A stretch of 63,601 nucleotides of DNA, counting the filler. It is 5 parts of 5 records of this genome, joined end to end, with 100 filler letters (N's around TTAATTAATTAA, not from the genome) between each part and the next. Parts side by side here need not be neighbours in the genome. Positions count along the whole stretch, not along the records: positions 28,528 to 44,312 come from SRR31156797_4948; 4 more parts are not named here. The stretch is one strand, 5' to 3'. Each line of letters begins with the position of its first letter. Position 1 is the first letter of the stretch. Below the pieces are notes generated by a model. It worked only from the letters and a program-made list of their open reading frames with translations, had not been told where the DNA came from and ran no database searches. The translations under genes were made by a program, and so were the position numbers. Below, in pieces: positions 1-63,601 of this stretch.

Positions 1-1
1 T

Positions 2-163
2 GAGTGGGGATCACAAATTCGTTCCTATGTTTTTCAACCTTATAAAATGGTAAAAGACCTGAGAACAAATGTAGAGACCTCGAATGTTCAGGCCGTAATG
101 GATGGTGATATTGATATGTTTACCAAAGCCTTTTTAATGGAATTCGGCGATACCGCCCAATAA
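2..163 (+). CDS. prfB: Peptide chain release factor 2, C-terminal fragment (5'-truncated by window edge)
   Basis: Manual translation [22 protein letters not shown]...VMDGDID matches the RF2 C-terminus; stop TAA 161-163. Confidence 0.92.
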
Positions 164-201
164 CTGAGCATCTATAAACAACTATAATAAAATAATCGAC
201 T

Positions 202-543
202 ATGATAACTATGTTACATAATCCTCGCTGTTCAAAAAGCCGCGAAGGACTTAAATATTTGGAAGAAAAAGGGATTACTCCCATCGTTGTTAAATATTTA
301 GACACGCCTCTTAACTACGAGGAACTTAAGCAAATTCTGGTAAAACTAAATATTAAACCAGAAGAGCTTTTGCGTAAAACCGAAGATTACTTTAAAAAAG
401 AAATCAAGGGAAAAGATTTATCTGATGAAGAATTGATACATGCTATGGTTGAAAATCCTAAGCTTATTGAAAGACCCATTGTTATTAACGGCCCCAAAGC
501 TGTTATCGCTCGTCCTGCAGAAAAAATTGATGAAATAATTTAG
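202..543 (+). CDS. arsC: Arsenate reductase (glutaredoxin-dependent ArsC family)
   Basis: HNPRCSKSR N-terminal motif and LIERPIV C-terminal motif; 113 aa. Confidence 0.88.
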   Translation: MITMLHNPRCSKSREGLKYLEEKGITPIVVKYLDTPLNYEELKQILVKLNIKPEELLRKTEDYFKKEIKGKDLSDEELIHAMVENPKLIERPIVINGPKAVIARPAEKIDEII

Positions 544-551
544 ATATACCA

Positions 552-575
552 AAGGCTGTCTTTTTCGACAGCCTT
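552..575. terminator. Bidirectional intrinsic terminator between convergent genes
   Basis: Perfect 9-bp stem AAGGCTGTC/GACAGCCTT with T-rich sequence downstream. Confidence 0.7.
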
Positions 576-2325
576 ATTTTTTTCCTAAAAAGCCATAGGT
601 TTCTTCCGGAAGATCTTTCACATTTAAGATCATTAAACCATCCAGACAATTATTAAAGTTTGGATCGACATTAAAACCAATAATTTGCGCATTCTGACGA
701 ATGTATTGTTTTAATAAAACCGGGATTTTAAGATATTCCGGTTCAATTCCCGAGATAAACTTATCCAGCTTTTGCATATCTCCTTCATATCTTTCCAGAA
801 TTACTTCTATCGAATCCGAGTCGGTTTTTACCTTAAATTCCTTTTTAGGATGCACATGAGCTGCTAACTCATAATTATAGTGATGCTTTTTAATAAAGGC
901 AATCAACAAATCCTTGGAGAAACGGGTAAAGTCATTGCTAATACTTACAGGGCCAATAATATATTGAATGGATTGATCTTTTAACAATATCCTTAAAATT
1001 CCCTGCCAAAGCAAAAATAAGGGCAATGGCTTTTGTTGGAATTCTTTTACCACAAAAGATCGTCCCAACTCTACGGATTTAGACAAAACCTTTTCCATCT
1101 TTTTATCCAAATCAAAAAGACTGGTAATATAAAAACCTTTACGGTTCCTCTTTTTCAAGATCTCCTTACCAAAGCCAACCCGGTAAGCTCCGATAATCTG
1201 TTTTTGACCCTTATGCCAGATAAATAAATGAGAATAATACGAATCGTAATGATCAACATCCAGTGCCTGATTAGTTCCTTCTCCAACAGCCCTAAAAGTA
1301 GTTTCGCGCAGCCTTCCCAACTCTTTAATAACATTAGGAATATTCTCCGGTTTTGAAAGATACACCTGGTATTCTGACTTCTCAAAAAGCAGGGCTTCCT
1401 CTTTGATGGCATTGATTTCGGCTTGCAACACTTCCGGAGCAAGCGGACTCATAATATCAACCTGCTTTCGGGAAATTCTATGGCTAACTTTATGATGCTT
1501 CTTTTTAACATCTGGTTTTGAATCCAACGCATACAAACAAGTTCGCAAATATTTCCCTACCCTTTTAACACTATCCATCTCACTTAGCAATTCCGGTTGT
1601 ATTGGCTTTCCTATTCTTACCTGTATAGTTGTATTTTCCTTTTTAAAAAACTCTCCCGGAATAGAAAGCGTGCGTAAATAGGGATGTATTTTTCCTAACA
1701 AATGAAACACTAGGCTGTTATGCCCGCTAAAATACATGGGAACTACCGGAACATTGGCCTTCTTCAGAAACTTAACCACACCTTTGTCCCATTCTTTGTC
1801 CTCAATTTTACCAAAACCCTTTTGCATAGTAGAAACCTCACCAGCCGGAAAGATTCCCAAAGGACTTCCTGAACGAAGATGCTGAAATGCAGTTTTTATA
1901 CCATTTACATTGTCGGAACTATTATTTTCGAAAGGATTTAATTCGATAAAAGAATCTGCCAAAGGTTCTATTTCTTTTAAAAAGAAGTTGGCCATTACTT
2001 TAAATTCAGGATATAAATCACTCAAAACCTTAATCATGATAATACCGTCCAAAAAACCAAAGGGATGATTAGCCATCACAATAAACGGCCCCGACTTAGG
2101 AATATTCTTCAGTTCTGTCTCTGGCAAATCCACCTGAATATTCAATCTCTCCAGAACTTTATCTATGATTTTAGCATGAGTTGATTCGGTTGAAATATGC
2201 GAATATTGAATCAAATCATTAATTCGATCAATCTTTAAGTATTTAAAAAGCAGCTTTTGCGCTACAGGATTTTTTATAGATAACAACCCGGCTTCTTCAA
2301 GACTTTCGGCAGTTATTTTATTCAT
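574..2325 (-). CDS. Bifunctional PlsC-type acyltransferase plus GNAT N-acyltransferase (OlsF-like amino-lipid synthase)
   Basis: NHPFGFLDG (HxxxxD) and IFPAGEVS acyltransferase motifs; C-terminal ELGRLRETTFRAVGEG...VELGRSFV GNAT-like domain. Confidence 0.8.
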   Translation of the reverse strand: MNKITAESLEEAGLLSIKNPVAQKLLFKYLKIDRINDLIQYSHISTESTHAKIIDKVLERLNIQVDLPETELKNIPKSGPFIVMANHPFGFLDGIIMIKVLSDLYPEFKVMANFFLKEIEPLADSFIELNPFENNSSDNVNGIKTAFQHLRSGSPLGIFPAGEVSTMQKGFGKIEDKEWDKGVVKFLKKANVPVVPMYFSGHNSLVFHLLGKIHPYLRTLSIPGEFFKKENTTIQVRIGKPIQPELLSEMDSVKRVGKYLRTCLYALDSKPDVKKKHHKVSHRISRKQVDIMSPLAPEVLQAEINAIKEEALLFEKSEYQVYLSKPENIPNVIKELGRLRETTFRAVGEGTNQALDVDHYDSYYSHLFIWHKGQKQIIGAYRVGFGKEILKKRNRKGFYITSLFDLDKKMEKVLSKSVELGRSFVVKEFQQKPLPLFLLWQGILRILLKDQSIQYIIGPVSISNDFTRFSKDLLIAFIKKHHYNYELAAHVHPKKEFKVKTDSDSIEVILERYEGDMQKLDKFISGIEPEYLKIPVLLKQYIRQNAQIIGFNVDPNFNNCLDGLMILNVKDLPEETYGFLGKK

Positions 2326-2370
2326 ATTAAATGAGTGATTAAAGTATTAATTATTGAACGTATTGGCTCA

Positions 2371-3384
2371 TTATGCAAATAGAGGTTCGTCGATATGCTG
2401 CGTATGTGCTTTTACAATGGACGAAATAATCCAGTTGGTTTCATCGGGATAATTCACCTCTACAATAGCATCACTTTTCAACCAATTTCTAAATGCACTT
2501 TCTTCTATTTGGTTGAGTGTATTGTACACAGGCACTCCCATAGAAGCCAACATGGCCGCATTACATTGCTGCTCATATTGTCCTGTCATAGGTAGCACAC
2601 ACAGTTTCTTTTTTAAAAACAAAGACTCTGCAGGTGTTTCAAAACCGGCATTACAAAGCACACCTTTAGACGAAACAAGGCTTTTCACAAAACCATCTTT
2701 ATTAACAGGTTGAACATGCACATTTTTAAAAGTAAAGGCCTCTTTATTATGCTTCGAAAAGACTTGCCATTCCACCTCAGGGTAACGAGATAAAAAGTTG
2801 GTAATTACTTCATCAGAATAAGAAGGCAAGTACACGGTAAAATGCTCGCCATTTGTAGGTTGTAACTTTCTGATATCAGCACGAATAACCGGAGTAAAAA
2901 AACCATCTCCTAAACTCTTAAAATGAAAACCATAGTGCTGATTGGCCGGAGCATAATTCTTTAAAATAGCTCTGCCAATTACACTCTTCACCTTTGGGTT
3001 TGGTGCATCCGGATGTAAAACAGCAGCCTGATGCGACACGCCAATACACGGTTTTCCTTTTAATCGGCAAGCCCAGGCCACTACAGGTTCAAAATCATTG
3101 ATCACTAAATCATAATCTTTAACCGGCACTTTAAGTATTTCTGAAAATAAATTGAAAGCATTAATATTTTTAAGGGTAGCTTGAAAGTCAACGCCTCCTT
3201 TCTTTCCGAATATAAAACTTGCTCCGGCATACCTGTATTTTACAGGCCAGGGCAATGCAATATCGCTTTGATTTCCGCTTAAAGCGATGTCTACACTCCC
3301 GCATTTTTTTAATTGCGGAATTACATCTAAGGCGCGAGCCACATGGCCGTTACCTGTTCCTTGAATGGCATATAGAATTTTCAT
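2371..3384 (-). CDS. Glycosyltransferase (GT-B fold, MJ1255/VC2487-like family)
   Basis: MKILYAIQGTGNGH...INDFEP...NAGFETPAE...GQYEQQCNA; start placed at MKILY. Confidence 0.8.
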   Translation of the reverse strand: MKILYAIQGTGNGHVARALDVIPQLKKCGSVDIALSGNQSDIALPWPVKYRYAGASFIFGKKGGVDFQATLKNINAFNLFSEILKVPVKDYDLVINDFEPVVAWACRLKGKPCIGVSHQAAVLHPDAPNPKVKSVIGRAILKNYAPANQHYGFHFKSLGDGFFTPVIRADIRKLQPTNGEHFTVYLPSYSDEVITNFLSRYPEVEWQVFSKHNKEAFTFKNVHVQPVNKDGFVKSLVSSKGVLCNAGFETPAESLFLKKKLCVLPMTGQYEQQCNAAMLASMGVPVYNTLNQIEESAFRNWLKSDAIVEVNYPDETNWIISSIVKAHTQHIDEPLFA

Positions 3385-3444
3385 AATACCTGGCATTAAG
3401 TTACAAACGCAGCGTAAACTACCCGAAACAGGTAGCTTATGGGT

Positions 3445-4326
3445 CTAGTTGTCGCTTAGGATTTCTTTAAACATGGTTTTAAAAAGCAGCTTATCTGAAC
3501 CCAGCAAGTGATCCATATCCACCAATTCTTCATCAGCAGATTCTGGTTCTTCCGGATTATAATACACCAACTGCCAGTCGTTATCTATATACTCCAAAGC
3601 GGTTAAGTTCTCAACCCAATCGCCGGAATTCAAATACATAACCGAACCATGATCATTAGTGATGATTTTTTTTGCAGGCCAATGAATGTGACCACAAATA
3701 GCATATTTATAGTTCTTTTGAATCGCTAAATCGCTCACTGTTTTTTCGAAACGCGTGGTTACTTCTGTCTTTTTAGAAGTCTTTACCATCCGCTTAATAT
3801 CACGGGAAAGTGAAATACGTCTTTGCCCAAACAAAGCCAGAAAACCATTTGCCATTTTATTAATGGCTGTTAGCATTGCATAACCTGTAGCTCCTAGTTT
3901 TGCCAACCATTTTGAATGATGCATCACCACATCAAAAGCATCACCATGAAAAACCCAGCTTTTCTCACCATTCATATCGAGCAACACTTTATTTACGATG
4001 GAAATATTACCCATATTAACACCCACAAAGCGGCGCAGAGCCTCATCATGATTTCCTATAATATAATACACCTTAGTTCCCTGCTCCATCATTTTAATAA
4101 TCTGACGAACAATTTTCAGTTGTGGCTTTGGGAAATAAGATTTAGAGAACTGCCAGATATCGATGATATCTCCGTTTAGCAATAAAGTTTTTGGTTGAAT
4201 AGATTTCAAATAGCCTAATAGCTCTTTTGCTTTACAACTGCGTGTTCCTAGATGTAAGTCAGAAATCACAACAGCTTCAACCTTCCTGGGTGTTCTTTTC
4301 TGATTTGTATTCATTTTCTCCAACAA
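3445..4326 (-). CDS. LpxH/PlcP-family metallophosphoesterase
   Basis: SDLHLG, GDIID, GNHD, HGD, CGHIH and NSGDWVE motifs. Confidence 0.85.
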   Translation of the reverse strand: MLEKMNTNQKRTPRKVEAVVISDLHLGTRSCKAKELLGYLKSIQPKTLLLNGDIIDIWQFSKSYFPKPQLKIVRQIIKMMEQGTKVYYIIGNHDEALRRFVGVNMGNISIVNKVLLDMNGEKSWVFHGDAFDVVMHHSKWLAKLGATGYAMLTAINKMANGFLALFGQRRISLSRDIKRMVKTSKKTEVTTRFEKTVSDLAIQKNYKYAICGHIHWPAKKIITNDHGSVMYLNSGDWVENLTALEYIDNDWQLVYYNPEEPESADEELVDMDHLLGSDKLLFKTMFKEILSDN

Positions 4327-4335
4327 TTATTAGGA

Positions 4336-4343
4336 CAAAACTA
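4336..4343 (-). promoter_or_regulatory. Bacteroidota sigma-A -7 element (TAnnTTTG)
   Basis: TAGTTTTG on minus strand just upstream of the metallophosphoesterase. Confidence 0.5.
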
Positions 4344-4462
4344 GCTGGCAAAAAACAACTAATTGCAAACTGAACTTAAAGAAAATGTAAATAAAAATCC
4401 TGCGTTAAATAATTGTAAACTAGCCCATAGAAGAACTCACAACTTAACGCCTTCACACATCA

Positions 4463-5107
4463 CTAAGCCCAAACAGGTATGGACAGAACATCACGTTTTC
4501 GAAGTAAGTATTGCCAATAGGAATATAAATCGTGGATAAAAACGGGAGATACTCCTTCGGTTTTAACCAAACTACTCCTTCGGGCTATAATAACAGAATG
4601 ATCCGGATTATCCCTGTCTGATGAAATCATATAAGAAGCTTCCAGCTTGAAGAATTCATCATTAAAAACAAAGCCCTTATCATACAAAATCACTTCTATC
4701 CTATATTTACTGCATTGCGATATAAAAGTTTCTAACTCCGCTTCTTTTATACCTTTTAAATCATCCAACACAAGAAAGATGGCTGACAAATTGGAGTGAT
4801 TTGCTATCATCTGTTGCAACAAAGCAGGAGTCGGCAACTTTCTTTTAATCTTATAATGCAGCTTATGCGTTTCGCATATCGAAGCTATTTCGTTGGCAGA
4901 TTCGCCTCCAATCAATAATACTTGGTCATTATACGACACTACTGAGCACAAAAGCACTTCCGTTGAAAAACGGATGCTTCGACTAAAGGGAATAACTTCC
5001 TTATCAGGGATTCCAAATGAATGGTTAATATCCTGCTCTCCTAAGAGTTCCTGAACATTAACGGGACGATCAATTAAATCATGATGATTACACAAAGCAG
5101 ATTCCAT
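4463..5107 (-). CDS. Divergent, truncated PhnW-like (class V aminotransferase fold) protein lacking the PLP lysine
   Basis: YMISSDRD and IIARRSSL...DLYSYWQ align by eye with PhnW YLISSANK and VIAR...DLYDQW; only 214 aa. Confidence 0.55.
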   Translation of the reverse strand: MESALCNHHDLIDRPVNVQELLGEQDINHSFGIPDKEVIPFSRSIRFSTEVLLCSVVSYNDQVLLIGGESANEIASICETHKLHYKIKRKLPTPALLQQMIANHSNLSAIFLVLDDLKGIKEAELETFISQCSKYRIEVILYDKGFVFNDEFFKLEASYMISSDRDNPDHSVIIARRSSLVKTEGVSPVFIHDLYSYWQYLLRKRDVLSIPVWA

Positions 5108-5147
5108 AGCAAAGAACCATTATAAAACATTGTTAAATAATAGTTTG

Positions 5148-5155
5148 CAAAGTTA
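5148..5155 (-). promoter_or_regulatory. Bacteroidota sigma-A -7 element
   Basis: TAACTTTG on minus strand about 40 nt upstream of the ATG at 5107. Confidence 0.5.
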
Positions 5156-5321
5156 CCTTATACACAAACACACATAATTAATAGAATCTTATTCAATTAT
5201 TAATTTAAAGCACTGCATTTCTATCAAATTTGCATGATGCAAGCAAAAGCATAACTTCGTACAAATATTCTATATTCAATAACAAGTAGAAGCATCGATT
5301 TACATTTAAACTCTTAATTTA

Positions 5322-5765
5322 ATGAAATACATATATACACTAATCGTATTAGGCATTGGCTGCTTTTTAGCCATACAGGGAAGTATTAACACGCAACTCA
5401 CTACATATTTAAAACATCCATTACAAGGCGCTTTGGTAAATTTTTTAGTAGGAACACTGGCTTTAATTGGACTTAACTTTATTTTTAAAACACACATGCC
5501 GGATTGGGCTCATGTGAAAACAGCGCCCTGGTATTTGTTTGCCGGAGGTATGCTGGGTGCTATTTTTGTTTCTTCAGTTATCTTTTTTATCCCTAAAATT
5601 GGCGTAACTACTGTTTTAGCAGCCTCCATTGCAGGCCAATTAATTGCAGCTTCTATTGTTGATCATTATGGTTTTTTCGGCATTACAATCCACACCATTA
5701 GCCCGGGAAGAATTATTGGTATTTTATTATTGATGGGTGGCATATTTTTAATTCAGAAGTATTGA
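5322..5765 (+). CDS. DMT-superfamily transporter (YdcZ/DUF606-like)
   Basis: Hydrophobic 147 aa; QGSINTQL, GGMLGAIFV, GQLIAASIVDHYG. Confidence 0.85.
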   Translation: MKYIYTLIVLGIGCFLAIQGSINTQLTTYLKHPLQGALVNFLVGTLALIGLNFIFKTHMPDWAHVKTAPWYLFAGGMLGAIFVSSVIFFIPKIGVTTVLAASIAGQLIAASIVDHYGFFGITIHTISPGRIIGILLLMGGIFLIQKY

Positions 5766-5873
5766 TATTCCAGTTGGCTCAGCTCACTTCTTAATTATTT
5801 TCACTCCTCCATGCAGCACAACTCTTCCATTCTGCATTCTTTATATTAAACCAACATCTTAAATCTACAAAGT

Positions 5874-6371
5874 TTGAAACGAAAACACATAAAAGAGAAA
5901 GAGTTGTATTATGAATATGCAGAAGGTTTGTTTAAAATTTGCATACGCTATTTAAATAATAAAGAAACAGCAGAAGAGATTTTAAATGATGCTTTTATCA
6001 AAATATTTAAGAATTTATCTGCTTTCAAACCTCATTCTTCTAAGAGCTTATTCTTTTGGATGAAGAAAATAATCATTAATGAATGCTTAATGCACATTAG
6101 AAAAACAAACCATCCAAGATTCATTGAAATTAACGACTGGGATGCACCTGAAGAACTCAGTTTAGATTGTGAATACAAAGACCTTTGCAAAATATTTGAC
6201 TTATTACCAATCGGCTACCGAACCGTTTTCAACATGTATGTAATAGATAATTTCTCACATAAAGAAATCGCGGAAAAGTTAGGCATAACAGAAAGCACTT
6301 CTCGCTCTCAACTAACTATGGCAAGAAAACAATTAAAGAAACACTTAAAGACTTTTGGATATGTGGGATAA
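5874..6371 (+). CDS. ECF RNA polymerase sigma factor
   Basis: Region 2 AEEILNDAFIKIF; region 4 LPIGYRTVFNMYVIDNFSHKEIAEKLGITESTSRSQL. Confidence 0.88.
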   Translation: MKRKHIKEKELYYEYAEGLFKICIRYLNNKETAEEILNDAFIKIFKNLSAFKPHSSKSLFFWMKKIIINECLMHIRKTNHPRFIEINDWDAPEELSLDCEYKDLCKIFDLLPIGYRTVFNMYVIDNFSHKEIAEKLGITESTSRSQLTMARKQLKKHLKTFGYVG

Positions 6372-6696
6372 CAAAGAAGAGATAGATAACATTTTTAAGG
6401 CTGAGCTTACAAATTCCAATATAGTTTTCGATAAGCATTCATCCTGGAACAAACTTGAAAAAAAACACAGAAAAAGAAGTATTAAAATTTCTGCAACTAT
6501 AGCCGCTGCTATATTATTTGGGTTACTTATAGTATCCGCATTATTATTAATGCCAAACAAAAAGAAAGAAAACACTTTAAGCTTGGCTGAAAAAAGAAAA
6601 ATGCTCCACGAATTTGAAAAAATAATACAACAACCAGTTTATAAAATATCAAGCTATAAAAACAGTGAAATGATATTAACAAAAATTGAAAATTGA
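6355..6696 (+). CDS. Small single-TM protein, putative anti-sigma factor
   Basis: Overlaps the ECF stop codon; one hydrophobic helix after a basic patch. Confidence 0.5.
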   Translation: MDMWDNKEEIDNIFKAELTNSNIVFDKHSSWNKLEKKHRKRSIKISATIAAAILFGLLIVSALLLMPNKKKENTLSLAEKRKMLHEFEKIIQQPVYKISSYKNSEMILTKIEN

Positions 6697-6743
6697 GATA
6701 GAGTCTTTAACAATCAAAATCCCAGTCATTAAATAATTACACT

Positions 6744-7685
6744 ATGAAAAATTATATTAGCGCAGTCTTATTTTTAATCATTCTTACTTCTTGTAACCAG
6801 AATGAAAAAAATGTATTACAAACACAGCATATTGATGCTTATCTCATTATCCCTTCAGAAAATAAAGACAATAGCATAAATTATAACACTGAGCCTATCA
6901 TCAAAACCCTAAAGGGAAAAACCCAAGACATCAATAAAAACATTTATTCAGCTAAATTCATCGATTGGGGAAATCATTTATGGTACCCTGATTACAAACA
7001 GTATAAAAACAACACTGACGTTTTATATAAGAGTACTGGGAAAGAAAGTGAAATGCTACAAAATATGAAATCCATCTATTTTCATGAACAATGGTTTTTA
7101 GACGATGGAATTACTTCTTTCTCAAAAGTAGTAAAAGCATGGTACCCTGCTTTTCAAATCGTTAAAAACAACAAAATAAAAACGCGAACTCCTATGAGTA
7201 TAATTCCCGATAATGATTTAAAGGGTTCACTTCTTAACAATAAAGTATATACAGAAGTATATCTTCTTCATTACGGAGAACGAATTCCTATGGTTTTAGG
7301 TATGAACTATTCCCATTTCTTTAAAACTGTTATAAACAAAATTAAAGATGGAAGTCTCAAAGCTTACGATCCAATATATTTTGTTGATGGAACTAAGAAA
7401 CAATTTAGTATTTATGATATTCAAGAGTACATCAATAAAGATTTAGCAGACACAATGCAGGTTAATAATAATGGACAATATGAAACTGTACTTGTAAGTA
7501 AATATACACTTGATCAATATGATGTGACATCTTTAGTTTTTGAAGAAGATTGGTATTTTAATAAGGAAACGCTTAATATTCATAAAGAGGTAAAAGCACT
7601 GGGCTTTGGCGCATATTTTGAAAATCAACCTATGAAACCAAGTACAGAAAAGCTGGATCTATTATTTGTATTAGTTTTTGACTAA
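6744..7685 (+). CDS. Lipoprotein with two GldN-like segments
   Basis: Lipobox ILTSC; repeated motif FHEQWFLD...KVVKAW and FEEDWYFNKETLNIHKEVKALG resembling GldN/PorN. Confidence 0.5.
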   Translation: MKNYISAVLFLIILTSCNQNEKNVLQTQHIDAYLIIPSENKDNSINYNTEPIIKTLKGKTQDINKNIYSAKFIDWGNHLWYPDYKQYKNNTDVLYKSTGKESEMLQNMKSIYFHEQWFLDDGITSFSKVVKAWYPAFQIVKNNKIKTRTPMSIIPDNDLKGSLLNNKVYTEVYLLHYGERIPMVLGMNYSHFFKTVINKIKDGSLKAYDPIYFVDGTKKQFSIYDIQEYINKDLADTMQVNNNGQYETVLVSKYTLDQYDVTSLVFEEDWYFNKETLNIHKEVKALGFGAYFENQPMKPSTEKLDLLFVLVFD

Positions 7686-7934
7686 GCTTTTTTTACTTCA
7701 ACTAGTAATAAAACCTACACATAACTTGTTATGTCAAAATCACATAGACATAGAAAAAATTTTATACCTATGCGATTTATTCTATGCCCATAAAAAAGTT
7801 CCTATGCTTATTAGATATATGCGCTATGCTCAACAATTCTTTTATCATCTAAGGTATTATTATTGCTCACTTTGCATAAAGTAAAAAAGGCCATCTCCAT
7901 GGAGACAGCCTTCTTCTTATCTTTGAATTATAAT

Positions 7935-10772
7935 TTACAAATTCGCTTTTAATGTTTGTCCTCCGTACAAGGATTTAACTTCAATAATTACAAATCCGTC
8001 TTTGTCTAATTTTACTTTATCTGAGTCGGCAACCAGAGTAGAAAGTTTTTTACCGTTTAAATCATAAACAGAAACTTTATCTCCTACAGCCAAACCATTT
8101 AAATAGCTTACACCTCCATATTTACTAACCCAAACATATTTACTGCTCGCGCTTTTCTTATTCAGCGATGTTGTATTTTCCTCCACTGTTACTACTACTT
8201 CTTCAGATACTAAGGAAGCATATGTTGTATTACCACCATAATTGGCCTTAAAGGTATAAACACCTGCAGATAATGTAGTAAGCAACTGAATCTCTCCGGC
8301 CTCGTCAATGGTTGTATTTATGATGACTGAATCATTTTGCATTATTTGCGCCCAACCGGTTGGTACAGTACCTGTTCCTCCATCTAGCTCACTCACACTT
8401 AGATTTAGCGTTAATGTCTCACCTTCTTTTAGCATGGTTGCAGAAGGCTGTAAATTAATTACAATTTGACTTGAACGTGAATCAGCAGACACTCGATACA
8501 ACTTAGCACCATGACCAGCTACTGACTGAACAAATTCAGTTCCGGAGTAAGAACCCAGATCTTCCTTAGTCCATAAATCTCTGAATGTACAAGCCCCTTC
8601 AAATCCTAAAGCTGCTAAATCAACAGGAACACTCACACTTTCGGAAACAGCCGGATCTTCTGTATAGACTAAAAACTCGATAGAAACGCCTTCCGAAGCA
8701 CTGCTTACCTCATCATCATATCCACAAAACGATTTAAACGTGGTGTAGCCTTCCGGCAAATCAAATTCAATAATAGAATAAGCATTCACCCCAAAACCAT
8801 AATCATATGCTTGTCCATTTACAGTAAGCGTGTTTCCATCCAGACTTTTATTTTTCTGAACACTTGCCCATCCGCTGGTTGCACTTGTCCATGTTAAGTT
8901 GGAAAGAATAACAGAATCTCCTTCTTCAGTATAAATGGCAGGGTTAATCCAGTCGCCATGATCATAGCTAATACCGTCGCCTGCATCCGTCACAACCAAA
9001 TACAGTTTTTGAGCTCCGGTAATATCAGCTTCTAACTGAACACCTTCAGTATGAATAGTCTTACTCACCCTTCCACTATTGGCAATAGCTGAGTTAACAT
9101 TTACTTCTCTGGTAGTTGGATCATGGGTCGAAATCAAGAATTCCACTGTTGATCCACATCCCTGATTGGTTCCTCCAATATCCAATCCGGCGAAAGCCTG
9201 AAAGCCAACTGTATTATCCGGGATTGCATAAGCAACTACAGAACGAGCATGCACACCTAATCCTACATCATAGGTTGTTCCCTTCACATTGAGCGTTCCT
9301 CCGGAAACGCTTTTATTTTTTTGAACCGTACTCCAACCTGAAGTAGCATACTCCCAGTCTAAATCAACCAGGCTTATTACTTCATCATTATCCAGGATAA
9401 TTTGAGGATTAATCCAATCGGCATGATCGCAATCATAGTTTTCTCCTCCATCATTCACAATTAAATATAACTCGGTACTTCCTGCAGGAATTGTGACGTC
9501 AATATCAACACCATATCCATCTGTTAAAGTAGAAACCGTTCCACTTCGGTAAACCAAATCCTTGGTACTAATAAAACCGTCGCCACCATTATTAAACAAG
9601 GCTACAAATTTATCTCCGGAAAAAGGATCATCAGCAGTCCAGATGGCCACATCGTTTTCGTTAAGCCACTCCTGATTGTTCACCGAATTACTATGTACTT
9701 CCAACACCTCTTCGTTTGTTAACAAGCTATTGGTGAATGCATCATTGTCAGGCAGGTTACCTCCAAACATCAAAGGAGATTTAAACATCGTCCAAAGCGT
9801 CATTAAAGTATACTGCTCATCTTCGGTAAAATAAGTATAGCGATCGGTAGCGCGCTCTCCTCTGATAAATTTACCCATTGGTAGCATATCTGCATCCGGC
9901 CAGGCTCCCGGACGAATATATGGTGCCCAGTTAGCACAAATACCAAAAGAATAATTTAACTGTGCCCAGTTATCCCAAAAGTCATCAATCGTTCTCCACA
10001 TATTAGCATGATTTGTTGCATGCTCATGCTGATCAAGAGGAGTTGCTCCCGGCGACATACTCAACACAATTGGTCTGCCCGTTTGGTCAATGGCATTTCT
10101 TAACATTTCAATTTCGCCATCGTGATATGGACGGGAAAGATCATCTACTTTAATATAGTCTACTCCCCATTCTGCATATAAATCCAGAATAGAATTATAA
10201 TATTCCTGAGCTCCATCTACGCCTGCTACAACCGTATAATTATCCTGCAACCAGGTACACTCGTATGCTGTGGAGTAAATATCTGCTGCCGTTTTCGATT
10301 CATACCCTTTAATAGGTAAGTTATTAAATACAGCTTCTTTAGGAACACCTCGCATAATATGAATACCGAACTTTAAACCTAAATCATGCACATAATCAGC
10401 TAAAGGTTTAAACCCAGCTCCATCTGCTGCCGATGGAAAACGAGTTGGCGACGGCATATATCTTCCGTACTCATCATATACAAAATCGGAAGTCGCATAA
10501 CTATTATAATGTCCGGTTATTTGATTATCGACATACCACCGGATATCCACAATTACATATTCCCAACCAAAATCTTTTAGGTGAGTTGCCATATAATCGG
10601 CATTGGCTTTTACCTCGGTCTCTACTACAGAAGGACCAAAGCAGTCCCAACTATTCCAACCCATTGGAGGCGTTAAAGCCCATTTATGAAAGGGTAGTTC
10701 ATTTCCATTTTGTGCATAAAGCTGCACAGAAACAAACATGACTAAAAACAAAAAACTAAATAACTTATTCAT
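7935..10772 (-). CDS. GH27 glycoside hydrolase with two NPCBM/NEW2 modules, Ig-like domain and T9SS-type C-terminal domain
   Basis: Signal peptide; TPPMGWNSW, YVIVDIRW, GVDYIKVDD, WRTIDDFWD, WPDADML; two repeated NPCBM-like blocks (DHADWINP, DHGDWINP); VYDLNGK CTD. Confidence 0.85.
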   Translation of the reverse strand: MNKLFSFLFLVMFVSVQLYAQNGNELPFHKWALTPPMGWNSWDCFGPSVVETEVKANADYMATHLKDFGWEYVIVDIRWYVDNQITGHYNSYATSDFVYDEYGRYMPSPTRFPSAADGAGFKPLADYVHDLGLKFGIHIMRGVPKEAVFNNLPIKGYESKTAADIYSTAYECTWLQDNYTVVAGVDGAQEYYNSILDLYAEWGVDYIKVDDLSRPYHDGEIEMLRNAIDQTGRPIVLSMSPGATPLDQHEHATNHANMWRTIDDFWDNWAQLNYSFGICANWAPYIRPGAWPDADMLPMGKFIRGERATDRYTYFTEDEQYTLMTLWTMFKSPLMFGGNLPDNDAFTNSLLTNEEVLEVHSNSVNNQEWLNENDVAIWTADDPFSGDKFVALFNNGGDGFISTKDLVYRSGTVSTLTDGYGVDIDVTIPAGSTELYLIVNDGGENYDCDHADWINPQIILDNDEVISLVDLDWEYATSGWSTVQKNKSVSGGTLNVKGTTYDVGLGVHARSVVAYAIPDNTVGFQAFAGLDIGGTNQGCGSTVEFLISTHDPTTREVNVNSAIANSGRVSKTIHTEGVQLEADITGAQKLYLVVTDAGDGISYDHGDWINPAIYTEEGDSVILSNLTWTSATSGWASVQKNKSLDGNTLTVNGQAYDYGFGVNAYSIIEFDLPEGYTTFKSFCGYDDEVSSASEGVSIEFLVYTEDPAVSESVSVPVDLAALGFEGACTFRDLWTKEDLGSYSGTEFVQSVAGHGAKLYRVSADSRSSQIVINLQPSATMLKEGETLTLNLSVSELDGGTGTVPTGWAQIMQNDSVIINTTIDEAGEIQLLTTLSAGVYTFKANYGGNTTYASLVSEEVVVTVEENTTSLNKKSASSKYVWVSKYGGVSYLNGLAVGDKVSVYDLNGKKLSTLVADSDKVKLDKDGFVIIEVKSLYGGQTLKANL

Positions 10773-10923
10773 GATGTAGATTTATAATTTAAAACTGATT
10801 ATATTCTATCATCAAAAATAAGCGTAACCATTCTTATACACTAATAACTAATTCGGCAATGAAAGACGTAATCTCATCAACGCAACCATAAACTTCATTC
10901 TTCATCATATACCAAAAGAAGAT

Positions 10924-11409
10924 ATGCAACTTAAGATTAGTGCTATTTCAATTCTTATCATTTTAGGACTCACATGTTTTCAATGTGATAAGGAAAATAA
11001 ATATCCCGGAATATCAGATATTAACAAAAAGACTTATTATACTTCCGAAATTATTCCAACAGAGCATTTAGATATATATGGCAGTTGGAAATTAATTAAG
11101 GTAAGTGGTGGTTTTACAGGAAGCGGTCATGAACTTCACTTTGACCAATTAGAAATAAAGCCATATGGCATCTATGGAATTATAAAAGGTAACTCACTTA
11201 GTGAATTGGGAAAAATAGAATTGGATATTTGGGATCCAAACCAGACTGAAAACCTTCAATTAAAGTTCATCCCAGACATGAGAGAAAATGAAAATTACAT
11301 GTATTTATATCCTGAGCAAAAACTGGCACAAATAAGAAACAGGGATACTTTAGATTTAATATCCCCATGTTGCGATATGTACAATTATCATTTTAAAAGA
11401 ATTGAGTAA
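10924..11409 (+). CDS. Hypothetical lipoprotein
   Basis: Hydrophobic N-terminus with Cys; 161-aa ORF. Confidence 0.6.
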   Translation: MQLKISAISILIILGLTCFQCDKENKYPGISDINKKTYYTSEIIPTEHLDIYGSWKLIKVSGGFTGSGHELHFDQLEIKPYGIYGIIKGNSLSELGKIELDIWDPNQTENLQLKFIPDMRENENYMYLYPEQKLAQIRNRDTLDLISPCCDMYNYHFKRIE

Positions 11410-11426
11410 AAAAAAGAAACTAGTTT

Positions 11427-12500
11427 CTATTTATATACAAACTGCATTAACCACTCAGATAAAATATCTAAAGTTTCCTGAGAAATAGCTTCCGGCAGGT
11501 TTCTCATTTCCGATTGAGTACATTCTTTACAATGCTGAAACAGGTGATTATGCCCTTCTAACCGTGCCAGTTTATAATGTTTATTTCCGGCCTCCTTTAG
11601 GTAGTGATCTATATTCGCCAGGTTTTCATCTGGTGTCACCATAATATCTTTATCACCATTCAGCGCCAATACAGGTATGGTAATCTTCGACAAATAATCA
11701 GCCGGATTATACTGAATCATTTCCCGATACCATCTGCTTCGTGCAATGTTTTTATATCTATAAATAAAATTGATATCTCTACCATCTAACATATTTAAGG
11801 CCTTTAAGGCTTCCTCTGTTTGGCTGTTGATCCATTGTTCAAAGACCAGATCTAACACCGGATCAATTTCTTCTTTAATGGGTGTATCTTTTACTGCCTT
11901 AAATAAGGTGGTATATAAATCCATATAATCATCTACCAAAGTAGAATCAATATAAGGACTGGATTCCAAGATGGCTTTATTTTGATAGATGAGACTATTA
12001 TATCCATCTACTGCCAATCCGGCCAATGACACCATAAACTTTATATCTGAAGAAGTAGCTGACAGCATAAAAGCTACAGCGCCACCTTCACTATGCCCCA
12101 TTAACCCAATTCTTGCGGTATCGATATGAGGATTATTTTTTAGGAAGTCTATTTCGGCCAATATATCTTTGGCAAAGTCCTTAGTGGTGGCCTCTTCATA
12201 AAGCCCTTTACTTTTGCCAACACCACGATCATCCATTCTTAAAACGGCAAATCCTTTTTTTGTAAGACAATCAGCTATTTCATAAAACGGACAATGACCT
12301 GCAAAAGAGGCATCCCTGTCCTGCTTGCCTGTTCCTGAAATAATAATCACCGCAGGATATTGACCATCCTGAGAAGGATAGGTTAAGGTTCCGGCTAATA
12401 AAATACTATCGGAGTAACATTGAATAGAATCGGAACAATACATTTGGGCATCAACTATACCGAACAATAAAAGGAATACAAGGAAGCTTATGATTCTCAT
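11427..12500 (-). CDS. Secreted alpha/beta hydrolase (S9/S15-like esterase or peptidase)
   Basis: Signal peptide; DDRGVGKS, GHSEGG nucleophile elbow, NGDKD, HNHLFQ. Confidence 0.85.
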   Translation of the reverse strand: MRIISFLVFLLLFGIVDAQMYCSDSIQCYSDSILLAGTLTYPSQDGQYPAVIIISGTGKQDRDASFAGHCPFYEIADCLTKKGFAVLRMDDRGVGKSKGLYEEATTKDFAKDILAEIDFLKNNPHIDTARIGLMGHSEGGAVAFMLSATSSDIKFMVSLAGLAVDGYNSLIYQNKAILESSPYIDSTLVDDYMDLYTTLFKAVKDTPIKEEIDPVLDLVFEQWINSQTEEALKALNMLDGRDINFIYRYKNIARSRWYREMIQYNPADYLSKITIPVLALNGDKDIMVTPDENLANIDHYLKEAGNKHYKLARLEGHNHLFQHCKECTQSEMRNLPEAISQETLDILSEWLMQFVYK

Positions 12501-12581
12501 ATAATCTTTGTTTTAGTAAAAAAAAGCGCCACCATAGCTATTGTTATAATGACGCCTTCAACTTAATTTATTACGGAAATA

Positions 12582-14186
12582 TTATTTAACAATCACTTTT
12601 GTAATTGTTTTGTATCCATTTACAGATGTTGTTTCAACAATATAAACACCATCATTTAATTCTGAAATATTTAATTCATTTGTTAAAGCAGGAGAACTGG
12701 CTACAACCGCTCCAGACAAACTATACATAGTAACAGAAACCGCTTCTGAAAATCTTAGATAATCGGTTGCTGGGTTTGGATATACAGACACAGATACCGA
12801 AGCGACTTCATCCTCAATAGCCGTAACTGTAACATCCACAGCATTTACAGTAACGGTGTTTGAAGGATCGGCAATACCTGTTGTGTATATGCTAACCACA
12901 TATAAATTAACATCAAGCCCTATTTCATCACCAAATTCATCCTGACCTACAGCATACCAACTAGGAATATTTACAGTTCCACTTGTTTCTGTAAATTCAA
13001 CATAGCTATATTGAGAATAATAAACCCTATAGCTTGTAATTTCAGAATCTGACACAGGTGCATCCCAGGATAATTCTACAGGATAAGCTCCTGATTCATC
13101 TGGATCACTAATAGATACAACAGATAAGTTTGTAGCAGGAATTACCCCAGCATCAGCAACGCTTAACGCAACTAAATCAGTAGCGGTACTTGTTTTTCCA
13201 TTTACAACAGCTACTACACCAAACATATGATTACCATTTGTTAACGATGAAGTAGTGTAAGTTGTTTCCGTAACAATGCCTTCAACCAAATTATCTACAA
13301 TTACCATATAACCTGTAACATCACCCGAAGTTGAAGCATCCCATGTTAACTGAACCGTATTGGGAGCAATACCTTCTCCGGAAATAACCTGTGCTGCAAT
13401 ATTAAGTGGTAAGTAATCCGCACTGTAATCATGATAATTGTAATCATTTACAGCTACATAATTACCCCATCGGCTAATTGAGCTATTGGTATCTGATGTT
13501 AGGTTGCCTTCTGCATCATAATCATAGGTTATCACATATGCACCTTGAGCGGTATTATCATAGTTTCCATCCACCACTGGCAAAAACGCTTCACTTTCAA
13601 GCAAGTCATTGGTATAAACATATTCTATTTTTCCCAAAATAACAGCATCATCTTCTGCTGTTGGCTTATATTTTTGAATCGTAGTTTCAAGTACCCCGGC
13701 ATTAAAAGTGTACTCGAATTGTTGCCAGTAATAAACAGTAGAACCATCGGCCGACATGCTTTTGCGATCCTGATATTTACCGTTCGTATAGTTTTCAAAC
13801 ACTGAATAACCAGTTATTTCACCCGCCTCGTTTAAAGAGTTTTGGCGAACAACCTGATTTGAGTCATCATACTCATAACTTGTTTTGGATGAAAACACCC
13901 ATTGATTTAGATCAGAACTCATATAATAAGATACCGTTTCTGATACAAGCCCGGCTTCATTGTAGGCATAGGTTGTTAGTCCCGAAGATGTTAATTCAAA
14001 ACTAAGCACCCCTTCATTGTCATAAAACTTTTGAGTTGTTGAAGACGGAGTTGCTGGTTTCTCTCCACCTTCAGAATAATTGTAATAGTCTACTGAACCC
14101 ACCTTTTTGTCGGCAGCATACATTTCAAATTCTGGTACTAACAGCAACATAGTACCCAATAACAAGAATGTAAATAATCGTGTCAT
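12582..14186 (-). CDS. T9SS-sorted protein with YD-like beta repeats and FN3-like domains
   Basis: Signal peptide; YxYD/N repeats; LTWDAS and LSWDAP FN3 motifs; VYPNPATD...KVIVK CTD. Confidence 0.75.
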   Translation of the reverse strand: MTRLFTFLLLGTMLLLVPEFEMYAADKKVGSVDYYNYSEGGEKPATPSSTTQKFYDNEGVLSFELTSSGLTTYAYNEAGLVSETVSYYMSSDLNQWVFSSKTSYEYDDSNQVVRQNSLNEAGEITGYSVFENYTNGKYQDRKSMSADGSTVYYWQQFEYTFNAGVLETTIQKYKPTAEDDAVILGKIEYVYTNDLLESEAFLPVVDGNYDNTAQGAYVITYDYDAEGNLTSDTNSSISRWGNYVAVNDYNYHDYSADYLPLNIAAQVISGEGIAPNTVQLTWDASTSGDVTGYMVIVDNLVEGIVTETTYTTSSLTNGNHMFGVVAVVNGKTSTATDLVALSVADAGVIPATNLSVVSISDPDESGAYPVELSWDAPVSDSEITSYRVYYSQYSYVEFTETSGTVNIPSWYAVGQDEFGDEIGLDVNLYVVSIYTTGIADPSNTVTVNAVDVTVTAIEDEVASVSVSVYPNPATDYLRFSEAVSVTMYSLSGAVVASSPALTNELNISELNDGVYIVETTSVNGYKTITKVIVK

Positions 14187-14217
14187 ATTATTTTATTTTT
14201 AAGTTAATAAATTATGT

Positions 14218-16230
14218 TTAAACTTCTTTTTTTAATTCTTCTATAATAAATGAGATTTCATCCGCTAAAGCAGAAGGGCTTCCATAATATCCGGTTGAAA
14301 TCCAGCGCACTTTACCTTTTGCATCAATAATTAACTTTTGAGGAATTCCGGAAAAACCAAATGCTTTGGCGTACCTGCTATATGCATAATCTCCTTTATC
14401 TGTTTGAGGGTTTTTTTTATCCAAAAGAACTGTAAACTGGTAATCCTTTTGTTTTAAAAACTTTTCAATTTGGCTCTTATAATTTTTTGCCGACTCCATG
14501 GTGGAGATGAAATAGAACTTAACAACATCATCTTCTTTGTATTGCTGATAAGCCATATTCATACCGGGCATAGCAGCTTTACAAGGACCACACCATGTAG
14601 CCCAAAAATCAAGAATCAGGATCTTTCCTTTCATATCGGCCATATTAAAATCACCTCCTTTTAAGTTTTCATAAGCATATAGCTCGATGTCTTTATTAAT
14701 AAAAGAATCTTTGATTTCTTTGTGGTGTTTTTCAATTTCCGTTAGCGGTTTCAACCCTTGGTAGTAGGTGTCAAATCCCTCTTCTGATCCATTTTTTTGT
14801 GCATAAATACTTTTTAAACGATCAATCATCCCCGGTGAAACGGTATTTGCTGCCACACCCTTAAGAATAAGATTTTCCGCTTTTTCAGAATGTCCTGTTT
14901 TATCTAATATAGTAAGGTAGAAATCAGTGAATTTAGAGGAGCTGCCATTGAAATAACAATCAACTTTTTGCAACCAGCTATAAGCCTCCTCTACCGAACC
15001 GATTTCATCAAGTATTAAGGCATAATCCAAAATGGCATCTTTATGTTGATTTAGAATATGATTATTCCATTCACGATCGGTATATACCAAATCTTTTTGA
15101 GTGCGCTGGCGGTTGAATATCTCTGTCATAAGCATATTAGCGGTAGGCAGTAACTCCTGTGCTGATAACATTTCCTTTTCGTAAGGAATTTGTATCATAT
15201 GCCAAAACGAAGTTGTCAAATTCATAAAGGGAACCTCATGTAAGTATTCCTTAGCCAACCCATAGTTATTGTGCTTTATAATTTGGTTATAAATGACGCT
15301 CTGGAAATTCTTTCCCAAATACATGTCCGAATTATATGTATTAATATCTTTCCATTTTTTATATGGGAATCGTTTTACAAACGCTGCCATAGCCTCTTCT
15401 TTTTCCTGAATATCGGTTATTCGGAATATGCGCAGAATTTCCTGATCGCGAGCTGCTATTCCATCAGGATATTTATTTAAAGAAACCTCTTCAACATGGG
15501 CTGCCAAAGCACCGTTATATTCATAGGTCTTGGCCATTTCACAAGCATGATACAGATCTAGGTCAGTAGCTTCACCTGCACTATCCAGCGATAATATCAG
15601 ATTCACATCATTTTTAATAATAGCATTACCTACGGCTTTTCCATTCATTTTCATGGCACGGGCAGCCAGGTATCCAACATTTTTTTGTTCCTCCGGATGC
15701 ACTTTTAACTCCTGATTAATCCAGAAAAAGAAAATTTGTTTTGTATCAATTTTAGCAGAATCGCTAATGTAGTTTGGAATAGAAAACTGTTCAAAACCTG
15801 GAGCCCTAAGCAAACACCAGCTCATAAATGATGATGGAGGATTTAATGTATCCTGATCTACAGTCAACTGCACATATTGAGCCAGACCGTTGGAAGTATC
15901 TTCTTCGGTACCGGAAACAAATTTAAAGGCCACTAAAGCCGCACTATCGGGAACCTGCACCTCTCCTTTCCATAATCCATGCTTTTTAGTAAGGTTTACA
16001 TCCTGTGCCCTCCAAACATAGTTACTGCAATAATAAAAAACGGCGTTAATATCATCTTTACCTGCCAAATTGGTTTTACTATCATCATAAGATATAGATA
16101 GTGGTTTTCCCATAAAGGCCATTTGCGGCTCTAATACCAGTGGAGCATCCTGTGTTTCTATGGTTTCTTTACAAGAAATCAAACATAGCAATCCCACCAC
16201 AACAAGTGTGTAATTTAAAATTATCCTCAT
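14218..16230 (-). CDS. Lipoprotein with C-terminal TlpA-like thioredoxin domain
   Basis: Lipobox LISC; LDFWATWCGPCK; GIPQKLIID. Confidence 0.85.
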   Translation of the reverse strand: MRIILNYTLVVVGLLCLISCKETIETQDAPLVLEPQMAFMGKPLSISYDDSKTNLAGKDDINAVFYYCSNYVWRAQDVNLTKKHGLWKGEVQVPDSAALVAFKFVSGTEEDTSNGLAQYVQLTVDQDTLNPPSSFMSWCLLRAPGFEQFSIPNYISDSAKIDTKQIFFFWINQELKVHPEEQKNVGYLAARAMKMNGKAVGNAIIKNDVNLILSLDSAGEATDLDLYHACEMAKTYEYNGALAAHVEEVSLNKYPDGIAARDQEILRIFRITDIQEKEEAMAAFVKRFPYKKWKDINTYNSDMYLGKNFQSVIYNQIIKHNNYGLAKEYLHEVPFMNLTTSFWHMIQIPYEKEMLSAQELLPTANMLMTEIFNRQRTQKDLVYTDREWNNHILNQHKDAILDYALILDEIGSVEEAYSWLQKVDCYFNGSSSKFTDFYLTILDKTGHSEKAENLILKGVAANTVSPGMIDRLKSIYAQKNGSEEGFDTYYQGLKPLTEIEKHHKEIKDSFINKDIELYAYENLKGGDFNMADMKGKILILDFWATWCGPCKAAMPGMNMAYQQYKEDDVVKFYFISTMESAKNYKSQIEKFLKQKDYQFTVLLDKKNPQTDKGDYAYSRYAKAFGFSGIPQKLIIDAKGKVRWISTGYYGSPSALADEISFIIEELKKEV

Positions 16231-16293
16231 TTTTTTAATCTATTTTTATCTTATATTCAGGCCATGAACAGCCCCAATTCATTTAAAAAATAT

Positions 16294-17940
16294 TTAATCC
16301 AACCCTTCCAGCTTAACACTCATATCCACTATTCTTCCAAAACCTGTAAATACATTGGTTGGGGCATTAAGGTTTACAATCCCATCTATTTCTTCTTTGT
16401 TATTCAGTCGGCCGGAAGCCCTGTTAATTTTAAATTCATAGAGCTTTCCTTCTGATCCATTCCAGGTGCCTACATATAATAGGGTGGCATTCACATCATC
16501 CAAAGGATAAAACCAATCTGTATTATATATTTTCATGGAAGTAATCTCTTCTCCATCAGAAAAGGCATCATTAATTAGTGTTGCCACCTTTTTTGATGCA
16601 GCATAACTATAGGTGTAAATATTTCTATCTGAAGCATACAAAAAGAAATTACCCAAAGGACCACAGGCATAGTGTTTGGCATTGTAAATTTCCGGCAGTT
16701 CACTCAAGTCATAAGTATTTACGGCGAGGTTATGAATTGCATCATTCTCATATGGATCACCATTTTCATCATATAAGGGATTTGCTTTATTAAAGTCGGC
16801 GCGATATAGTTCTCTGCTCGTTCCATCGGTAAAAACAGCAAAACCGTGACCTCTATAACCTTTCTCAAAGAATATCAAATCTTTACCAACATTATTTACA
16901 TCAAACCTGGTACTGGTTTGATCCGGGAAACCAATAATTGAAGCTTCTTCCCAAAACGAAAACTCCAATCGTACAAACCTTTTGTTTAATTGATCATACA
17001 TTACACCAGCCTGACCAACAGTCATTGCTGAGCAGTCGTCTGAAAAATAAACGTACGGTGCTAAATCTAGTTCCCCACCCAAATTACTACTGGGAGATAA
17101 TGGTCGTGAAAACTGCACATCCCACGCTTGAGATGCCTGGTTGTTAATATTTTGAACCAACCCATTGTTAATCATAAGCGAAACATAATGACAATCCGGA
17201 CCATGCCCCACATACTGGGGTATCACAAATTCCTGATCCAGCTTATATAGTTCTAAACCCTGATTCTGCAGCTCAAAATCAGTACCGCTTAACTGCAAAA
17301 ACTGCTGATCAGTTACTACATAAACATAGTCTATTACCGATCTGTTTACCCTAACAGTAGAAACAAAATCAGGCTCCCCTATGATTTTGGATCCATTCAT
17401 GGCTGAGTACACATTATGCAACCATTTTTGCTTATCTAAAGTTGGCACTGCATTAGTTGTAGCAATGTAGTCCAGATCACTTTGTCCGTTACCATCGGTA
17501 TGTAATACCATTAAACCGGAAACCACACTAGGTAATATACTCACGTTGTACTTTACCTGAGAAACTGTATTGTTTTGCTTATTGGTTACATATAAAACCA
17601 CAGCATACTCATCATCATCGGGCTCCTGAGTAATTTGAACTTTCAGATTCTTTTCTGTTGATAACTCCTCTGCATAGGATTCATCTTTACTCCAGGCATC
17701 AGAATACATTACCCACTTATACTCCAGCTCGCTTTCATCCACATCTTTAAGTGTGAAATAAATATCAGGAGTGATTGACAAGGTATCGAACTGATCCAAA
17801 GCAAAAGTCATATCAACACCAACAGTATCTATATACACCTCATTAACATCCACATAACTATAGTTTCCTTTGTCGTCATAACACGAATGCAAAGCAACAA
17901 CAGCCAAAGCTACTAACAATACGTTGTATATATTCTTCAT
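16294..17940 (-). CDS. PKD-like family lipoprotein (SusCD-associated)
   Basis: Lipobox LHSCYDDKGNYSY; start placed at MKNIYN. Confidence 0.75.
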   Translation of the reverse strand: MKNIYNVLLVALAVVALHSCYDDKGNYSYVDVNEVYIDTVGVDMTFALDQFDTLSITPDIYFTLKDVDESELEYKWVMYSDAWSKDESYAEELSTEKNLKVQITQEPDDDEYAVVLYVTNKQNNTVSQVKYNVSILPSVVSGLMVLHTDGNGQSDLDYIATTNAVPTLDKQKWLHNVYSAMNGSKIIGEPDFVSTVRVNRSVIDYVYVVTDQQFLQLSGTDFELQNQGLELYKLDQEFVIPQYVGHGPDCHYVSLMINNGLVQNINNQASQAWDVQFSRPLSPSSNLGGELDLAPYVYFSDDCSAMTVGQAGVMYDQLNKRFVRLEFSFWEEASIIGFPDQTSTRFDVNNVGKDLIFFEKGYRGHGFAVFTDGTSRELYRADFNKANPLYDENGDPYENDAIHNLAVNTYDLSELPEIYNAKHYACGPLGNFFLYASDRNIYTYSYAASKKVATLINDAFSDGEEITSMKIYNTDWFYPLDDVNATLLYVGTWNGSEGKLYEFKINRASGRLNNKEEIDGIVNLNAPTNVFTGFGRIVDMSVKLEGLD

Positions 17941-17953
17941 TCTATTTTCAGTT

Positions 17954-18712
17954 TTATCTTGAGCCATAATATATTTCCTCCAATGTTTCGGCCTCGTCGT
18001 CTACATAAATAGGCCCGTTTTCTTCACGATATTTTTCATAGGCTTCATTCAGGGTAATTGCAAATCCCTGTACTTGCGATATGGTATACACACCCTCTTC
18101 CGGACCGGTTGTAACCCTTGCAGCTTGAGGCCAATTGGTAATACCCAGCACATCAATAGCAAAACGATATTTATTGGTACTATATACCCCAAAGAAATAC
18201 TCAGGCCAATTTTCTGGTTTTAACAGAATGTCGCCCCAGGTTAAGGTAAAGTTCAAGTCATCTGCATTACCAGCCCCCAAATCTCCTTCATCCGTTAACT
18301 CAAGCTCAATATATACCGCTTCCTGCTGTGTATCCTCTGTTCTGAACAAAACCACAGGCAAGTAAGATTCATACGTATTCGCTTCCATTACTCCTGTTAA
18401 TAATTGATAGTGCACACCTTCCTCCGCAGTACTCTCTTCAGGAATTACATTGGCTTTAAAGGTTCGGTCTATATCGGCCACATTTCCCATCAACTTCACT
18501 TTTATGAGAAAAGTATCTGTCATTAAAGCTGAATTTTGCAGCGCAAAAGAATAGTTCTTTTCTGTAACTCTGGTTTCTACCGTATTAATAACAGATCGTT
18601 CGTAGAAATATACTTTCCCATCTAACTCGTAATCCATGACTTCGTTTTCTTCACAAGAAGCCATTAGTAAACCTAAGATTAGTGGTAAAATGAATGTCAT
18701 TAACTTACTCAT
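17954..18712 (-). CDS. DUF4843-like lipoprotein
   Basis: Lipobox MASCEE; KPENWPEYFFGVYSTNKYRF; lies downstream of susD; start placed at MSKLM. Confidence 0.7.
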   Translation of the reverse strand: MSKLMTFILPLILGLLMASCEENEVMDYELDGKVYFYERSVINTVETRVTEKNYSFALQNSALMTDTFLIKVKLMGNVADIDRTFKANVIPEESTAEEGVHYQLLTGVMEANTYESYLPVVLFRTEDTQQEAVYIELELTDEGDLGAGNADDLNFTLTWGDILLKPENWPEYFFGVYSTNKYRFAIDVLGITNWPQAARVTTGPEEGVYTISQVQGFAITLNEAYEKYREENGPIYVDDEAETLEEIYYGSR

Positions 18713-20174
18713 TGCTTCGTCCTCCATATTCAATTTCATCATCCGGCAATGGGAGAATGTAATTAGGTGATACATAAGAATAACTCAAAGACCCATTACT
18801 CACTGAAGGCACAGGAATAAATTCCTTATTCAATCTTTTGAAATAAAAGAACAATTGCCCTTCGCACATAAACTCCTTTGTGTACTCTTTATAAATTTCT
18901 TCTGTAATTTCAGCTTGCGATAAGCTTTCTGATAACTCATCCGGCAAATTCCGATGAAGTCGAACTGTATTTAGATAGGCAACCGCATCAGCCTCTAAGT
19001 TCGACTGATTGGCACATTCTGCAGCAATATAGTAGGCCTCACTAATTCTCATTAAAGGCATACGATATAAGAAAGCTCCAGTACTGCCACCAGGTTGTTT
19101 TAACTTGGTAGAGAATCGAATATCAACATCCGTTAATAACTTAGTTAAATAGGTATATCGATAATCGCCATAATAACCTGCCTTATGCAATTCGTAAATA
19201 CCTTCATAGTTTTCATCCAGCGTATATAAACCCTGATCTCCTGTAAAATAACTGTTATAGCTATCTCTTAAGTTGCTATCATATAGAGCAAAAATTAGTT
19301 CTTCAGAGAAAACAAAGTTTCTTTCATCTTCATCTGAAGTTGTAATCTCTGTTTCCGGCGTCCATGTAAAATAACTTTGATTGATAATAATCTGAGCGGC
19401 TTCCTGAGCCTTTGTATAATCATTCATATACAGATAAGCTCTTGCCTGCAATAACTTTACAGCATAATAGTTAAACTTATAAAAACGATCGCGTTCATAA
19501 GTCTCATCAAAAGCAGATCCAGAATCGTTCCCATCTATTACAGGGTCAATCAATAAGCTGTTTTCAGCCATTTCTAAATCACTCAAGGCTTTGTCTAACA
19601 CTTGCTGAACGGTTGCTGTTTGCGTTACGCTAGTACTTACGTTGGTAACATACGGAATAGCAGTACCATTGGCATCGCTGACAAAAGATGGCCCAAATAA
19701 ACGAAGCAGATCAAAATGAAGAAACGCTCTTAAACCATAAGCTTCTCCTTTAATTAAATCGTAATTACGACCAGTAAAAAGACTTTTATCTGCTTGCTCT
19801 ATCTGCGCAATAAGTTCATTTACATTGGCAATAGCATTATACATATTTGACCATACACTGTTGATGATAGCCACACTTGCGTCATTAGTATAATCGAAGT
19901 TGTAAGGATGATAATAGGCATGCGACGTTTGATAAATACCCGTGTAATACTGAGCCAACACATCGGTCATTCCAAAGGATAACTCACGACCATAAAGTGA
20001 ACCATCCGTCATTAACAAGTAAACACCTGTTAAAGCATCTTTAAAGCCTTGCTCGCTGGCAAAATTATCGTCCGATTTAATTTCTGTTTTCGGGCTCACA
20101 TCCAGCCACTCCTCACAGGAACTAAGAAAGAGAAGTACAACAAGACTGCTTATGATGATATAATATTTCTTCAT
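18705..20174 (-). CDS. RagB/SusD family outer-membrane lipoprotein
   Basis: SSCEEWLDVSP; GEAYGLRAFLHFDLLRLFGP; EFMCEGQLFFYFKR; LPLPDDE. Confidence 0.92.
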   Translation of the reverse strand: MKKYYIIISSLVVLLFLSSCEEWLDVSPKTEIKSDDNFASEQGFKDALTGVYLLMTDGSLYGRELSFGMTDVLAQYYTGIYQTSHAYYHPYNFDYTNDASVAIINSVWSNMYNAIANVNELIAQIEQADKSLFTGRNYDLIKGEAYGLRAFLHFDLLRLFGPSFVSDANGTAIPYVTNVSTSVTQTATVQQVLDKALSDLEMAENSLLIDPVIDGNDSGSAFDETYERDRFYKFNYYAVKLLQARAYLYMNDYTKAQEAAQIIINQSYFTWTPETEITTSDEDERNFVFSEELIFALYDSNLRDSYNSYFTGDQGLYTLDENYEGIYELHKAGYYGDYRYTYLTKLLTDVDIRFSTKLKQPGGSTGAFLYRMPLMRISEAYYIAAECANQSNLEADAVAYLNTVRLHRNLPDELSESLSQAEITEEIYKEYTKEFMCEGQLFFYFKRLNKEFIPVPSVSNGSLSYSYVSPNYILPLPDDEIEYGGRSNE

Positions 20175-20186
20175 AGTTATCCTATT

Positions 20187-23100
20187 TTAAAATCTTGATT
20201 GTAATGAAAATGAAAACACTCTCGCTCTTGGATAAGAAAGACCATACTCCTGTTTAACCGTACTTAATCTTCCAATATCATTCATATTAAAAGCTAAGCG
20301 CACATAATCAAAAGGGCTGTTTTTCACCCATTTCATTTCTGAAAAATCATAGGCAATATTCACCGATGAAAAAATCAGTTCATTTAAATCCTCTACAAAG
20401 CGTGATGTTGGTTTAGTGGTAGAATAGTCCATGATGCTTTTATATTTTGCCGGCACCCCAGGCGTATTCCATCTATCTGTTAAAACCCTTTTATCCACAT
20501 TATTATTTAAAACATCTACATTTTCTACCTTATTTACCAAGGTTGAATTATAAGTTTGTCCTCCCAGCCTGTATGTAAACACCATATTCAAATCAAATCC
20601 CTTATGACGAATATTTCCTCCTATGTTTCCTCTGAACTTTGGCGTTTCATCACCCACTACTACCTGATCAGCAGCACTCCATTCGAATGTAGTTGTACCG
20701 TCTTTTTTCAGGAATACTTCTTGTCCTGTAATGGGGTCAATACCTTTGGAACGTACAGCCCAAATGGCAGTCATGCTTTGTCCTTCTTCAAATCTTATAG
20801 ATGGCGTTTGCTGCGATGCTATTTCTTCGTCAGTCTCTCCATACTCTTCCTTTTGCTGATCCTGAACTTCATTTAGCTTCTTTAATGCATCTGATATCTT
20901 GGATATTTTATTTGTGTTATGACTCACATTTAAAAAAACATTTAAAGAACTTCTTGTTGACGGTTTAGACCACGCCCTGTAATTAAAGCTTAATTCAAAA
21001 CCCTGATTTTGTGTTTCACCTAAATTTTCTCTGTAAGATGAAAAACCTGATGATGGAGGTAAGGTTACATCAGTTAATAAGTTGGTAGTAGTTGATTTAT
21101 ACACATCTGCTCGTAGTGATAAAGCATTCTTAAAAAGAGCTATATCGGCACCAGCATTTCGATCATAAACTTGTTGCCACTTTAAATGATCATTTGCTAA
21201 GCCTAACAATACAATTCCCATATCGCCATTATATGTTTTATTCGTCAGGTACGAATAAGTAGAAATGGCCTGGTATGAGTTAAAATTTTGAGAACCAGTA
21301 TAACCCAATGATGCTCTTAACTTAAAAAGGTTAATCCATTCCATCTCCTGCACAAAGCCTTCCTGATGAAGATTCCAACCCAAACCAACAGACCAGAAAT
21401 TACCCCATCGCTCTTTGGCACCAAACATTGAAGAACCATTCAGACGATAAGAAGCATCTGCCAAAAAACGATTATCATACGAATAGTTAAAAGAACCAAT
21501 AACACCAACATTGCGCACAGTACTTTCACTACCAGAAGGACTTCCTCCAGATACATACTGGCTACCAAAAGAAATGTAGTCCATTTTATCTGAAGGGAAC
21601 CCCACTGCCGTCATACCGCTTGATTCACTAATTGCTTCTTCCAGGTTATATAATAAGTTTGTGTATAATAGATGCTTACCTTTTTCAATAGAATACGATA
21701 CACCCCAGTTAGTCGTTAGATTAATACTTTTGGCATTTGCTTTGGTGTATTGTCCACGCAAAAGGTAATCGCTCGAAGTAGGTGAAACATTTGCATAATC
21801 CGTATGTGATGCCGGTTTAAAAACATCCGTTTCGCTTAAGTTTTTTGAGAAACCAACTCGTCCAGTAATTTTTAAGTTCTTTTTAATATTCCACTCTCCG
21901 TAAAAATTCTCTGTTATTAATGTATATGCATTTTGGTCTTTACTATTTAATCCGGCATTGTACAATGGATTGTAAATTCCATCATCATACTCCTTCATTA
22001 AAGCTCCGGATTCATTACGAATTCTGTAATAAGGATTCATTAAAGAATAATCGGAGAAAGAACCATATGGTGAATTTTTAGCAACATTATCATCTATCGT
22101 TAAATTGTTTCTAAAAATCAGGTTTTTATACCTGTATGATAAAGTAACATTACCGCTTATGGTTGTTCTGTTAGAACCTTTCATAACACCCGCAATATTG
22201 TTATAGCTCAAACTCCCGGAATAACGCATAGCCTCATCACCTCCATCCAAATACAAACTATGCTTTTGCCCCACTCCTAATCTTAGAGGTTTCGCCATCC
22301 AATAGGTATTCACACCTCTTGCAATCTCTTTATACAATTCATTATATTCTTCGGTCAATTGAGCCTGAGTATATGCATTTGAAGAAGTGTATTTTCCGGC
22401 CAGAACTTCAGCTTGCAATTTTTCGCTGGCATTGGTCACATTATACGAGTTTAAATCAGGAACTGTAATATCCAAACTACCATTATAACTTGCTCTGAGC
22501 TTTCCTTGCTCCGGCTGAACTGTTTCAATAACCACCACTCCATTAGCTGCCTTTGATCCATAAACTGCTTTGGCAGCAGCATCCTTTAATATGGTAATAC
22601 TGCTAACCAGATTCATGTCCATATCATACACTTTCTCCATTGAGGTTTCGAAGCCATTCAATATAAAAAGTGGTTGATTGGGAGATGTTTCATATTCACC
22701 TTCAATATCTACATTTAAACTTGTAGGTCCTCGCAATTGAATTTCAGGCATTCTGTTGGGATCACTACCAAACTCAACGTTCTCTACAATAGAAAAAGCC
22801 GGATCAAGAGTTTGTAAGCTAACCAGTATATTTTGGTTACTTACTTTTTTCAACTCATTTTTTCCATATGAAACAACGGACCCCGTAAAAGTCTCTGTTT
22901 TACGGGTAAACATTCCGTTTCCCACCACAGCAACTTCATCCAGTTCTGACATTTCCTCTTCCATTTCCACTATAAGAATTGCCTGACCGGTATATTCTAA
23001 ATCCTGTGTTTTCATCCCTAAAAAAGAAAAGCGAATAAAGTAAGTTGTATCAGTTGGAACATCAAGGGTAAACATCCCATCTTCATTAGAGACTACACCT

Positions 23101-23552
23101 CTGCGTGTACCTTTTATCCAGACATTTACTCCTGGTATGGGCTGCTCTTTATTATCCGTAATAACGCCGGTAACTTTCTTTTCTTCGTAAATCGTATTTG
23201 CCTGAGGTACTTTTGCATTAACAAGAGGTTTATACTTAATGCCAATAATAGTACCCTCAATCTGATAAACAAAGCTACTCTCCTTAAATACCTTATCCAG
23301 AATATAACGAACCGACTTATTCACTGCCTTTATGGTAATCGGCTTAATATAAACGGTATCCTTGGTATTGTAAACAAAGCTATAATCCGTCTGATTTTGT
23401 ATTTCATCAAACAGTTCTTTTACCGTGGCTTCTTTTAAATCCAATGATATTTTTCTATCAGCATCCTGCCCTTCTACAACAGGTATAATTCCGAATAGAA
23501 AAAGAACCAAAAACGAGATTTTACAAACCCTATACATAATCTTTAATTCCAT
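20187..23552 (-). CDS. SusC/RagA TonB-dependent transporter with N-terminal STN signalling domain
   Basis: STN-like N-terminus; LKDAAAKAVYGSKAANGVVVIET plug motif; C-terminal Phe. Confidence 0.95.
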   Translation of the reverse strand: MELKIMYRVCKISFLVLFLFGIIPVVEGQDADRKISLDLKEATVKELFDEIQNQTDYSFVYNTKDTVYIKPITIKAVNKSVRYILDKVFKESSFVYQIEGTIIGIKYKPLVNAKVPQANTIYEEKKVTGVITDNKEQPIPGVNVWIKGTRRGVVSNEDGMFTLDVPTDTTYFIRFSFLGMKTQDLEYTGQAILIVEMEEEMSELDEVAVVGNGMFTRKTETFTGSVVSYGKNELKKVSNQNILVSLQTLDPAFSIVENVEFGSDPNRMPEIQLRGPTSLNVDIEGEYETSPNQPLFILNGFETSMEKVYDMDMNLVSSITILKDAAAKAVYGSKAANGVVVIETVQPEQGKLRASYNGSLDITVPDLNSYNVTNASEKLQAEVLAGKYTSSNAYTQAQLTEEYNELYKEIARGVNTYWMAKPLRLGVGQKHSLYLDGGDEAMRYSGSLSYNNIAGVMKGSNRTTISGNVTLSYRYKNLIFRNNLTIDDNVAKNSPYGSFSDYSLMNPYYRIRNESGALMKEYDDGIYNPLYNAGLNSKDQNAYTLITENFYGEWNIKKNLKITGRVGFSKNLSETDVFKPASHTDYANVSPTSSDYLLRGQYTKANAKSINLTTNWGVSYSIEKGKHLLYTNLLYNLEEAISESSGMTAVGFPSDKMDYISFGSQYVSGGSPSGSESTVRNVGVIGSFNYSYDNRFLADASYRLNGSSMFGAKERWGNFWSVGLGWNLHQEGFVQEMEWINLFKLRASLGYTGSQNFNSYQAISTYSYLTNKTYNGDMGIVLLGLANDHLKWQQVYDRNAGADIALFKNALSLRADVYKSTTTNLLTDVTLPPSSGFSSYRENLGETQNQGFELSFNYRAWSKPSTRSSLNVFLNVSHNTNKISKISDALKKLNEVQDQQKEEYGETDEEIASQQTPSIRFEEGQSMTAIWAVRSKGIDPITGQEVFLKKDGTTTFEWSAADQVVVGDETPKFRGNIGGNIRHKGFDLNMVFTYRLGGQTYNSTLVNKVENVDVLNNNVDKRVLTDRWNTPGVPAKYKSIMDYSTTKPTSRFVEDLNELIFSSVNIAYDFSEMKWVKNSPFDYVRLAFNMNDIGRLSTVKQEYGLSYPRARVFSFSLQSRF

Positions 23553-23589
23553 ACTTTATCTCATTCTTTATTAAATACTAACACTAAAC

Positions 23590-24726
23590 CTAGTTGTTTA
23601 TAAACACGGTTTTATTCTTCACTTCCATTTTCACCTCGGTAGTAAATTCAATTGATTTTAAAATATTCTCGATAGGTTCTTTTCTTGGAATATTTCCTGT
23701 AAATCGCAGTTTCTCAAATGATTTGTCCTCAAAATGAATATCCACATCATACCACAAAGACAGTGTTTCCATTATTTCTTTTAAGGTTTTATCGTTAAAT
23801 ATAAACTTACCTTCAGTCCATGCCACATATGGCTCTACATCAACCGTTTCAACACCAACATCTTTACTACTTTTACTATAAGAAGCCAACTGCGATGGTT
23901 TAATCTTATACTCATTTTGATCATCTCCTGATATCAGACTAACGCTACCATGTATGAGTACCACTTCAATCACATCACTTTTCCTGTTTTTAACATTAAA
24001 AGCTGTTCCGTATTGTTTCACTTTAATTTCATCGGTTAAAACATAGAATGGCCTATCCTTATCCGGAGCAATTTCAAAGTAAGCTTCTCCTTTTAACTCA
24101 ACGTCTCTTGAATCTCCTTTAAATGCAATGGGGTAAGTCAAGGTACTTTCTGAATTCATATGCACTTTGGTTCCATCTGAAAGGGTGATACGATACTCGC
24201 CTCCTCGTGGTACTTTAATAGTATTGTATTTAGCTTCAGAATTACTTGCCGTATTATGATAAGATAAAGTACCATTCAGATTTGTTGCTACTATTGTATT
24301 ATTGGATGCAATATCGCGAGTACCTCTTTCCTGCAAGTTAATTTCCGAACCATCTTCTGTTATTAATACAGCATGTGAATAACCGGGTAAAACGGGAGCC
24401 TCATCCTTTTGTAGTAGATAATAAACCGGGGTTGATAATGCGATCAGTAATACAATGGCTGCCGCATATTTCAACCAACTCGAAAGTTGAATTTTCGGAA
24501 CCTTATGACCTGTATGCGATACAAACTCAGAAAAAGCCTTTTTATAATCGATTTTTTTATAAACCGTAAAAGTCTCTGAAATTTCTTGTGAAGCATTAAT
24601 CTTATCAAAAAACGCTTTATTTTCTGGAGTATCATTAACCCAATCCTCTAGCTTCTTTCTATCACTGTCAGAAATCTCTCCTATGAGATATTCATATATT
24701 AATCTGTTAACAATTCTTCTTTCCAT
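23590..24726 (-). CDS. FecR-family anti-sigma factor
   Basis: VPRGGEYRITLSDGTKVHMNSES, LKGEAYFEI, GTAFNV; start placed at MERRIV (CAT 24724-24726). Confidence 0.9.
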   Translation of the reverse strand: MERRIVNRLIYEYLIGEISDSDRKKLEDWVNDTPENKAFFDKINASQEISETFTVYKKIDYKKAFSEFVSHTGHKVPKIQLSSWLKYAAAIVLLIALSTPVYYLLQKDEAPVLPGYSHAVLITEDGSEINLQERGTRDIASNNTIVATNLNGTLSYHNTASNSEAKYNTIKVPRGGEYRITLSDGTKVHMNSESTLTYPIAFKGDSRDVELKGEAYFEIAPDKDRPFYVLTDEIKVKQYGTAFNVKNRKSDVIEVVLIHGSVSLISGDDQNEYKIKPSQLASYSKSSKDVGVETVDVEPYVAWTEGKFIFNDKTLKEIMETLSLWYDVDIHFEDKSFEKLRFTGNIPRKEPIENILKSIEFTTEVKMEVKNKTVFINN

Positions 24727-24817
24727 TTTTCTCCGTTTATAGTTAAAACAACTATGTGGAGAAAAAGGGGTACAAAAATTTTTAAAAAGATGTAAAAAAA
24801 TAGGGTCACCTTTAAAA

Positions 24818-25387
24818 TCAACTAACAATATAAGGAAGCAACAACATAAAAAGCCGGGGGTCAACTTTACTTTTTATCTTTTTTATAGCACGTTTTTTAT
24901 GCGTTTTAACTGTTTCCACTGAAATTTTTAAAACTTCTGCAATTTCTGAATTCTTTTTTCCTTGCAGATGAAGTTCAAAGACTTCCTTGCATTTGTCTGG
25001 CAGTGATTCAACCAATTGATATACCAACTTGTAAATTTCCTGTTGTTCAATTTCTAGATCCAAGTCAAAAACACCGGAGTCTTTCCCTTTTATATTCTTT
25101 GCATACTTTTCTTTAACGGACAGGTGTTTTATGTGATTAAGAGCACTATTGCGAATTGAGTTATACAGATAGCTTTTAAAAGCACTAATATTAATAAATG
25201 TATTACCCTGCTCCCAAATATTGATAAATAAATCCTGTACCATATCCTCCGCCACACTCTGATCATCAACAAACTTCATGGCATATAAAGTCAATATGCG
25301 ATAGTACTGCTCATACAGATACTGATAAGCAGCCATATGCTTTTCTGCCAGCTTTTGTAAAAAGATATGATCCTCCTTGAAATTCAT
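24818..25387 (-). CDS. ECF sigma-70 factor (Bacteroidota SusCD-associated)
   Basis: AEDMVQDLFINIWE; LPDKCKEVF...EIAEVLKISVETVKTHKKRA. Confidence 0.9.
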   Translation of the reverse strand: MNFKEDHIFLQKLAEKHMAAYQYLYEQYYRILTLYAMKFVDDQSVAEDMVQDLFINIWEQGNTFINISAFKSYLYNSIRNSALNHIKHLSVKEKYAKNIKGKDSGVFDLDLEIEQQEIYKLVYQLVESLPDKCKEVFELHLQGKKNSEIAEVLKISVETVKTHKKRAIKKIKSKVDPRLFMLLLPYIVS

Positions 25388-25800
25388 CGTCGTTAAAAAA
25401 CAGGATATATAACTAAGTTATCCCAAATTACTAAATATAACTAGTATTGATGACTATTTGTTTGATAGCCTCTTTGCTGTTCTTATAAAGAAAACAGACT
25501 TTGAAACGGAGAATGGAAGAAAGGACAAATATACATTTTTATTGCAATTATGCCAGTTGCAATACAATTCCTATTAACCTTGTTCGAACTAAACACGAAT
25601 TTAGTTTAAGCACTAAATTTTTGACTCATACCAAGCACTATAAGTTCTATTTACGATAGGATATATCTTTCTATCAATCACACATTTACACACCAATCAA
25701 TAAAGAAATAATTCTTCAATAAAAGATACTTATCTGATAATCATGCTACATAACAGGTTTTAAAAAGACCAAAAGACTTCGGTTAATTGGGTAAAAGACT

Positions 25801-25808
25801 TAATTTTG
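25801..25808 (+). promoter_or_regulatory. Bacteroidota sigma-A -7 element for the mut operon
   Basis: TAATTTTG ending 38 nt upstream of the mutA ATG. Confidence 0.55.
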
Positions 25809-25845
25809 CGGTCTGAAAAAAAACAAACAGTTATACAGTTATATT

Positions 25846-27708
25846 ATGGCAGATAAAACTAAAAAACCGTTATTAAGTGAGTTTCCACCTGTTACCACCG
25901 AGCAATGGATGGAAAAAATCACAGCGGATTTAAAAGGTGCTGACTTTGAAAAGAAGCTGGTTTGGAGAACAAACGAAGGCTTTAATGTTCGTCCTTTTTA
26001 TCGTAACGAAGATCTTGATGGGGTGAAATACCTGGATAGCCTTCCTGGTGAATTTCCTTACGTAAGAGGAACTAAAAAAGACAACAAGTGGTTTGTTCGT
26101 CAAGACATTAACGCTGTGAATGCAACAGCAGCTAATGAAAAAGCACTGGATGTTTTAACTAAAGGTATTACATCTTTAGGTTTTACATTTTGCGAGAAAG
26201 TAGATGATTTTAATGCTGCAATTGAAACAGTATTAAAAAACATTATCTCTGATGATGTTGAAATCAACTTTTCTGCGAAGCATGGTAGCAAAAAACTTTT
26301 AGATGCAGTTGTTGCTCACCTAAAAAAGACAAACCGCGATCTTACTAAGGTTAAAGGTTCGGTAAACTTTGACACAATTGGTTGTTTAACTTCAACTGGT
26401 AAATCATGCAAGTCATACGACGAAATGTTTGAACATGCCAAAGAGATTGTTGAAGCAGGTAAAAACTTACCAAACTTTAAATCAATTTGTGTTAACGGAC
26501 GTCTTTTCAACAACGCAGGTTCATCCATTGTTCAAGAGTTGGCTTTTGCACTTTCTATGGGTAATGAGTATATCGCTCAATTAACAGAGAAAGGACTTTC
26601 TGTAAATGATGTGGCTTCTACTATGAAGTTTAACTTTGGCGTAGGCGGTAACTATTTTATGGAAATTGCTAAACTACGTGCTGCTCGTATGCTATGGGCT
26701 ACTATCGTTAAGTCATACAGTCCTGCAGGAAATGAGCCTACTAAAATGGCTATTCACTGCGAAACTTCTCAATGGAACAAAACAGTTTACGATCCATATG
26801 TAAACATGTTGCGTACACAAACAGAAGCGATGTCTGCAACTCTTGGAGGAGCTGACTCATTAACTGTTTTACCTTTTGACACTATCTTCAAAGAGTCAAC
26901 GCCATTCTCTGAAAGAATTGCCCGTAACCAACAGTTATTATTAAAAGAAGAATCTCACTTCGATAAGATTGCTGATCCTTCAGCTGGTTCTTACTACATT
27001 GAAAACTTAACAAACAGCATTGCTGAGCAAGCATGGGCATTGTTTGTAGAAGTGGAAGAAAAAGGTGGATACCTTGCTGCTTTAAAAGAAGGATTTATTC
27101 AAGCAACTGTTAAAGCAACTTCTGATAAGCGTAAGCAAGCTATTGCTACTCGTCGTGAAAACTTACTTGGAACCAACCAGTATCCTAACTTCACTGAACA
27201 AGTAGCTGACGTTATTACTGATGTAAAAACTTGCAAAACTAAATGCGAAGGAGACGTAGTGGTTGAGCCAATCGTTAAGTTCCGTGGTGCTGAAGAGTTT
27301 GAAGCTTTACGTTTAGCTACTGAAAAAGCTGAAAAAACACCAAAAGTATTTATGCTTACTTATGGTAACCTTGCTATGCGTTTAGCTCGTTCTCAGTTCT
27401 CAAGCAACTTCTTTGCTTGTGCCGGATACGAAGTAAAAGACAATAACGGATTTGCTACTGTAGAAGAAGGTGTAAAAGCAGCTAAAGAATTTGGTGCTGA
27501 CATTATCGTTCTTTGTTCTTCTGATGACGAATATACAGAAGCTGCTCCTCAAGCATTCGAAGCAATCAACAGAGAAGCTATTTTTGTGGTTGCCGGTGCT
27601 CCTGCTTGTGCAGATGAGTTAAAAGCTAAAGGTATCACAAACTTTATCAATGTTCGTTCTAACGTTCTTGAAACACTTCAAGGATTTAGTAAGGAGTTAG
27701 GGTTGTAA
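25846..27708 (+). CDS. mutA: Methylmalonyl-CoA mutase small subunit
   Basis: EFPPVTTEQW, LPGEFPYVRG, DPYVNMLRTQTEAMSA, DPSAGSYYIE; no DxHxxG cobalamin motif. Confidence 0.92.
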   Translation: MADKTKKPLLSEFPPVTTEQWMEKITADLKGADFEKKLVWRTNEGFNVRPFYRNEDLDGVKYLDSLPGEFPYVRGTKKDNKWFVRQDINAVNATAANEKALDVLTKGITSLGFTFCEKVDDFNAAIETVLKNIISDDVEINFSAKHGSKKLLDAVVAHLKKTNRDLTKVKGSVNFDTIGCLTSTGKSCKSYDEMFEHAKEIVEAGKNLPNFKSICVNGRLFNNAGSSIVQELAFALSMGNEYIAQLTEKGLSVNDVASTMKFNFGVGGNYFMEIAKLRAARMLWATIVKSYSPAGNEPTKMAIHCETSQWNKTVYDPYVNMLRTQTEAMSATLGGADSLTVLPFDTIFKESTPFSERIARNQQLLLKEESHFDKIADPSAGSYYIENLTNSIAEQAWALFVEVEEKGGYLAALKEGFIQATVKATSDKRKQAIATRRENLLGTNQYPNFTEQVADVITDVKTCKTKCEGDVVVEPIVKFRGAEEFEALRLATEKAEKTPKVFMLTYGNLAMRLARSQFSSNFFACAGYEVKDNNGFATVEEGVKAAKEFGADIIVLCSSDDEYTEAAPQAFEAINREAIFVVAGAPACADELKAKGITNFINVRSNVLETLQGFSKELGL

Positions 27709-27711
27709 TTA

Positions 27712-27763
27712 AGACACAAGTATAAAGCATAGACAAAAGTATAAAGACGAAAGTATAAAGACT
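27712..27763 (+). repeat. Left arm: three copies of AGACNMAAGTATAA upstream of the four-helix-bundle gene
   Basis: AGACACAAGTATAA 27712-27725, AGACAAAAGTATAA 27731-27744, AGACGAAAGTATAA 27745-27758, then AGACT. Confidence 0.8.
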
Positions 27764-27768
27764 TTAGA

Positions 27769-28125
27769 ATGCATAATTTTAGAGAATTAAAAGTTTGGCA
27801 AAAAGGTAGGAACTTGGTTAAAGATGTTTACCAACTAACTACACAATTACCCAAAGAAGAAACTTTCGGCTTAATAAGTCAAATTAAAAGATCTGTAATT
27901 TCAATACCCTCCAATATCGCAGAAGGAGCAGGTAGAGGAACAGACAAAGACTTTAATCGCTTTTTGGATATGGCTTATGGTTCTTGTTTTGAACTTGAAA
28001 CACAATTGATACTTTGTGTTGATCTCAATTATATACCTGAATCTAATTTTGAACCAATTCAATCTCAGATTCAGGAAATACAAAAAATGTTATTTGCATT
28101 AAAATCAAAGTATAATAGTAACTGA
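27769..28125 (+). CDS. Four-helix-bundle protein (23S rRNA intervening-sequence protein family)
   Basis: FRELKVWQK...[27 protein letters not shown]...[16 protein letters not shown]; 118 aa. Confidence 0.92.
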
Positions 28126-28135
28126 TTAAATCTTT

Positions 28136-28161
28136 AGTCTTTATACTTTATACTTTATACT
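28136..28161 (+). repeat. Right arm: (CTTTATA)x3, reverse complement of the left arm
   Basis: AGTCTTTATACTTT 28136-28149 is the exact reverse complement of AAAGTATAAAGACT 27750-27763. Confidence 0.8.
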
Positions 28162-28169
28162 ATTTAATT

Positions 28170-28427
28170 ATGCGACCAGATTTTAAAAATATAGATTTCA
28201 AAAAAAGTTCTCCTTGTGGCGGCGTAAACGCTAAAGAGTGGGAGAAAAAGAACGGAATTAAAAAAGACTGGGTTACTCCAGAGCAAATTCCGGTTAAGAG
28301 TGTATACTCAAAAGACGATTTAGAAGGTATGGAACACCTGAACTATACAGCAGGTTTACCTCCATTCCTACGCGGACCATATTCAGGTATGTACGCTATG
28401 CGTCCCTGGACAATTCGTCAGTATGCA
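28170..28427 (+). CDS. mutB: Methylmalonyl-CoA mutase large subunit, N-terminal fragment (contig end)
   Basis: TPEQIPVK...[25 protein letters not shown]. Confidence 0.92.
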
Positions 28428-28527
28428 NNNNNNNNNNNNNNNNNNNNNNNNNNNNNNNNNNNNNNNNNNNNTTAATTAATTAANNNNNNNNNNNNNNNNN
28501 NNNNNNNNNNNNNNNNNNNNNNNNNNN
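28428..28527. other. Artificial contig linker
   Basis: 100-nt N run containing TTAATTAATTAA; GC content and gene content change across it. Confidence 0.97.
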
Positions 28528-28547
28528 GCAGGCATGTGCCAAGCCCA

Positions 28548-28613
28548 ACCGCCTCGTAACAGCCACTCGCCTTGGGTACCGTGTGAGAAGGTGAGTGGCT
28601 AAGACGAGGGGGT
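28548..28613 (+). ncRNA. Putative structured RNA (long hairpin) immediately upstream of the RT; 5'-truncated by contig edge
   Basis: AGCCACTCGCCTT 28561-28573 pairs with AAGGTGAGTGGCT 28588-28600 (13 bp, one G-U); CCTCGT 28552-28557 pairs with ACGAGG 28604-28609; ACC/GGT closes the base. Confidence 0.55.
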
Positions 28614-28620
28614 AAGCGCT

Positions 28621-29829
28621 TTGACCGCTTCTTCGCTTCAACGTTTGGCAACTATCTCAAATATTAGGATGACTTGGAGGGCTTTCTGGCGTTCGTCGAA
28701 AGGTCAGCGAAGTGGAGGCGTTGATGGCGTCACACCGCAGGTGTTTCAGCGCAACGTTGAAAGGCATATCGAGCGTATTCGGCACGAATTGTTGAACGGC
28801 TACAGATTCTCACTGCTACGTGGCTGGCCAGTCGATAAGCCCAATGGCAAGAAACGCATTATCTGTATTCCAACCGTTCAAGATAGAATTGTGCAACGCT
28901 TATTGGCTGCTCACCTAACGGAAAAGGCAGATCGTTTCGGTATTATTAACGATGCTAGCTACGGTTTCGTTCCAACTTCGGGTGGAAAAAAACGTGGTGT
29001 AATAGCGGCAAGGGACAGAGCAATAGCCCTGCGCAAGGATCATCCTTGGGCGTACAAATCTGATATCTCTTCATTCTTTGATCAGATCCCTAGGGATCAA
29101 TTAATTGCTCAGACAGTTTCAAAACTGAGAACACCAAGTTTGAAATCACTGATTAAGGGTGTTGTTTCGTGCGAGCTTGATGAGAGTGACCGATACGTAG
29201 CTCGTATAGCAGCCAGCAATGGCATCGTCAGGGGGTGTGGCGTACGACAGGGTATGCCTTTGTCCCCAATGTTCGCAAATATCATACTGCGGAATTTTGA
29301 CCGCGAAATGATGAATCAAAGTATCCAACTAGTTCGGTATGCTGACGACTTCATTGTTCTCGCCGACAAGGAAAAAGAGTGTCTGAAAGTAGATGCTATA
29401 GCGCGTAAATTGCTGTCGCCGTTAGGTCTGGAGTTGCCTCCCCTCGGACATACGAAAACGTCGATTTCTTGCCCTAGTGAAGAGATTGATTTTCTTGGCC
29501 TCGCCTTAGCTCCGAATAGCCTTGGATCTTACGAACTTTTGATCACTGAAAAACAACTGGCTAAAGTTGCGAGATCCTTAAATCAATTGAAGGATGTTGA
29601 CCAACTTGTTCACAAGAGGATTGACATTTCGAATCTTGTTAGGACTGTCGAGAATAAAATCGGAGGATATTTGGCAGCATACCGACAAGCAAACAACGTT
29701 GAGGAACTACAGATAGTACTGGAACATTCGCGTAGCGAAATTCTGCGATCAGTATATGTGAAGGCATTTGGAGAAAAGGCAGTTAGCAGTCTTTCACGCA
29801 ATATGCGGAAGGTGCTTTGTTTAGGCTGA
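28621..29829 (+). CDS. Stand-alone group II intron-like reverse transcriptase (YADD), no endonuclease domain
   Basis: RT0 SGGVDGVT; KPNGKKRIICIPTVQDRIVQR; SYGF; DISSFFDQI; GVRQGMPLSPMFANI; RYADDF; IDFLG; about 100-aa thumb; TTG start preceded by GAGGGGGT. Confidence 0.93.
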   Translation: MTASSLQRLATISNIRMTWRAFWRSSKGQRSGGVDGVTPQVFQRNVERHIERIRHELLNGYRFSLLRGWPVDKPNGKKRIICIPTVQDRIVQRLLAAHLTEKADRFGIINDASYGFVPTSGGKKRGVIAARDRAIALRKDHPWAYKSDISSFFDQIPRDQLIAQTVSKLRTPSLKSLIKGVVSCELDESDRYVARIAASNGIVRGCGVRQGMPLSPMFANIILRNFDREMMNQSIQLVRYADDFIVLADKEKECLKVDAIARKLLSPLGLELPPLGHTKTSISCPSEEIDFLGLALAPNSLGSYELLITEKQLAKVARSLNQLKDVDQLVHKRIDISNLVRTVENKIGGYLAAYRQANNVEELQIVLEHSRSEILRSVYVKAFGEKAVSSLSRNMRKVLCLG

Positions 29830-29868
29830 GGCTGGCTACAAAGATAATAAAATAAACGCTGAATTGAT

Positions 29869-30792
29869 TTACTTTGAATAATCGCGATTGGGACGATTTT
29901 TTTCTCCGGCTGAGATTTCATCCGATTCCAGGAAGTCGGCGAGGCTTTGGGTCGCGCTGCCCGGTTTCAGCGGCTTCTGCTGCGACGGATCGGGCGCCCA
30001 GGCTGTCAGATAAATAACCTCGAAGGTGGCCGGGATGCGGCCGTCGGTATCGGCGAAGTTTTGCCGGTACCGTTCCGCCGCCGCCGCGATTGTGGTGCGC
30101 CGGGTGAAACCTTTGCGGCGCTGAAGCGCGGCGTTGCTTTCGCCCATGGCGCGCAAATCGGTCATCAGGTTGAGCGGATCGGGATAGCTTACGGTGATGG
30201 TATCGGAATCGGCGACCGGCAGGGCGAAGCCGGCACGCAGCAAAAGGTTGCCGGCGTCCCGCACGGCGGCCATCGGCGACGTGCGCAGGCTCAGGCCGCC
30301 TTCGATATCGGATTCGGCTTCGGCAAGGCTTTGCCGCAACTCCTGGACCGTCTGCCCGCCCAGCATGGCGCCGAGAAACAACCCGTCGGGTTTGAGCGCC
30401 CGGCGGATCTGTATCAGCGCGCCGGGCAGGTCATTGACCCAGTGCAGGTTCAGGCAACTTAGGATCAGATCAAAGCTGGCGTCTGCGAAGGGAAGGGCTT
30501 CTTCGTCCGCGGCCAGGGCCGGGCCGTCGGTTTGCGCGATCATGCCCGACGACAGATCTGATTCGAAAAGGGTGTCGATGCCGCCGCGCCCCGCCAGAAG
30601 GCCGCGCAGGGTGCCGGTGGCGGCGCCGAGATCCAAGGCGATAGGAAATTCCCGGCGAACGTCGTCCAGGCGATCCAGCAACCGCTCGCCGATTTCGCGG
30701 CGGAGGAAATCATAATCTTTGAATCCGGGCGCGGCGCGGTCGCGGTGCAAACGCACGGCACGGCGGTCGAAGACGGAAATTTCGTCGCTCAT
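29869..30792 (-). CDS. SAM-dependent methyltransferase (NDUFAF5/BioC-like alphaproteobacterial family)
   Basis: FDRRAVRLHRDRAA; LDLGAATG; LHWVNDLPG; ATFEVIYLTAWAP; divergent from comF. Confidence 0.88.
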   Translation of the reverse strand: MSDEISVFDRRAVRLHRDRAAPGFKDYDFLRREIGERLLDRLDDVRREFPIALDLGAATGTLRGLLAGRGGIDTLFESDLSSGMIAQTDGPALAADEEALPFADASFDLILSCLNLHWVNDLPGALIQIRRALKPDGLFLGAMLGGQTVQELRQSLAEAESDIEGGLSLRTSPMAAVRDAGNLLLRAGFALPVADSDTITVSYPDPLNLMTDLRAMGESNAALQRRKGFTRRTTIAAAAERYRQNFADTDGRIPATFEVIYLTAWAPDPSQQKPLKPGSATQSLADFLESDEISAGEKNRPNRDYSK

Positions 30793-30891
30793 GGCGTCTT
30801 CCGGTTCGGGTCCGGCCCGGTTGGATCAACATTTCTGCCGCTCATATGGTATCAATAACATCACGGCGCGAAGTCGGAAGCGGAAAAAAGC

Positions 30892-31668
30892 ATGCCGGAG
30901 GAAAATCCGTCCCGCCAGCAAAACGCGCGCATCGGTGCCGCCGGAAAACTTCTGACGTCGGCGCTCGACGTTTTGCTGCCGCATCGCTGCATGGCCTGCG
31001 GCACCATCGTCGAAGCCGCCGGCCTGTTGTGCGAAGACTGCTGGCCCGGTATCGAATTCATCGGACCGCCCATATGCGAAGCCTGCGGCCTACCGTTCGA
31101 ATACGACATCGGCGAAGGCGCCCTGTGCGGTGCCTGTGCGCGCCAGACGCCGGCATTTACGCGAGCCCGCGGCGCAGTTCTTTACAACGCCGCCAGCCGA
31201 CACCTGGTGCTGGCTTACAAACATGGCGATCGGACCGAAAACGCGGCCGCCTTCGCACGTTGGATGATGCGAGCCGGGGCCGATCTGATAGTCGACGCCG
31301 ATATGGTGGTTCCGGTGCCGCTTCATTGGTCGCGGCTGTTTGCGAGGCGCTACAACCAGGCCGCCCTGTTGGCCCAGGTCATCGCCCGCAATGCCGGCCT
31401 GCCTTTTGAACCGGATCTGTTGAGGCGGTGCCGGCGCACCCCGTCGCAAGGATTTCTCGGCCGGTCGGCCCGCCGCCGCAATGTCGCCGGATCCTTTGTG
31501 GTGCCGCCGCACGCCGGGAACGACGTAAGCGGACGGCGTGTGCTGTTGGTCGACGACGTCATGACGACGGGGGCGACGGTCGATTCCTGTGCCCGGGCGC
31601 TTTTGCGCGGCGGCGCCGCGGCCATCGACGTTCTAACATTTGCGCGAGTTGCCGTTCCGGCCCTTTAG
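30892..31668 (+). CDS. comF: ComF family protein (double zinc ribbon plus PRTase domain)
   Basis: Four CxxC pairs; RRYNQA; LLVDDVMTTGAT. Confidence 0.9.
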   Translation: MPEENPSRQQNARIGAAGKLLTSALDVLLPHRCMACGTIVEAAGLLCEDCWPGIEFIGPPICEACGLPFEYDIGEGALCGACARQTPAFTRARGAVLYNAASRHLVLAYKHGDRTENAAAFARWMMRAGADLIVDADMVVPVPLHWSRLFARRYNQAALLAQVIARNAGLPFEPDLLRRCRRTPSQGFLGRSARRRNVAGSFVVPPHAGNDVSGRRVLLVDDVMTTGATVDSCARALLRGGAAAIDVLTFARVAVPAL

Positions 31669-31757
31669 CCGTCGTTCAAAATCATTATATTAGGGCAATC
31701 GCAACTTCAAACGGCGGCTCGGTGAGCGGCCGCAAAGAAAAGTCCTGGAGAACAAGC

Positions 31758-32015
31758 GTGGCCGAGATCGAGATCTACACGACACCCTTCTGCCCCTTCT
31801 GCCATCGGGCCAAATCGTTGCTGAAAAAGAAAGGCGTCGATTTCACCGAAATCGATGTGATGATGAGCCCGGGAAAACGACGCGAGATGATGGAAAGGGC
31901 CGGCGGGCAGTCTTCGGTGCCGCAAATTTTTGTCGACGGGACGCATATCGGCGATTGCGATCAAATCCACGAAATGGACTATGACGGTGAATTGGACGCG
32001 GCGCTGAAGATCTAA
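31758..32015 (+). CDS. grxC: Glutaredoxin 3
   Basis: GTG start after GGAG; CPFC; SVPQIF. Confidence 0.9.
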   Translation: MAEIEIYTTPFCPFCHRAKSLLKKKGVDFTEIDVMMSPGKRREMMERAGGQSSVPQIFVDGTHIGDCDQIHEMDYDGELDAALKI

Positions 32016-32025
32016 ATCCCGGTTT

Positions 32026-32664
32026 CTATTGTTTACGCGGCGCCACCGGCCATGACGCGGGTTCGTCGTCGTCGTCGTTTTTCCGATCCTCGCGAATGGC
32101 GCAGATGCGCGAAATCACACCGGGCAGGGGGCCGGTTTCGACCAGCCCGTGTTCGTAGGCGACGATGTGAAAGCGTTCGTCCAGACAGACGATCAGTTCG
32201 CCGGCACGCAACAGATGATCGGGGTTGCGCGGGCGGCAGAACCGTTCGTTGCCGCGGGCAAAGGTTTCGTAGATCAAGACGCCGCCGGGTTCGAGACTAT
32301 CGAGCAGGTGCGGGAACAGTGGCCGGTGCAGGTAATTGACGACGACGATGGCGGCGAACCGGCGTTTTGCAAAAGGCCATTCGCCGCCGTCCTCGAGGTC
32401 GGTCTCGATGACCTCGGCGCCCGGATCGGCAGTCAGATCGGCGACAGCGAAGGTTTCTCGGTCGATGAATACGACCGGATTGCCGCGAGCAAGAAAGAGG
32501 CGTCCATGGCGGCCGTTGCCGCAGGCAAGGTCCAGGACCGCGCCGTTGCCGGCGATCAGGGGCGCGAAGCGCAGAACCCAGGGCGACGGCTCGGTAATCC
32601 TGTGGTGGCGGCGGACCGGCTGCGTTTCTTCCCGTTCATACGGTTCTGTGCCGTCATTACCCAT
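32026..32664 (-). CDS. Class I SAM-dependent methyltransferase
   Basis: VLDLACGNGRH; VVNYLHRPL; PGGVLIYETF; start uncertain. Confidence 0.8.
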   Translation of the reverse strand: MGNDGTEPYEREETQPVRRHHRITEPSPWVLRFAPLIAGNGAVLDLACGNGRHGRLFLARGNPVVFIDRETFAVADLTADPGAEVIETDLEDGGEWPFAKRRFAAIVVVNYLHRPLFPHLLDSLEPGGVLIYETFARGNERFCRPRNPDHLLRAGELIVCLDERFHIVAYEHGLVETGPLPGVISRICAIREDRKNDDDDEPASWPVAPRKQ

Positions 32665-32745
32665 TCTTAACCCTCGTGCTTGTAAACTTGGCAATCGCGG
32701 AGAATTCGACTAAATGGTGGTATTATAAATTAGAGGTTGTCCGCC

Positions 32746-33174
32746 ATGATTTTGTATCAGCTCAAATGCGCCGAAGGCCATGTCTTCGAAGGCTGGTTCA
32801 AGGACGCCGCGACTTACGACGATCAAAGCGCGGCCGGCGATGTGTCGTGCCCCTACTGCGGCGGAAGCCGGGTTTCGAAGGCGCCGATGGCGCCGCGCCT
32901 GGCCAAGGGCGCCAGCCAACCGAGTGCGGTCGAGGAACAGGCCAAGAAGGTTGCCGATCAGATCATGCAGGCGGCCGACAAGCTTCGCCAGCATGTCGAG
33001 GAGAACTGCGACTATGTCGGCGAGCAGTTTGCCGACGAGGCCCGCAAGATTCATTACGGCGAGGCCGATCCGCACGGGATTTACGGCACGGCCACTGACG
33101 AAGAGGCCACCGAGATGACCGAAGAGGGCATCGAATTCGAACAGCTTCGGTGGTTTTCGCGCCGCGACGACTGA
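32746..33174 (+). CDS. DUF1178 family protein
   Basis: MILYQLKCAEGHVFEGWF...CPYCG...KAPMAP...FADEARKIHYGE. Confidence 0.88.
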   Translation: MILYQLKCAEGHVFEGWFKDAATYDDQSAAGDVSCPYCGGSRVSKAPMAPRLAKGASQPSAVEEQAKKVADQIMQAADKLRQHVEENCDYVGEQFADEARKIHYGEADPHGIYGTATDEEATEMTEEGIEFEQLRWFSRRDD

Positions 33175-33197
33175 TTGCCCGAATATTCCGATCCCCT

Positions 33198-33989
33198 TCA
33201 GCTTTTCACCCCGAATGCCAGATAGTTGACGGCGACGTCGCGGCTGGGGCCCCAGCGGTCCTGCAACGCATCGTAGGCCATGCCGGACAGCGCCGTGATT
33301 TCGATTCCGGCCGGACCCAGGGCGTTTGCCAGTTCCGACGGACGCACGAATTTGCGCCAGTCGTGGGTGCCGGCCGGTAGCCAGCGCAGGATGTATTCGG
33401 CACCGATCTTGGCCAGCGCCAGGGATTTCAATGTGCGATTGACGGTCGAGATCGCCATGACGCCGCCGGATTTGACGAGGCCGGCCCCGGCCGTCAGGAA
33501 GGCGTCCAGGTCGGTCACATGTTCGACCACGTCCATGTTCAGGACGATGTCGTACCGACCGCCGGCGGCATCGGCGAAATCTTCCGGCGGTGCGCAAATA
33601 TAGTCGATGTCAAGGCCGTTGCTTTCGGCGTGCAGGCGGGCGACGCCGACGGATTTTTCGGCCGCATCGATACCGGTGACGGCGGCGCCGAGGCGGCACA
33701 TCGGTTCGGCCAGCAACCCGCCGCCGCAGCCGATGTCGAGAACGGACAACCCTTCGAGCGGACGGGGCGAATCGGGCGACCGCGAAAAATGTTCCAGGAC
33801 CCGGTCGCGGACGAAGGCGAGGCGGACCGGATTCAGATTGTGCAGGGGTTTGAATTCGCCGTCAGGGTCCCACCAGGCATTGGCGATGGCGGAAAACCGG
33901 GCGATTTCATCGGGCGAGGCGGTTCGGGTCGAGGTCGGGGCTGTCGATGCGGGCACTTTTGATCCCTTTGCGCAAGGAGACGGAGGCAC
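33198..33989 (-). CDS. ubiG: Ubiquinone biosynthesis O-methyltransferase
   Basis: WWDPDGEFKPLHNLNPVR; LDIGCGGGLLAE; GTHDWRKF; start uncertain. Confidence 0.93.
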   Translation of the reverse strand: MPPSPCAKGSKVPASTAPTSTRTASPDEIARFSAIANAWWDPDGEFKPLHNLNPVRLAFVRDRVLEHFSRSPDSPRPLEGLSVLDIGCGGGLLAEPMCRLGAAVTGIDAAEKSVGVARLHAESNGLDIDYICAPPEDFADAAGGRYDIVLNMDVVEHVTDLDAFLTAGAGLVKSGGVMAISTVNRTLKSLALAKIGAEYILRWLPAGTHDWRKFVRPSELANALGPAGIEITALSGMAYDALQDRWGPSRDVAVNYLAFGVKS

Positions 33990-34144
33990 ACTTGCTTAGC
34001 GATGCCATTATGAATATAAATTCGCCCGCCGCGCAGCCAAAGGCTCAGTTGCAATTTTTGGAAACGACTGCGTGTCGCCGTTTATCTCCGAGGGGGGCCG
34101 TTTCAGCGCGGAAACGGGCGGCGCACGGCAGGGGAGCGTCGTCA

Positions 34145-35365
34145 ATGGCCCGAATCGTAAAGAAGTTCGGCGGCACATCGGTTGCCGATGTCGAAAAAAT
34201 TCAGAATGTGGCCCGGCGCATCAAGAAAGAGGTGGATGCGGGAAACCAAGTTGCGGTGGTCGTCTCGGCGATGGCCGGCGTGACCAATCAGCTGGTTTCC
34301 TATGTTGACGATATCAGCCGACTTTACGATGCCCGGGAGTATGACGCGGTGGTTGCCTCAGGCGAGCAGGTGACGGCCGGTCTGACAGCGCTGGCGTTGC
34401 AGGAAATGGGCGTTTCGGCCCGCTCCTGGCTGGGCTGGCAGATCCCCGTGCGCACCGATGCCGTCCATGGCAAGGCGCGGATCGAATCCATCGACGGCGA
34501 GGAAATGATCCGCCGCATGGAGCAGGGCGAAGTCGCCGTGGTTGCCGGATTTCAGGGGATTTCCGACGACAACCGGATTGCGACATTGGGGCGCGGCGGT
34601 TCGGATACCAGTGCGGTTGCCCTGGCGGCGGCGCTGAAGGCGGATCGTTGCGATATCCATACCGATGTCGACGGTGTCTACACCACCGATCCGCGAATCG
34701 TTACGAAAGCGCGCAAGCTTGATAAGATCACCTATGAAGAGATGCTCGAAATGGCGTCGCTCGGGGCCAAGGTCCTGCAGACCCGCTCGGTCGAGCTTGC
34801 GATGAATCACAATGTGCGACTTCAGGTCGTTTCCAGCTTTTCCGATGAACCAGGTACGCTGGTCGTGAATGAGGACGAAATCGTGGAACAGGAGCTTATC
34901 AGCGGGATTGCCTACAGCCGGGACGAAGCCAAGATCACCTTGAACAAGGTGGCGGACAAACCCGGCGTCGCGGCCGATATCTTCGGCCCGCTGGCCGATG
35001 CCAGCATCAATGTCGACATGATTGTTCAGAACGTGTCGAGCGACGGCAAGGCGACCGACATCACCTTTACCGTCGGCAAGACGGATCTCGAACGGGCGGT
35101 ATCGACCGTCGAATCGCACAAATCGGATCTCGGCTTTACCGAACTGACGTCGGACCCGAACGTGGTCAAGATCTCGGTCATCGGCGTCGGCATGCGCAGC
35201 CACGCCGGTATTGCCCAGACCATGTTCAGCGCCCTGGCCGAAAAGGGGATCAATATCCAGGTGATATCGACTTCGGAAATCAAGGTCAGCGTCCTGGTCG
35301 CCGAAGAATATACCGAGCTGGCGTTGCGTGCGTTGCACGAGGCCTATGGCCTCGACGCCGATTGA
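34145..35365 (+). CDS. lysC: Aspartate kinase
   Basis: MARIVKKFGGTS; TLGRGGSDTSA; DVDGVYTTDPR; two ACT domains. Confidence 0.95.
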   Translation: MARIVKKFGGTSVADVEKIQNVARRIKKEVDAGNQVAVVVSAMAGVTNQLVSYVDDISRLYDAREYDAVVASGEQVTAGLTALALQEMGVSARSWLGWQIPVRTDAVHGKARIESIDGEEMIRRMEQGEVAVVAGFQGISDDNRIATLGRGGSDTSAVALAAALKADRCDIHTDVDGVYTTDPRIVTKARKLDKITYEEMLEMASLGAKVLQTRSVELAMNHNVRLQVVSSFSDEPGTLVVNEDEIVEQELISGIAYSRDEAKITLNKVADKPGVAADIFGPLADASINVDMIVQNVSSDGKATDITFTVGKTDLERAVSTVESHKSDLGFTELTSDPNVVKISVIGVGMRSHAGIAQTMFSALAEKGINIQVISTSEIKVSVLVAEEYTELALRALHEAYGLDAD

Positions 35366-35372
35366 TCATGCC

Positions 35373-36407
35373 ATGACCCCCCGTACAAACTCCGGGCGGT
35401 TGGCGCCCTTGTGGAAACGGGGATGCGATTTCCTCGGCTGCGAAATGGCCATCCTCGGCGGCGCCATGTCGTGGGTGTCCGAGCGCAATCTGGTTTCCGC
35501 CCTGTCGGAAGCCGGGGCCTTCGGGGTCATCGCCTGCGGGTCGATGACGCCGCCGCTTCTCGATGCCGAAATCGCCGCCACCAAGGCCCTGACGGCGAAA
35601 CCCTTCGGGGTCAACCTGATCACCATGCATCCCGACCTGGACGCCCTGATCGACGTCTGCGTCGGGCACGGAATCGGGCATGTCGTTCTTGCCGGCGGCC
35701 TGCCGCCGGCACCGGCGATAAAACGCATCAAGGAATCGGGCGCCAAGGTGATTTGTTTTGCGCCTGCCCTGGCGTTGGCGAAACGGCTGGTACGCAACGG
35801 CGTCGATGCCCTGGTTATCGAAGGGTCGGAAGCGGGCGGCCATATCGGGCCGGTCGTTACCAGCGTCCTTGCCCAGGAGATTTTGCCGGCCATCACCGAC
35901 GTGCCGGTATTTGTTGCCGGCGGCATCGGCCGCGGCGAGGCGGTGCTGTCGTACCTGGAGATGGGGGCGGCCGGGGTTCAATTGGGAACCCGGTTCGTCT
36001 GCGCCACCGAATCGATCGCGCATCCCAATTTCAAGAAGGCCTTTATCCGCGCCTCGGCCCGCGATGCCGCGGTTACCGTGCAGCTCGATCCGCGTTTTCC
36101 GGTGATTCCGGTCCGGGCCCTGACCAACAAGGGGACCGAACGGTTCATGGATGCCCAGCGTGAAATCGGCGGCCGCGTCGATGCCGGCGAACTGGACCTG
36201 AAGGAAGCGCAGCTGGAAATCGAACATTTCTGGGCCGGCGCCTTGCGCCGCGCGGTGATCGATGGCGATATAGAGAACGGTTCGTTGATGGCGGGCCAGA
36301 TCGTCGGCTTGGTAAAGCGCGAACAGAGTATCGCGGAAATCCTTGCCGAACTCGTAGAGCAGGCGGAAGCCATGCTCGAAGCCCGGGAAACGGCCGGAGC
36401 GGAATAA
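35373..36407 (+). CDS. Nitronate monooxygenase/FabK-family flavin oxidoreductase
   Basis: GGAMSWVS; EGSEAGGHIG; AGGI; GVQLGTRF; start uncertain. Confidence 0.85.
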   Translation: MTPRTNSGRLAPLWKRGCDFLGCEMAILGGAMSWVSERNLVSALSEAGAFGVIACGSMTPPLLDAEIAATKALTAKPFGVNLITMHPDLDALIDVCVGHGIGHVVLAGGLPPAPAIKRIKESGAKVICFAPALALAKRLVRNGVDALVIEGSEAGGHIGPVVTSVLAQEILPAITDVPVFVAGGIGRGEAVLSYLEMGAAGVQLGTRFVCATESIAHPNFKKAFIRASARDAAVTVQLDPRFPVIPVRALTNKGTERFMDAQREIGGRVDAGELDLKEAQLEIEHFWAGALRRAVIDGDIENGSLMAGQIVGLVKREQSIAEILAELVEQAEAMLEARETAGAE

Positions 36408-36408
36408 C

Positions 36409-38676
36409 ATGGGCGAGTCAAAGGCCAAAAGATCGCCCCGCCAGCTTCTGGCGCGGGTCCGGGACATCATGGCCGGAACCGGCACTGCCCAGAGTCGCCT
36501 GGACCGGGTGGTGACGGAAATCGCCGGTGGCATGGTCGCCGAGGTCTGTTCGGTCTATGTCCTGCGCGCCGGCAACATGCTGGAATTGTTCGCCACCAAA
36601 GGCTTGAAAAAAGAAGCCGTCCACCAGACACGATTGCGGGTCGGCGAAGGCCTTGTCGGCGTCATCGCGGCCCGAGCCCGGCCGTTGTCGCTGTCGGACG
36701 CCCAGCACCACCCAAACTTCGCCTTCCGGCCGGAAACCGGTGAAGAGATCTATTTTTCGCTGATGGGCGTGCCGATTTTGCGCGGCGGCAGGGTGCTTGG
36801 CGTGCTCGTCGTGCAGAACAAGAAGCGGCGCCGCTATTTCCCCGAGCAGATCGAGATCATGCAGACCGTCGCCATGGTCCTGGCCGAGATGGTGGCCGGC
36901 GGCGAACTGGTTGGCGGCGAGGAACAGCTTCCGGCCGACGGCATTGCGACGGCGCCGCTGCAGATTCCGGCGGCGCGGTTCCACGGCGGCATCGGCATCG
37001 GCACGGCCGTTCTCAACCGACCGCATTTCAACGTCGAGCGGCTTGTTTCCGAGGATATCGAGGACGAACACCGGCGGGTCAAACAGGCCGTCGACGACAT
37101 GCATGGCGCGTTGGACGAGATGTTCGACGCCGCCGACGTCGGCGACGAGGAAAACCGGGGCATTCTCGAAAGCTACCGGATGATCTCGGAGGATGCCGGA
37201 TGGCTCGCCCGGATCGGCGAAGCGATCGACGGCGGCCTTACCGCCGAAGCCGCCGTGATGAAGGTGCAGAACGACATTCGTGCCCGATTGGGCCGGGTCG
37301 CGGACCGCTATCTTCGCGAACGCGTCTACGATATGGACGATCTGGCCGACCGCTTGTTGCGGCACCTGGTCGAGGCGGAAGGCGGGAAAGAGAACAAAAC
37401 CCTTCCCGACGACGTCGTCCTGTTTTCCCGCAATCTGGGGCCGGCGCAGCTTCTGGATATCGACCGCACCAAGCTTCGCGCCATCGTGCTTGAGGAAGGG
37501 TCGGCGACGGCGCATGTTGCGATCATCGCCCGGGCCATGGATATTCCGATGGTCGGTCAGGCCAAGGACGCCCTGTCGCGGGTCGAAGAAGGCGATCCCG
37601 TCATCGTCGATGCCGACCACGGCAATGTGCTGGTCCGGCCCGGCGAGAACGTCCGCCAATCCTTTACCGAGAGCGTCGTTGAACGCAATCTGCAGAAGGC
37701 CCGGTACGCCGCCCTTCGTGACCTGCCCGCGGTGACCCGCGACGGCGTGACGATCAGCCTTAACATCAATGCCGGTTTACGCATCGATCTGCCGCATCTT
37801 GAAGAAACCGGTGCCGACGGCGTCGGCCTGTATCGCACCGAAATTCCCTTCATGGCCCGTTCCGAGCTTCCCGACGTCGAGGCTCAGACAGCGGTCTATC
37901 GGGCCGTCCTCGAACAGGCCGGGGACAAACCGGTAATCTTCAGGACGGTCGACGTCGGCGGCGACAAGATCCTTCCCTATTGGAAAAACACCCAGGGCGA
38001 CAACCCGGCGATGGGCTGGCGGGCGATCCGCATCTGCCTCGACCGGCCGGCCATCCTGCGCCACCAGATGCGTGCGCTCATTCAGGCGGCGTCGGGCAAA
38101 CCCCTGCATCTGATGTTTCCGATGGTTGCCGAGGTCGCCGAATTCGACAGTGCCAAGCGCCTGCTCGATCTGGAATTGAACCGGGCGCGGAAATGGAACG
38201 ACGGTTTTCCCAGCTCGATCTCGGTCGGCGTCATGCTGGAAGTGCCGGCATTGATTTTCCAACTGCCGACGCTGTTGACGCGTGTCGACTTCGTCTCGAT
38301 CGGCAGCAACGATTTGTTTCAGTTCCTGTTCGCCAGCGACCGCGGCGATGCCCGGCTGGCGGATCGGTACGACCCGATTTCGCCGCCGACCCTTTCGGCG
38401 TTACGTTCGATCGTTCGGCAATGCGACGAAGCGAACGTGCCGATCAGCCTGTGCGGCGAGATGGCCAGTTCGCCATTGGACGCGCTTGCCTTGATCGGTT
38501 TGGGCCTGCGGCGGTTGTCGATGAACGCGTCGTCGGTGGGACCGGTGAAGGCGATGATCCGCAGCCTCGAAATCGATCCGCTGGTTCGATACATGGAATC
38601 ACTAATGGCGTCTTCCGACCACAGCCTTCGTGAAAAGCTTCGGAGCTTTGCCCACGATCATGGAGTCATGATTTAA
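36409..38676 (+). CDS. ptsP: PTS(Ntr) enzyme I with GAF domain
   Basis: N-terminal GAF; GSATAHVAI phospho-His; GLYRTE; NPAMGWRAIR; SIGSNDL. Confidence 0.93.
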   Translation: MGESKAKRSPRQLLARVRDIMAGTGTAQSRLDRVVTEIAGGMVAEVCSVYVLRAGNMLELFATKGLKKEAVHQTRLRVGEGLVGVIAARARPLSLSDAQHHPNFAFRPETGEEIYFSLMGVPILRGGRVLGVLVVQNKKRRRYFPEQIEIMQTVAMVLAEMVAGGELVGGEEQLPADGIATAPLQIPAARFHGGIGIGTAVLNRPHFNVERLVSEDIEDEHRRVKQAVDDMHGALDEMFDAADVGDEENRGILESYRMISEDAGWLARIGEAIDGGLTAEAAVMKVQNDIRARLGRVADRYLRERVYDMDDLADRLLRHLVEAEGGKENKTLPDDVVLFSRNLGPAQLLDIDRTKLRAIVLEEGSATAHVAIIARAMDIPMVGQAKDALSRVEEGDPVIVDADHGNVLVRPGENVRQSFTESVVERNLQKARYAALRDLPAVTRDGVTISLNINAGLRIDLPHLEETGADGVGLYRTEIPFMARSELPDVEAQTAVYRAVLEQAGDKPVIFRTVDVGGDKILPYWKNTQGDNPAMGWRAIRICLDRPAILRHQMRALIQAASGKPLHLMFPMVAEVAEFDSAKRLLDLELNRARKWNDGFPSSISVGVMLEVPALIFQLPTLLTRVDFVSIGSNDLFQFLFASDRGDARLADRYDPISPPTLSALRSIVRQCDEANVPISLCGEMASSPLDALALIGLGLRRLSMNASSVGPVKAMIRSLEIDPLVRYMESLMASSDHSLREKLRSFAHDHGVMI

Positions 38677-38891
38677 GAAATGGCCGTTTCCTGCTTGAAA
38701 TTTCACGATTTTCGGTCAGAATGACGCAACCACGAAAAACGGGATTCTCGGTTTACCTCCGATGATTCCGATATCCATCCGCAGGGAGAATTGCCGTGGG
38801 CGGGGCGCCGCATGGTTTGTGCGCCGACTCGCTCGAACGGAAGGGTCATACCGGTAAGGGGGAGCGGTTTCTATTTTCCGTGGCGTAAACG

Positions 38892-40508
38892 ATGATGAAC
38901 GCTGAGATCGGGCAGGGATTCGAACCGGGGGTTGGCGCCCTTTTGAGGGCCTCGCGGCTGCGTTGCGGCGAAGAGCTTAGGGACGTCGCCGACATCCTGC
39001 GCATCCGTTATCCGTACCTGGAAGCCATCGAGGATGGCAACTACCAGAATTTGCCGGGCGTCGCTTATGCGATCGGCTTCGTTCGCGCCTATGCCGACCA
39101 TCTTGGTTTGGATACGGAAGAGGTCGTCCGACGGTTCAAGGCGGAAACCGAGAACCTGGAACGCCGCTCGGAGCTGGTGTTCCCGTCGCCGATTCCCGAA
39201 CGCGGCACGCCCGGCGCGGCGATCATTTTCGTCGGCCTGCTGGTCGCCGCGGTTGCCTACGGCGCCTGGTACGTCGGGACGTCCGAGGAATCCGTTTTCG
39301 ACGATCTGGTATCGCCGATTCCGGATCGTCTTGCCGCTCTCGTCGGCAGCGGTGATACGCCGCCCGTCGAACCCGAGGCCGCTTCTCCGGCAGGATCGGA
39401 GATGAGGCCCGATGTCGCTCCGGCGACGCCGCCGATGGATGCATCGCCGGCCGAACAACCGGCCGAGCCGATGCAAACCGGCACCGAAAGCCCGGTGACC
39501 CCGGCGGAAACGCCTGCGGTGGCGGAGACGGCGCCGATGGAAGACGGCGCGGCGACGGCCGATGCCGCTTCCGTACCCCTGCCGGAAACGGCGACACCGG
39601 AGCCGGCGGCAATGCAGGCGCCGGCGACCGAAGACCCCGCCGAAGCCGTAGCGCGGGCTGCCGCCGATGCCATTGCCGCCGTCGATACGGCGACGACCGA
39701 AAGCCCGGTTGCCGAAGAGACCGCGGCCGAAGTGCTTCCGCCTTCGGCACCTGAATTCACGGCACCTGCTGCCGTCGCTCCGCCGGAAGCCCCGGCACCG
39801 ACGGCTTCCGTGCCCGATCAACCGGCCGAAGCCGAGCCGCAGGTTGCCGAGGTTACACCGCAGGAAACACCGGCTGCGGAAACGGCTTCGGATTTGACAG
39901 CCGCCGTGCCCGAGACCGGAGCCGCCGAAATGGTTGCCCCGGATGAAACCGCGGCCGGATCCCCGACGCCGGACGTAACCGACAACGTAACGCAAGCCGT
40001 GCCCGCCGAAAGCCCGATTACGGAGCCGGCGCAACCGGTTGTTGCCGATACGCCTGAGGCCGCCGTTTCGGACGCTCCCGACACGCCGCCGGCCGGAGAT
40101 GCACAGGTCGCCGCCCTGCCGCAGACGCCCGAACCGGCCGCCACGGAGACGGCGACGGAAACGGCCGAACCGGCCCAGGCCGCCGCCGTGGCCGAACCGG
40201 AGCCCGAAGTGGTGGCACCGGTGGTTGCGGGTGGATCACGCGTCGTCGTCCGTGCCAAGTCGGACAGTTGGATCCAGGTCCGGGACGGTGTGGCGAGACG
40301 TTTGCTGGTGACGCGCCTGTTGCGGGCGGGCGACAGCTACCGCGTCCCCGATCAACCGGGACTGACCCTGTTGACGGGCAATGCGGGTGCCCTTGAGATT
40401 CTGGTTGACGGCGAGCCGGTCAATTCCATCGGCGAGGTCGGGGCGGTGCGCCGCAACGTGGCGCTTGACGCCGAACGCCTGAAGGACGGAACGGCCGTCC
40501 TGGATTGA
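38892..40508 (+). CDS. rodZ: RodZ-family protein (HTH, TM, long P/A/E/T-rich linker, DUF4115)
   Basis: LRIRYPYLEAIEDG...GFVRAYADHLGLD; one TM; SWIQVRD...TGNAGALEILVDG; directly upstream of ispG. Confidence 0.85.
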   Translation: MMNAEIGQGFEPGVGALLRASRLRCGEELRDVADILRIRYPYLEAIEDGNYQNLPGVAYAIGFVRAYADHLGLDTEEVVRRFKAETENLERRSELVFPSPIPERGTPGAAIIFVGLLVAAVAYGAWYVGTSEESVFDDLVSPIPDRLAALVGSGDTPPVEPEAASPAGSEMRPDVAPATPPMDASPAEQPAEPMQTGTESPVTPAETPAVAETAPMEDGAATADAASVPLPETATPEPAAMQAPATEDPAEAVARAAADAIAAVDTATTESPVAEETAAEVLPPSAPEFTAPAAVAPPEAPAPTASVPDQPAEAEPQVAEVTPQETPAAETASDLTAAVPETGAAEMVAPDETAAGSPTPDVTDNVTQAVPAESPITEPAQPVVADTPEAAVSDAPDTPPAGDAQVAALPQTPEPAATETATETAEPAQAAAVAEPEPEVVAPVVAGGSRVVVRAKSDSWIQVRDGVARRLLVTRLLRAGDSYRVPDQPGLTLLTGNAGALEILVDGEPVNSIGEVGAVRRNVALDAERLKDGTAVLD

Positions 40509-40648
40509 TCCTTCCCTTGGCGGTTTCCATATTCCCAGAAGCACCCCGGCGGTTGTGCCGACGTGTCGATGACCGTTGACCCGGGCTTGGCGGTTGCGGC
40601 ACAAAGCCCGGACGTGAACCGATACTAGGAAACCATTCGAAGGCGAGC

Positions 40649-41905
40649 ATGACGACCGATACCGTACTTGCGAATTCCCGCCACAAGACCGTTCCGGTTC
40701 GTGTCGGCGATGTCACGATTGGTGGCGGCGCGCCGATTGTCGTGCAATCCATGACCAATACCGATACGGCGGATGCCGAGGCGACGGCGGCGCAGGTTGC
40801 GGCGTTGGCGGTTGCCGGGTCGGAACTGGTCCGGATTACCGTCGACCGGCCGGAGGCGGCCGCCGCCGTTCCAAAGATCCGGGACCTGCTTTCGAAGCAA
40901 GGCGTCGACGTGCCGCTGGTCGGCGATTTTCACTATGTCGGGCACAAGCTGCTGGCCGATTACCCGGCCTGTGCCGAGGCCCTGGACAAATACCGGATCA
41001 ATCCGGGCAATGTCGGTTTCCGGGAAAAGCGCGACAGGCAGTTCTCGGCCATGATCGAAACGGCGATCCGTTATGAAAAGCCGGTTCGAATCGGTGTCAA
41101 CTGGGGCAGCCTCGATCAGGAACTGCTGGCCCGGATGATGGACGAGAACGCCAAATCCTCCCAGCCGCGCACGGCCGAGGCGGTCATGCACGACGCCCTG
41201 GTGACGTCGGCCCTGGAAAGTGCGGCGCGGGCCGAGGAAATCGGCCTGTCCCGCGACCGCATCGTTCTGTCCTGCAAGGTCAGCGATGTCCAGGCCCTGG
41301 TTTCCGTTTACGGCGATTTGGCCGGGCGCAGCGATTATGCCCTTCATCTGGGCCTGACCGAGGCCGGCATGGGATCGAAGGGTATCGTCGCCTCGACGGC
41401 GGCGCTGTCGGTTCTGTTGCAGCGCGGCATCGGCGACACCATTCGGGTTTCCCTGACTCCGGAACCCGGCGGTGATCGCACCCAGGAAGTGATCGTCGCC
41501 CAGCAAATCCTGCAAACCATGGGCTTCCGGTCGTTCACGCCGATGGTGACGGCCTGTCCCGGCTGTGGCCGGACGACGAGCACGGTTTTCCAGCATCTGG
41601 CCGATCGCATTCAGGGATACCTGCGCGACCGCATGCCGGAATGGCGCGAGCGCTATCCGGGTGTCGAAACCCTGAACCTGGCGGTGATGGGCTGCATCGT
41701 CAACGGACCGGGGGAAAGCAAGCATGCCGATATCGGCATCAGCCTGCCCGGCACCGGAGAGGAGCCGTCGGCCCCGGTGTTCGTCGACGGCAAGAAATCC
41801 GTCACCCTGCGTGGACCGCGCATTGCGGAAGACTTCCAACAGATTGTAGAAGACTACGTGAAGGACCGGTTTGGCGGCGGCGGCCAGGATGCCGCGGCGG
41901 AATAG
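40649..41905 (+). CDS. ispG: HMBPP synthase
   Basis: [43 protein letters not shown]. Confidence 0.96.
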
Positions 41906-41971
41906 AACCGAATAACGCGGCGCCCGATCCGATATCGGCGTTGCACCAATAACACGGACCAAGAAAAGAAC

Positions 41972-43216
41972 ATGGCATCATTAAAGCCGGTACGCGGCAC
42001 CCACGACCTGTTGGACGGCGATATCGTCAAGCACCGTCATGTCGAACAGACGGCGCTGGCGGTGGCGGCGCAATATGGTTTCAGCGAGATCCGCACGCCG
42101 GTTTTCGAGTTTACCGAAGTTTTCGCGCGCACGCTGGGCGATACGTCGGACATCGTGACGAAGGAAATGTACACCTTCGAGGACAAGGGCGGTGAACGCA
42201 TCACCCTGCGTCCCGAGGGAACGGCGGGCGTGGCCCGAGCCTTCATTTCGGAAGGCATGGCGCAAAAGCTGCCGCTCAAGTTCTTCTATCGTGGACCGAT
42301 GTTCCGTTACGAGCGCCCGCAGAAGGGGCGCCAACGGCAGTTCCATCAGATCGGCGTCGAACTTCTCGGCGTCGACCGCCCGCTCGCCGATATCGAGGTG
42401 ATCGCCATGGGCGCCCAGATCCTCGACGAACTGGGATTGTCCGACCATATCGTTTGCGAGATCAACAGCTTGGGCGATGCCGACAGCCGCGTTGCCTATC
42501 GCGAAGAACTGGTCCGCTATCTCGAAGGCCATCGCGACGCCCTGTCGGAAGACAGCCGCGGCCGCCTTGAGCGCAATCCCCTTCGCATTCTCGATTCGAA
42601 GGAAGAGCGTGACAAGGAAATCGTCGCCGGTGCTCCGCTGATGTCGGATTCGCTGAACGACGAGTCTCGCCGGTTCTTCGATGAACTGCTGAACGGGCTC
42701 GAGATCGCCGGCATATCCTACACGCTTAATCCCCGCCTGGTTCGCGGCCTCGATTATTACTGCCATACCGCCTTCGAGTTCACCACAGATGCGTTGGGCG
42801 CCCAGGGAACCGTGTTGGGCGGCGGCCGCTACGACGGTCTGATCAAACAGATGGGCGGCCCGGCGACGCCCGGCATCGGCTGGGCGGCGGGTGTCGAGAG
42901 GCTGGCCATGCTGATCGCCGAGGCGCCGTCACAGGCGCGTCCGGTCGTCGTCGTCCCGGTCGGCGCCGAAGCCGCGACGACGGCGCTTGATGTGACGCAA
43001 CGCCTGCGCCGCGCCGGATTGACCGTCGATCTGGGATATTCCGGAAATCTGAGCAAACGCATGAAACGGGCCAACGGGTTGAACGCCTGCGCCGTCGTTC
43101 TTCTCGGCGAAGACGAAATCGCGCGCGGCGTCGCCACCGTCCGCGACATGGATTCGGGCGAGCAGGCCGAGGTGCCTCTGACGTCCCTGGAGACACACCT
43201 CGATCGCTTCCGTTAG
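41972..43216 (+). CDS. hisS: Histidine--tRNA ligase
   Basis: LRPEGTA; FRYERPQKGRQRQFHQ; LVRGLDYY; GGGRYDGL. Confidence 0.97.
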   Translation: MASLKPVRGTHDLLDGDIVKHRHVEQTALAVAAQYGFSEIRTPVFEFTEVFARTLGDTSDIVTKEMYTFEDKGGERITLRPEGTAGVARAFISEGMAQKLPLKFFYRGPMFRYERPQKGRQRQFHQIGVELLGVDRPLADIEVIAMGAQILDELGLSDHIVCEINSLGDADSRVAYREELVRYLEGHRDALSEDSRGRLERNPLRILDSKEERDKEIVAGAPLMSDSLNDESRRFFDELLNGLEIAGISYTLNPRLVRGLDYYCHTAFEFTTDALGAQGTVLGGGRYDGLIKQMGGPATPGIGWAAGVERLAMLIAEAPSQARPVVVVPVGAEAATTALDVTQRLRRAGLTVDLGYSGNLSKRMKRANGLNACAVVLLGEDEIARGVATVRDMDSGEQAEVPLTSLETHLDRFR

Positions 43217-43223
43217 GGGGCGT

Positions 43224-44312
43224 ATGGCCGAGGGTCCAAAAAAAGGCAAACGGCCGCTGGTCGTTGGTGCCAATCATAAATCGAGTTCGCTGGCGCTTCG
43301 CGACCGCTTGTTCCTAGAAGATTCGGAGGTGCCCGTTTTCCTTGGCCGGTTGAAGGCAGGGGGCATCGACGAGGCGATGGTGCTGTCGACCTGCGATCGG
43401 ATCGAGGTGCAGGCGATCCATGACGATCATGCGGTCGCGATCGGTGTCATTCTTGCGGCCTTCGCCGAGCGGGCCGGAACATCGGCCGACGAGATTTTCG
43501 AAGAAACCTACACCCATGCCGATGCCGAAGCCGTTCGCCACGCCTTCGCGGTCGCCGCGTCGCTCGACAGCCAGGTGCCGGGCGAACCGCAGGTACTGGG
43601 CCAGGTCAAGGCGAGCCATCGTTTGGCGCGCGACGCCGGCATGAGCGGTTCCGACCTGGAGGCCCTGGTACAGGCGGCGTTTTCGGCCGCGAAGAGGGTG
43701 CGCACGGAAACGGCAATCGGCGAACGCCCGGTTACCATCGCGGCGGCCGCCGTGCAGATCGCAAAGGATCTTCATGGCGATCTGGAGGATTGCACCGGCG
43801 TTTTGATCGGCGCTGGCGAAATGGGCGAACTGGTTGCCGGCGAGATGGCCAACGGCGGGATGGGCGAACTGACCGTGGTTCACCCGACGGAACGGCGGGC
43901 CCGGGTGGCGGCCCGTAATCTCGATTGCCATTTTGCCGACTATGGCGACTTGTCCCGGCTTTTGGGCACGGCGGACATCGTGCTGTCGGCTCTTGGCCAG
44001 CGGCGGTATACGCTCAGTGCCGACATGGTCCTGGCGGCGCTGAAAACGCGCCGGCGCAAACCGGTGTTCCTGGTCGATGCCGGTCTGCCGGGCGATATCG
44101 ATCCGGCGATCAATCGCTTGGACGGCGCGTTTTTGTACGACCTGAACGATTTGGAACATGCGGCGCTCGAGGGCCGCGCCAACCGCGAGACCGAATCGAA
44201 GGCGGCCTGGCGCATCGTCGATGCCGAGGTGGCGGCGTTTCTGCATGGGCGCGCCGAACGCGATGCGATACCGGTATTGTCGAGCCTTCGTTTCCATTTC
44301 CAGGAAGTCCGC
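43224..44312 (+). CDS. hemA: Glutamyl-tRNA reductase (3'-truncated by contig end)
   Basis: GANHKS; LSTCDRIE; SLDSQVPGEPQVLGQVK; IGAGEMG. Confidence 0.9.
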
Positions 44313-44412
44313 NNNNNNNNNNNNNNNNNNNNNNNNNNNNNNNNNNNNNNNNNNNNTTAATTAATTAANNNNNNNNNNNNNNNNNNNNNNNNNNNNNNNN
44401 NNNNNNNNNNNN
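44313..44412. other. Artificial contig linker
   Basis: N run containing TTAATTAATTAA. Confidence 0.97.
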
Positions 44413-45065
44413 ATCCGGGTGTAGGTAAGGTATTGGCAGAAGACAAACGTCCTGACTTGCCGTGGTCGCCTTTTCCGGCTAAACAAGTTAGGGATGAATT
44501 TAGCCAAAACGAACTTAATTTAGAATGGAACATGTTACGTACCCCTCATTCAAACTGGTACGAACTAAAAGATAATAAGCTGGTTTTAGATTTACGTCCG
44601 GAGATTTTGGACAGTTTAACCAATCCTTCGTTATTGGCCCGCAGAATTACAGACCATAAGTTTACCGCAAGTTTAAAACTTGATTTTAAAACAAAGAAAC
44701 AGAATGAAAAGGCCGGGATGATTCTTTACCGCCGAAGTGCCTGTCATTATCAGTTTTTAAAAGAAGATGATGAACTGGTAATTGTAAAAACCGAACCAGA
44801 TGCCAAAACTGAAGTAGCAAGGATTCTTTATGAAAAGGATTCGGTTGTTTTAAAAGTCGTGGCAGAAGGGCTTGATTTGCAGTTTTTGTATGGTCCTAAC
44901 GAAAAAGAATTAATAAAATTGGGTGGTATTCAGTCCATGGCAACCATTTCTTTTGAAGTTGCTGGTGGTTTTAATGGTCCTTATGTTGGAATGTATGCCA
45001 CAAGCAACGGCGAAAAAAGCAAATCGAAAGCTGAGTTTGATTGGTTTGAGTACCAGGGACAGTAA
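44413..45065 (+). CDS. GH43 beta-xylosidase-type protein, C-terminal ConA-like domain (5'-truncated)
   Basis: DEF...EWNMLRTP; LLARR; AGGFNGPYVGMYATSNG; AEFDWFEY. Confidence 0.8.
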
Positions 45066-45139
45066 GTGTAAAAAGATACTTCTTTTAACTTCTGCAATTA
45101 TTTATTGGCAAGATTTTAATTTGAAAAAATATTTATTTC

Positions 45140-46246
45140 ATGAAAAAGTTTTCATTTGAGCTATTGGCTCTTTTATTGTTCTTTTGGGCTTCTTGTACAC
45201 AAAAGGAAGTGGCATATTTTACGCCTGATAATGAATTAATTCGTTACGAAGGGCGTATTGATCTTTCGGATAACAATCATCCTGTTCTTATTGGTTCAGC
45301 ATCTTATATTGAAGTTGGATTTGTTGGTGATTCGTGTACAATTCTTCTTGAAAAACGGAATACTGAGGCCGACTATAATTTTATTTCGCTTGAGTTGGAT
45401 GGTCAGTATCTGGGACGTTTAAAAATTGAAAAAGAAGGAATGCAGGCATATCCTGTTCAGGTTGAGAAAGGAGACAGAAATCATAATCTTAAAATTTATA
45501 AAGCAACAGAAGCGGCCAATGGTACCGTTGTTTTTGGAGGAATTAAAGCATATAATTTAAAGGAATTATCCGCATTACCGGAAAGAAAAATTGAGTTTAT
45601 TGGCAACTCCATCACCTGTGGGATGGGAATCGACTGGAAAGAAATTCCATGTCATACCGGACCGTGGTACGACCAGCATAACGCATACTTTGCTTATGGG
45701 CCAACGGCGGCAAAAGCTTTAAATGCACGTTTTATGCTTAGTTCTGTTTCCGGGATTGGTATCTACCGTAACTGGAATAATCCGGCACCTGTTATGCCAG
45801 ATGTATATGAAAACATGTACCTGAATACAGACAGCGTAAAGAAATGGGATTTTAACCGCTATTCGCCCGATCTGGTAAGTATTTGTTTGGGAACCAATGA
45901 TTTTTCGGATGGCGACGGAAAATCAGAGCGTTTGCCTTTTGATCCGGTTCAATATGTAACTCGTTATATTGCGTTTGTTCAAACTATTTATTCGCATTAC
46001 CCCGATGTACAAATTTGTTTATTAACAAGCCCGATGGTTTCAGGTGAAAAGGCTGCGTTATTTGAGAAATGTTTAACAGAGGTGAAAGAGCATTTTGATA
46101 AGGCTGATCAGGGAAGAAAAGAGATTGCACTTTATTGTTTTAAAGATCTTGAGCCACATGGTTGCGATTATCACCCCGACAAAGAAGACCAAGAGGAAAT
46201 GGCCAAACGGCTTGTACCATTTTATAAGGAAATAATGGAGTGGTAA
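45140..46246 (+). CDS. SGNH hydrolase, CE2-like carbohydrate esterase lipoprotein
   Basis: IEFIGNSITCGMG; SVSGIG; LGTNDF; CDYHP. Confidence 0.82.
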   Translation: MKKFSFELLALLLFFWASCTQKEVAYFTPDNELIRYEGRIDLSDNNHPVLIGSASYIEVGFVGDSCTILLEKRNTEADYNFISLELDGQYLGRLKIEKEGMQAYPVQVEKGDRNHNLKIYKATEAANGTVVFGGIKAYNLKELSALPERKIEFIGNSITCGMGIDWKEIPCHTGPWYDQHNAYFAYGPTAAKALNARFMLSSVSGIGIYRNWNNPAPVMPDVYENMYLNTDSVKKWDFNRYSPDLVSICLGTNDFSDGDGKSERLPFDPVQYVTRYIAFVQTIYSHYPDVQICLLTSPMVSGEKAALFEKCLTEVKEHFDKADQGRKEIALYCFKDLEPHGCDYHPDKEDQEEMAKRLVPFYKEIMEW

Positions 46247-46339
46247 TATCCATTGTTGGTGCCACTATACGAATTTTGATATTGGGGCTTATCAGCACAG
46301 TCGCAGTAGTTAAAAGCAATTACTGCGACTGTGGTTAAA

Positions 46340-46837
46340 TTATTGAGGTCCTCCCTCAGGTCTGTCACCTGGTCTTCCCCCAGGGCCACCACCGGGGCCT
46401 CCCATTCCGCGACCACCTTCACGCATTTTTTGTCTTCTTTCTTTTTCTAACTCCTGGTATTTCTCCCATTGTTCGGCCGAAAGAATTTCCTGAACTTTTT
46501 TGTTCTGTTCTTCACGCATTTGCTGCATAACTTTGCGCATTTTTTCAAAATCACCATCGCCAGGGCGCATTTCTTCTCGGTTTTCCCTCATTTTTTCCAT
46601 GCCATCTAAAAGAACTTTGCGCATTTGTTCTTCCTGGGCGTCACTAAGTTTTAGTGCTTCATCCATTTCCTCCATTCGGCGATCGATCATTTCTTCCGGA
46701 TTAAACTGACCGCGTTGGCCAGGTTGACCGGGGCCGTCAGAAGAAGTTGAGTTTTTTTTACTGCCCTGATTACAGGCCGATATTAAAACAACCAAAACAA
46801 CTAAAAGTGAAATTGTAATTTGTCTCATCGATATCAA
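46340..46837 (-). CDS. Helical low-complexity lipoprotein (Spy/CpxP- or DUF4890-like)
   Basis: Lipobox LISAC; LKLSDAQ and ILSAEQWEKY repeats; Gly-rich tail. Confidence 0.65.
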   Translation of the reverse strand: MISMRQITISLLVVLVVLISACNQGSKKNSTSSDGPGQPGQRGQFNPEEMIDRRMEEMDEALKLSDAQEEQMRKVLLDGMEKMRENREEMRPGDGDFEKMRKVMQQMREEQNKKVQEILSAEQWEKYQELEKERRQKMREGGRGMGGPGGGPGGRPGDRPEGGPQ

Positions 46838-46914
46838 TTTAATTTATACGTATAATTATTTTCTGCTTAATACTCAAATCTTGTGTCTCATATTATAATT
46901 GTTCTTTTGAATTC

Positions 46915-46935
46915 CCTGTCTGACGGACAGGCAGG
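46915..46935. repeat. Short palindromic REP-like element
   Basis: CCTGTCTGACGGACAGGCAGG, GC-rich imperfect palindrome in an AT-rich intergenic region. Confidence 0.5.
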
Positions 46936-47204
46936 CATTCTTCTTTAAACTTATGTACTTACGGAGCATAGTAATTTACTTATTATACAGGTGGCTGATA
47001 AAAAGTCCTAAAAAATACAGATAAATTAGATGTTTTTTTTCGGGAATGGTTTAATTCCGTTTTATTTTTCTTTTCAGGTTCGTGAAGATATAGTGGTGCA
47101 CAATGAAAACCAAATACGATGTAAACCCATATTTAATACTTTAATTGTTTAAAAATTCTTTCTAATTCTGGTTCTAATCAACAATCCCCTGAATTAAAAT
47201 GTAT

Positions 47205-47212
47205 TAACTTTG
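47205..47212 (+). promoter_or_regulatory. Bacteroidota sigma-A -7 element for glyA
   Basis: TAACTTTG ending 30 nt before the ATG. Confidence 0.55.
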
Positions 47213-47241
47213 TGCTTTCAAAAAATTAATTCAGTTACAAG

Positions 47242-48522
47242 ATGAAGAGAGATACTTTGGTTTTTGATATTATCAAGAAAGAGCACGAACGCCAATTGGG
47301 TGGAATTGAGTTGATTGCTTCTGAAAACTTTGTGAGTGAGCAGGTTCTGGAAGCAATGGGATCGGTAATGACCAACAAATATGCTGAAGGCTATCCGGGG
47401 AAACGTTACTACGGAGGTTGTCAGTTTGTTGATATGACCGAGCAGTTGGCGATTGATCGTATAAAGGAGTTGTATGGTGCAGAATGGGCGAATGTTCAAC
47501 CTCATTCGGGAGCACAGGCTAATGCTGCTGTTCTTAGTGTAATTCTAAAACCGGGTGATACTTTCCTTGGGCTTGATCTTTCGCATGGTGGGCACTTATC
47601 GCATGGTTCGCATGTAAACTCATCGGGAATTCTGTATAATCCTGTTGCCTACAAGGTAAAAGAAGATACCGGACTTGTTGATTACGACGAAATGGAAGCC
47701 TTGGCAAAAGAGCACAAACCAAAACTGCTTATTGGTGGTGCATCTGCTTATAGCCGCGAGTGGGACTACAAACGTATGCGTGCCATTGCCGATAGTGTTG
47801 GTGCGTTGTTTATGGTCGACATGGCTCACCCGGCCGGTTTAATTGCTGCCGGATTGCTGGATAACCCTGTAGAACATGCCCATATTGTAACATCAACAAC
47901 ACACAAAACTTTACGCGGACCTCGTGGTGGAATTATCCTGATCGGAAAAGATTTTGAAAATCCCTGGGGCATTGCTACCAAAAAAGGCGTGGTTCGTAAA
48001 ATGTCATCGTTGTTGGATTCTGCTGTATTTCCAGGCCAACAAGGAGGACCACTGGAACATGTTATTGCGGCTAAAGCTGTTGCTTTTGGCGAAGCATTGG
48101 AACCGGAATACAAAGAGTACCAGGCACAGGTAAAAAAGAATGCCGCTGTTATGGCCCAGGCCTTTGTTGATTTGGGGTACAAAGTAATTTCAGGCGGTAC
48201 CGACAACCACTCTATGCTGATCGATCTTCGTACAAAATATCCTGAAATTACAGGTAAGATTGTTGAAAATACCATTGTAAACGCTGAGATTACAGTAAAC
48301 AAGAACATGGTACCATTTGATAGCCGTTCACCATTCCAGACTTCTGGTTTGCGTGTGGGTACACCTGCAATTACTACGCGTGGTGTAAAAGAAAACCTGA
48401 TGCCTGAAATCGTTCAGTTGATTGATGATGCAATTGCTAACATTGATAACGATGTATACATTAAAGCTGTTGGCGAAAAGGTTCATACAATGATGAAGGA
48501 TTATCCTTTGTTTGCTTACTAG
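47242..48522 (+). CDS. glyA: Serine hydroxymethyltransferase
   Basis: [34 protein letters not shown]. Confidence 0.98.
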
Positions 48523-48594
48523 TTTAAAGGTTCAGCGTTTAAGGTTTAAAGTTGGAGCCTTGATTTGACTTTCGAAATAAATAAATGATAAAAT

Positions 48595-48629
48595 AAAACC
48601 CGAAAGGTGCTTAAAACTTTTCGGGTTTT
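48595..48629 (+). terminator. Intrinsic terminator after glyA
   Basis: AAAACCCGAAA/TTTCGGGTTTT stem followed by T-rich run. Confidence 0.7.
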
Positions 48630-48669
48630 CTTTTCTTTAAATATTCAACCCGAGATAGAGAACTGAAAT

Positions 48670-49425
48670 ATGGAATGGTATATCGTACTCGCACTAATTG
48701 GAACCGGGGTGGCAGCCGGATTTATCAATACAACTGCCGGTGGCGGCTCAATGCTAACCATACCTTTGCTAATGTTTATCGGGCTTCCGGCCAATGTGGC
48801 CAATGGCACTAATCGTATAGCAATATTACTGCAAAACGTAGTTGGGGTAAATACATTCCGGCAAAAAAATGTATTGGATATAAAAACGGATTACCGTTTG
48901 GCTGTTCCTGCAATTATTGGCTCCTTAGTGGGCGCTTTTTTTGCTGTTGAAATTGATGTGAACCTGCTAAAAAAGATCATTGCCGGTCTTATGGTAGCCT
49001 TACTTTTTATTGTGGTTTTAAAACCCGAAGTATGGGTGAAAGAGCAGGTAGGAAAAGTAGATGCCAAACCAGGCACAATGCAGTACCTGATCTTTTTTGG
49101 AATTGGTTTATATGGTGGTTTTATCCAGATGGGTGTTGGCTTTTTTCTGTTGGCCGGACTGGTGCTGGGATGTGGGCACAACCTGGTGCGCGCCAATGCC
49201 ATAAAGGTTTTTATTGTTTTAATCTATACCATCTTTTCGTTGGGAATTTTCATTTTTCATAAACAAGTTGATATTGCAGCGGGTTTAATACTGGCAGCCG
49301 GAAATATGCTCGGAGCCTGGCTTGGAGCTCATTTTACTGTAAAAGGTGGTGCAAAATATGTGCGTTATGTGTTAATCCTTGCTATGGTAATTGTTATATT
49401 GAACTTGTTTGGAGTTTTTAATTAG
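48670..49425 (+). CDS. TauE/SafE family membrane transporter
   Basis: AGFINTTAGGGS; ANGTNR; GLYGGFIQMGVG. Confidence 0.85.
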   Translation: MEWYIVLALIGTGVAAGFINTTAGGGSMLTIPLLMFIGLPANVANGTNRIAILLQNVVGVNTFRQKNVLDIKTDYRLAVPAIIGSLVGAFFAVEIDVNLLKKIIAGLMVALLFIVVLKPEVWVKEQVGKVDAKPGTMQYLIFFGIGLYGGFIQMGVGFFLLAGLVLGCGHNLVRANAIKVFIVLIYTIFSLGIFIFHKQVDIAAGLILAAGNMLGAWLGAHFTVKGGAKYVRYVLILAMVIVILNLFGVFN

Positions 49426-49510
49426 CCACCAGCTTCGAACTGCAAGCTGCAAGCTATATGTCTATTTTGATTTGTTTAGCGGCCGGGGCTAGTAACTAAA
49501 AGCTACTATT

Positions 49511-50434
49511 TTGAAAAAATCAAAAATACCTATAACCATTATCACCGGCTTTTTGGGAGCAGGAAAAACTACTTTTATCAATTTTTTACTGAAACAGCAT
49601 CCCGAAATCCAGTTTGCGTTGGTTGAGAACGAATTTGGCGACGTGGCGATCGATACCCGGTTGATTAAGGGAATGGATGCCAGCAAAATGTTTGAGCTAA
49701 AACAAGGCTGTATTTGTTGTTCCATTAACGATGAGTATGAACTGGTATTGCAGGAACTGGCTGAACGGTTTCCCAACGTTGGACACTTGCTAATTGAAAC
49801 CACCGGTATTGCCGATCCGTCACCGGTGATTCAACCCTTTTTTAAGGATAAAAACCTGCGGGAGATATATACCTATAACGGAACTGTTTGTTTGGTTGAT
49901 GCCTTGTATTTTGATACGCTCGCAGAAAAAGAAATAAGCGCAAAGCAGTTGGTTAATGCCGACCATGTATTGGTAAATAAGGCTGAGAAGCTTTCTGTGG
50001 CCGAAAAAAACAGGTTTGAACAAGCGCTTTCGGAATGGGCTCCATATGCCAATATCGAGTTTGTTAGTTATGGCCAAACAAAAGCGATGTTACTGGCAAA
50101 CCTTCAAAACAGCAAAAAAGAAATTTATTTTCCAGGCTATCGTTCGGCGCATCGTTATTTTCAATCCAAAACACTTACTTATTCAAATCCTTTGCCCAAA
50201 ACGGAGTTTTTACGCTGGCTGGAATACACCCTCGATATCTACAAAAACAAGATTTACCGGACCAAAGGTATTGTCTGTTTTCAGAATGAACCCTTTGAAT
50301 ACATTTTACAGGGTGTTGGTGGAAATTTTGAGTTGGTGGAAGGGGATATTATTCTGGAAAGATTAAAGAGCGAAATTGTTTTTATTGGCGAACTGGAAGG
50401 ACTGAAACTGGATTTTACAAGTGATCCTTTATAA
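49511..50434 (+). CDS. COG0523/CobW-family G3E GTPase (metallochaperone)
   Basis: TGFLGAGKTT; ENEFG; GCICC; IETTGIADP; YRTKG. Confidence 0.9.
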   Translation: MKKSKIPITIITGFLGAGKTTFINFLLKQHPEIQFALVENEFGDVAIDTRLIKGMDASKMFELKQGCICCSINDEYELVLQELAERFPNVGHLLIETTGIADPSPVIQPFFKDKNLREIYTYNGTVCLVDALYFDTLAEKEISAKQLVNADHVLVNKAEKLSVAEKNRFEQALSEWAPYANIEFVSYGQTKAMLLANLQNSKKEIYFPGYRSAHRYFQSKTLTYSNPLPKTEFLRWLEYTLDIYKNKIYRTKGIVCFQNEPFEYILQGVGGNFELVEGDIILERLKSEIVFIGELEGLKLDFTSDPL

Positions 50435-50482
50435 AACAAAAAGTAATCCTCAAAAACATCCATTATAGTCCCCAAAACGGCA

Positions 50483-51412
50483 TTACCCTAACCAAACCAT
50501 CCAAAGCGGAATTATAAAAATCGACAGGAATGTTCCCAGAACCACGATACGGGCTGCCAGTTTCGATTCCAGTTTGTACTGAATACTTAAAACATAAGGT
50601 GTTAATCCCAGCGGCATAGCAGCATCAACAATCGATGCTCTGGTTAGTTGCGAGTCGAAACCAATGGCTTTTAAATAGAGGTAGAAAAAGAAAGGCAATG
50701 CGAACATGGTAACCACAACCATCAGCATTACCACATACCAGTCTTTTAATTTGCCAATTTCCTGTTTCCCCAGGAAAATTCCCAGCGCAAACAATACAAC
50801 AGCTGTTACCGAATCGGAAAACATGGTAATGGTTTTTTCGGCCACCACCGGTAGTTTAATGTTCAGTAAAACAATGGCTAGCCCGGCAAAAACCGACAGC
50901 AGTAGTGGATTCTTCAGCAAACTAAAAACAAGTTTTTTTGAGCTGGTCTGTTCTTCGCCATACGCTTCAATAAGAACAATGGCCAGTGTTAAAAGCCAAA
51001 AAAGGTAAATGGCCGAAATAATAGCTGCCGTAGGTAATATGTGGTTGCCATAAGCGTTTTGGAGTACCGGAATGCCCAGGTAGGCAATATTTCCAAACGG
51101 AAAGAGTAAAAACAGGGTGCGAAACATTTTTCGCGATAAACCCAATATTTTTGCTAACGGAAAAGCCAGCATTATAGAGCACACAATAAAAGCTGAGGTG
51201 TGCAGTATAAGCCCCGAAAACGATTGTTCGCCCGGATCGAGCGACATTAGCGAGGCAATAACCAGTGCCGGAAAACCAATGTAAAGTGCGTATTTGTTTA
51301 ATACATCAATCCATTGGGCAGTACAAACTTTCGAACGCGAAAAAGCGGTTCCCAACCCGATAACAAGGAACAAAGGCGAAACCGTTTTTAAGGCGATTAA
51401 GAAAGTTCCCAT
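50483..51412 (-). CDS. AEC family transporter
   Basis: Multiple TM helices; FGNIAYLGIP; KNPLL; AAMP. Confidence 0.85.
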   Translation of the reverse strand: MGTFLIALKTVSPLFLVIGLGTAFSRSKVCTAQWIDVLNKYALYIGFPALVIASLMSLDPGEQSFSGLILHTSAFIVCSIMLAFPLAKILGLSRKMFRTLFLLFPFGNIAYLGIPVLQNAYGNHILPTAAIISAIYLFWLLTLAIVLIEAYGEEQTSSKKLVFSLLKNPLLLSVFAGLAIVLLNIKLPVVAEKTITMFSDSVTAVVLFALGIFLGKQEIGKLKDWYVVMLMVVVTMFALPFFFYLYLKAIGFDSQLTRASIVDAAMPLGLTPYVLSIQYKLESKLAARIVVLGTFLSIFIIPLWMVWLG

Positions 51413-51580
51413 TCGCCGTAGTTAATATGCGGACGAACATCGGTAACAAACATCCCGGCTTTTTGGGCAGCTTCAATACCCAGGTCGCCATCTTCAAACA
51501 CCTGGCAATATTGTGGTTCTATGCCCATACGTTTGGCGCATTCTAAAAATGTTTCGGGCTCGGGTTTGTGTTTTGTTACA
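51397..51580 (-). CDS. HAD-family phosphatase (beta-phosphoglucomutase/YqaB-like), C-terminal fragment
   Basis: Manual translation VTKHKPEPETFLECAKRMG...VFEDGDLGIEAAQKAGM...; stop at 51397-51399. Confidence 0.8.
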
Positions 51581-51680
51581 NNNNNNNNNNNNNNNNNNNN
51601 NNNNNNNNNNNNNNNNNNNNNNNNTTAATTAATTAANNNNNNNNNNNNNNNNNNNNNNNNNNNNNNNNNNNNNNNNNNNN
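51581..51680. other. Artificial contig linker
   Basis: N run containing TTAATTAATTAA. Confidence 0.97.
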
Positions 51681-51795
51681 ACTCCTGCAGAGTCCAATAT
51701 AGTAGTTTCTCAGTAATAAAATATCAGGACCCTGTCAGGGTCCAATATTCATTTCATATCCCGCACCCGTGTCCGATCTCTGTTCACCTACATAA

Positions 51796-51858
51796 TGTTT
51801 ATCGTTCACTGTTTACTGTTCACTACTTTTTACTTTTGCCTTTTGCCTTTTTACTTGT
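51796..51858 (+). repeat. Nine-unit degenerate heptamer tandem tract
   Basis: TGTTTAT CGTTCAC TGTTTAC TGTTCAC TACTTTT TACTTTT GCCTTTT GCCTTTT TACTTGT. Confidence 0.7.
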
Positions 51859-51869
51859 ATTTTCCCTCT

Positions 51870-54197
51870 ATGAAAAAACATATTCTTACATTCATCCTGA
51901 TGATGACATTGTCGTCACTTTTCGCACAAAACAGTGATCTGGTTTTTCGTTCAAACACAGTAGCTGAAATTCGTATTACCATCGACCAGTCAAAACTTGA
52001 TTGGGTCTATGCCAATGTTGACAGTGATTCCTTGCACATGAGTTCCATAACTTTCCAAAACGAAAATCTCGATATCGCAATGGATTCCGTGGGTTTTCGT
52101 CTTCGAGGGAACACTTCCCGTAATGGTTATAAAAAACCGTTTAAACTGGATCTCAATGAATATGTCACGGGACAGGATATTTGTGGTATTGAAAAGTTTA
52201 ATTTGCGAGCCGAGGCGAACGATCCTTCGATGATACGGTCAAAATTCTCTGCCGAATTAATGGAAAAGATCGGTATCCCGACAAGCCGAGTGGCCTATAG
52301 CAAAGTTTATATTAATGACAACTATATGGGTCTTTATCAGATTAACGAACATATTGATGAAAATTTTCTTTCTTATCATTATAATAACAACGACGGTAAT
52401 CTCTGGAAATGTATTCATCCTGCAAATTTGAATTATCGTGGTTCAGATCCCTCAAATTATCATCCATATACCGGAAGCGAACAACCCCTTGTGCGTCCCT
52501 ATGAATTAAAAACTAATGAACTTGAATATGATTATTCTGAATTGGCACACCTTATTGACGTGATCAATAATACCGAATCCTACTGGTTGAAGGACTCTCT
52601 CGAATCTGTGATCTGTATTACTGATTTTATTAAATATCTCGCCGTGAATATCATGACCGGATCCTGGGATGATTACCGATATTTACAGAATAACTATTAT
52701 CTATATCATGACCCAATCATTGATAAGTTTCGTTTCATCCCCTATGATTATGACAATACTTTCGGCATCGATTGGGTTGAAGGCGAAAATTGGGGCGACC
52801 CCAACTGGGCGCGAATAAATATGTACAGCTATGTTGTGAATGATGGTGACGGACGTCCATTGTCAGACCTCATTTTCAATGATGATGAATACCGGAACCT
52901 GTTCACGCATTTCATTGATTTCTATACCAATCAAGTTTTCCGTGAAGACCAATGGCGTACGTACGGCGATAGTATTAAAGCACGCATACGGCCCCATGTG
53001 CTGCTTGACACGTATTATCCTTACAGTATGACGAACTTTGATGACTCCTATGATACGGATTACCGCGAGGGTCATGTTGAACGCGGACTTTATGAGTTCA
53101 TGCGTAAGCGCCGGGAAAGCACCAACGATCAGATCAGTTGGCGCTCCGAACCCCCATCGATCTATCATGAGGAATTATTGCAAACGGGTTCGGATGTCAG
53201 GATCAATGCATCGGCTTTTCATCGCAATGGTGTATCATCCGTCAAAGTAAAAACATTCAGCGCAAATTATGCTGCCATCTCTACCATCAACATGGATCGA
53301 AACAACATCGCCGAAACGAGCATTGTTGAAGAATATGATCAATGGTCGGTGGATTTCAGTATCAGTGAAAATGAAATATATTATGTGATCGTCGCGGATG
53401 AATCCGGTGGTTCACAACGGACCTGGCCACGACACGGTTATGCAAAATTTGAGAATGAAAGCGCCTCGGATGTACCCCTGGTCATCAATGAATTCATGGC
53501 ATCCAATGATGCGACTATCGCCGATGCTGCGGGCCAGTTTGACGACTGGGTTGAGATCTATAACACGTGCGGAAGTTCTATCGACCTGGGTGGTATGTTT
53601 CTGACCGACAAAGTAGACAATCTGGATAAATGGATGTTTCCCTACGGAACAAGTCTCGATGCCGGGTCATTTATGATCGTCTGGTGTGACGAGGATGGCG
53701 ACAAACCACAAGAAGGACTACACGCCAACTTTAAACTGTCTGCAGGCGGTGAGTTCATTGCTTTGGTGGATATCGATACCATTTCCGTGATCGATCACAT
53801 ATCATTCGGGGCTCAAACGACGGATATATCATATGGTCGCAGTACCGATGGCGGTAATGACTGGATCTACTTCAACTCACCAACACCGGGCTACAGCAAT
53901 CTTGAAACAGGTATTGATGACCTGATCCCGATAACCAACACCTTATATCCAAATTATCCGAATCCTTTTAATCCGAGAACAGCTATCAGCTATCAGCTAT
54001 CAGCCGACAGCAATATAGAATTAAGCATCTATAATCTATGGGGCAGAAAGATTGAAACCCTGGTTAATGAAAATCAGGATATGGGTGTTTACAAGATCGA
54101 CTGGAATGCCGGGAATTTTGCATCCGGTGTTTATCTGGCTGTGTTGAGAGTTGATGGTGTGTTGATCAATACACAGAAAATGTTATTGGTGAAATAA
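51870..54197 (+). CDS. CotH-family kinase with lamin-tail domain and T9SS-like/FlgD-Ig C-terminal domain
   Basis: Signal peptide MKKHIL...; RLRGNTSR, KKPFKLD, NNYYLY, IPYDYDNTFG; VINEFMASN...DWVEIYN; NYPNPFNP...KMLLVK. Confidence 0.85.
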   Translation: MKKHILTFILMMTLSSLFAQNSDLVFRSNTVAEIRITIDQSKLDWVYANVDSDSLHMSSITFQNENLDIAMDSVGFRLRGNTSRNGYKKPFKLDLNEYVTGQDICGIEKFNLRAEANDPSMIRSKFSAELMEKIGIPTSRVAYSKVYINDNYMGLYQINEHIDENFLSYHYNNNDGNLWKCIHPANLNYRGSDPSNYHPYTGSEQPLVRPYELKTNELEYDYSELAHLIDVINNTESYWLKDSLESVICITDFIKYLAVNIMTGSWDDYRYLQNNYYLYHDPIIDKFRFIPYDYDNTFGIDWVEGENWGDPNWARINMYSYVVNDGDGRPLSDLIFNDDEYRNLFTHFIDFYTNQVFREDQWRTYGDSIKARIRPHVLLDTYYPYSMTNFDDSYDTDYREGHVERGLYEFMRKRRESTNDQISWRSEPPSIYHEELLQTGSDVRINASAFHRNGVSSVKVKTFSANYAAISTINMDRNNIAETSIVEEYDQWSVDFSISENEIYYVIVADESGGSQRTWPRHGYAKFENESASDVPLVINEFMASNDATIADAAGQFDDWVEIYNTCGSSIDLGGMFLTDKVDNLDKWMFPYGTSLDAGSFMIVWCDEDGDKPQEGLHANFKLSAGGEFIALVDIDTISVIDHISFGAQTTDISYGRSTDGGNDWIYFNSPTPGYSNLETGIDDLIPITNTLYPNYPNPFNPRTAISYQLSADSNIELSIYNLWGRKIETLVNENQDMGVYKIDWNAGNFASGVYLAVLRVDGVLINTQKMLLVK

Positions 54198-54204
54198 ATT
54201 ATTC

Positions 54205-54317
54205 TGTCATTTCGACCGGACCCTGATGAAGATCATGGGAAGTGGAGAAATCTCAAATTAATCTATCTCTTGAGATCTCTCCGTTCTCCGTCAGCTGGCG
54301 GATCAGTCGAGATGACA
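54205..54317. repeat. Composite palindromic intergenic element (REP/MITE-like)
   Basis: TGTCATTTCGAC 54205-54216 with GTCGAGATGACA 54306-54317; GGAGAAATCTCAA 54244-54256 with TTGAGATCTCTCC 54270-54282; nested TCCGTCAGCTGGCGGA 54287-54302. Confidence 0.7.
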
Positions 54318-54334
54318 AAAAGAAGGAGGTTAAA

Positions 54335-54724
54335 ATGAGAAAAGGCCTGAAAATATTTCTTATTGTCATAGCTGTGATCCTTGCCCTTTGTGTTTTTGGC
54401 TATATTGGCGGATCAAAAAACCTAGATGTAGTTAGAGAATATGTTCTGCCGGAAGTTGATATGTCCAAGATCGCCGACGGTGATTATGAAGGTGCTTGTG
54501 ATATCGGCCGTTTCGCCATGAAAGTGAATGTCACCGTAAAAGATCATATGATCGTAGCGGTTCGTTTCGTCGACAATATGAGCTCTAATGCTACGGAAGA
54601 TCTTGCTCTTATCATGAACGAAGCTTTTCTAAATATAGAAGATCCAAAATTCGATGCCATGACCGGCGCAACCATTACATCTAAGGCTTACATGATCGCC
54701 GTAACAAATGCCTTAAGTAAATAA
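54335..54724 (+). CDS. FMN-binding domain membrane-anchored protein
   Basis: AGGAGG RBS; N-terminal TM; DGDYEG; DAMTGATITS flavinylation-type motif. Confidence 0.85.
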   Translation: MRKGLKIFLIVIAVILALCVFGYIGGSKNLDVVREYVLPEVDMSKIADGDYEGACDIGRFAMKVNVTVKDHMIVAVRFVDNMSSNATEDLALIMNEAFLNIEDPKFDAMTGATITSKAYMIAVTNALSK

Positions 54725-54740
54725 CTGGAGATCTAAGACA

Positions 54741-54920
54741 ATGAAAAAAAGCGCATACGAAGTCTTTATGGTACTCGGGGCGGTCTGGCTGATCGTGGGC
54801 CTGATCATTTACAAGAACATGAGCCTTTGGCCGATCGGCGGCATTTTCTTTCTTGTTGGTTTGATCGGCTTTATTACCAAGTCCAGAAAAAGTTCTGATA
54901 AAAACGATGAAGAATCTTAA
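54741..54920 (+). CDS. 59-aa two-TM small membrane protein (absent from ORF track)
   Basis: GGAG RBS; MKKSAYEVFMVLGAVWLIVGLIIYKNMSLWPIGGIFFLVGLIGFITKSRKSSDKNDEES; stop overlaps the ade start. Confidence 0.65.
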   Translation: MKKSAYEVFMVLGAVWLIVGLIIYKNMSLWPIGGIFFLVGLIGFITKSRKSSDKNDEES

Positions 54921-56535
54921 AGTCATTTCAGCAAATATTGTCGATGTAATAAATGAGCGTATCTTTCCCGGTACCATCACTATTCTTGATGGTCGCATTT
55001 CTTCAGTCACCGAAGATGATGCCACATACGACAACTATATCATTCCGGGTTTTATTGACTCGCATATCCATATCGAGAGTTCAATGCTCCCTCCCTCCGA
55101 GTTTGCGCGTATAGCGTCCCGGCACGGTACTGTTGCCGTTGTTTCCGACTCTCATGAGATCGCGAACGTCCTCGGTCTTGAGGGTATTCGTTTCATGATC
55201 GAGAATGCAGTAAGCGTTCCATTAAAATTCTATTTCTCAGCTCCATCTTGTGTTCCTGCTACAACTTTTGAAACAGCCGGAGCATCGATTTCCGATGAAG
55301 ATATTGAAACACTTTTCAATGAGTTCCCGCAGATCAGATACCTGGGTGAAATGATGAATTTCCCGGGCGTTATTCATGACGATCCCGAGGTGATGAAAAA
55401 ACTGGCGCTCGCAAAAAAATACAAAAAACTCATTGACGGACATGCGCCAAGCCTGAGCGGTGAAGATCTAAAGAAATACATCGACTCCGGGATCTCTACC
55501 GACCATGAGTGTTTCACTAAAGAAGAAGCTCTTGAAAAATTATCTCTTGGCATGAAGATCCAAATAAGGGAAGGATCGGCAGCTAAGAACTTTGATGAAC
55601 TCATCCCTCTTGCTGGGGAGCATTACAAAAATCTAATGTTTTGTTCAGATGACAAGCACCCTGATGATCTTCTGGAAGGTCACATAAATGATTTGGTTAA
55701 ACGTGCTCTCGAGATGGAAATTGATCTGATGAAAGTCTTGCGTATTGCCTGCGTTAATCCTGTTAAGCATTATGGATTGGATGTAGGGCTTCTTCAGGAA
55801 GGCGATCCTGCTGATTTTCTTATTATTGATTCTTTGGAAAACTTCAATATTCTAAAAACTGTTACCAATGGACGAATCATTAATAAAAAAGGTCGTGCCC
55901 TTTTTTCAAAGCAAAAATACGAGATAAAAAACCATTTTGATATTTTCCCAAAATATATGCGCGATTTTTATATTGAGCATAATTATACCAAAACACCCGT
56001 GATCGAAGCGCTTGACGGACAATTGATCACACATAAGGTCGAGCATGATATCCAAAGCGAAAATCATAATCTTATCTCTGATCCCAAAAATGATATTTTA
56101 AAGATCGCCGTTGTCAATCGATACCGGAACAGAAAGCCGGCCATAGCATTTATTAAAAATTTTGGATTAAAAAAAGGGGCTCTCGCCTCATCCGTAGCCC
56201 ATGATTCACATAATATCATCGTTGTTGGGGTTTCCGAGGATGACATATGTGATGCAGTCAATATGGTCATTAAGGAAAAAGGCGGGATCGGGATCGCATG
56301 CAAGGAGGATAATATCTCTGAAATTCTCCCGCTTCCCATCGCCGGCTTGATGAGTGATCGACATTATGATACCGTGGCTTCAAAATATTCCGAACTTGAT
56401 GCCCTTGTTAAAAAGCTTGGTTCCGAATTATCAGCACCTTTTATGACCCTCTCTTTTATGGCACTTCTTGTGATCCCGGAGATCAAGTTGAGCGATAGGG
56501 GTTTGTTTGACGGGACTGAGTTTTCGTTTATTTGA
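54907..56535 (+). CDS. ade: Adenine deaminase
   Basis: PGFIDSHIHIESS; EMMNFPG; DGHAP; TDHEC; SSVAHDSHN. Confidence 0.93.
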   Translation: MKNLKVISANIVDVINERIFPGTITILDGRISSVTEDDATYDNYIIPGFIDSHIHIESSMLPPSEFARIASRHGTVAVVSDSHEIANVLGLEGIRFMIENAVSVPLKFYFSAPSCVPATTFETAGASISDEDIETLFNEFPQIRYLGEMMNFPGVIHDDPEVMKKLALAKKYKKLIDGHAPSLSGEDLKKYIDSGISTDHECFTKEEALEKLSLGMKIQIREGSAAKNFDELIPLAGEHYKNLMFCSDDKHPDDLLEGHINDLVKRALEMEIDLMKVLRIACVNPVKHYGLDVGLLQEGDPADFLIIDSLENFNILKTVTNGRIINKKGRALFSKQKYEIKNHFDIFPKYMRDFYIEHNYTKTPVIEALDGQLITHKVEHDIQSENHNLISDPKNDILKIAVVNRYRNRKPAIAFIKNFGLKKGALASSVAHDSHNIIVVGVSEDDICDAVNMVIKEKGGIGIACKEDNISEILPLPIAGLMSDRHYDTVASKYSELDALVKKLGSELSAPFMTLSFMALLVIPEIKLSDRGLFDGTEFSFI

Positions 56536-56610
56536 TTATTATACGAAACAGACATGTCTGTTCCGTACTTTTGCCTTTGTTCTTTTACTAATATCCTTGT
56601 ATTTTCCCCC

Positions 56611-57401
56611 ATGTCAGAAAAAACCTTATTTACATCTTCAACAAATTTGCCACCTCTTGCAGCTCGCATGAGGCCGACGGCCTTATCACATTTTGCGGGA
56701 CAGGAACATCTGGTCGCAGAAGGTAAATTCGTCCAAAATATGATCAATTCTCACGCGCTGTTCTCCCTTGTACTTTGGGGTCCTCCCGGTACCGGCAAAA
56801 CAACCTTAGCGCGTATTATTGCAAAATCTGCAGACGCTGTTTTTTATGAACTATCGGCTGTTTCTGCATCCGTGAAAGACGTCCGCGAGATCATTCGCAA
56901 ATCTATTTCTCACCAACAAATGGGACGCAAGACCCTGCTCTTTATCGATGAGATCCATCGCTTTAACAAGAGTCAGCAGGATGCTCTTTTGCACGCCGTG
57001 GAGAACGGCGAAGTCGTCATGATCGGTGCAACCACCGAGAATCCCTCATTCGAAGTAATCTCACCTTTGCTTTCAAGATGTCGCATCCTTAAGCTTCAGG
57101 CCATAGAAGAAAAAGACCTGCTCGAGCTGATCGATAGAGCCATCAAAGAAGATATAGTTTTATCCAGATACAAGATCAAGATCTCTAAAGATGTTAAACA
57201 TTTTCTGATCATGTCTTCAGGCGGAGACGCACGCAAGATGTACAACACACTAGATATAACAACGCAGTTAGTACGCGGAGAAGACGCAGGAAGCACCTCT
57301 TTCGAAATTACGAAAGAAAATATTCAGACAGCACTGCAGGAGCGCGCCTTGTTGTATGACAAGGATGGTGACTATCATTACGATACCATCTCGGCTTTTA
57401 T
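56611..57401 (+). CDS. rarA: Replication-associated recombination protein A (3'-truncated)
   Basis: PLAARMRP; LWGPPGTGKTT; FIDEIHRFNKSQQD; GATTENP; YDKDGDYHYDTISAF. Confidence 0.93.
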
Positions 57402-57501
57402 NNNNNNNNNNNNNNNNNNNNNNNNNNNNNNNNNNNNNNNNNNNNTTAATTAATTAANNNNNNNNNNNNNNNNNNNNNNNNNNNNNNNNNNNNNNNNNNN
57501 N
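57402..57501. other. Artificial contig linker
   Basis: N run containing TTAATTAATTAA. Confidence 0.97.
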
Positions 57502-57502
57502 A

Positions 57503-58066
57503 GGAATTACTGAACCTCTTGAGTTCTCATTCTTATTCGTTGCTCCAGTTTTATACGGAATTCATGTTGTAATTGCAGGAACTTCGTTCATGTTGATGAA
57601 TATGTTAAATGTAAGGATTGGTATGACATTCTCTGGAGGACTTATCGATTACGTAATGTTCGGTGTTCTTCCTAACAGAACTCCATGGGTCTGGGTAATA
57701 ATCGTAGGACTTGTATTCGCAGTAATTTACTACTTCCTATTCAGATTCGTTATCAGAAAATGGGATCTAAAAACTCCTGGTAGAGAAGAAGAGGATGTTG
57801 AAGAAGAGTCTACTCACTTAAGCGGACATGAATTAGGTGTACTAGTAATGGATGCATTAGGTGGAAAAGAAAACCTTAAAACAGTTGATTCTTGTATCAC
57901 AAGATTAAGAGTTGAAGTAGGAAACACTGAAGTTATTAACGACGGTGAATTAAAGAAACTTGGAGCAGCCGGTGTATTAAAAGTTGGATCAAACGGTGTA
58001 CAAGTAATATTCGGAGCAAAGGCACAGTTCATTGCAAACGATATAAATAAAATGATTAGAAACTAA
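57503..58066 (+). CDS. PTS glucose/GlcNAc-family EIICB, C-terminal part (5'-truncated)
   Basis: GITEPLEF EIIC motif; KTPGRE linker; DSCITRLR EIIB phospho-Cys. Confidence 0.9.
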   Translation, partial: GITEPLEFSFLFVAPVLYGIHVVIAGTSFMLMNMLNVRIGMTFSGGLIDYVMFGVLPNRTPWVWVIIVGLVFAVIYYFLFRFVIRKWDLKTPGREEEDVEEESTHLSGHELGVLVMDALGGKENLKTVDSCITRLRVEVGNTEVINDGELKKLGAAGVLKVGSNGVQVIFGAKAQFIANDINKMIRN

Positions 58067-58154
58067 GTGATGTATAAACGAGTTGTTTCTTCATAATAAA
58101 TTCTCCATAGATTAACTCCTTTGGCTAATATTATCAAGTATTGCCAAACCATCC

Positions 58155-58181
58155 AAAGCCCTTAGTTTCTAAGGGCTTTTG
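58155..58181 (+). terminator. Intrinsic terminator
   Basis: AAAGCCCTTAG/CTAAGGGCTTT stem. Confidence 0.65.
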
Positions 58182-58228
58182 TTATACGATTTTATTTAGA
58201 ATACAAATTATAAAAGGGGGTCTTTGTT

Positions 58229-59080
58229 ATGAAAAATATAATAAAATTCTTAATGGTTTTTCTCGGAATATTTACATTTACATTTTCTCAAATAGAGATT
58301 AAATATCCTAATATCGATGGATTAGGTGAAGATTCATTTGGATTCCAATTATTAAAACTGGTACTTAGCAAAACAGAAAAAGATTATCTTGTAATTTTAG
58401 AAAAAAACTCAATGAATCAAAACAGAGCATTTCTTGAAATAGAAAAAGGTACTCTGGATGTTGTTGATTCCGGTATAAATTCAGATGCAGAAAAGAGATT
58501 TAATCCTGTCTATATCCCCATCGACAGAGGTTTATTAGGATGGAGAATTTTTATAATTTGCAAAGAACAAAAAGATGATTTCGCGAAAATTAAAAATTTA
58601 AATGATTTAAGAAAAAAAGTTGCAGGGCAAGGGATCGGCTGGACAGATAAAACTATCATTGAAAATGCAGGAATTAAAGTTCTTACTTCACCAAAACTTG
58701 AGCTATTGGTAAACATGGTTGAAAAAGGACGTTTTGATTTTTTACCACTTGGCGCAAATGAAACTCACGGTGTATTAAAGAAATTTGGTAAAAACAGCCA
58801 AAAATTAGTTATTGATGAAAATATTGTTTTAGTTTACCCTTTTGCCAGAATTTTTTATGTCAGTAAAGAGGAGCCTGAGCTTCATTCAGATATTATTCTG
58901 GGACTAGAGAGAGCATTCGAAGATGAAAGTTACCAAAATTTTATTATGAATCATCCTTTTTTCAAAGAAGGATTAGAAAAAGCAAATTTGAATAACAGAA
59001 CTATTATTAGAATTGATAATCCGTTTTTTAGTGAAAACTTAAAAAACATTGATGAAAAATGGTGGTATAAAGTTAAATAA
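58229..59080 (+). CDS. Periplasmic solute-binding-protein-like, paralog 1
   Basis: Signal peptide; YIPIDRGLLGWR; GQGIGWTD; GRFDFLPLG. Confidence 0.7.
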   Translation: MKNIIKFLMVFLGIFTFTFSQIEIKYPNIDGLGEDSFGFQLLKLVLSKTEKDYLVILEKNSMNQNRAFLEIEKGTLDVVDSGINSDAEKRFNPVYIPIDRGLLGWRIFIICKEQKDDFAKIKNLNDLRKKVAGQGIGWTDKTIIENAGIKVLTSPKLELLVNMVEKGRFDFLPLGANETHGVLKKFGKNSQKLVIDENIVLVYPFARIFYVSKEEPELHSDIILGLERAFEDESYQNFIMNHPFFKEGLEKANLNNRTIIRIDNPFFSENLKNIDEKWWYKVK

Positions 59081-59115
59081 GTTTAAGAATTAATTTTAGA
59101 AAGAGAGGTAATTTT

Positions 59116-59967
59116 ATGAAAAAATTTGTAATATTTTTATTGTCTTTAATTTTAACAGCTAATATCTTTGCAGAAAAAACAGTCTCGTATCCTAATATCA
59201 ACGGATTAGGTGAAAACTCATTTGGGTTCCAATTATTGAAACTTGTATTAAACAAAGTAGATACTGATTATAATGTTAAAATCACTCCACAGGAGATGAA
59301 TCAAGACAGAGCATTTACTGAACTGGAAAAGGGAAGTCTGGCAGTAGTTGATTCCGGTATAGGTAAAAAAATTGAATCTAGATTTTCACCTGTTTATATC
59401 CCTATCGATATGGGATTAACAGGATGGAGAATCTTTATCATTCACAAAGATCAAACAGATGATTTCGCAGCAATAGAAACTCTAAGTGATCTTAAGAGAA
59501 AAGTTGCAGGACAAGGTACCGGTTGGACAGACGGACTGATTATTAAAAATTCAGGAATCAAAGTAACAACTTCACCAAAAATTGATCAGCTAATTAAAAT
59601 GGTAAACGGTAAACGTTTTGATTTCTTCCCATTAGGAGTTAATGAAACTCATGGATTCCTAAAGCAATTTGGTAAAAACACCCCTAATCTTGTTATCGAT
59701 GATCACGTAGTATTAGTTTATCCCTTTGGTAGATTATACTATGTCAAAAAAGGTAATGAGCAACTCCATGCTGATATAACTAAAGGACTAGAGATGGCTT
59801 ATGCAGATGGAAGTTTTGAAAACTTCATTATGAATCATCCATTCTTCAAAGAGGGACTTGAAAAATCTGATCTAAAAAGCAGAGCAATTATCAAAATTGA
59901 TAATCCGTTTATGACTAATGAATTCAAAAATATTGATGAAAAATGGTTCTACAAACTAGACAAATAA
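59116..59967 (+). CDS. Periplasmic solute-binding-protein-like, paralog 2
   Basis: Same length (283 aa) as and collinear with paralog 1. Confidence 0.7.
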   Translation: MKKFVIFLLSLILTANIFAEKTVSYPNINGLGENSFGFQLLKLVLNKVDTDYNVKITPQEMNQDRAFTELEKGSLAVVDSGIGKKIESRFSPVYIPIDMGLTGWRIFIIHKDQTDDFAAIETLSDLKRKVAGQGTGWTDGLIIKNSGIKVTTSPKIDQLIKMVNGKRFDFFPLGVNETHGFLKQFGKNTPNLVIDDHVVLVYPFGRLYYVKKGNEQLHADITKGLEMAYADGSFENFIMNHPFFKEGLEKSDLKSRAIIKIDNPFMTNEFKNIDEKWFYKLDK

Positions 59968-59984
59968 ATAAAAAGATAAACATC

Positions 59985-60016
59985 AAAACCGGGGATTTTA
60001 TATCGCCGGTTTTTTT
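59985..60016 (+). terminator. Intrinsic terminator
   Basis: AAAACCGG...CCGGTTTTTTT. Confidence 0.7.
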
Positions 60017-60137
60017 ATTAGTGTCGCGGCGACACTTTTTCTAATTATTATTTTAGAGCACAAACTATAGGCGTATCCTGATTAATTTGATAAAATATAT
60101 AAAACTATAATGATTGTCTAAATCTAAAGGAGTTATT

Positions 60138-63100
60138 ATGCCAAAATTAAGAGAAGAACTGCAGAGAAAAGATAATGAATATAATAATACAGTTAATAAA
60201 AAAATTCTAAACATAGATAATTATAAAGAAAATCTTATTGATACTTATTTAAACTTATCACTAAAAGATATTGATAAGTTAAGTTATGAGGATCTGTTAT
60301 CTCTTCAGGATAATTTATTACACAAAGAAAACTTTGCTTTTCCATTAAGAAAAATAATTTTTTCTGATTCTCAAACTGCTAATTTAAACTCTGTAGATAG
60401 TGATTTTGAAATTAAAAAAAACAAACTAATTCTCAATGAGAAAACAAAATATCAAAATTTTTTTAGGGAATTAAAAAATGAACTCAGGACGTGTAGTGAG
60501 TTTTATTTTATGATTAGTTTTATTCGTATGTCAGGATTACAATTAATTCTTAGTGAACTAAAAGAGTTGGAAGAAGCAGGAATAAAGGGGAAAATTATTA
60601 CTTCAACTTATCTGAATATAACAGAACCAAAAGCATTAAAAAAACTAATGGATTTTGAGAATTTAGAAGTAAAGATTTATGATAGTTCAAAAGAGAGTTT
60701 TCATACAAAAGCTTATCTTTTTAAACGACATGAAAAAAATATGAGTACATCTATTATTGGTTCTTCAAATTTATCTCACAGTGCTCTTCATACGGGTAAT
60801 GAGTGGAATATTAAAACCTATGATGCTCCGTATCTAAATATTTATAAGAGAGCTGAAGAGGAGTTTTTTAAGCTTTGGGAAAGTGATAAAACAGATCTTT
60901 TAGATAATAATCTCCTAGAAGCCTATACTAAATTTTTTAAAGATAAACAAGAGATCAAAAGTTTTAATTTCAGAGAAATTAAAAGAAACTCTAACTCAAT
61001 CGAACCAAACATCATGCAAGAAAATATTTTGAATAATCTTATTGAAACCAGAAAAATCGGAAATAAAAAAGCCGTTGTTATTGCTGCAACAGGGACAGGT
61101 AAAACATATCTTTCAGCATTTGATATCAAAAACTTTAAAGCTAAAAAAGTTCTATTCCTAGCTCATAGAGAGGAACTTTTAGATAACGCTATTAAGAGTT
61201 ACAAAAGACTACTCAGCATAAATAGTCATGGTAAACTAACTATGAATTTCAAGGATTATGATGCTGACTATCTTTTTGCAACTGTGCAGAGTATGTCTAA
61301 ACTTATTAAAGAAAATAGTAAAATCATTTATTCACAGGAAGAGTTTGATTATATTGTTGTTGATGAATTCCATCATGCAGCTGCTGATTCATATAAAAGA
61401 ATCTTGGATTACTTCAAGCCAAAGTTTCTACTTGGTTTAACTGCAACTCCTGAAAGAGCAGATGGAAAAGATATTCTGGAATTATGTGACTATAATATTG
61501 CTGGTGAAATAAGATTAAAGCAAGCCCTTGAAAAAGAGTTGTTAGTACCGTTTCACTATTTTGGAATAAACGATAATATTATTGATTATGATGAACTTAC
61601 AATAAAAAATGGTAAGTACAATGAGCAGGAGTTAACTAAAAAACTTAACATGAATAAACGTGTTGAATTAATTATAGAAAAGATAAAACTATATGATTAT
61701 GATGGTGATAAACTTAAAGCACTTGCATTTTGCATAAATAAAGAGCATGCAAAGTTTATGAGCTCAGAACTTAATAAAAACGGCTATAACGCTGAATATA
61801 TTATTGCTGATCATAATCAAAAAAAGAGACAGAATATTTTGTCTAAATTCACTAAGGGTGAGATTGAAATTATCTGTTGCGTTGATATATTTAATGAAGG
61901 CGTTGATATACCTGAACTAAATATGTTACTATTTTTGAGACCAACAGAATCAGCAACTATTTTCATTCAGCAACTAGGGAGAGGTTTGAGAAAGAATAAA
62001 AATAAAGATTATGTTACTGTATTGGACTTTATCGGTAATCACAATAAAGCATTCTTAATCCCGCTTGCTTTTGCATCAAATAACGGAGAGATGTCAAATG
62101 TCGATATAAGGCATCTCAAGAGAGAGATTGAGAATCAATTTGCTGATGTTTCCGGGCATTCCTATATAGAGCTTGATCGTATCTGCCAAAAGCGAATATT
62201 AAGCAAATTGGAAACTCTGAAAATCAACTCAAGCTCATATTTAAAAGATGCATATGAAGAGATGAGAAAAACTAAAAATCGAAGTATTGAGTATTTTGAT
62301 TTTTTAACAGAAAAAGAGATGCATATAGAGCAGTTTATTAATAAATACAAAAGTTTTATAAAATTCAAATGCAATATAGATGATAATACTGATATTGAAA
62401 AAGAAATTTTGGGTAACCAAGAGGCATTTAAGTTTATTAAGGTTCTCGAAAATATGCTTCCTGTTAAATGGATATATCATTTTATGATAATTAAACAAGT
62501 TATTAAAACTCAAAGCAAAGTAAAACTTCAAAGCTTGTTAAAACAGACAGCTCTTGAGCAAGCAAATATAAAGCTTAATTTAGCACAACATAGATCGTTA
62601 TTTATTCGTGCAATGAGGGAGCTTGATTATGAGTATGAGATACTTGATTATGAAGTTACCGAAAAGAATAAGCATACAATAAAACTTAAAAATAGATTTA
62701 ATATAATTTTTGAAAACAAAAACTTTAAGGAGTTTGTCTTGATATTAATAAAGTATGGATTAAAAAAATACTCGCTTGATTTTTTAACTGAAAACGAAAA
62801 TATTAATAAGAGACTTATAAATTATAAAGAGTATTCCAGAGCAGAATTACAATATATTTTGGAATCTAACGCTCAAAAAGGAAGTTGGAGAGCAGGTTAC
62901 TCTATTGCTGAAAATAATATCTGCCTGTTTATAACTATGAATAAGGATAAAGAGATTCCAGAGCATTTAAACTATGATAATTTCTTTTATAAGCAAGAGA
63001 TTGTGCAATGGATCAGTCAAAATAAAACATCTCATTCATCACCTATAGGTAAACTTTTTGTTGAACATAAACAAGAAGAGTCTAACGTGCATATTTTTGT

Positions 63101-63254
63101 TAGAAAATATTCTAATTTCAACGGTGATACCATGGAATTTACTTATTTAGGTGAAGCTGATTATTATTCAAGTCATGGCGATAAACCAATGTATATTAAA
63201 TGGCAACTAAAAAATAAAATACCGGATTATCTATATCTGGAGTTTATAGAGTAA
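60138..63254 (+). CDS. PLD nuclease-SF2 helicase-DUF3427 protein (SauUSI-like type IV restriction candidate)
   Basis: FHTKAY...IGSSNLS PLD motif; ATGTGKT; DEFHH; TATPER; QQLGRGLR; C-terminal YDNFF...WISQN...F.YLG; AGGAG before ATG 60138. Confidence 0.85.
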   Translation: MPKLREELQRKDNEYNNTVNKKILNIDNYKENLIDTYLNLSLKDIDKLSYEDLLSLQDNLLHKENFAFPLRKIIFSDSQTANLNSVDSDFEIKKNKLILNEKTKYQNFFRELKNELRTCSEFYFMISFIRMSGLQLILSELKELEEAGIKGKIITSTYLNITEPKALKKLMDFENLEVKIYDSSKESFHTKAYLFKRHEKNMSTSIIGSSNLSHSALHTGNEWNIKTYDAPYLNIYKRAEEEFFKLWESDKTDLLDNNLLEAYTKFFKDKQEIKSFNFREIKRNSNSIEPNIMQENILNNLIETRKIGNKKAVVIAATGTGKTYLSAFDIKNFKAKKVLFLAHREELLDNAIKSYKRLLSINSHGKLTMNFKDYDADYLFATVQSMSKLIKENSKIIYSQEEFDYIVVDEFHHAAADSYKRILDYFKPKFLLGLTATPERADGKDILELCDYNIAGEIRLKQALEKELLVPFHYFGINDNIIDYDELTIKNGKYNEQELTKKLNMNKRVELIIEKIKLYDYDGDKLKALAFCINKEHAKFMSSELNKNGYNAEYIIADHNQKKRQNILSKFTKGEIEIICCVDIFNEGVDIPELNMLLFLRPTESATIFIQQLGRGLRKNKNKDYVTVLDFIGNHNKAFLIPLAFASNNGEMSNVDIRHLKREIENQFADVSGHSYIELDRICQKRILSKLETLKINSSSYLKDAYEEMRKTKNRSIEYFDFLTEKEMHIEQFINKYKSFIKFKCNIDDNTDIEKEILGNQEAFKFIKVLENMLPVKWIYHFMIIKQVIKTQSKVKLQSLLKQTALEQANIKLNLAQHRSLFIRAMRELDYEYEILDYEVTEKNKHTIKLKNRFNIIFENKNFKEFVLILIKYGLKKYSLDFLTENENINKRLINYKEYSRAELQYILESNAQKGSWRAGYSIAENNICLFITMNKDKEIPEHLNYDNFFYKQEIVQWISQNKTSHSSPIGKLFVEHKQEESNVHIFVRKYSNFNGDTMEFTYLGEADYYSSHGDKPMYIKWQLKNKIPDYLYLEFIE

Positions 63255-63256
63255 CT

Positions 63257-63297
63257 AAAATCAGCAGGTAGACTTAGTAACTCTACCTGCTGATTTT
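63257..63297. terminator. Bidirectional terminator
   Basis: Perfect 16-bp stem AAAATCAGCAGGTAGA/TCTACCTGCTGATTTT between convergent genes. Confidence 0.8.
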
Positions 63298-63310
63298 TTA
63301 GTTATAAATT

Positions 63311-63484
63311 TTATTTTACTGAATAAAAGCATCTTTTAGGAGAGTAAATTTTCTCCTCTTTTTTAAGTTCTTTTATAGCTTTATCAACATCTTTTTTCTC
63401 TACTTCAAGATTTTCAGCTATTTGTCCACCTTTTAATGGTTCAGACTTTTCTAATAATTCAACAATTTTCTCTTTTAATTCCAT
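63311..63484 (-). CDS. 57-aa winged-helix-like small protein (absent from ORF track)
   Basis: AGGAGGT RBS; MELKEKIVELLEKSEPLKGGQIAENLEVEKKDVDKAIKELKKEEKIYSPKRCFYSVK. Confidence 0.75.
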   Translation of the reverse strand: MELKEKIVELLEKSEPLKGGQIAENLEVEKKDVDKAIKELKKEEKIYSPKRCFYSVK

Positions 63485-63601
63485 AAAATTACCTCCTAAT
63501 TATTTTGTAATCATTTTAAATTTGTATTCATTTTACAACAAATCAATATAAAAATCAAGAAAAAATTTAAGAATCGTAGGGGTAAATTCTATATTTACCC
63601 G

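Follow-up and report, generated by a model that had tools for sequence, protein, structure and literature searches.

A free-standing group II-like reverse transcriptase with a repeat-flanked, stop-free unit: a candidate for RNA-templated synthesis of a concatemeric gene

In most relatives of the reverse transcriptase (RT) described here, the gene closes an ordered series of parts: promoter, repeat r1, stop-free unit, repeat r2, hairpin, RT. From this arrangement we propose that a terminally redundant RNA may be copied by strand transfer into concatemers that would encode an endless membrane protein. Such a system would resemble DRT2/neo while using an RT of a different lineage, and we give the proposal an even chance of being correct.

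The window (the whole stretch of DNA analysed, 63,601 nucleotides) consists of five joined contigs, with an artificial N...TTAATTAATTAA...N spacer separating neighbours. The contig edge to the left of the RT, noted in the first-pass annotation, is genuine: the spacer occupies 28428-28527, and GC content jumps there from 36% in the contig ending on the left to 62% in the contig from 28528. The features around the RT are as follows.

28428-28527, no strand: artificial, non-biological spacer (N runs 28428-28471 and 28484-28527 flanking TTAATTAATTAA)
28528-28557, + strand: final 30 nt of r2, the RT-proximal repeat copy (X1 contig overlaps; alignment with the r2 end of locus L081)
28548-28613, + strand: conserved hairpin lying past r2 and ahead of the RT start (folding, covariation, position in relatives)
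28621-29829, + strand: RT ORF, 402 aa, TTG start (open frame, Pfam, HMM and PDB matches)
29830-29868, no strand: 39-nt spacer, right end of the low-GC island (GC profile; Rfam without group II domain V/VI)
29869-30792, - strand: convergent host SAM-dependent methyltransferase, 307 aa (Pfam Methyltransf_11, 1.3e-15)

Judged from the layout of relatives, what the window retains is probably the right-hand two thirds of the element, which is compact and spans ~1.9 kb. The assembly broke inside r2, so that only the last 30 nt of this repeat, the hairpin and the RT are left; most of the upstream cassette seen in relatives is absent, in keeping with the earlier suspicion that the contig edge had cut off a partner element. 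The RT stretch has a GC content of 41-49% vs 58-68% to its right, forming a low-GC island that begins at the contig edge. The ORF coordinates confirm that the RT stop (29829) is 39 nt away from that of the convergent methyltransferase, as reported. Because neighbouring genes vary between loci, the methyltransferase is flanking sequence and lies outside the element.

The reverse transcriptase and its surroundings

The first-pass annotation described an intact 402-aa group II-like RT with a YADD active site and no fused domain. Both points held: the frame is open over the full ORF, the active site reads RYADD, and Pfam returned RVT_1 alone (4.2e-30, residues 72-295), with no second domain. Across 26 relatives no change is seen at R239, Y240, D242 or D243, nor at G33 and D35 of the N-terminal GxDG motif; A241 shows conservation of at least 90%. 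The QGxxLSP motif of group II type is also present.

The RT was placed in a class by its HMM and PDB scores. The group II model TIGR04416 aligned with residues 18-376 over model positions 4-347 of 353 (E 7e-52), at a score of 176.7 bits that lies below the curated equivalog cut-off of 300. The best solved relatives in the PDB were Cas6-RT-Cas1 (1e-45), the GsI-IIC RT (2e-44) and G2L4 (7e-38). RT_UG17 was the best named DRT model in PADLOC (3.6e-38, 129.5 bits, 301 of 429 model positions); PADLOC sets no threshold for it, and its score is below that of the group II model (130 vs 177 bits). The DRT2 structure 9c0i matched at 2e-8 over only ~80 residues, and the Drt2 model NF041746 gave 37 bits vs a cut-off of 390. 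Retron RTs carry NAxxH and VTG motifs. Inspection of the translation by eye agreed with the earlier statement that both are absent from the RT; the retron RT model NF038233 scored 67 bits vs a cut-off of 235, and retron RT structures matched at 5e-14 or worse. The enzyme is a free-standing, group II-like RT that is apparently neither intron-encoded nor Cas-linked.

The family comprises 147 proteins at E≤1e-10 and 241 clusters of 50% identity at E≤1e-30. Members occur in Alpha-, Beta- and Gammaproteobacteria, on plasmids and on a few viral contigs; a phage collection gave no match to the RT. In the nearest available genome (G001), which is kin to another contig of the window, RT and flank were both unmatched with the queries used. 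A FastTree phylogeny built from family members alone has two major clades.

Similarity to group II and RT-Cas1 proteins, together with the missing left flank of the contig, would suit a group II intron that has been truncated, or a CRISPR-associated RT, with partners located past the edge. To this reading we give practically no credence. The earlier claim that domain V/VI is missing near the RT stands: Rfam (E≤10, both strands) found no group II intron domains in 28528-31000, where only two chance-level matches were returned, and neither DV nor DVI was detected in 60 kb from 15 related loci (E≤1). What Rfam did report at those 15 loci was a tRNA and, in L152, C4/isrK-like RNAs downstream of the RT. 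Clustering of neighbours at 80 genome loci yielded no recurrent gene other than the repeat-flanked unit described below. No CRISPR array was found at these loci, and self-BLAST gave a single self-match at almost every one of them. Gene content 3' of the RT is locus-specific, and the sub-threshold TIGR04416 score (177 bits, under 300) also argues against an intron-encoded enzyme.

A conserved hairpin and a repeat cassette

The 93 nt at 28528-28620, said in the first-pass annotation to fold into a long hairpin, do so with an MFE of -46.9 kcal/mol (z = -4.77), and none of 200 shuffles was as stable. An inner stem of 13 bp (28561-28573 with 28588-28600) closes a 14-nt loop (28574-28587) that opens with GGG. 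The outer stem pairs the end of r2 (28552-28557) with the Shine-Dalgarno region of the RT (28604-28609), whose Shine-Dalgarno sequence, GAGGGGG, is located at 28606-28612. Relatives share this upstream structure, and it covaries, a check that the annotation had suggested: compensatory changes were found at 7 of 10 hairpin pairs, and 0 of 500 shuffles reached the covariation score. At 44 of 59 loci the best hairpin begins 0-20 nt past r2. A covariance model of the hairpin (R1) recovered only its 11 seeds and L034 in 0.98 Mb, because the hairpin is too short and too varied. A conserved, structured cis RNA exists upstream of the RT as predicted; the hairpin forms only the 3' end of a larger cassette.

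The body of that cassette is seen in relatives. A pair of direct repeats lies upstream of the RT at 59 of 75 genome loci and 38 of 52 metagenome loci, and also at all three viral-contig loci tested and on one finished Acinetobacter pittii plasmid. The repeats are 54-223 nt long, 93-100% identical and 273-453 nt apart, and they show concerted evolution; in one 3.6-Mb genome r was found exactly twice. In both major branches of the family tree the cassette is found with the RT, and at one locus (L076) an IS element sits between cassette and RT. The pair was absent from 13 of 75 genome and 13 of 52 metagenome loci with enough upstream sequence, and from one finished Acetobacter plasmid that carries the RT, so in places the RT is kept without the cassette. 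Some loci retain the RT with a single r or none.

The spacing of the repeats follows a simple rule. Raw BLAST spacings were divisible by 3 at 54 of 59 genome loci (p = 1e-20) and at all 38 metagenome loci (p = 2e-17); once repeat boundaries had been refined, this held for 96 of 97 loci, the exception being L072 (spacing 518). Among distinct modal spacings, 31 of 33 are multiples of 3. Exactly one forward frame is circularly free of stops at 53 of 54 genome loci, all 38 metagenome loci and four corrected loci (95 of 96), with L024 lacking an open circular frame. On the reverse strand a stop-free circular frame was present at 12 of 54 and 4 of 38 loci, and in shuffles at 4.3%.

Evidence for such a repeat in the window came from sequencing run X1, a possible source of the window's DNA, whose contigs are not independent of it. 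Position 28528 is the exact end of one X1 contig. Another, of 127 nt, overlaps the window only over 28528-28557 and continues leftward, and a 308-nt contig shares 28528-28557 and then diverges rightward. The 30-mer 28528-28557, which has no second copy within the window, therefore has two different right-hand continuations in X1, as expected at the end of such a repeat. Contig depths, which are not copy numbers, were 85 for the 127-nt piece vs 55 and 48, values compatible with two repeat copies. Assuming the identity of these contigs, r would be ~127 nt and the interior ~248 nt, giving a spacing of ~375 nt (125 codons).

A possible mechanism and its alternatives

The steps that follow are our reading of sequence patterns. 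A single transcript would start at r1, cover r2 and the hairpin, and continue into the RT gene. The RT would bind the hairpin beside its own start codon and initiate cDNA at or near the 3' end of r2. On reaching the 5' end of the RNA, the cDNA would have a 3' terminus complementary to r1, which could anneal to r2 of the same or another RNA, much as a retroviral R region does, and a further round would follow. The product would be head-to-tail cDNA concatemers or a unit-length circle. Because the spacing is in whole codons and the unit is stop-free when circularised, this product would hold an endless reading frame of repeated units, each with a membrane helix. Expression of the frame might harm the membrane and halt growth, most likely as an anti-phage response. 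Homology-driven strand transfer would seem to require RNase H, a domain absent from the RT.

Coding signals of the unit are weak. It carries a Shine-Dalgarno site, a start codon and a peptide resembling a membrane helix, and a hydrophobic 19-aa window (KD≥1.6) occurs in the open frame of 71 of 91 units vs 15 of 182 other frames. pN/pS was 0.74 in the open frame vs 0.91 and 0.99 in the shifted frames, and 0.36-0.58 for the closest pairs. Substitutions by codon position follow a slight 3>1>2 order, and GC3 is not elevated. Nine unit peptides gave nothing above cut-off in Pfam and no matches (0/9) in PADLOC at E≤0.1, SLATT included.

The position of the start codon differs between clades. Units of the beta/gamma clade have their Shine-Dalgarno site and ATG past the helix, so a linear message would yield only a peptide of 41-83 aa that excludes it. 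In the alpha clades, to which the window's nearest relatives belong, the start codon precedes the helix and a protein of 90-130 aa can be read from the DNA; there a linear message suffices for a small membrane protein, and concatenation is not needed. The alpha arrangement would fit an ordinary two-gene operon encoding a small membrane protein together with the RT, in which the repeats are duplicated RNA elements (RT-binding sites or regulatory leaders), one per gene, no concatenation occurs, and the RT has some other product or substrate. The weak coding signals, the loci that have the RT with one r or none, and the near-invariant structured RNA that forms block A of r in the beta/gamma clade, which suits a binding site, all lend this operon some support. 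We nevertheless consider it unlikely, at a level that still deserves weight. It gives no reason for multiple-of-three spacing at 96 of 97 loci over 31 lengths, and the position of the helix upstream of the beta/gamma start codon also speaks against it. Against the concatemer model, a linear ORF starting inside r1 would also keep the spacing divisible by 3.

Comparison of the two repeat copies bears on the same choice. Frame breaks are confined to r2, with 1-nt deletions in L020, L039, L041 and L044 and stops in L013, L014 and L049, whereas r1, which an operon would treat as a leader, always stays open in the frame of the ORF. In L039 the 94 nt of r2 past the frameshift, untranslated in an operon, are still identical to r1, and the operon reading does not account for them. 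Nor does it expect the distribution of promoters. With a promoter called at 8 or more of 12 matches, a sigma-70-like promoter whose -10 element ends 3-16 nt before r1 was found at 20 of 95 loci, compared with 3 of 95 before r2 and 3% of random sites. This placement would start transcription at r1, and r2 would have no promoter of its own.

The same logic could instead yield a unit-length circle (a retrozyme-like circular RNA, or a circular cDNA or dsDNA) read repeatedly by ribosomes or RNA polymerase. A circular stop-free frame with whole-codon spacing fits a circle equally well, and both copies hold the conserved structured RNA r. This version seems to us quite improbable: the cassettes of 15 loci contained no known self-cleaving ribozyme or other Rfam family (E≤1), the promoter is placed so that the RNA would begin where r1 begins and not within it, and r1 and r2 differ at a conserved patch.

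That patch also touches on a further possibility. In gapped alignments r1 and r2 show 0-10 mismatches per pair, concentrated in a fixed patch of 1-4 nt common to related species. The base is A in r2 at 55 of 115 mismatches and A in r1 at 21 of 115, and r2 has an A-rich patch. Diversity-generating retroelements (DGRs) have the order repeat, small ORF, repeat, structured spacer, RT, and the cassette shares this order of parts. With two repeats around a small basic ORF, followed by a structured spacer and the RT, the layout recalls VR-avd-TR-RT. This likeness and the excess of A in r2 (55 vs 21) count in favour of a DGR-like or gene-conversion device, in which r2 would serve as template repeat and its cDNA would overwrite r1, keeping the copies alike. 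Such a device is extremely improbable, and we dismissed it because the differences form a fixed patch in related species and are hence not hypervariable. In addition, r1 coincides with a transcription start instead of closing a target gene at its 3' end; the RT carries QGxxLSP of group II type, and group II and CRISPR RTs are its nearest relatives; and spacing divisible by 3 is not predicted. Adenine-wide mutagenesis, a target gene and a DGR-type RT are all absent. The conserved 1-4 nt difference also falls outside what the concatemer model accounts for.

Relation to known systems and significance

The closest functional analogy is DRT2. As set out in the available text of Tang et al. 2024 (PMC11100668), the DRT2 (UG2)/neo system uses rolling-circle reverse transcription of an upstream ncRNA to make a stop-less concatemeric gene. 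Here too there is a lone RT gene with an upstream cis RNA and without a separate effector gene. The unit, seen in relatives but not in the window, likewise consists of whole codons, is stop-free over the junction and has its own ribosome-binding site and start codon, and one clade has a genomic copy from which no more than a harmless fragment would be made. The RT lineage differs (NF041746 37 vs 390 bits; structure 2e-8), as does the length of the unit (273-453 nt vs 120 in DRT2). The jump would rely here on 54-223 nt of DNA-encoded terminal redundancy, compared with the 3-nt ACA-1/ACA-2 motifs of DRT2, and the predicted product, unlike that of DRT2, has membrane helices. Of the first-pass proposal that the RT works with a cis-encoded RNA, the pairing itself stood; a simple short template gave way to concatemer synthesis of the DRT2/neo type as the nearest parallel.

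Strand transfer through the R region (strong-stop transfer) is a retroviral step, and pararetroviral pregenomic RNAs are terminally redundant. As with retroviral R, one copy of the repeat would form the very 5' terminus of the RNA and a second would lie internally or on the 3' side, which would let cDNA made on the first anneal to the second. Unlike in retroviruses, the RT gene lies outside the repeats, RNase H domain, LTR and integration machinery are absent, and the proposed outcome is a concatemeric gene and not a provirus. Group II intron RTs bind DIVa, a high-affinity, self-regulating site at the ribosome-binding site and start codon of the RT. The hairpin occupies the equivalent position and its outer stem pairs the Shine-Dalgarno sequence; binding of the RT to it is putative, and unlike group II DIVa it has no surrounding ribozyme.

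DRT10/UG17, in the accessible part of a preprint by Sanchez-Nieto et al. 2026, comprises an RT and a SLATT protein, works with an upstream structured ncRNA and makes 7-nt tandem repeats. UG17 is the best named PADLOC DRT model for our RT, and an upstream structured RNA combined with a (predicted) membrane effector is common to both. It differs in that the SLATT partner is absent (0/9 unit peptides; no other conserved neighbour).

The RT sequence itself points to the G2L lineage of free-standing group II intron-like RTs, which includes G2L4 (Simon & Zimmerly 2008, PMC2602772; Toro & Nisa-Martinez 2014, PMC4244168; Gonzalez-Delgado et al. 2021, PMC8632793). It is free-standing, has RT0-7 and an X/thumb region near those of group II RTs, occurs in Proteobacteria, and combines group II-like RT sequence with the lack of any intron RNA structure. 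Direct repeats or a unit ORF are not mentioned for any G2L clade in the available text of those three papers. One alternative is a DNA repair polymerase like G2L4, without a dedicated RNA and with an upstream cassette unrelated to RT function. G2L4 RTs are free-standing, group II-like and of similar size, G2L4 structures match the family profile at 7e-38, and the accessible portion of a preprint by Park et al. 2022 indicates that a YADD group II RT is also capable of end joining. We hold this alternative to be very improbable, as the cassette accompanies the RT in each of the two major clades, the hairpin directly adjoins the RT start codon, and the locus forms a low-GC island that occurs on plasmids and among varying neighbours. 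G2L4 has a YIDD active site and a role in double-strand break repair; this defining YIDD is replaced here by RYADD, and the dedicated upstream cassette is a further difference.

No description of the cassette was found in the literature searched. Toro et al. are said to have reported 'four additional clades' in 2019. Preprints on 'ART' and UG27 were dismissed as matches, since their available text concerns other RT families. Many contigs, the window's included, begin inside the repeat because the element breaks short-read assemblies, and the unit ORF is unannotated in finished records; together these could explain why the element has been overlooked.

Looking to its broader meaning, the element may represent a second, independent form of RNA-templated gene creation, in which a domesticated group II intron RT would use strand transfer of the retroviral kind between the terminal repeats (54-223 nt) of its leader RNA to make concatemeric or circular DNA, whose endless frame would encode a poly-transmembrane protein that has no linear genomic gene. 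We lean slightly against so complete a picture. If it is true, neo-type gene synthesis arose at least twice, in unrelated RT lineages, and long homology would offer a simpler jump mechanism distinct from that of DRT2. Bacterial RTs would also be tied mechanistically to retroviral strand transfer, and R-region transfer would gain a bacterial counterpart. G2L4 aside, we know of no job for the free-standing group II-like RTs, and the sequence pattern provides a sharp, falsifiable hypothesis for a large RT family. The making of extrachromosomal genes would then recur among bacterial RTs as a strategy instead of being peculiar to DRT2.

Setting and family of the reverse transcriptase

The window joins five unrelated contigs with GC contents of 0.36, 0.62, 0.40, 0.42 and 0.29, values so unlike one another that the stretch is a mixture of several organisms; the nearest genome in the collection, G001, is related to one of the contigs that lack the locus studied here. 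The reverse transcriptase (RT) locus lies at the very start of the second contig (28528-44312), with the following features.

About 28428, 44313, 51581 and 57402, strand not applicable: N/TTAATTAATTAA spacers between contigs
28621-29829, + strand: RT, intact ORF of 402 aa with a TTG start (relatives have ATG at the same position)
29869-30792, - strand: Methyltransf_11 methyltransferase, convergent to the RT and 39 nt from its ORF

The first-pass annotation had described an intact stand-alone RT of 402 aa lacking any fusion, 39 nt from a convergent methyltransferase gene and with no group II domain V/VI nearby. Its observation is correct on every point that could be tested: the ORF is open and RVT_1 is its sole Pfam domain, coordinates and the Methyltransf_11 match agree on the gap, and Rfam gives no group II intron domain near the RT. 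The GC content of the RT stretch (41-49%) differs from that of the DNA to its right (58-68%), indicating that the RT lies on a foreign island ending just past its stop codon. Two genes to the right, a 258-aa protein (30892-31668, + strand) with a DZR_2 double zinc ribbon (6.8e-17) and a phosphoribosyltransferase domain belongs to ordinary host flank.

The group II RT/maturase model is matched over nearly its full length, but with 177 bits where the cut-off is 300. When the family profile was compared with solved structures, the best match was to Cas6-RT-Cas1 (1e-45), followed by group II intron RTs (2e-44) and G2L4 (7e-38), while DRT2, DRT9-like proteins, retron RTs and AbiK matched far more weakly (7e-12 or worse). 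The top named PADLOC DRT model was RT_UG17, at 130 bits. The active site had been read as YADD rather than the YIDD of G2L4, and RYADD indeed proved invariant across the family; because YIDD is the G2L4 hallmark according to PMC4244168 and the Park 2022 preprint, G2L4 identity is ruled out. By definition, the RT belongs to the G2L lineage, whose members are free-standing group II-like RTs.

The family comprises 147 proteins at E<=1e-10 in a 90%-identity collection (best relative 70% identical) and 241 50%-identity clusters at E<=1e-30, nearly all of about 400 aa and free-standing. Hosts are Alpha-, Beta- and Gammaproteobacteria, and members reside on five large plasmids of Acinetobacter and Acetobacter. 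Five of 2.9 million viral contigs carry the family; a search of a phage genome collection found none.

A repeat pair upstream of the gene

Among 80 genome loci surveyed for neighbours there was no recurrent flanking gene. Most had a same-strand 'ORF' just upstream of the RT whose first and last 30-50 residues were an identical peptide, and the DNA basis of these repeated ends is a pair of direct repeats, r1 (RT-distal) and r2 (RT-proximal). Below, the unit is the stretch from r1 start to r2 start, and the cassette consists of promoter, r1, unit, r2 and hairpin. One repeat pair (54-223 nt, 93.5-100% identical) was present in 59 of the 75 genome loci with at least 300 nt upstream, with r2 ending 28-76 nt before the RT start. 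Start-to-start spacing ranged from 273 to 517 nt and was a multiple of 3 in 54/59 (binomial p = 1e-20); four of the five exceptions reflect 3-8 misaligned bases at a repeat edge, the true offsets being 363, 402, 411 and 339. The pattern was replicated in 80 independent metagenome loci: the cassette was found in 38 of the 52 with at least 600 nt upstream, always at a multiple of 3 (38/38, p = 2e-17). One metagenome locus, L156, was set aside, its sole match being 79.6% identical and ending 360 nt from the RT. All three viral-contig loci tested carry the cassette (spacings 402, 453 and 381), as does a finished A. pittii plasmid (399). Overall, the offset measured at the 5' block of the repeat is divisible by 3 in 96/97 loci, as are 31 of 33 distinct modal spacings. 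Two loci are misfits: L072 has a spacing of 518, and L024 lacks the open frame described below.

The repeat occurs only twice in the 3.6-Mb genome carrying locus L053. Repeats r1 and r2 show concerted evolution, changes between species being present in both. At L076 a further repeat pair (4079-5971; 108 nt, spacing 273) is cut off from the RT by an IS element/transposase gene, a natural disruption of the element. The Methylophaga locus L027 has no repeat upstream of the RT and a 79-nt direct repeat downstream (7420-7651; 98.7% identical, spacing 153, or 51 codons).

Within the window, the first 30 nt of the RT contig are single copy. The public sequencing run X1 (k=31 contigs) contains the RT-contig stretch, and as it is possibly the source of the window DNA it does not count as independent evidence. 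The end of one X1 contig coincides with 28528, another of 127 nt overlaps 28528-28557 only and extends leftward, and a 308-nt contig has the same 30 nt and diverges rightward at 28557. With one contig continuing and one diverging at this point, the 30-mer is followed on its right by two different sequences, the pattern predicted where a two-copy repeat ends. On the assumption that the 127-nt contig represents the collapsed repeat and that the 308-nt contig spans r1 end to r2 start, we infer from lengths alone an interior of 248 nt and a spacing of 375 nt (125 codons); the nearest relatives have spacings of 357-375. Assembly breaks at the repeat are common, with L002 and L011 beginning inside r1 and five genome contigs and 28/80 metagenome contigs ending no more than a few hundred nt from the RT start.

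A sigma-70-like promoter (at least 8/12 matches) with its -10 hexamer ending 3-16 nt before r1 was detected at 20/95 loci, compared with 3/95 before r2 and 16/475 at random sites under the same criterion. Transcription therefore probably begins close to base 1 of r1 and probably continues from the cassette into the RT gene. The 93 nt preceding the RT had been reported to fold into a long hairpin, which the calculated energy bears out (-46.9 kcal/mol, z = -4.77). This hairpin lies directly 3' of r2; across loci the best hairpin begins 0-20 nt after r2 in 44/59, and its loop begins GGG in 25 of those 44. The proposal of a structured upstream RNA likewise stood up to a covariation analysis of homologous loci. 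In an alignment of 11 sequences including the window, 7/10 stem pairs showed compensatory changes and 90.8% of cells were paired; the covariation score was reached by 0/500 shuffles, and slid partners scored far lower. Covariation of this stem was also seen in 21 beta/gamma loci. Within the window, the final 6 nt of r2 form the outer stem together with the Shine-Dalgarno region of the RT, an arrangement resembling the DIVa site of group II introns.

On a FastTree phylogeny of 140 RTs, the cassette occurs in both major clades. Cassette-free loci are dispersed over the tree (22 changes for 24 rows; shuffles did as well), often beside near-identical RTs that have it, which points to repeated loss, for example by r1 x r2 recombination, or to collapse in assembly. 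Recombination is invoked because several cassette-free loci keep one repeat. The pair is truly missing from at least one finished plasmid. Three loci without the pair (L042, L059 and L060) retain, some 90 nt upstream of the RT, the hairpin and a single repeat copy in a form nearly identical to r2 of L038 and L055, as expected from either route. Loci L039, L041 and L044 (Paraburkholderia kururiensis, Burkholderia sp. and B. stagnalis) have nearly identical cassettes and RTs (unit 99%) and share two flanking genes (clusters c15 and c16), suggesting that a slightly larger island recently spread by horizontal transfer. Directly downstream of the cassette-bearing RT of L152, positions 2240-2443 match C4 antisense RNA (62.5 bits, exceeding the gathering score) and, more weakly, isrK and c4-a1b1. 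Such RNAs serve P1/P7-type phages in immunity, which suggests that the locus lies in a prophage or phage-plasmid.

The frame of the unit and the asymmetry of its repeats

Read as a circle, the unit has exactly one stop-free forward frame in 53/54 genome loci, 38/38 metagenome loci and the four corrected loci. Reverse-strand frames were open in 12/54 and 4/38, mononucleotide shuffles in 4.3%, and random same-length windows, mostly ordinary genes, in 51%. The open frame encodes a hydrophobic 19-residue window (KD>=1.6) in 71/91 units, against 15/182 for the other two frames and 17% for residue shuffles. For close pairs, the open frame gave a pN/pS of 0.36-0.58 and the shifted frames about 1-1.6; the corresponding values across 17 pairs were 0.74 versus 0.91 and 0.99. 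Against coding, substitutions by codon position follow 3>1>2 just slightly, and GC3 is not raised. Unit peptides matched no Pfam or PADLOC family, and the unit lacks gene annotation on two finished plasmids.

In the alpha clades, which include the window's nearest relatives (L081, L001, L002 and L003), r1 is followed after 20-70 nt by a Shine-Dalgarno sequence and ATG, an arginine-rich N-terminus sharing an RRAP-like motif, the helix and r2, with a stop codon 3-120 nt beyond the r2 end. This order is consistent with a plain operon that encodes a small membrane protein and the RT. In the beta/gamma clade the Shine-Dalgarno sequence and ATG come after the helix, about 40 nt upstream of r2, so that the linear message specifies only a 41-83 aa peptide without it; there the helix would be translated only if units were joined head to tail.

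The plain operon also leaves unexplained the whole-codon spacing and the asymmetry between the repeats, and we consider it unlikely. Frame breaks are confined to r2, as 1-nt deletions (L020, L039, L041 and L044) or stops near its end (L013, L014 and L049), and r1 is open in every case. In L039 the 94 nt of r2 past the frameshift remain identical to r1, so repeat identity is kept at the nucleic-acid level rather than for coding. The exception to this identity is one conserved patch of 1-4 nt, about 45-60 nt into long repeats, between two conserved hairpins of the nearly invariant 5' block. It is A-rich in r2 (AA, AAA, AAC or ACA) and CC, GTG or GGG in r1; at r1/r2 mismatches, A stands in r2 at 55/115 and in r1 at 21/115. 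Common to different species, the patch was seen in L013, L015, L020, L029, L037, L039, L048, L050, L053 and others, and it may be the start or jump point of cDNA synthesis.

Concatemeric copying as a candidate explanation

We propose that the RT would start near r2 and copy the leader RNA as far as its 5' end, whereupon cDNA of r1 would pair with r2 and synthesis would go round again. This would yield concatemers, or a circle, with a sense strand that reads as an endless ORF built from helix-containing repeats. The repeats at the junctions would be r1-type and hence always open; only the last would be r2-type, supplying the stop. The features to be accounted for are repeat identity at the nucleotide level, r1 at the RNA 5' end, r2 at the RT-associated hairpin, whole-codon spacing, a circle-open frame with breaks tolerated only in r2, and a conserved helix that precedes the start codon in one clade. 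The proposed copying covers all of these; every step is a proposal, and we judge it evenly balanced whether the account is right. A variant with a circle as product follows the same logic, and we think it quite improbable.

According to PMC11100668, DRT2 makes neo by this kind of round-and-round copying. The proposed endless ORF from an upstream RNA resembles neo, whereas the RT is of another lineage and the proposed jump is by long homology. In a full-text search of main article texts, Toro et al. 2019 not among them, repeats or a unit ORF adjoining a G2L RT were not described. A defence role for the RT and its cassette is plausible, given the island and plasmid context, the recombinases and a type ISP restriction enzyme that neighbour some loci, and the location of 25% of G2L RTs near defence genes, as stated in PMC8632793.

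Follow-up and report, generated by a model that had tools for sequence, protein, structure and literature searches.

Background

What governs the expression of a reverse transcriptase (RT) gene whose ribosome-binding site is folded into a hairpin, when the gene lies outside any group II intron? Does such a hairpin act by itself, or is it part of a longer leader? Free-standing group-II-like RTs are regarded as introns in the course of being domesticated. G2L4, the one studied member, is a DNA-repair polymerase, and we know of no role for the conserved repeats in front of its gene.

The RT gene considered here lies in a stretch of DNA of 63,601 nucleotides (the window), made up of five contigs with N44-TTAATTAATTAA-N44 between them and GC contents of 0.36, 0.62, 0.40, 0.42 and 0.29. 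The original prediction was of a hairpin that sequesters the Shine-Dalgarno (SD) sequence of this gene and may serve as an RT-binding, autoregulatory element similar to DIVa of group II introns, or else as the 3' module of a template/primer ncRNA. Here we investigate this hairpin in the window and in 18 other loci of the same RT family. The two members of L087/L088, and likewise those of L094/L096, are nearly identical, which leaves 16 independent loci.

Results

A solitary group-II-like reverse transcriptase

The RT gene occupies positions 28621-29829 on the + strand and encodes 402 aa from a TTG start codon (28621-28623). This weak start had been proposed originally, and in an alignment of 25 RTs the N-termini begin exactly at the TTG. 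Because the N-termini of 24 homologues align there, 28621 is taken as the true RT start. The protein has RT0 and a thumb, carries YADD at residues 240-243, and is without an endonuclease domain. Among the 25 aligned RTs, at least 90% have A241 of the YADD in common.

The suggested kinship with group II introns was borne out both by alignment to a group II RT/maturase model and by comparison with proteins of solved structure. Against TIGR04416, the NCBIfam group II RT/maturase model, the protein scores 176.7 bits (cutoff 300) with residues 18-376 aligned, and against Pfam RVT_1 it scores 105 bits. The PADLOC models give 185 bits for the generic RT, 129 bits for RT_UG17 and 119 bits for RT-Cas1. 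Among solved structures, Cas6-RT-Cas1 scores 82.8 bits, the group II intron RTs 77.5-79.5 bits, and G2L4 (9d5x and 9d4s) 77.4 bits. Judged by its sequence, the protein is best described as a solitary group-II-intron-like enzyme with YADD.

A word-indexed search returned 150 relatives, nearly all of them about 400 aa long and, where named, mostly from Alphaproteobacteria. When genome contigs were searched with the full-length RT alignment, at least four family loci were among the matches listed, which were otherwise intron RTs. The family is sparse, being present in 2/401 sampled genomes at the level of the class, 4/401 at the level of the order, and 1/22, 2/301 and 3/301 in other genome samples. 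It is found on five plasmid records. Culturable carriers include Methylophaga sulfidovorans DSM 11578 (L001), Bradyrhizobium neotropicale BR 10247 (L003) and Rhizorhabdus argentea DSM 100912 (L004). A scan of viral contigs found no relatives, and no RT homologue was found in G001, the nearest genome available for comparison.

The gene stands on a low-GC island, the RT stretch having a GC content of 0.40-0.54 in a contig of 0.60-0.67. Only 39 nt separate the RT stop at 29829 from a convergent methyltransferase gene at 29869. Among 32 ORFs flanking eight family loci, Pfam revealed no recurrent partner gene and no integrase; the neighbours are unrelated housekeeping genes. In L095 an annotated DNA invertase lies about 450 nt upstream. 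A methylmalonyl-CoA mutase gene is found before the RT in L086 and also at the end of the first contig of the window, which was judged to be coincidence because that contig is a separate piece with 36% GC.

A hairpin over the RT ribosome-binding site

Directly 5' of the RT gene, the + strand folds into a hairpin at 28548-28613. The outer stem pairs ACC.CCTCGT (28548-28557) with ACGAGG.GGT (28604-28613). A 3x3 internal loop (AAC at 28558-28560, AAG at 28601-28603) separates it from an inner stem of 13 bp with one G-U (28561-28573/28588-28600), which closes a 14-nt loop containing GGTACC (28574-28587). All four parts were checked against the sequence, and the two stems were also given by RNAfold. 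The SD-like GAGGGGGT (28606-28613) is 7 nt before the TTG and lies where it had been placed by the original prediction, in the 3' arm of the hairpin. Its GAGGGGG (28606-28612), 8 nt before the TTG, is fully paired in the outer 3' arm.

The fold described at first for 28548-28630 is, base for base, the minimum free energy (MFE) structure from RNAfold. This includes a second small stem of 5 bp around the TTG (28614-28618/28626-28630, + strand). That stem is present in the MFE structure of the window sequence only, and there is no equivalent pairing in the folds of the homologues.

The MFE of the hairpin is -43.3 kcal/mol, compared with a mean of -26.8 (sd 3.6) for shuffled sequences. This corresponds to a z of -4.6, and 0 of 200 shuffles were as stable, so the comparison with shuffled controls that had been called for came out in favour of the hairpin. 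Within a context of 173 nt the same hairpin is retained; this longer stretch stands out less, with a z of -2.07 and 6/200 shuffles as stable. A covariance model of the inner hairpin has one match in the 63.6-kb window, at 38.4 bits on the + strand and 21 bits on the - strand. No U-run follows the stem in the window sequence. Short palindromes are present in other hairpin loops too. No weight is given to GGTACC.

Conservation and covariation of the hairpin

Fifteen loci were scanned uniformly over the 95 nt that precede the RT start. In 12 of them the longest helix has at least 7 contiguous bp and stops 7-30 nt short of the start. In L094 there is a 7-bp hairpin 14 nt before the start. The same scan found no convincing hairpin in L003 and L084. 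The three loci that were fetched later all have a hairpin in the gap between the RT start and the direct repeat closest to it. Closer relatives have the stem base GCC-R-CC / GG-Y-GGC in common and loops of 13-19 nt, and a run of at least three G is present in the loop of 8 of 12 hairpins.

Compensatory changes among homologues had been named as a check of the structure, and they are present. Alignment A8, made with MAFFT from six hairpins and not fitted to any structure, has two-sided changes in 9 of 13 pairs, and 89% of its cells are paired. The covariation score of this alignment is 0.518. None of 500 shuffles reached it, and when the partner was slid by 1-3 columns the score fell to 0.07-0.21. 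A8 holds six of the ten alignable hairpins; the pair count is based on these six because MAFFT misplaced the 3' arms of L087, L002, L004 and L001. In a register alignment of ten sequences there are double changes in 10 of 13 columns, the 100% pairing in this alignment being circular because the helices came from each sequence's own MFE structure. Here 11 of 102 helix cells are G-U. These would be A-C mismatches on the opposite strand, so + strand RNA is favoured, in agreement with what had been read from the single G-U pair of the window. Since the structure is conserved with compensatory changes, the objection that had been foreseen, a lack of conservation or covariation in homologues, falls away.

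A covariance model made from six hairpins, R1, recovered only its training set. L087, L002 and L001 were not found by it at E up to 10 with filters on or off, and L004, which was outside the search with filters off, was not found in the search with default filters.

The window hairpin and those of L092, L093, L002 and L004 each have an SD-like run within the paired 3' arm. In L093 and L092 the layout is that of the window, with GGGGG followed by TTG or GTG and paired with CCCCC. SD sequestration is not universal, as there is no clear SD close to the start in L086 or L087. The hairpin is a stable, covarying + strand structure that covers the SD of the window's RT gene and adjoins its start codon. 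The alignments indicate that it has been kept by compensatory changes across RT loci with leaders that are otherwise unrelated in sequence.

Direct repeats in the leader

Rather than standing alone as an operator, the hairpin is the final element of a longer leader, which in relatives includes direct repeats and a small ORF. In 10 of the 16 independent loci, the RT is preceded by two direct repeats of 82-131 nt. The two copies in a locus are 93-100% identical to each other and are separated by a spacer of 209-273 nt, while copies from different loci are unrelated. A gap of 25-65 nt between the end of the proximal copy and the RT start is filled by the hairpin, the end of the repeat forming its outer 5' arm. 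There are no repeats upstream of the RT in L089, L002, L001, L095 and L084. In L092 a different tandem pair is found further upstream, and in L085 the leader is cut by the end of the contig, as it is in the window.

In the likely source run, the contig with the RT gene ends exactly at 28528, inside the leader. Because it is cut there, we infer the two-repeat leader of the window from a fork in the assembly graph at 28557. The sequence 28528-28557 is common to a unitig of 127 nt that runs on upstream (depth 85) and a unitig of 308 nt (depth 48). The latter diverges right after 28557, which makes this an assembly-graph fork at a repeat, and the two-repeat leaders of homologous loci explain it. 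Positions 28528-28557 on the + strand, a 30-mer with one occurrence in the window, would then be the last 30 nt of the RT-proximal repeat copy, holding the 5' arm of the outer stem (28548-28557).

Comparison of L094 with L096 suggests that the leader is held under constraint at the nucleotide level. The two leaders have 4 differences in 683 nt, while the RTs have 73 in 1217 nt, 52 of them synonymous. There is no terminator-like site in L094 from 2150 to 3050, in keeping with a single transcription unit. A promoter-like site 24 nt before the distal repeat of L094 was not above what shuffled sequences give (2 found vs 1.7 expected).

A small ORF ending at the hairpin

An SD with an ATG or GTG is found 8-72 nt after the distal repeat in 7/7 loci, and shortly after it in 3/3 later loci. 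The leader ORF that begins here, a candidate coding sequence, is 95-144 aa long, with a basic N-terminus and a hydrophobic helix, and reads through the proximal repeat and the hairpin. The position of its stop ranges from about 40 nt upstream to 59 nt downstream of the RT start, and in L094 there is an ATGA overlap. The window sequence has a frame that enters at 28528, stays open for 24 codons to a TAA at 28600-28602 and runs off the contig upstream. The leader ORF presumably ends at this TAA, which is on the + strand in the inner 3' arm, 21 nt upstream of the RT start.

Nine of ten loci have repeat periods that are multiples of three, namely 357, 366, 336, 291, 399, 333, 306, 342 and 339 nt (binomial P = 3.6e-4); in L091 the period is 382 nt. 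The last three of these loci were fetched after the prediction had been made, and it held in 3/3. In nine of the ten loci, the SD-led frame is free of stops across the unit of spacer plus proximal repeat, compared with 3 of 50 other frames. In the tenth locus, L087, there is a TAG where the sister locus L088 has TGG. Just downstream of the repeat unit there are stops in all three frames.

Seven leader ORFs were compared with Pfam, with no credible match (two were at chance level, E 0.04 and 0.09), and with PADLOC, with no match at E up to 1. In three homologous copies, L004, L098 and L099, the differences in the leader ORF are spread evenly over the codon positions. The GC content by codon position is only weakly gene-like.

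Discussion

The role of the hairpin

From its position, its conservation and the ORF that ends at it, the hairpin probably works in cis as a translational gate, on the + strand mRNA that encodes this solitary group-II-intron-like RT. While folded, it would keep RT synthesis low. Ribosomes finishing the leader ORF would melt the hairpin and free the RT start, through termination-reinitiation or translational coupling. For the window, two points of this mechanism are carried over from relatives: that the proximal repeat ends in the 5' outer arm, and that an SD-led ORF between the repeats reads through the hairpin. The original prediction missed the longer leader, and hence translational coupling as a second, simpler way of opening the hairpin.

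Coupling cannot be the only role of the hairpin, because loci without repeats or leader ORF (5/16) still have it. A specific ligand is likely, given that the hairpin persists without a leader ORF and that its stem base and loop bases are semi-conserved. The RT itself would be the most likely added ligand, by analogy with DIVa of group II introns. Among the loci without repeats, L084 has no convincing hairpin.

Might binding of the RT, and not ribosome traffic, be the main control? The RT would then bind the hairpin with high affinity and repress its own translation, the binding site having come down from an ancestral group II intron. Such binding is compatible with a translational gate, and as the main control we regard it as possible but doubtful. 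The RT has RT0 and a thumb and is group-II-like, and the hairpin adjoins the start codon as DIVa does in Ll.LtrB (PMC1874635). It is retained in five loci without a leader ORF, and its semi-conserved stem base and loop G-run (8/12) are not needed for pure occlusion. However, the leader has no match to any Rfam group II model, the loops differ in sequence outside the G-run, and no RNA partner is reported in the available parts of the G2L4 papers.

The repeats, the stop-free unit and the hairpin could also form a template for RT-driven template jumping, with cDNA starting at the hairpin; this is unlikely in our view. The RT would dock on the hairpin as a template boundary and initiation site, a role to which we give an equally low probability, and would begin cDNA at the 3' edge of the proximal repeat. 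The nascent strand would jump back by way of the identical distal repeat, re-annealing from the distal to the proximal copy, to give repeat-plus-spacer concatemers, an outcome like that of DRT2. Such concatemers would skip the stop codons of the hairpin and encode an open-ended, repeated polypeptide of membrane type. A period that is a multiple of three in 9/10 loci (P = 3.6e-4), the unit that is stop-free in 9/10 loci vs 3/50 other frames with three-frame stops just downstream, and the 93-100% identity of repeat copies in one locus, as against unrelated copies in different loci, are all consistent with this, and DRT2 provides a precedent (PMC11100668). Yet the 382-nt period of L091 is not a multiple of three, a protein starting at or before the distal repeat would equally need an in-frame period, five loci have no repeats, and the Drt2 HMM scores 37 bits against a cutoff of 390. 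If true, template jumping would be a gene-building process like that of DRT2/neo that arose independently in a group-II-like RT lineage, and would also explain the unexplained G2L4 repeats.

It is still less probable that the hairpin is a 3'-end element, which would terminate or protect an abundant repeat-derived leader RNA and allow little read-through to the RT. In P. aeruginosa, the G2L4 repeats have a sense-strand read depth 20-fold higher than that of the RT ORF (bioRxiv 10.1101/2022.03.14.484287, in the part available), and the stem of the hairpin is long and GC-rich. But no U-run follows the stem, the L094 leader has no terminator-like site, and the stem overlaps the SD and adjoins the start codon, as a terminator need not.

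That the hairpin is a palindrome acting in DNA, at a recombination or cruciform site, or simply a chance inverted repeat is highly improbable: the G2L4 authors, in the text available, call their repeats 'palindromic' and note nearby integrases, but 0/200 shuffles fold as well, compensatory changes keep the stem, 11/102 paired cells are G-U and pair only in + strand RNA, and there is no integrase among 32 ORFs at eight loci (the DNA invertase of L095 lying about 450 nt upstream).

Comparison with known systems

Several known systems resemble this locus in part. A retron was rejected: the best retron model reaches 67 bits (cutoff 235), the repeats of the leader are direct and not inverted, and no Rfam retron match was found. 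With DRT10/UG17 the likeness consists of a structured RNA, a membrane-protein-like ORF and an RT in that order, an RT start that touches the ORF stop, and an RT_UG17 score of 129 bits. DRT10/UG17 requires SLATT, according to the available parts of PMC12632851 and bioRxiv 10.64898/2026.04.29.721553. This system was rejected too, there being no SLATT in the 32 neighbouring ORFs or in seven leader ORFs. The leader ORF of 95-144 aa differs in being without SLATT, and the RT differs in scoring higher with group II and generic RT models.

DRT2 (UG2) was rejected on scores of 37 bits for NF041746 (cutoff 390) and 43 bits for PADLOC Drt2. Like DRT2/neo, as described in the accessible text of PMC11100668, the locus has an RT whose only apparent partner is an upstream RNA, with a stop-free unit of 3n length that has its own RBS and start codon. 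The 3n period is present in 9/10 loci and the stop-free frame likewise in 9/10, as a likeness of layout and not as membership. The RT lineage is different, as is the homology for a jump, which would be about 100 nt in the repeat loci and is 3 nt in DRT2 as far as that text describes it. In addition, the leader ORF, unlike that of DRT2, is already translatable from the genome.

A mobile group II intron was rejected, since there is no domain V, only 39 nt downstream, and a TIGR04416 score of 176.7 bits, below 300. Rfam has no match in the window from 28528 to 30200 at E up to 10, domain V/VI, group-II-D1D4 and retron models included. Nor were there matches at nine homologous loci at E up to 1, or at gathering score in seven more loci. 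As a positive control, the same search as for the seven loci gave Intron_gpII (domain V/VI) matches in 3/6 RT loci outside the family. Upstream of the ORF, where domains I-III would lie, the intergenic space of L002 is only 273 nt.

The part of a group II intron to which the hairpin is closest is DIVa. In Ll.LtrB, DIVa is bound by LtrA and lies at the RT translation start (PMC1874635, from the part available). Both are stem-loops that hold the SD at the translation start of a group-II-type RT, a likeness of layout. The difference is that the window hairpin has no surrounding intron, with no DV/DVI or D1-D4 match. By this analogy, the hairpin may work like DIVa and other RBS-occluding operators, outside any intron.

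The closest parallel to the locus as a whole is G2L4. Both RTs are free-standing, about 400 aa and group-II-like, and both lie on a low-GC island; in the present family, 10 of 16 loci have the two repeats directly upstream. A literature search on long direct repeats and G2L4 gave one report alone, bioRxiv 10.1101/2022.03.14.484287. In the portion of it available, about 240 unique G2L4 proteins are reported, about 70% of G2L4 have two long direct repeats directly upstream of the ORF, the Pseudomonas G2L4 is on a low-GC island, and the P. aeruginosa repeats have an unexplained modulating effect on survival. That portion makes no mention of a start-site hairpin, an SD-led spacer ORF or a multiple-of-3 period. 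The enzymes are not the same, and identity with the G2L4 RT was rejected. G2L4 RTs have YIDD at the active site (PMC4244168 and PMC11761039, as far as available), and in G2L4 chain 9d5x this defining YIDD aligns at the place of the YADD of the window RT; the score of 77.4 bits is no closer than those of intron RTs. Our RT locus appears to be laid out like a G2L4 locus, yet its RT fails the YIDD test and is no closer to G2L4 than to intron RTs.

A second, YADD-bearing lineage shares the G2L4-type leader, and three features are added to what was described for it: a covarying hairpin at the RT start, an SD-led small ORF that ends there, and a repeat period in multiples of three. These features turn 'unknown repeats' into concrete questions. 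How are such RTs switched on? And do they copy their own leader?

Composition of the assembled stretch and origin of the RT gene

The contigs that make up the window are joined by four spacers of the form N44-TTAATTAATTAA-N44, at 28428-28527, 44313-44412, 51581-51680 and 57402-57501. The GC content of the five contigs, in order, is 0.36, 0.62, 0.40, 0.42 and 0.29. The five pieces probably come from different organisms, the result of a mixed bin, and adjacency across the spacers is therefore without meaning. A methylmalonyl-CoA mutase gene precedes the reverse transcriptase (RT) gene both in the homologous locus L086 (26-742) and in the window, where it lies at the end of the first contig (28170-28427). 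This co-occurrence was judged to be coincidental, since these are separate contigs of differing GC content.

The stretch containing the RT gene (28528-29870) is a low-GC island, having a GC content of 0.40-0.54 within a contig of 0.60-0.67 (compared over 29870-33000). In the homologous loci, too, the RT genes do not share the high GC found at third codon positions in their hosts. Taken together, the low-GC island and the third-position GC of the homologues suggest that the RT gene arrived recently by horizontal transfer.

Neighbours of the RT modules

In three of the homologous loci, tRNA genes are present within approximately 0.3-0.7 kb of the RT module. These are at 2884-3248 in L081, 735-805 in L091 and 3845-4041 in L098, and may be integration hot spots for the module. 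Defence or toxin-antitoxin genes adjoin the module in two of the eight loci in which neighbours were scanned, these being a PemK/MazF-like toxin ORF in L086 (2790-3374, minus strand) and a HEPN/RES-domain ORF in L004 (225-1454, plus strand). The association of RT modules with such genes is not consistent.

Leader sequences upstream of the RT genes

Between two Acinetobacter plasmids, L094 and L096 (2300-4199), the leader differs at only 4 positions in 683 nt, versus 73 of 1217 positions in the RT ORF, 52 of them synonymous. Either the constraint on the nucleotide sequence of the leader is much stronger than that on the RT gene, or the leader has recently been exchanged. A σ70-like site (TTGAAA, 18 nt, AATATT) at 2352-2381 in L094 is located 24 nt upstream of the distal repeat of the leader; such sites are not in excess in the L094 region, with 2 found against 1.7 expected from shuffles.

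Stop codons in all three forward frames are clustered at 28557-28602 of the window, and likewise in the 45 nt immediately upstream of the RT start codon of four homologous loci (L002, L089, L084 and L004), which is apparently unusual for GC-rich DNA. Approximately 250 nt upstream of the RT gene, locus L092 has a pair of 142-nt repeats (2921-3062 and 3098-3239, plus-strand coordinates) that are 96% identical with a period of 177. This different pair is present in place of the usual repeat-spacer-repeat layout.
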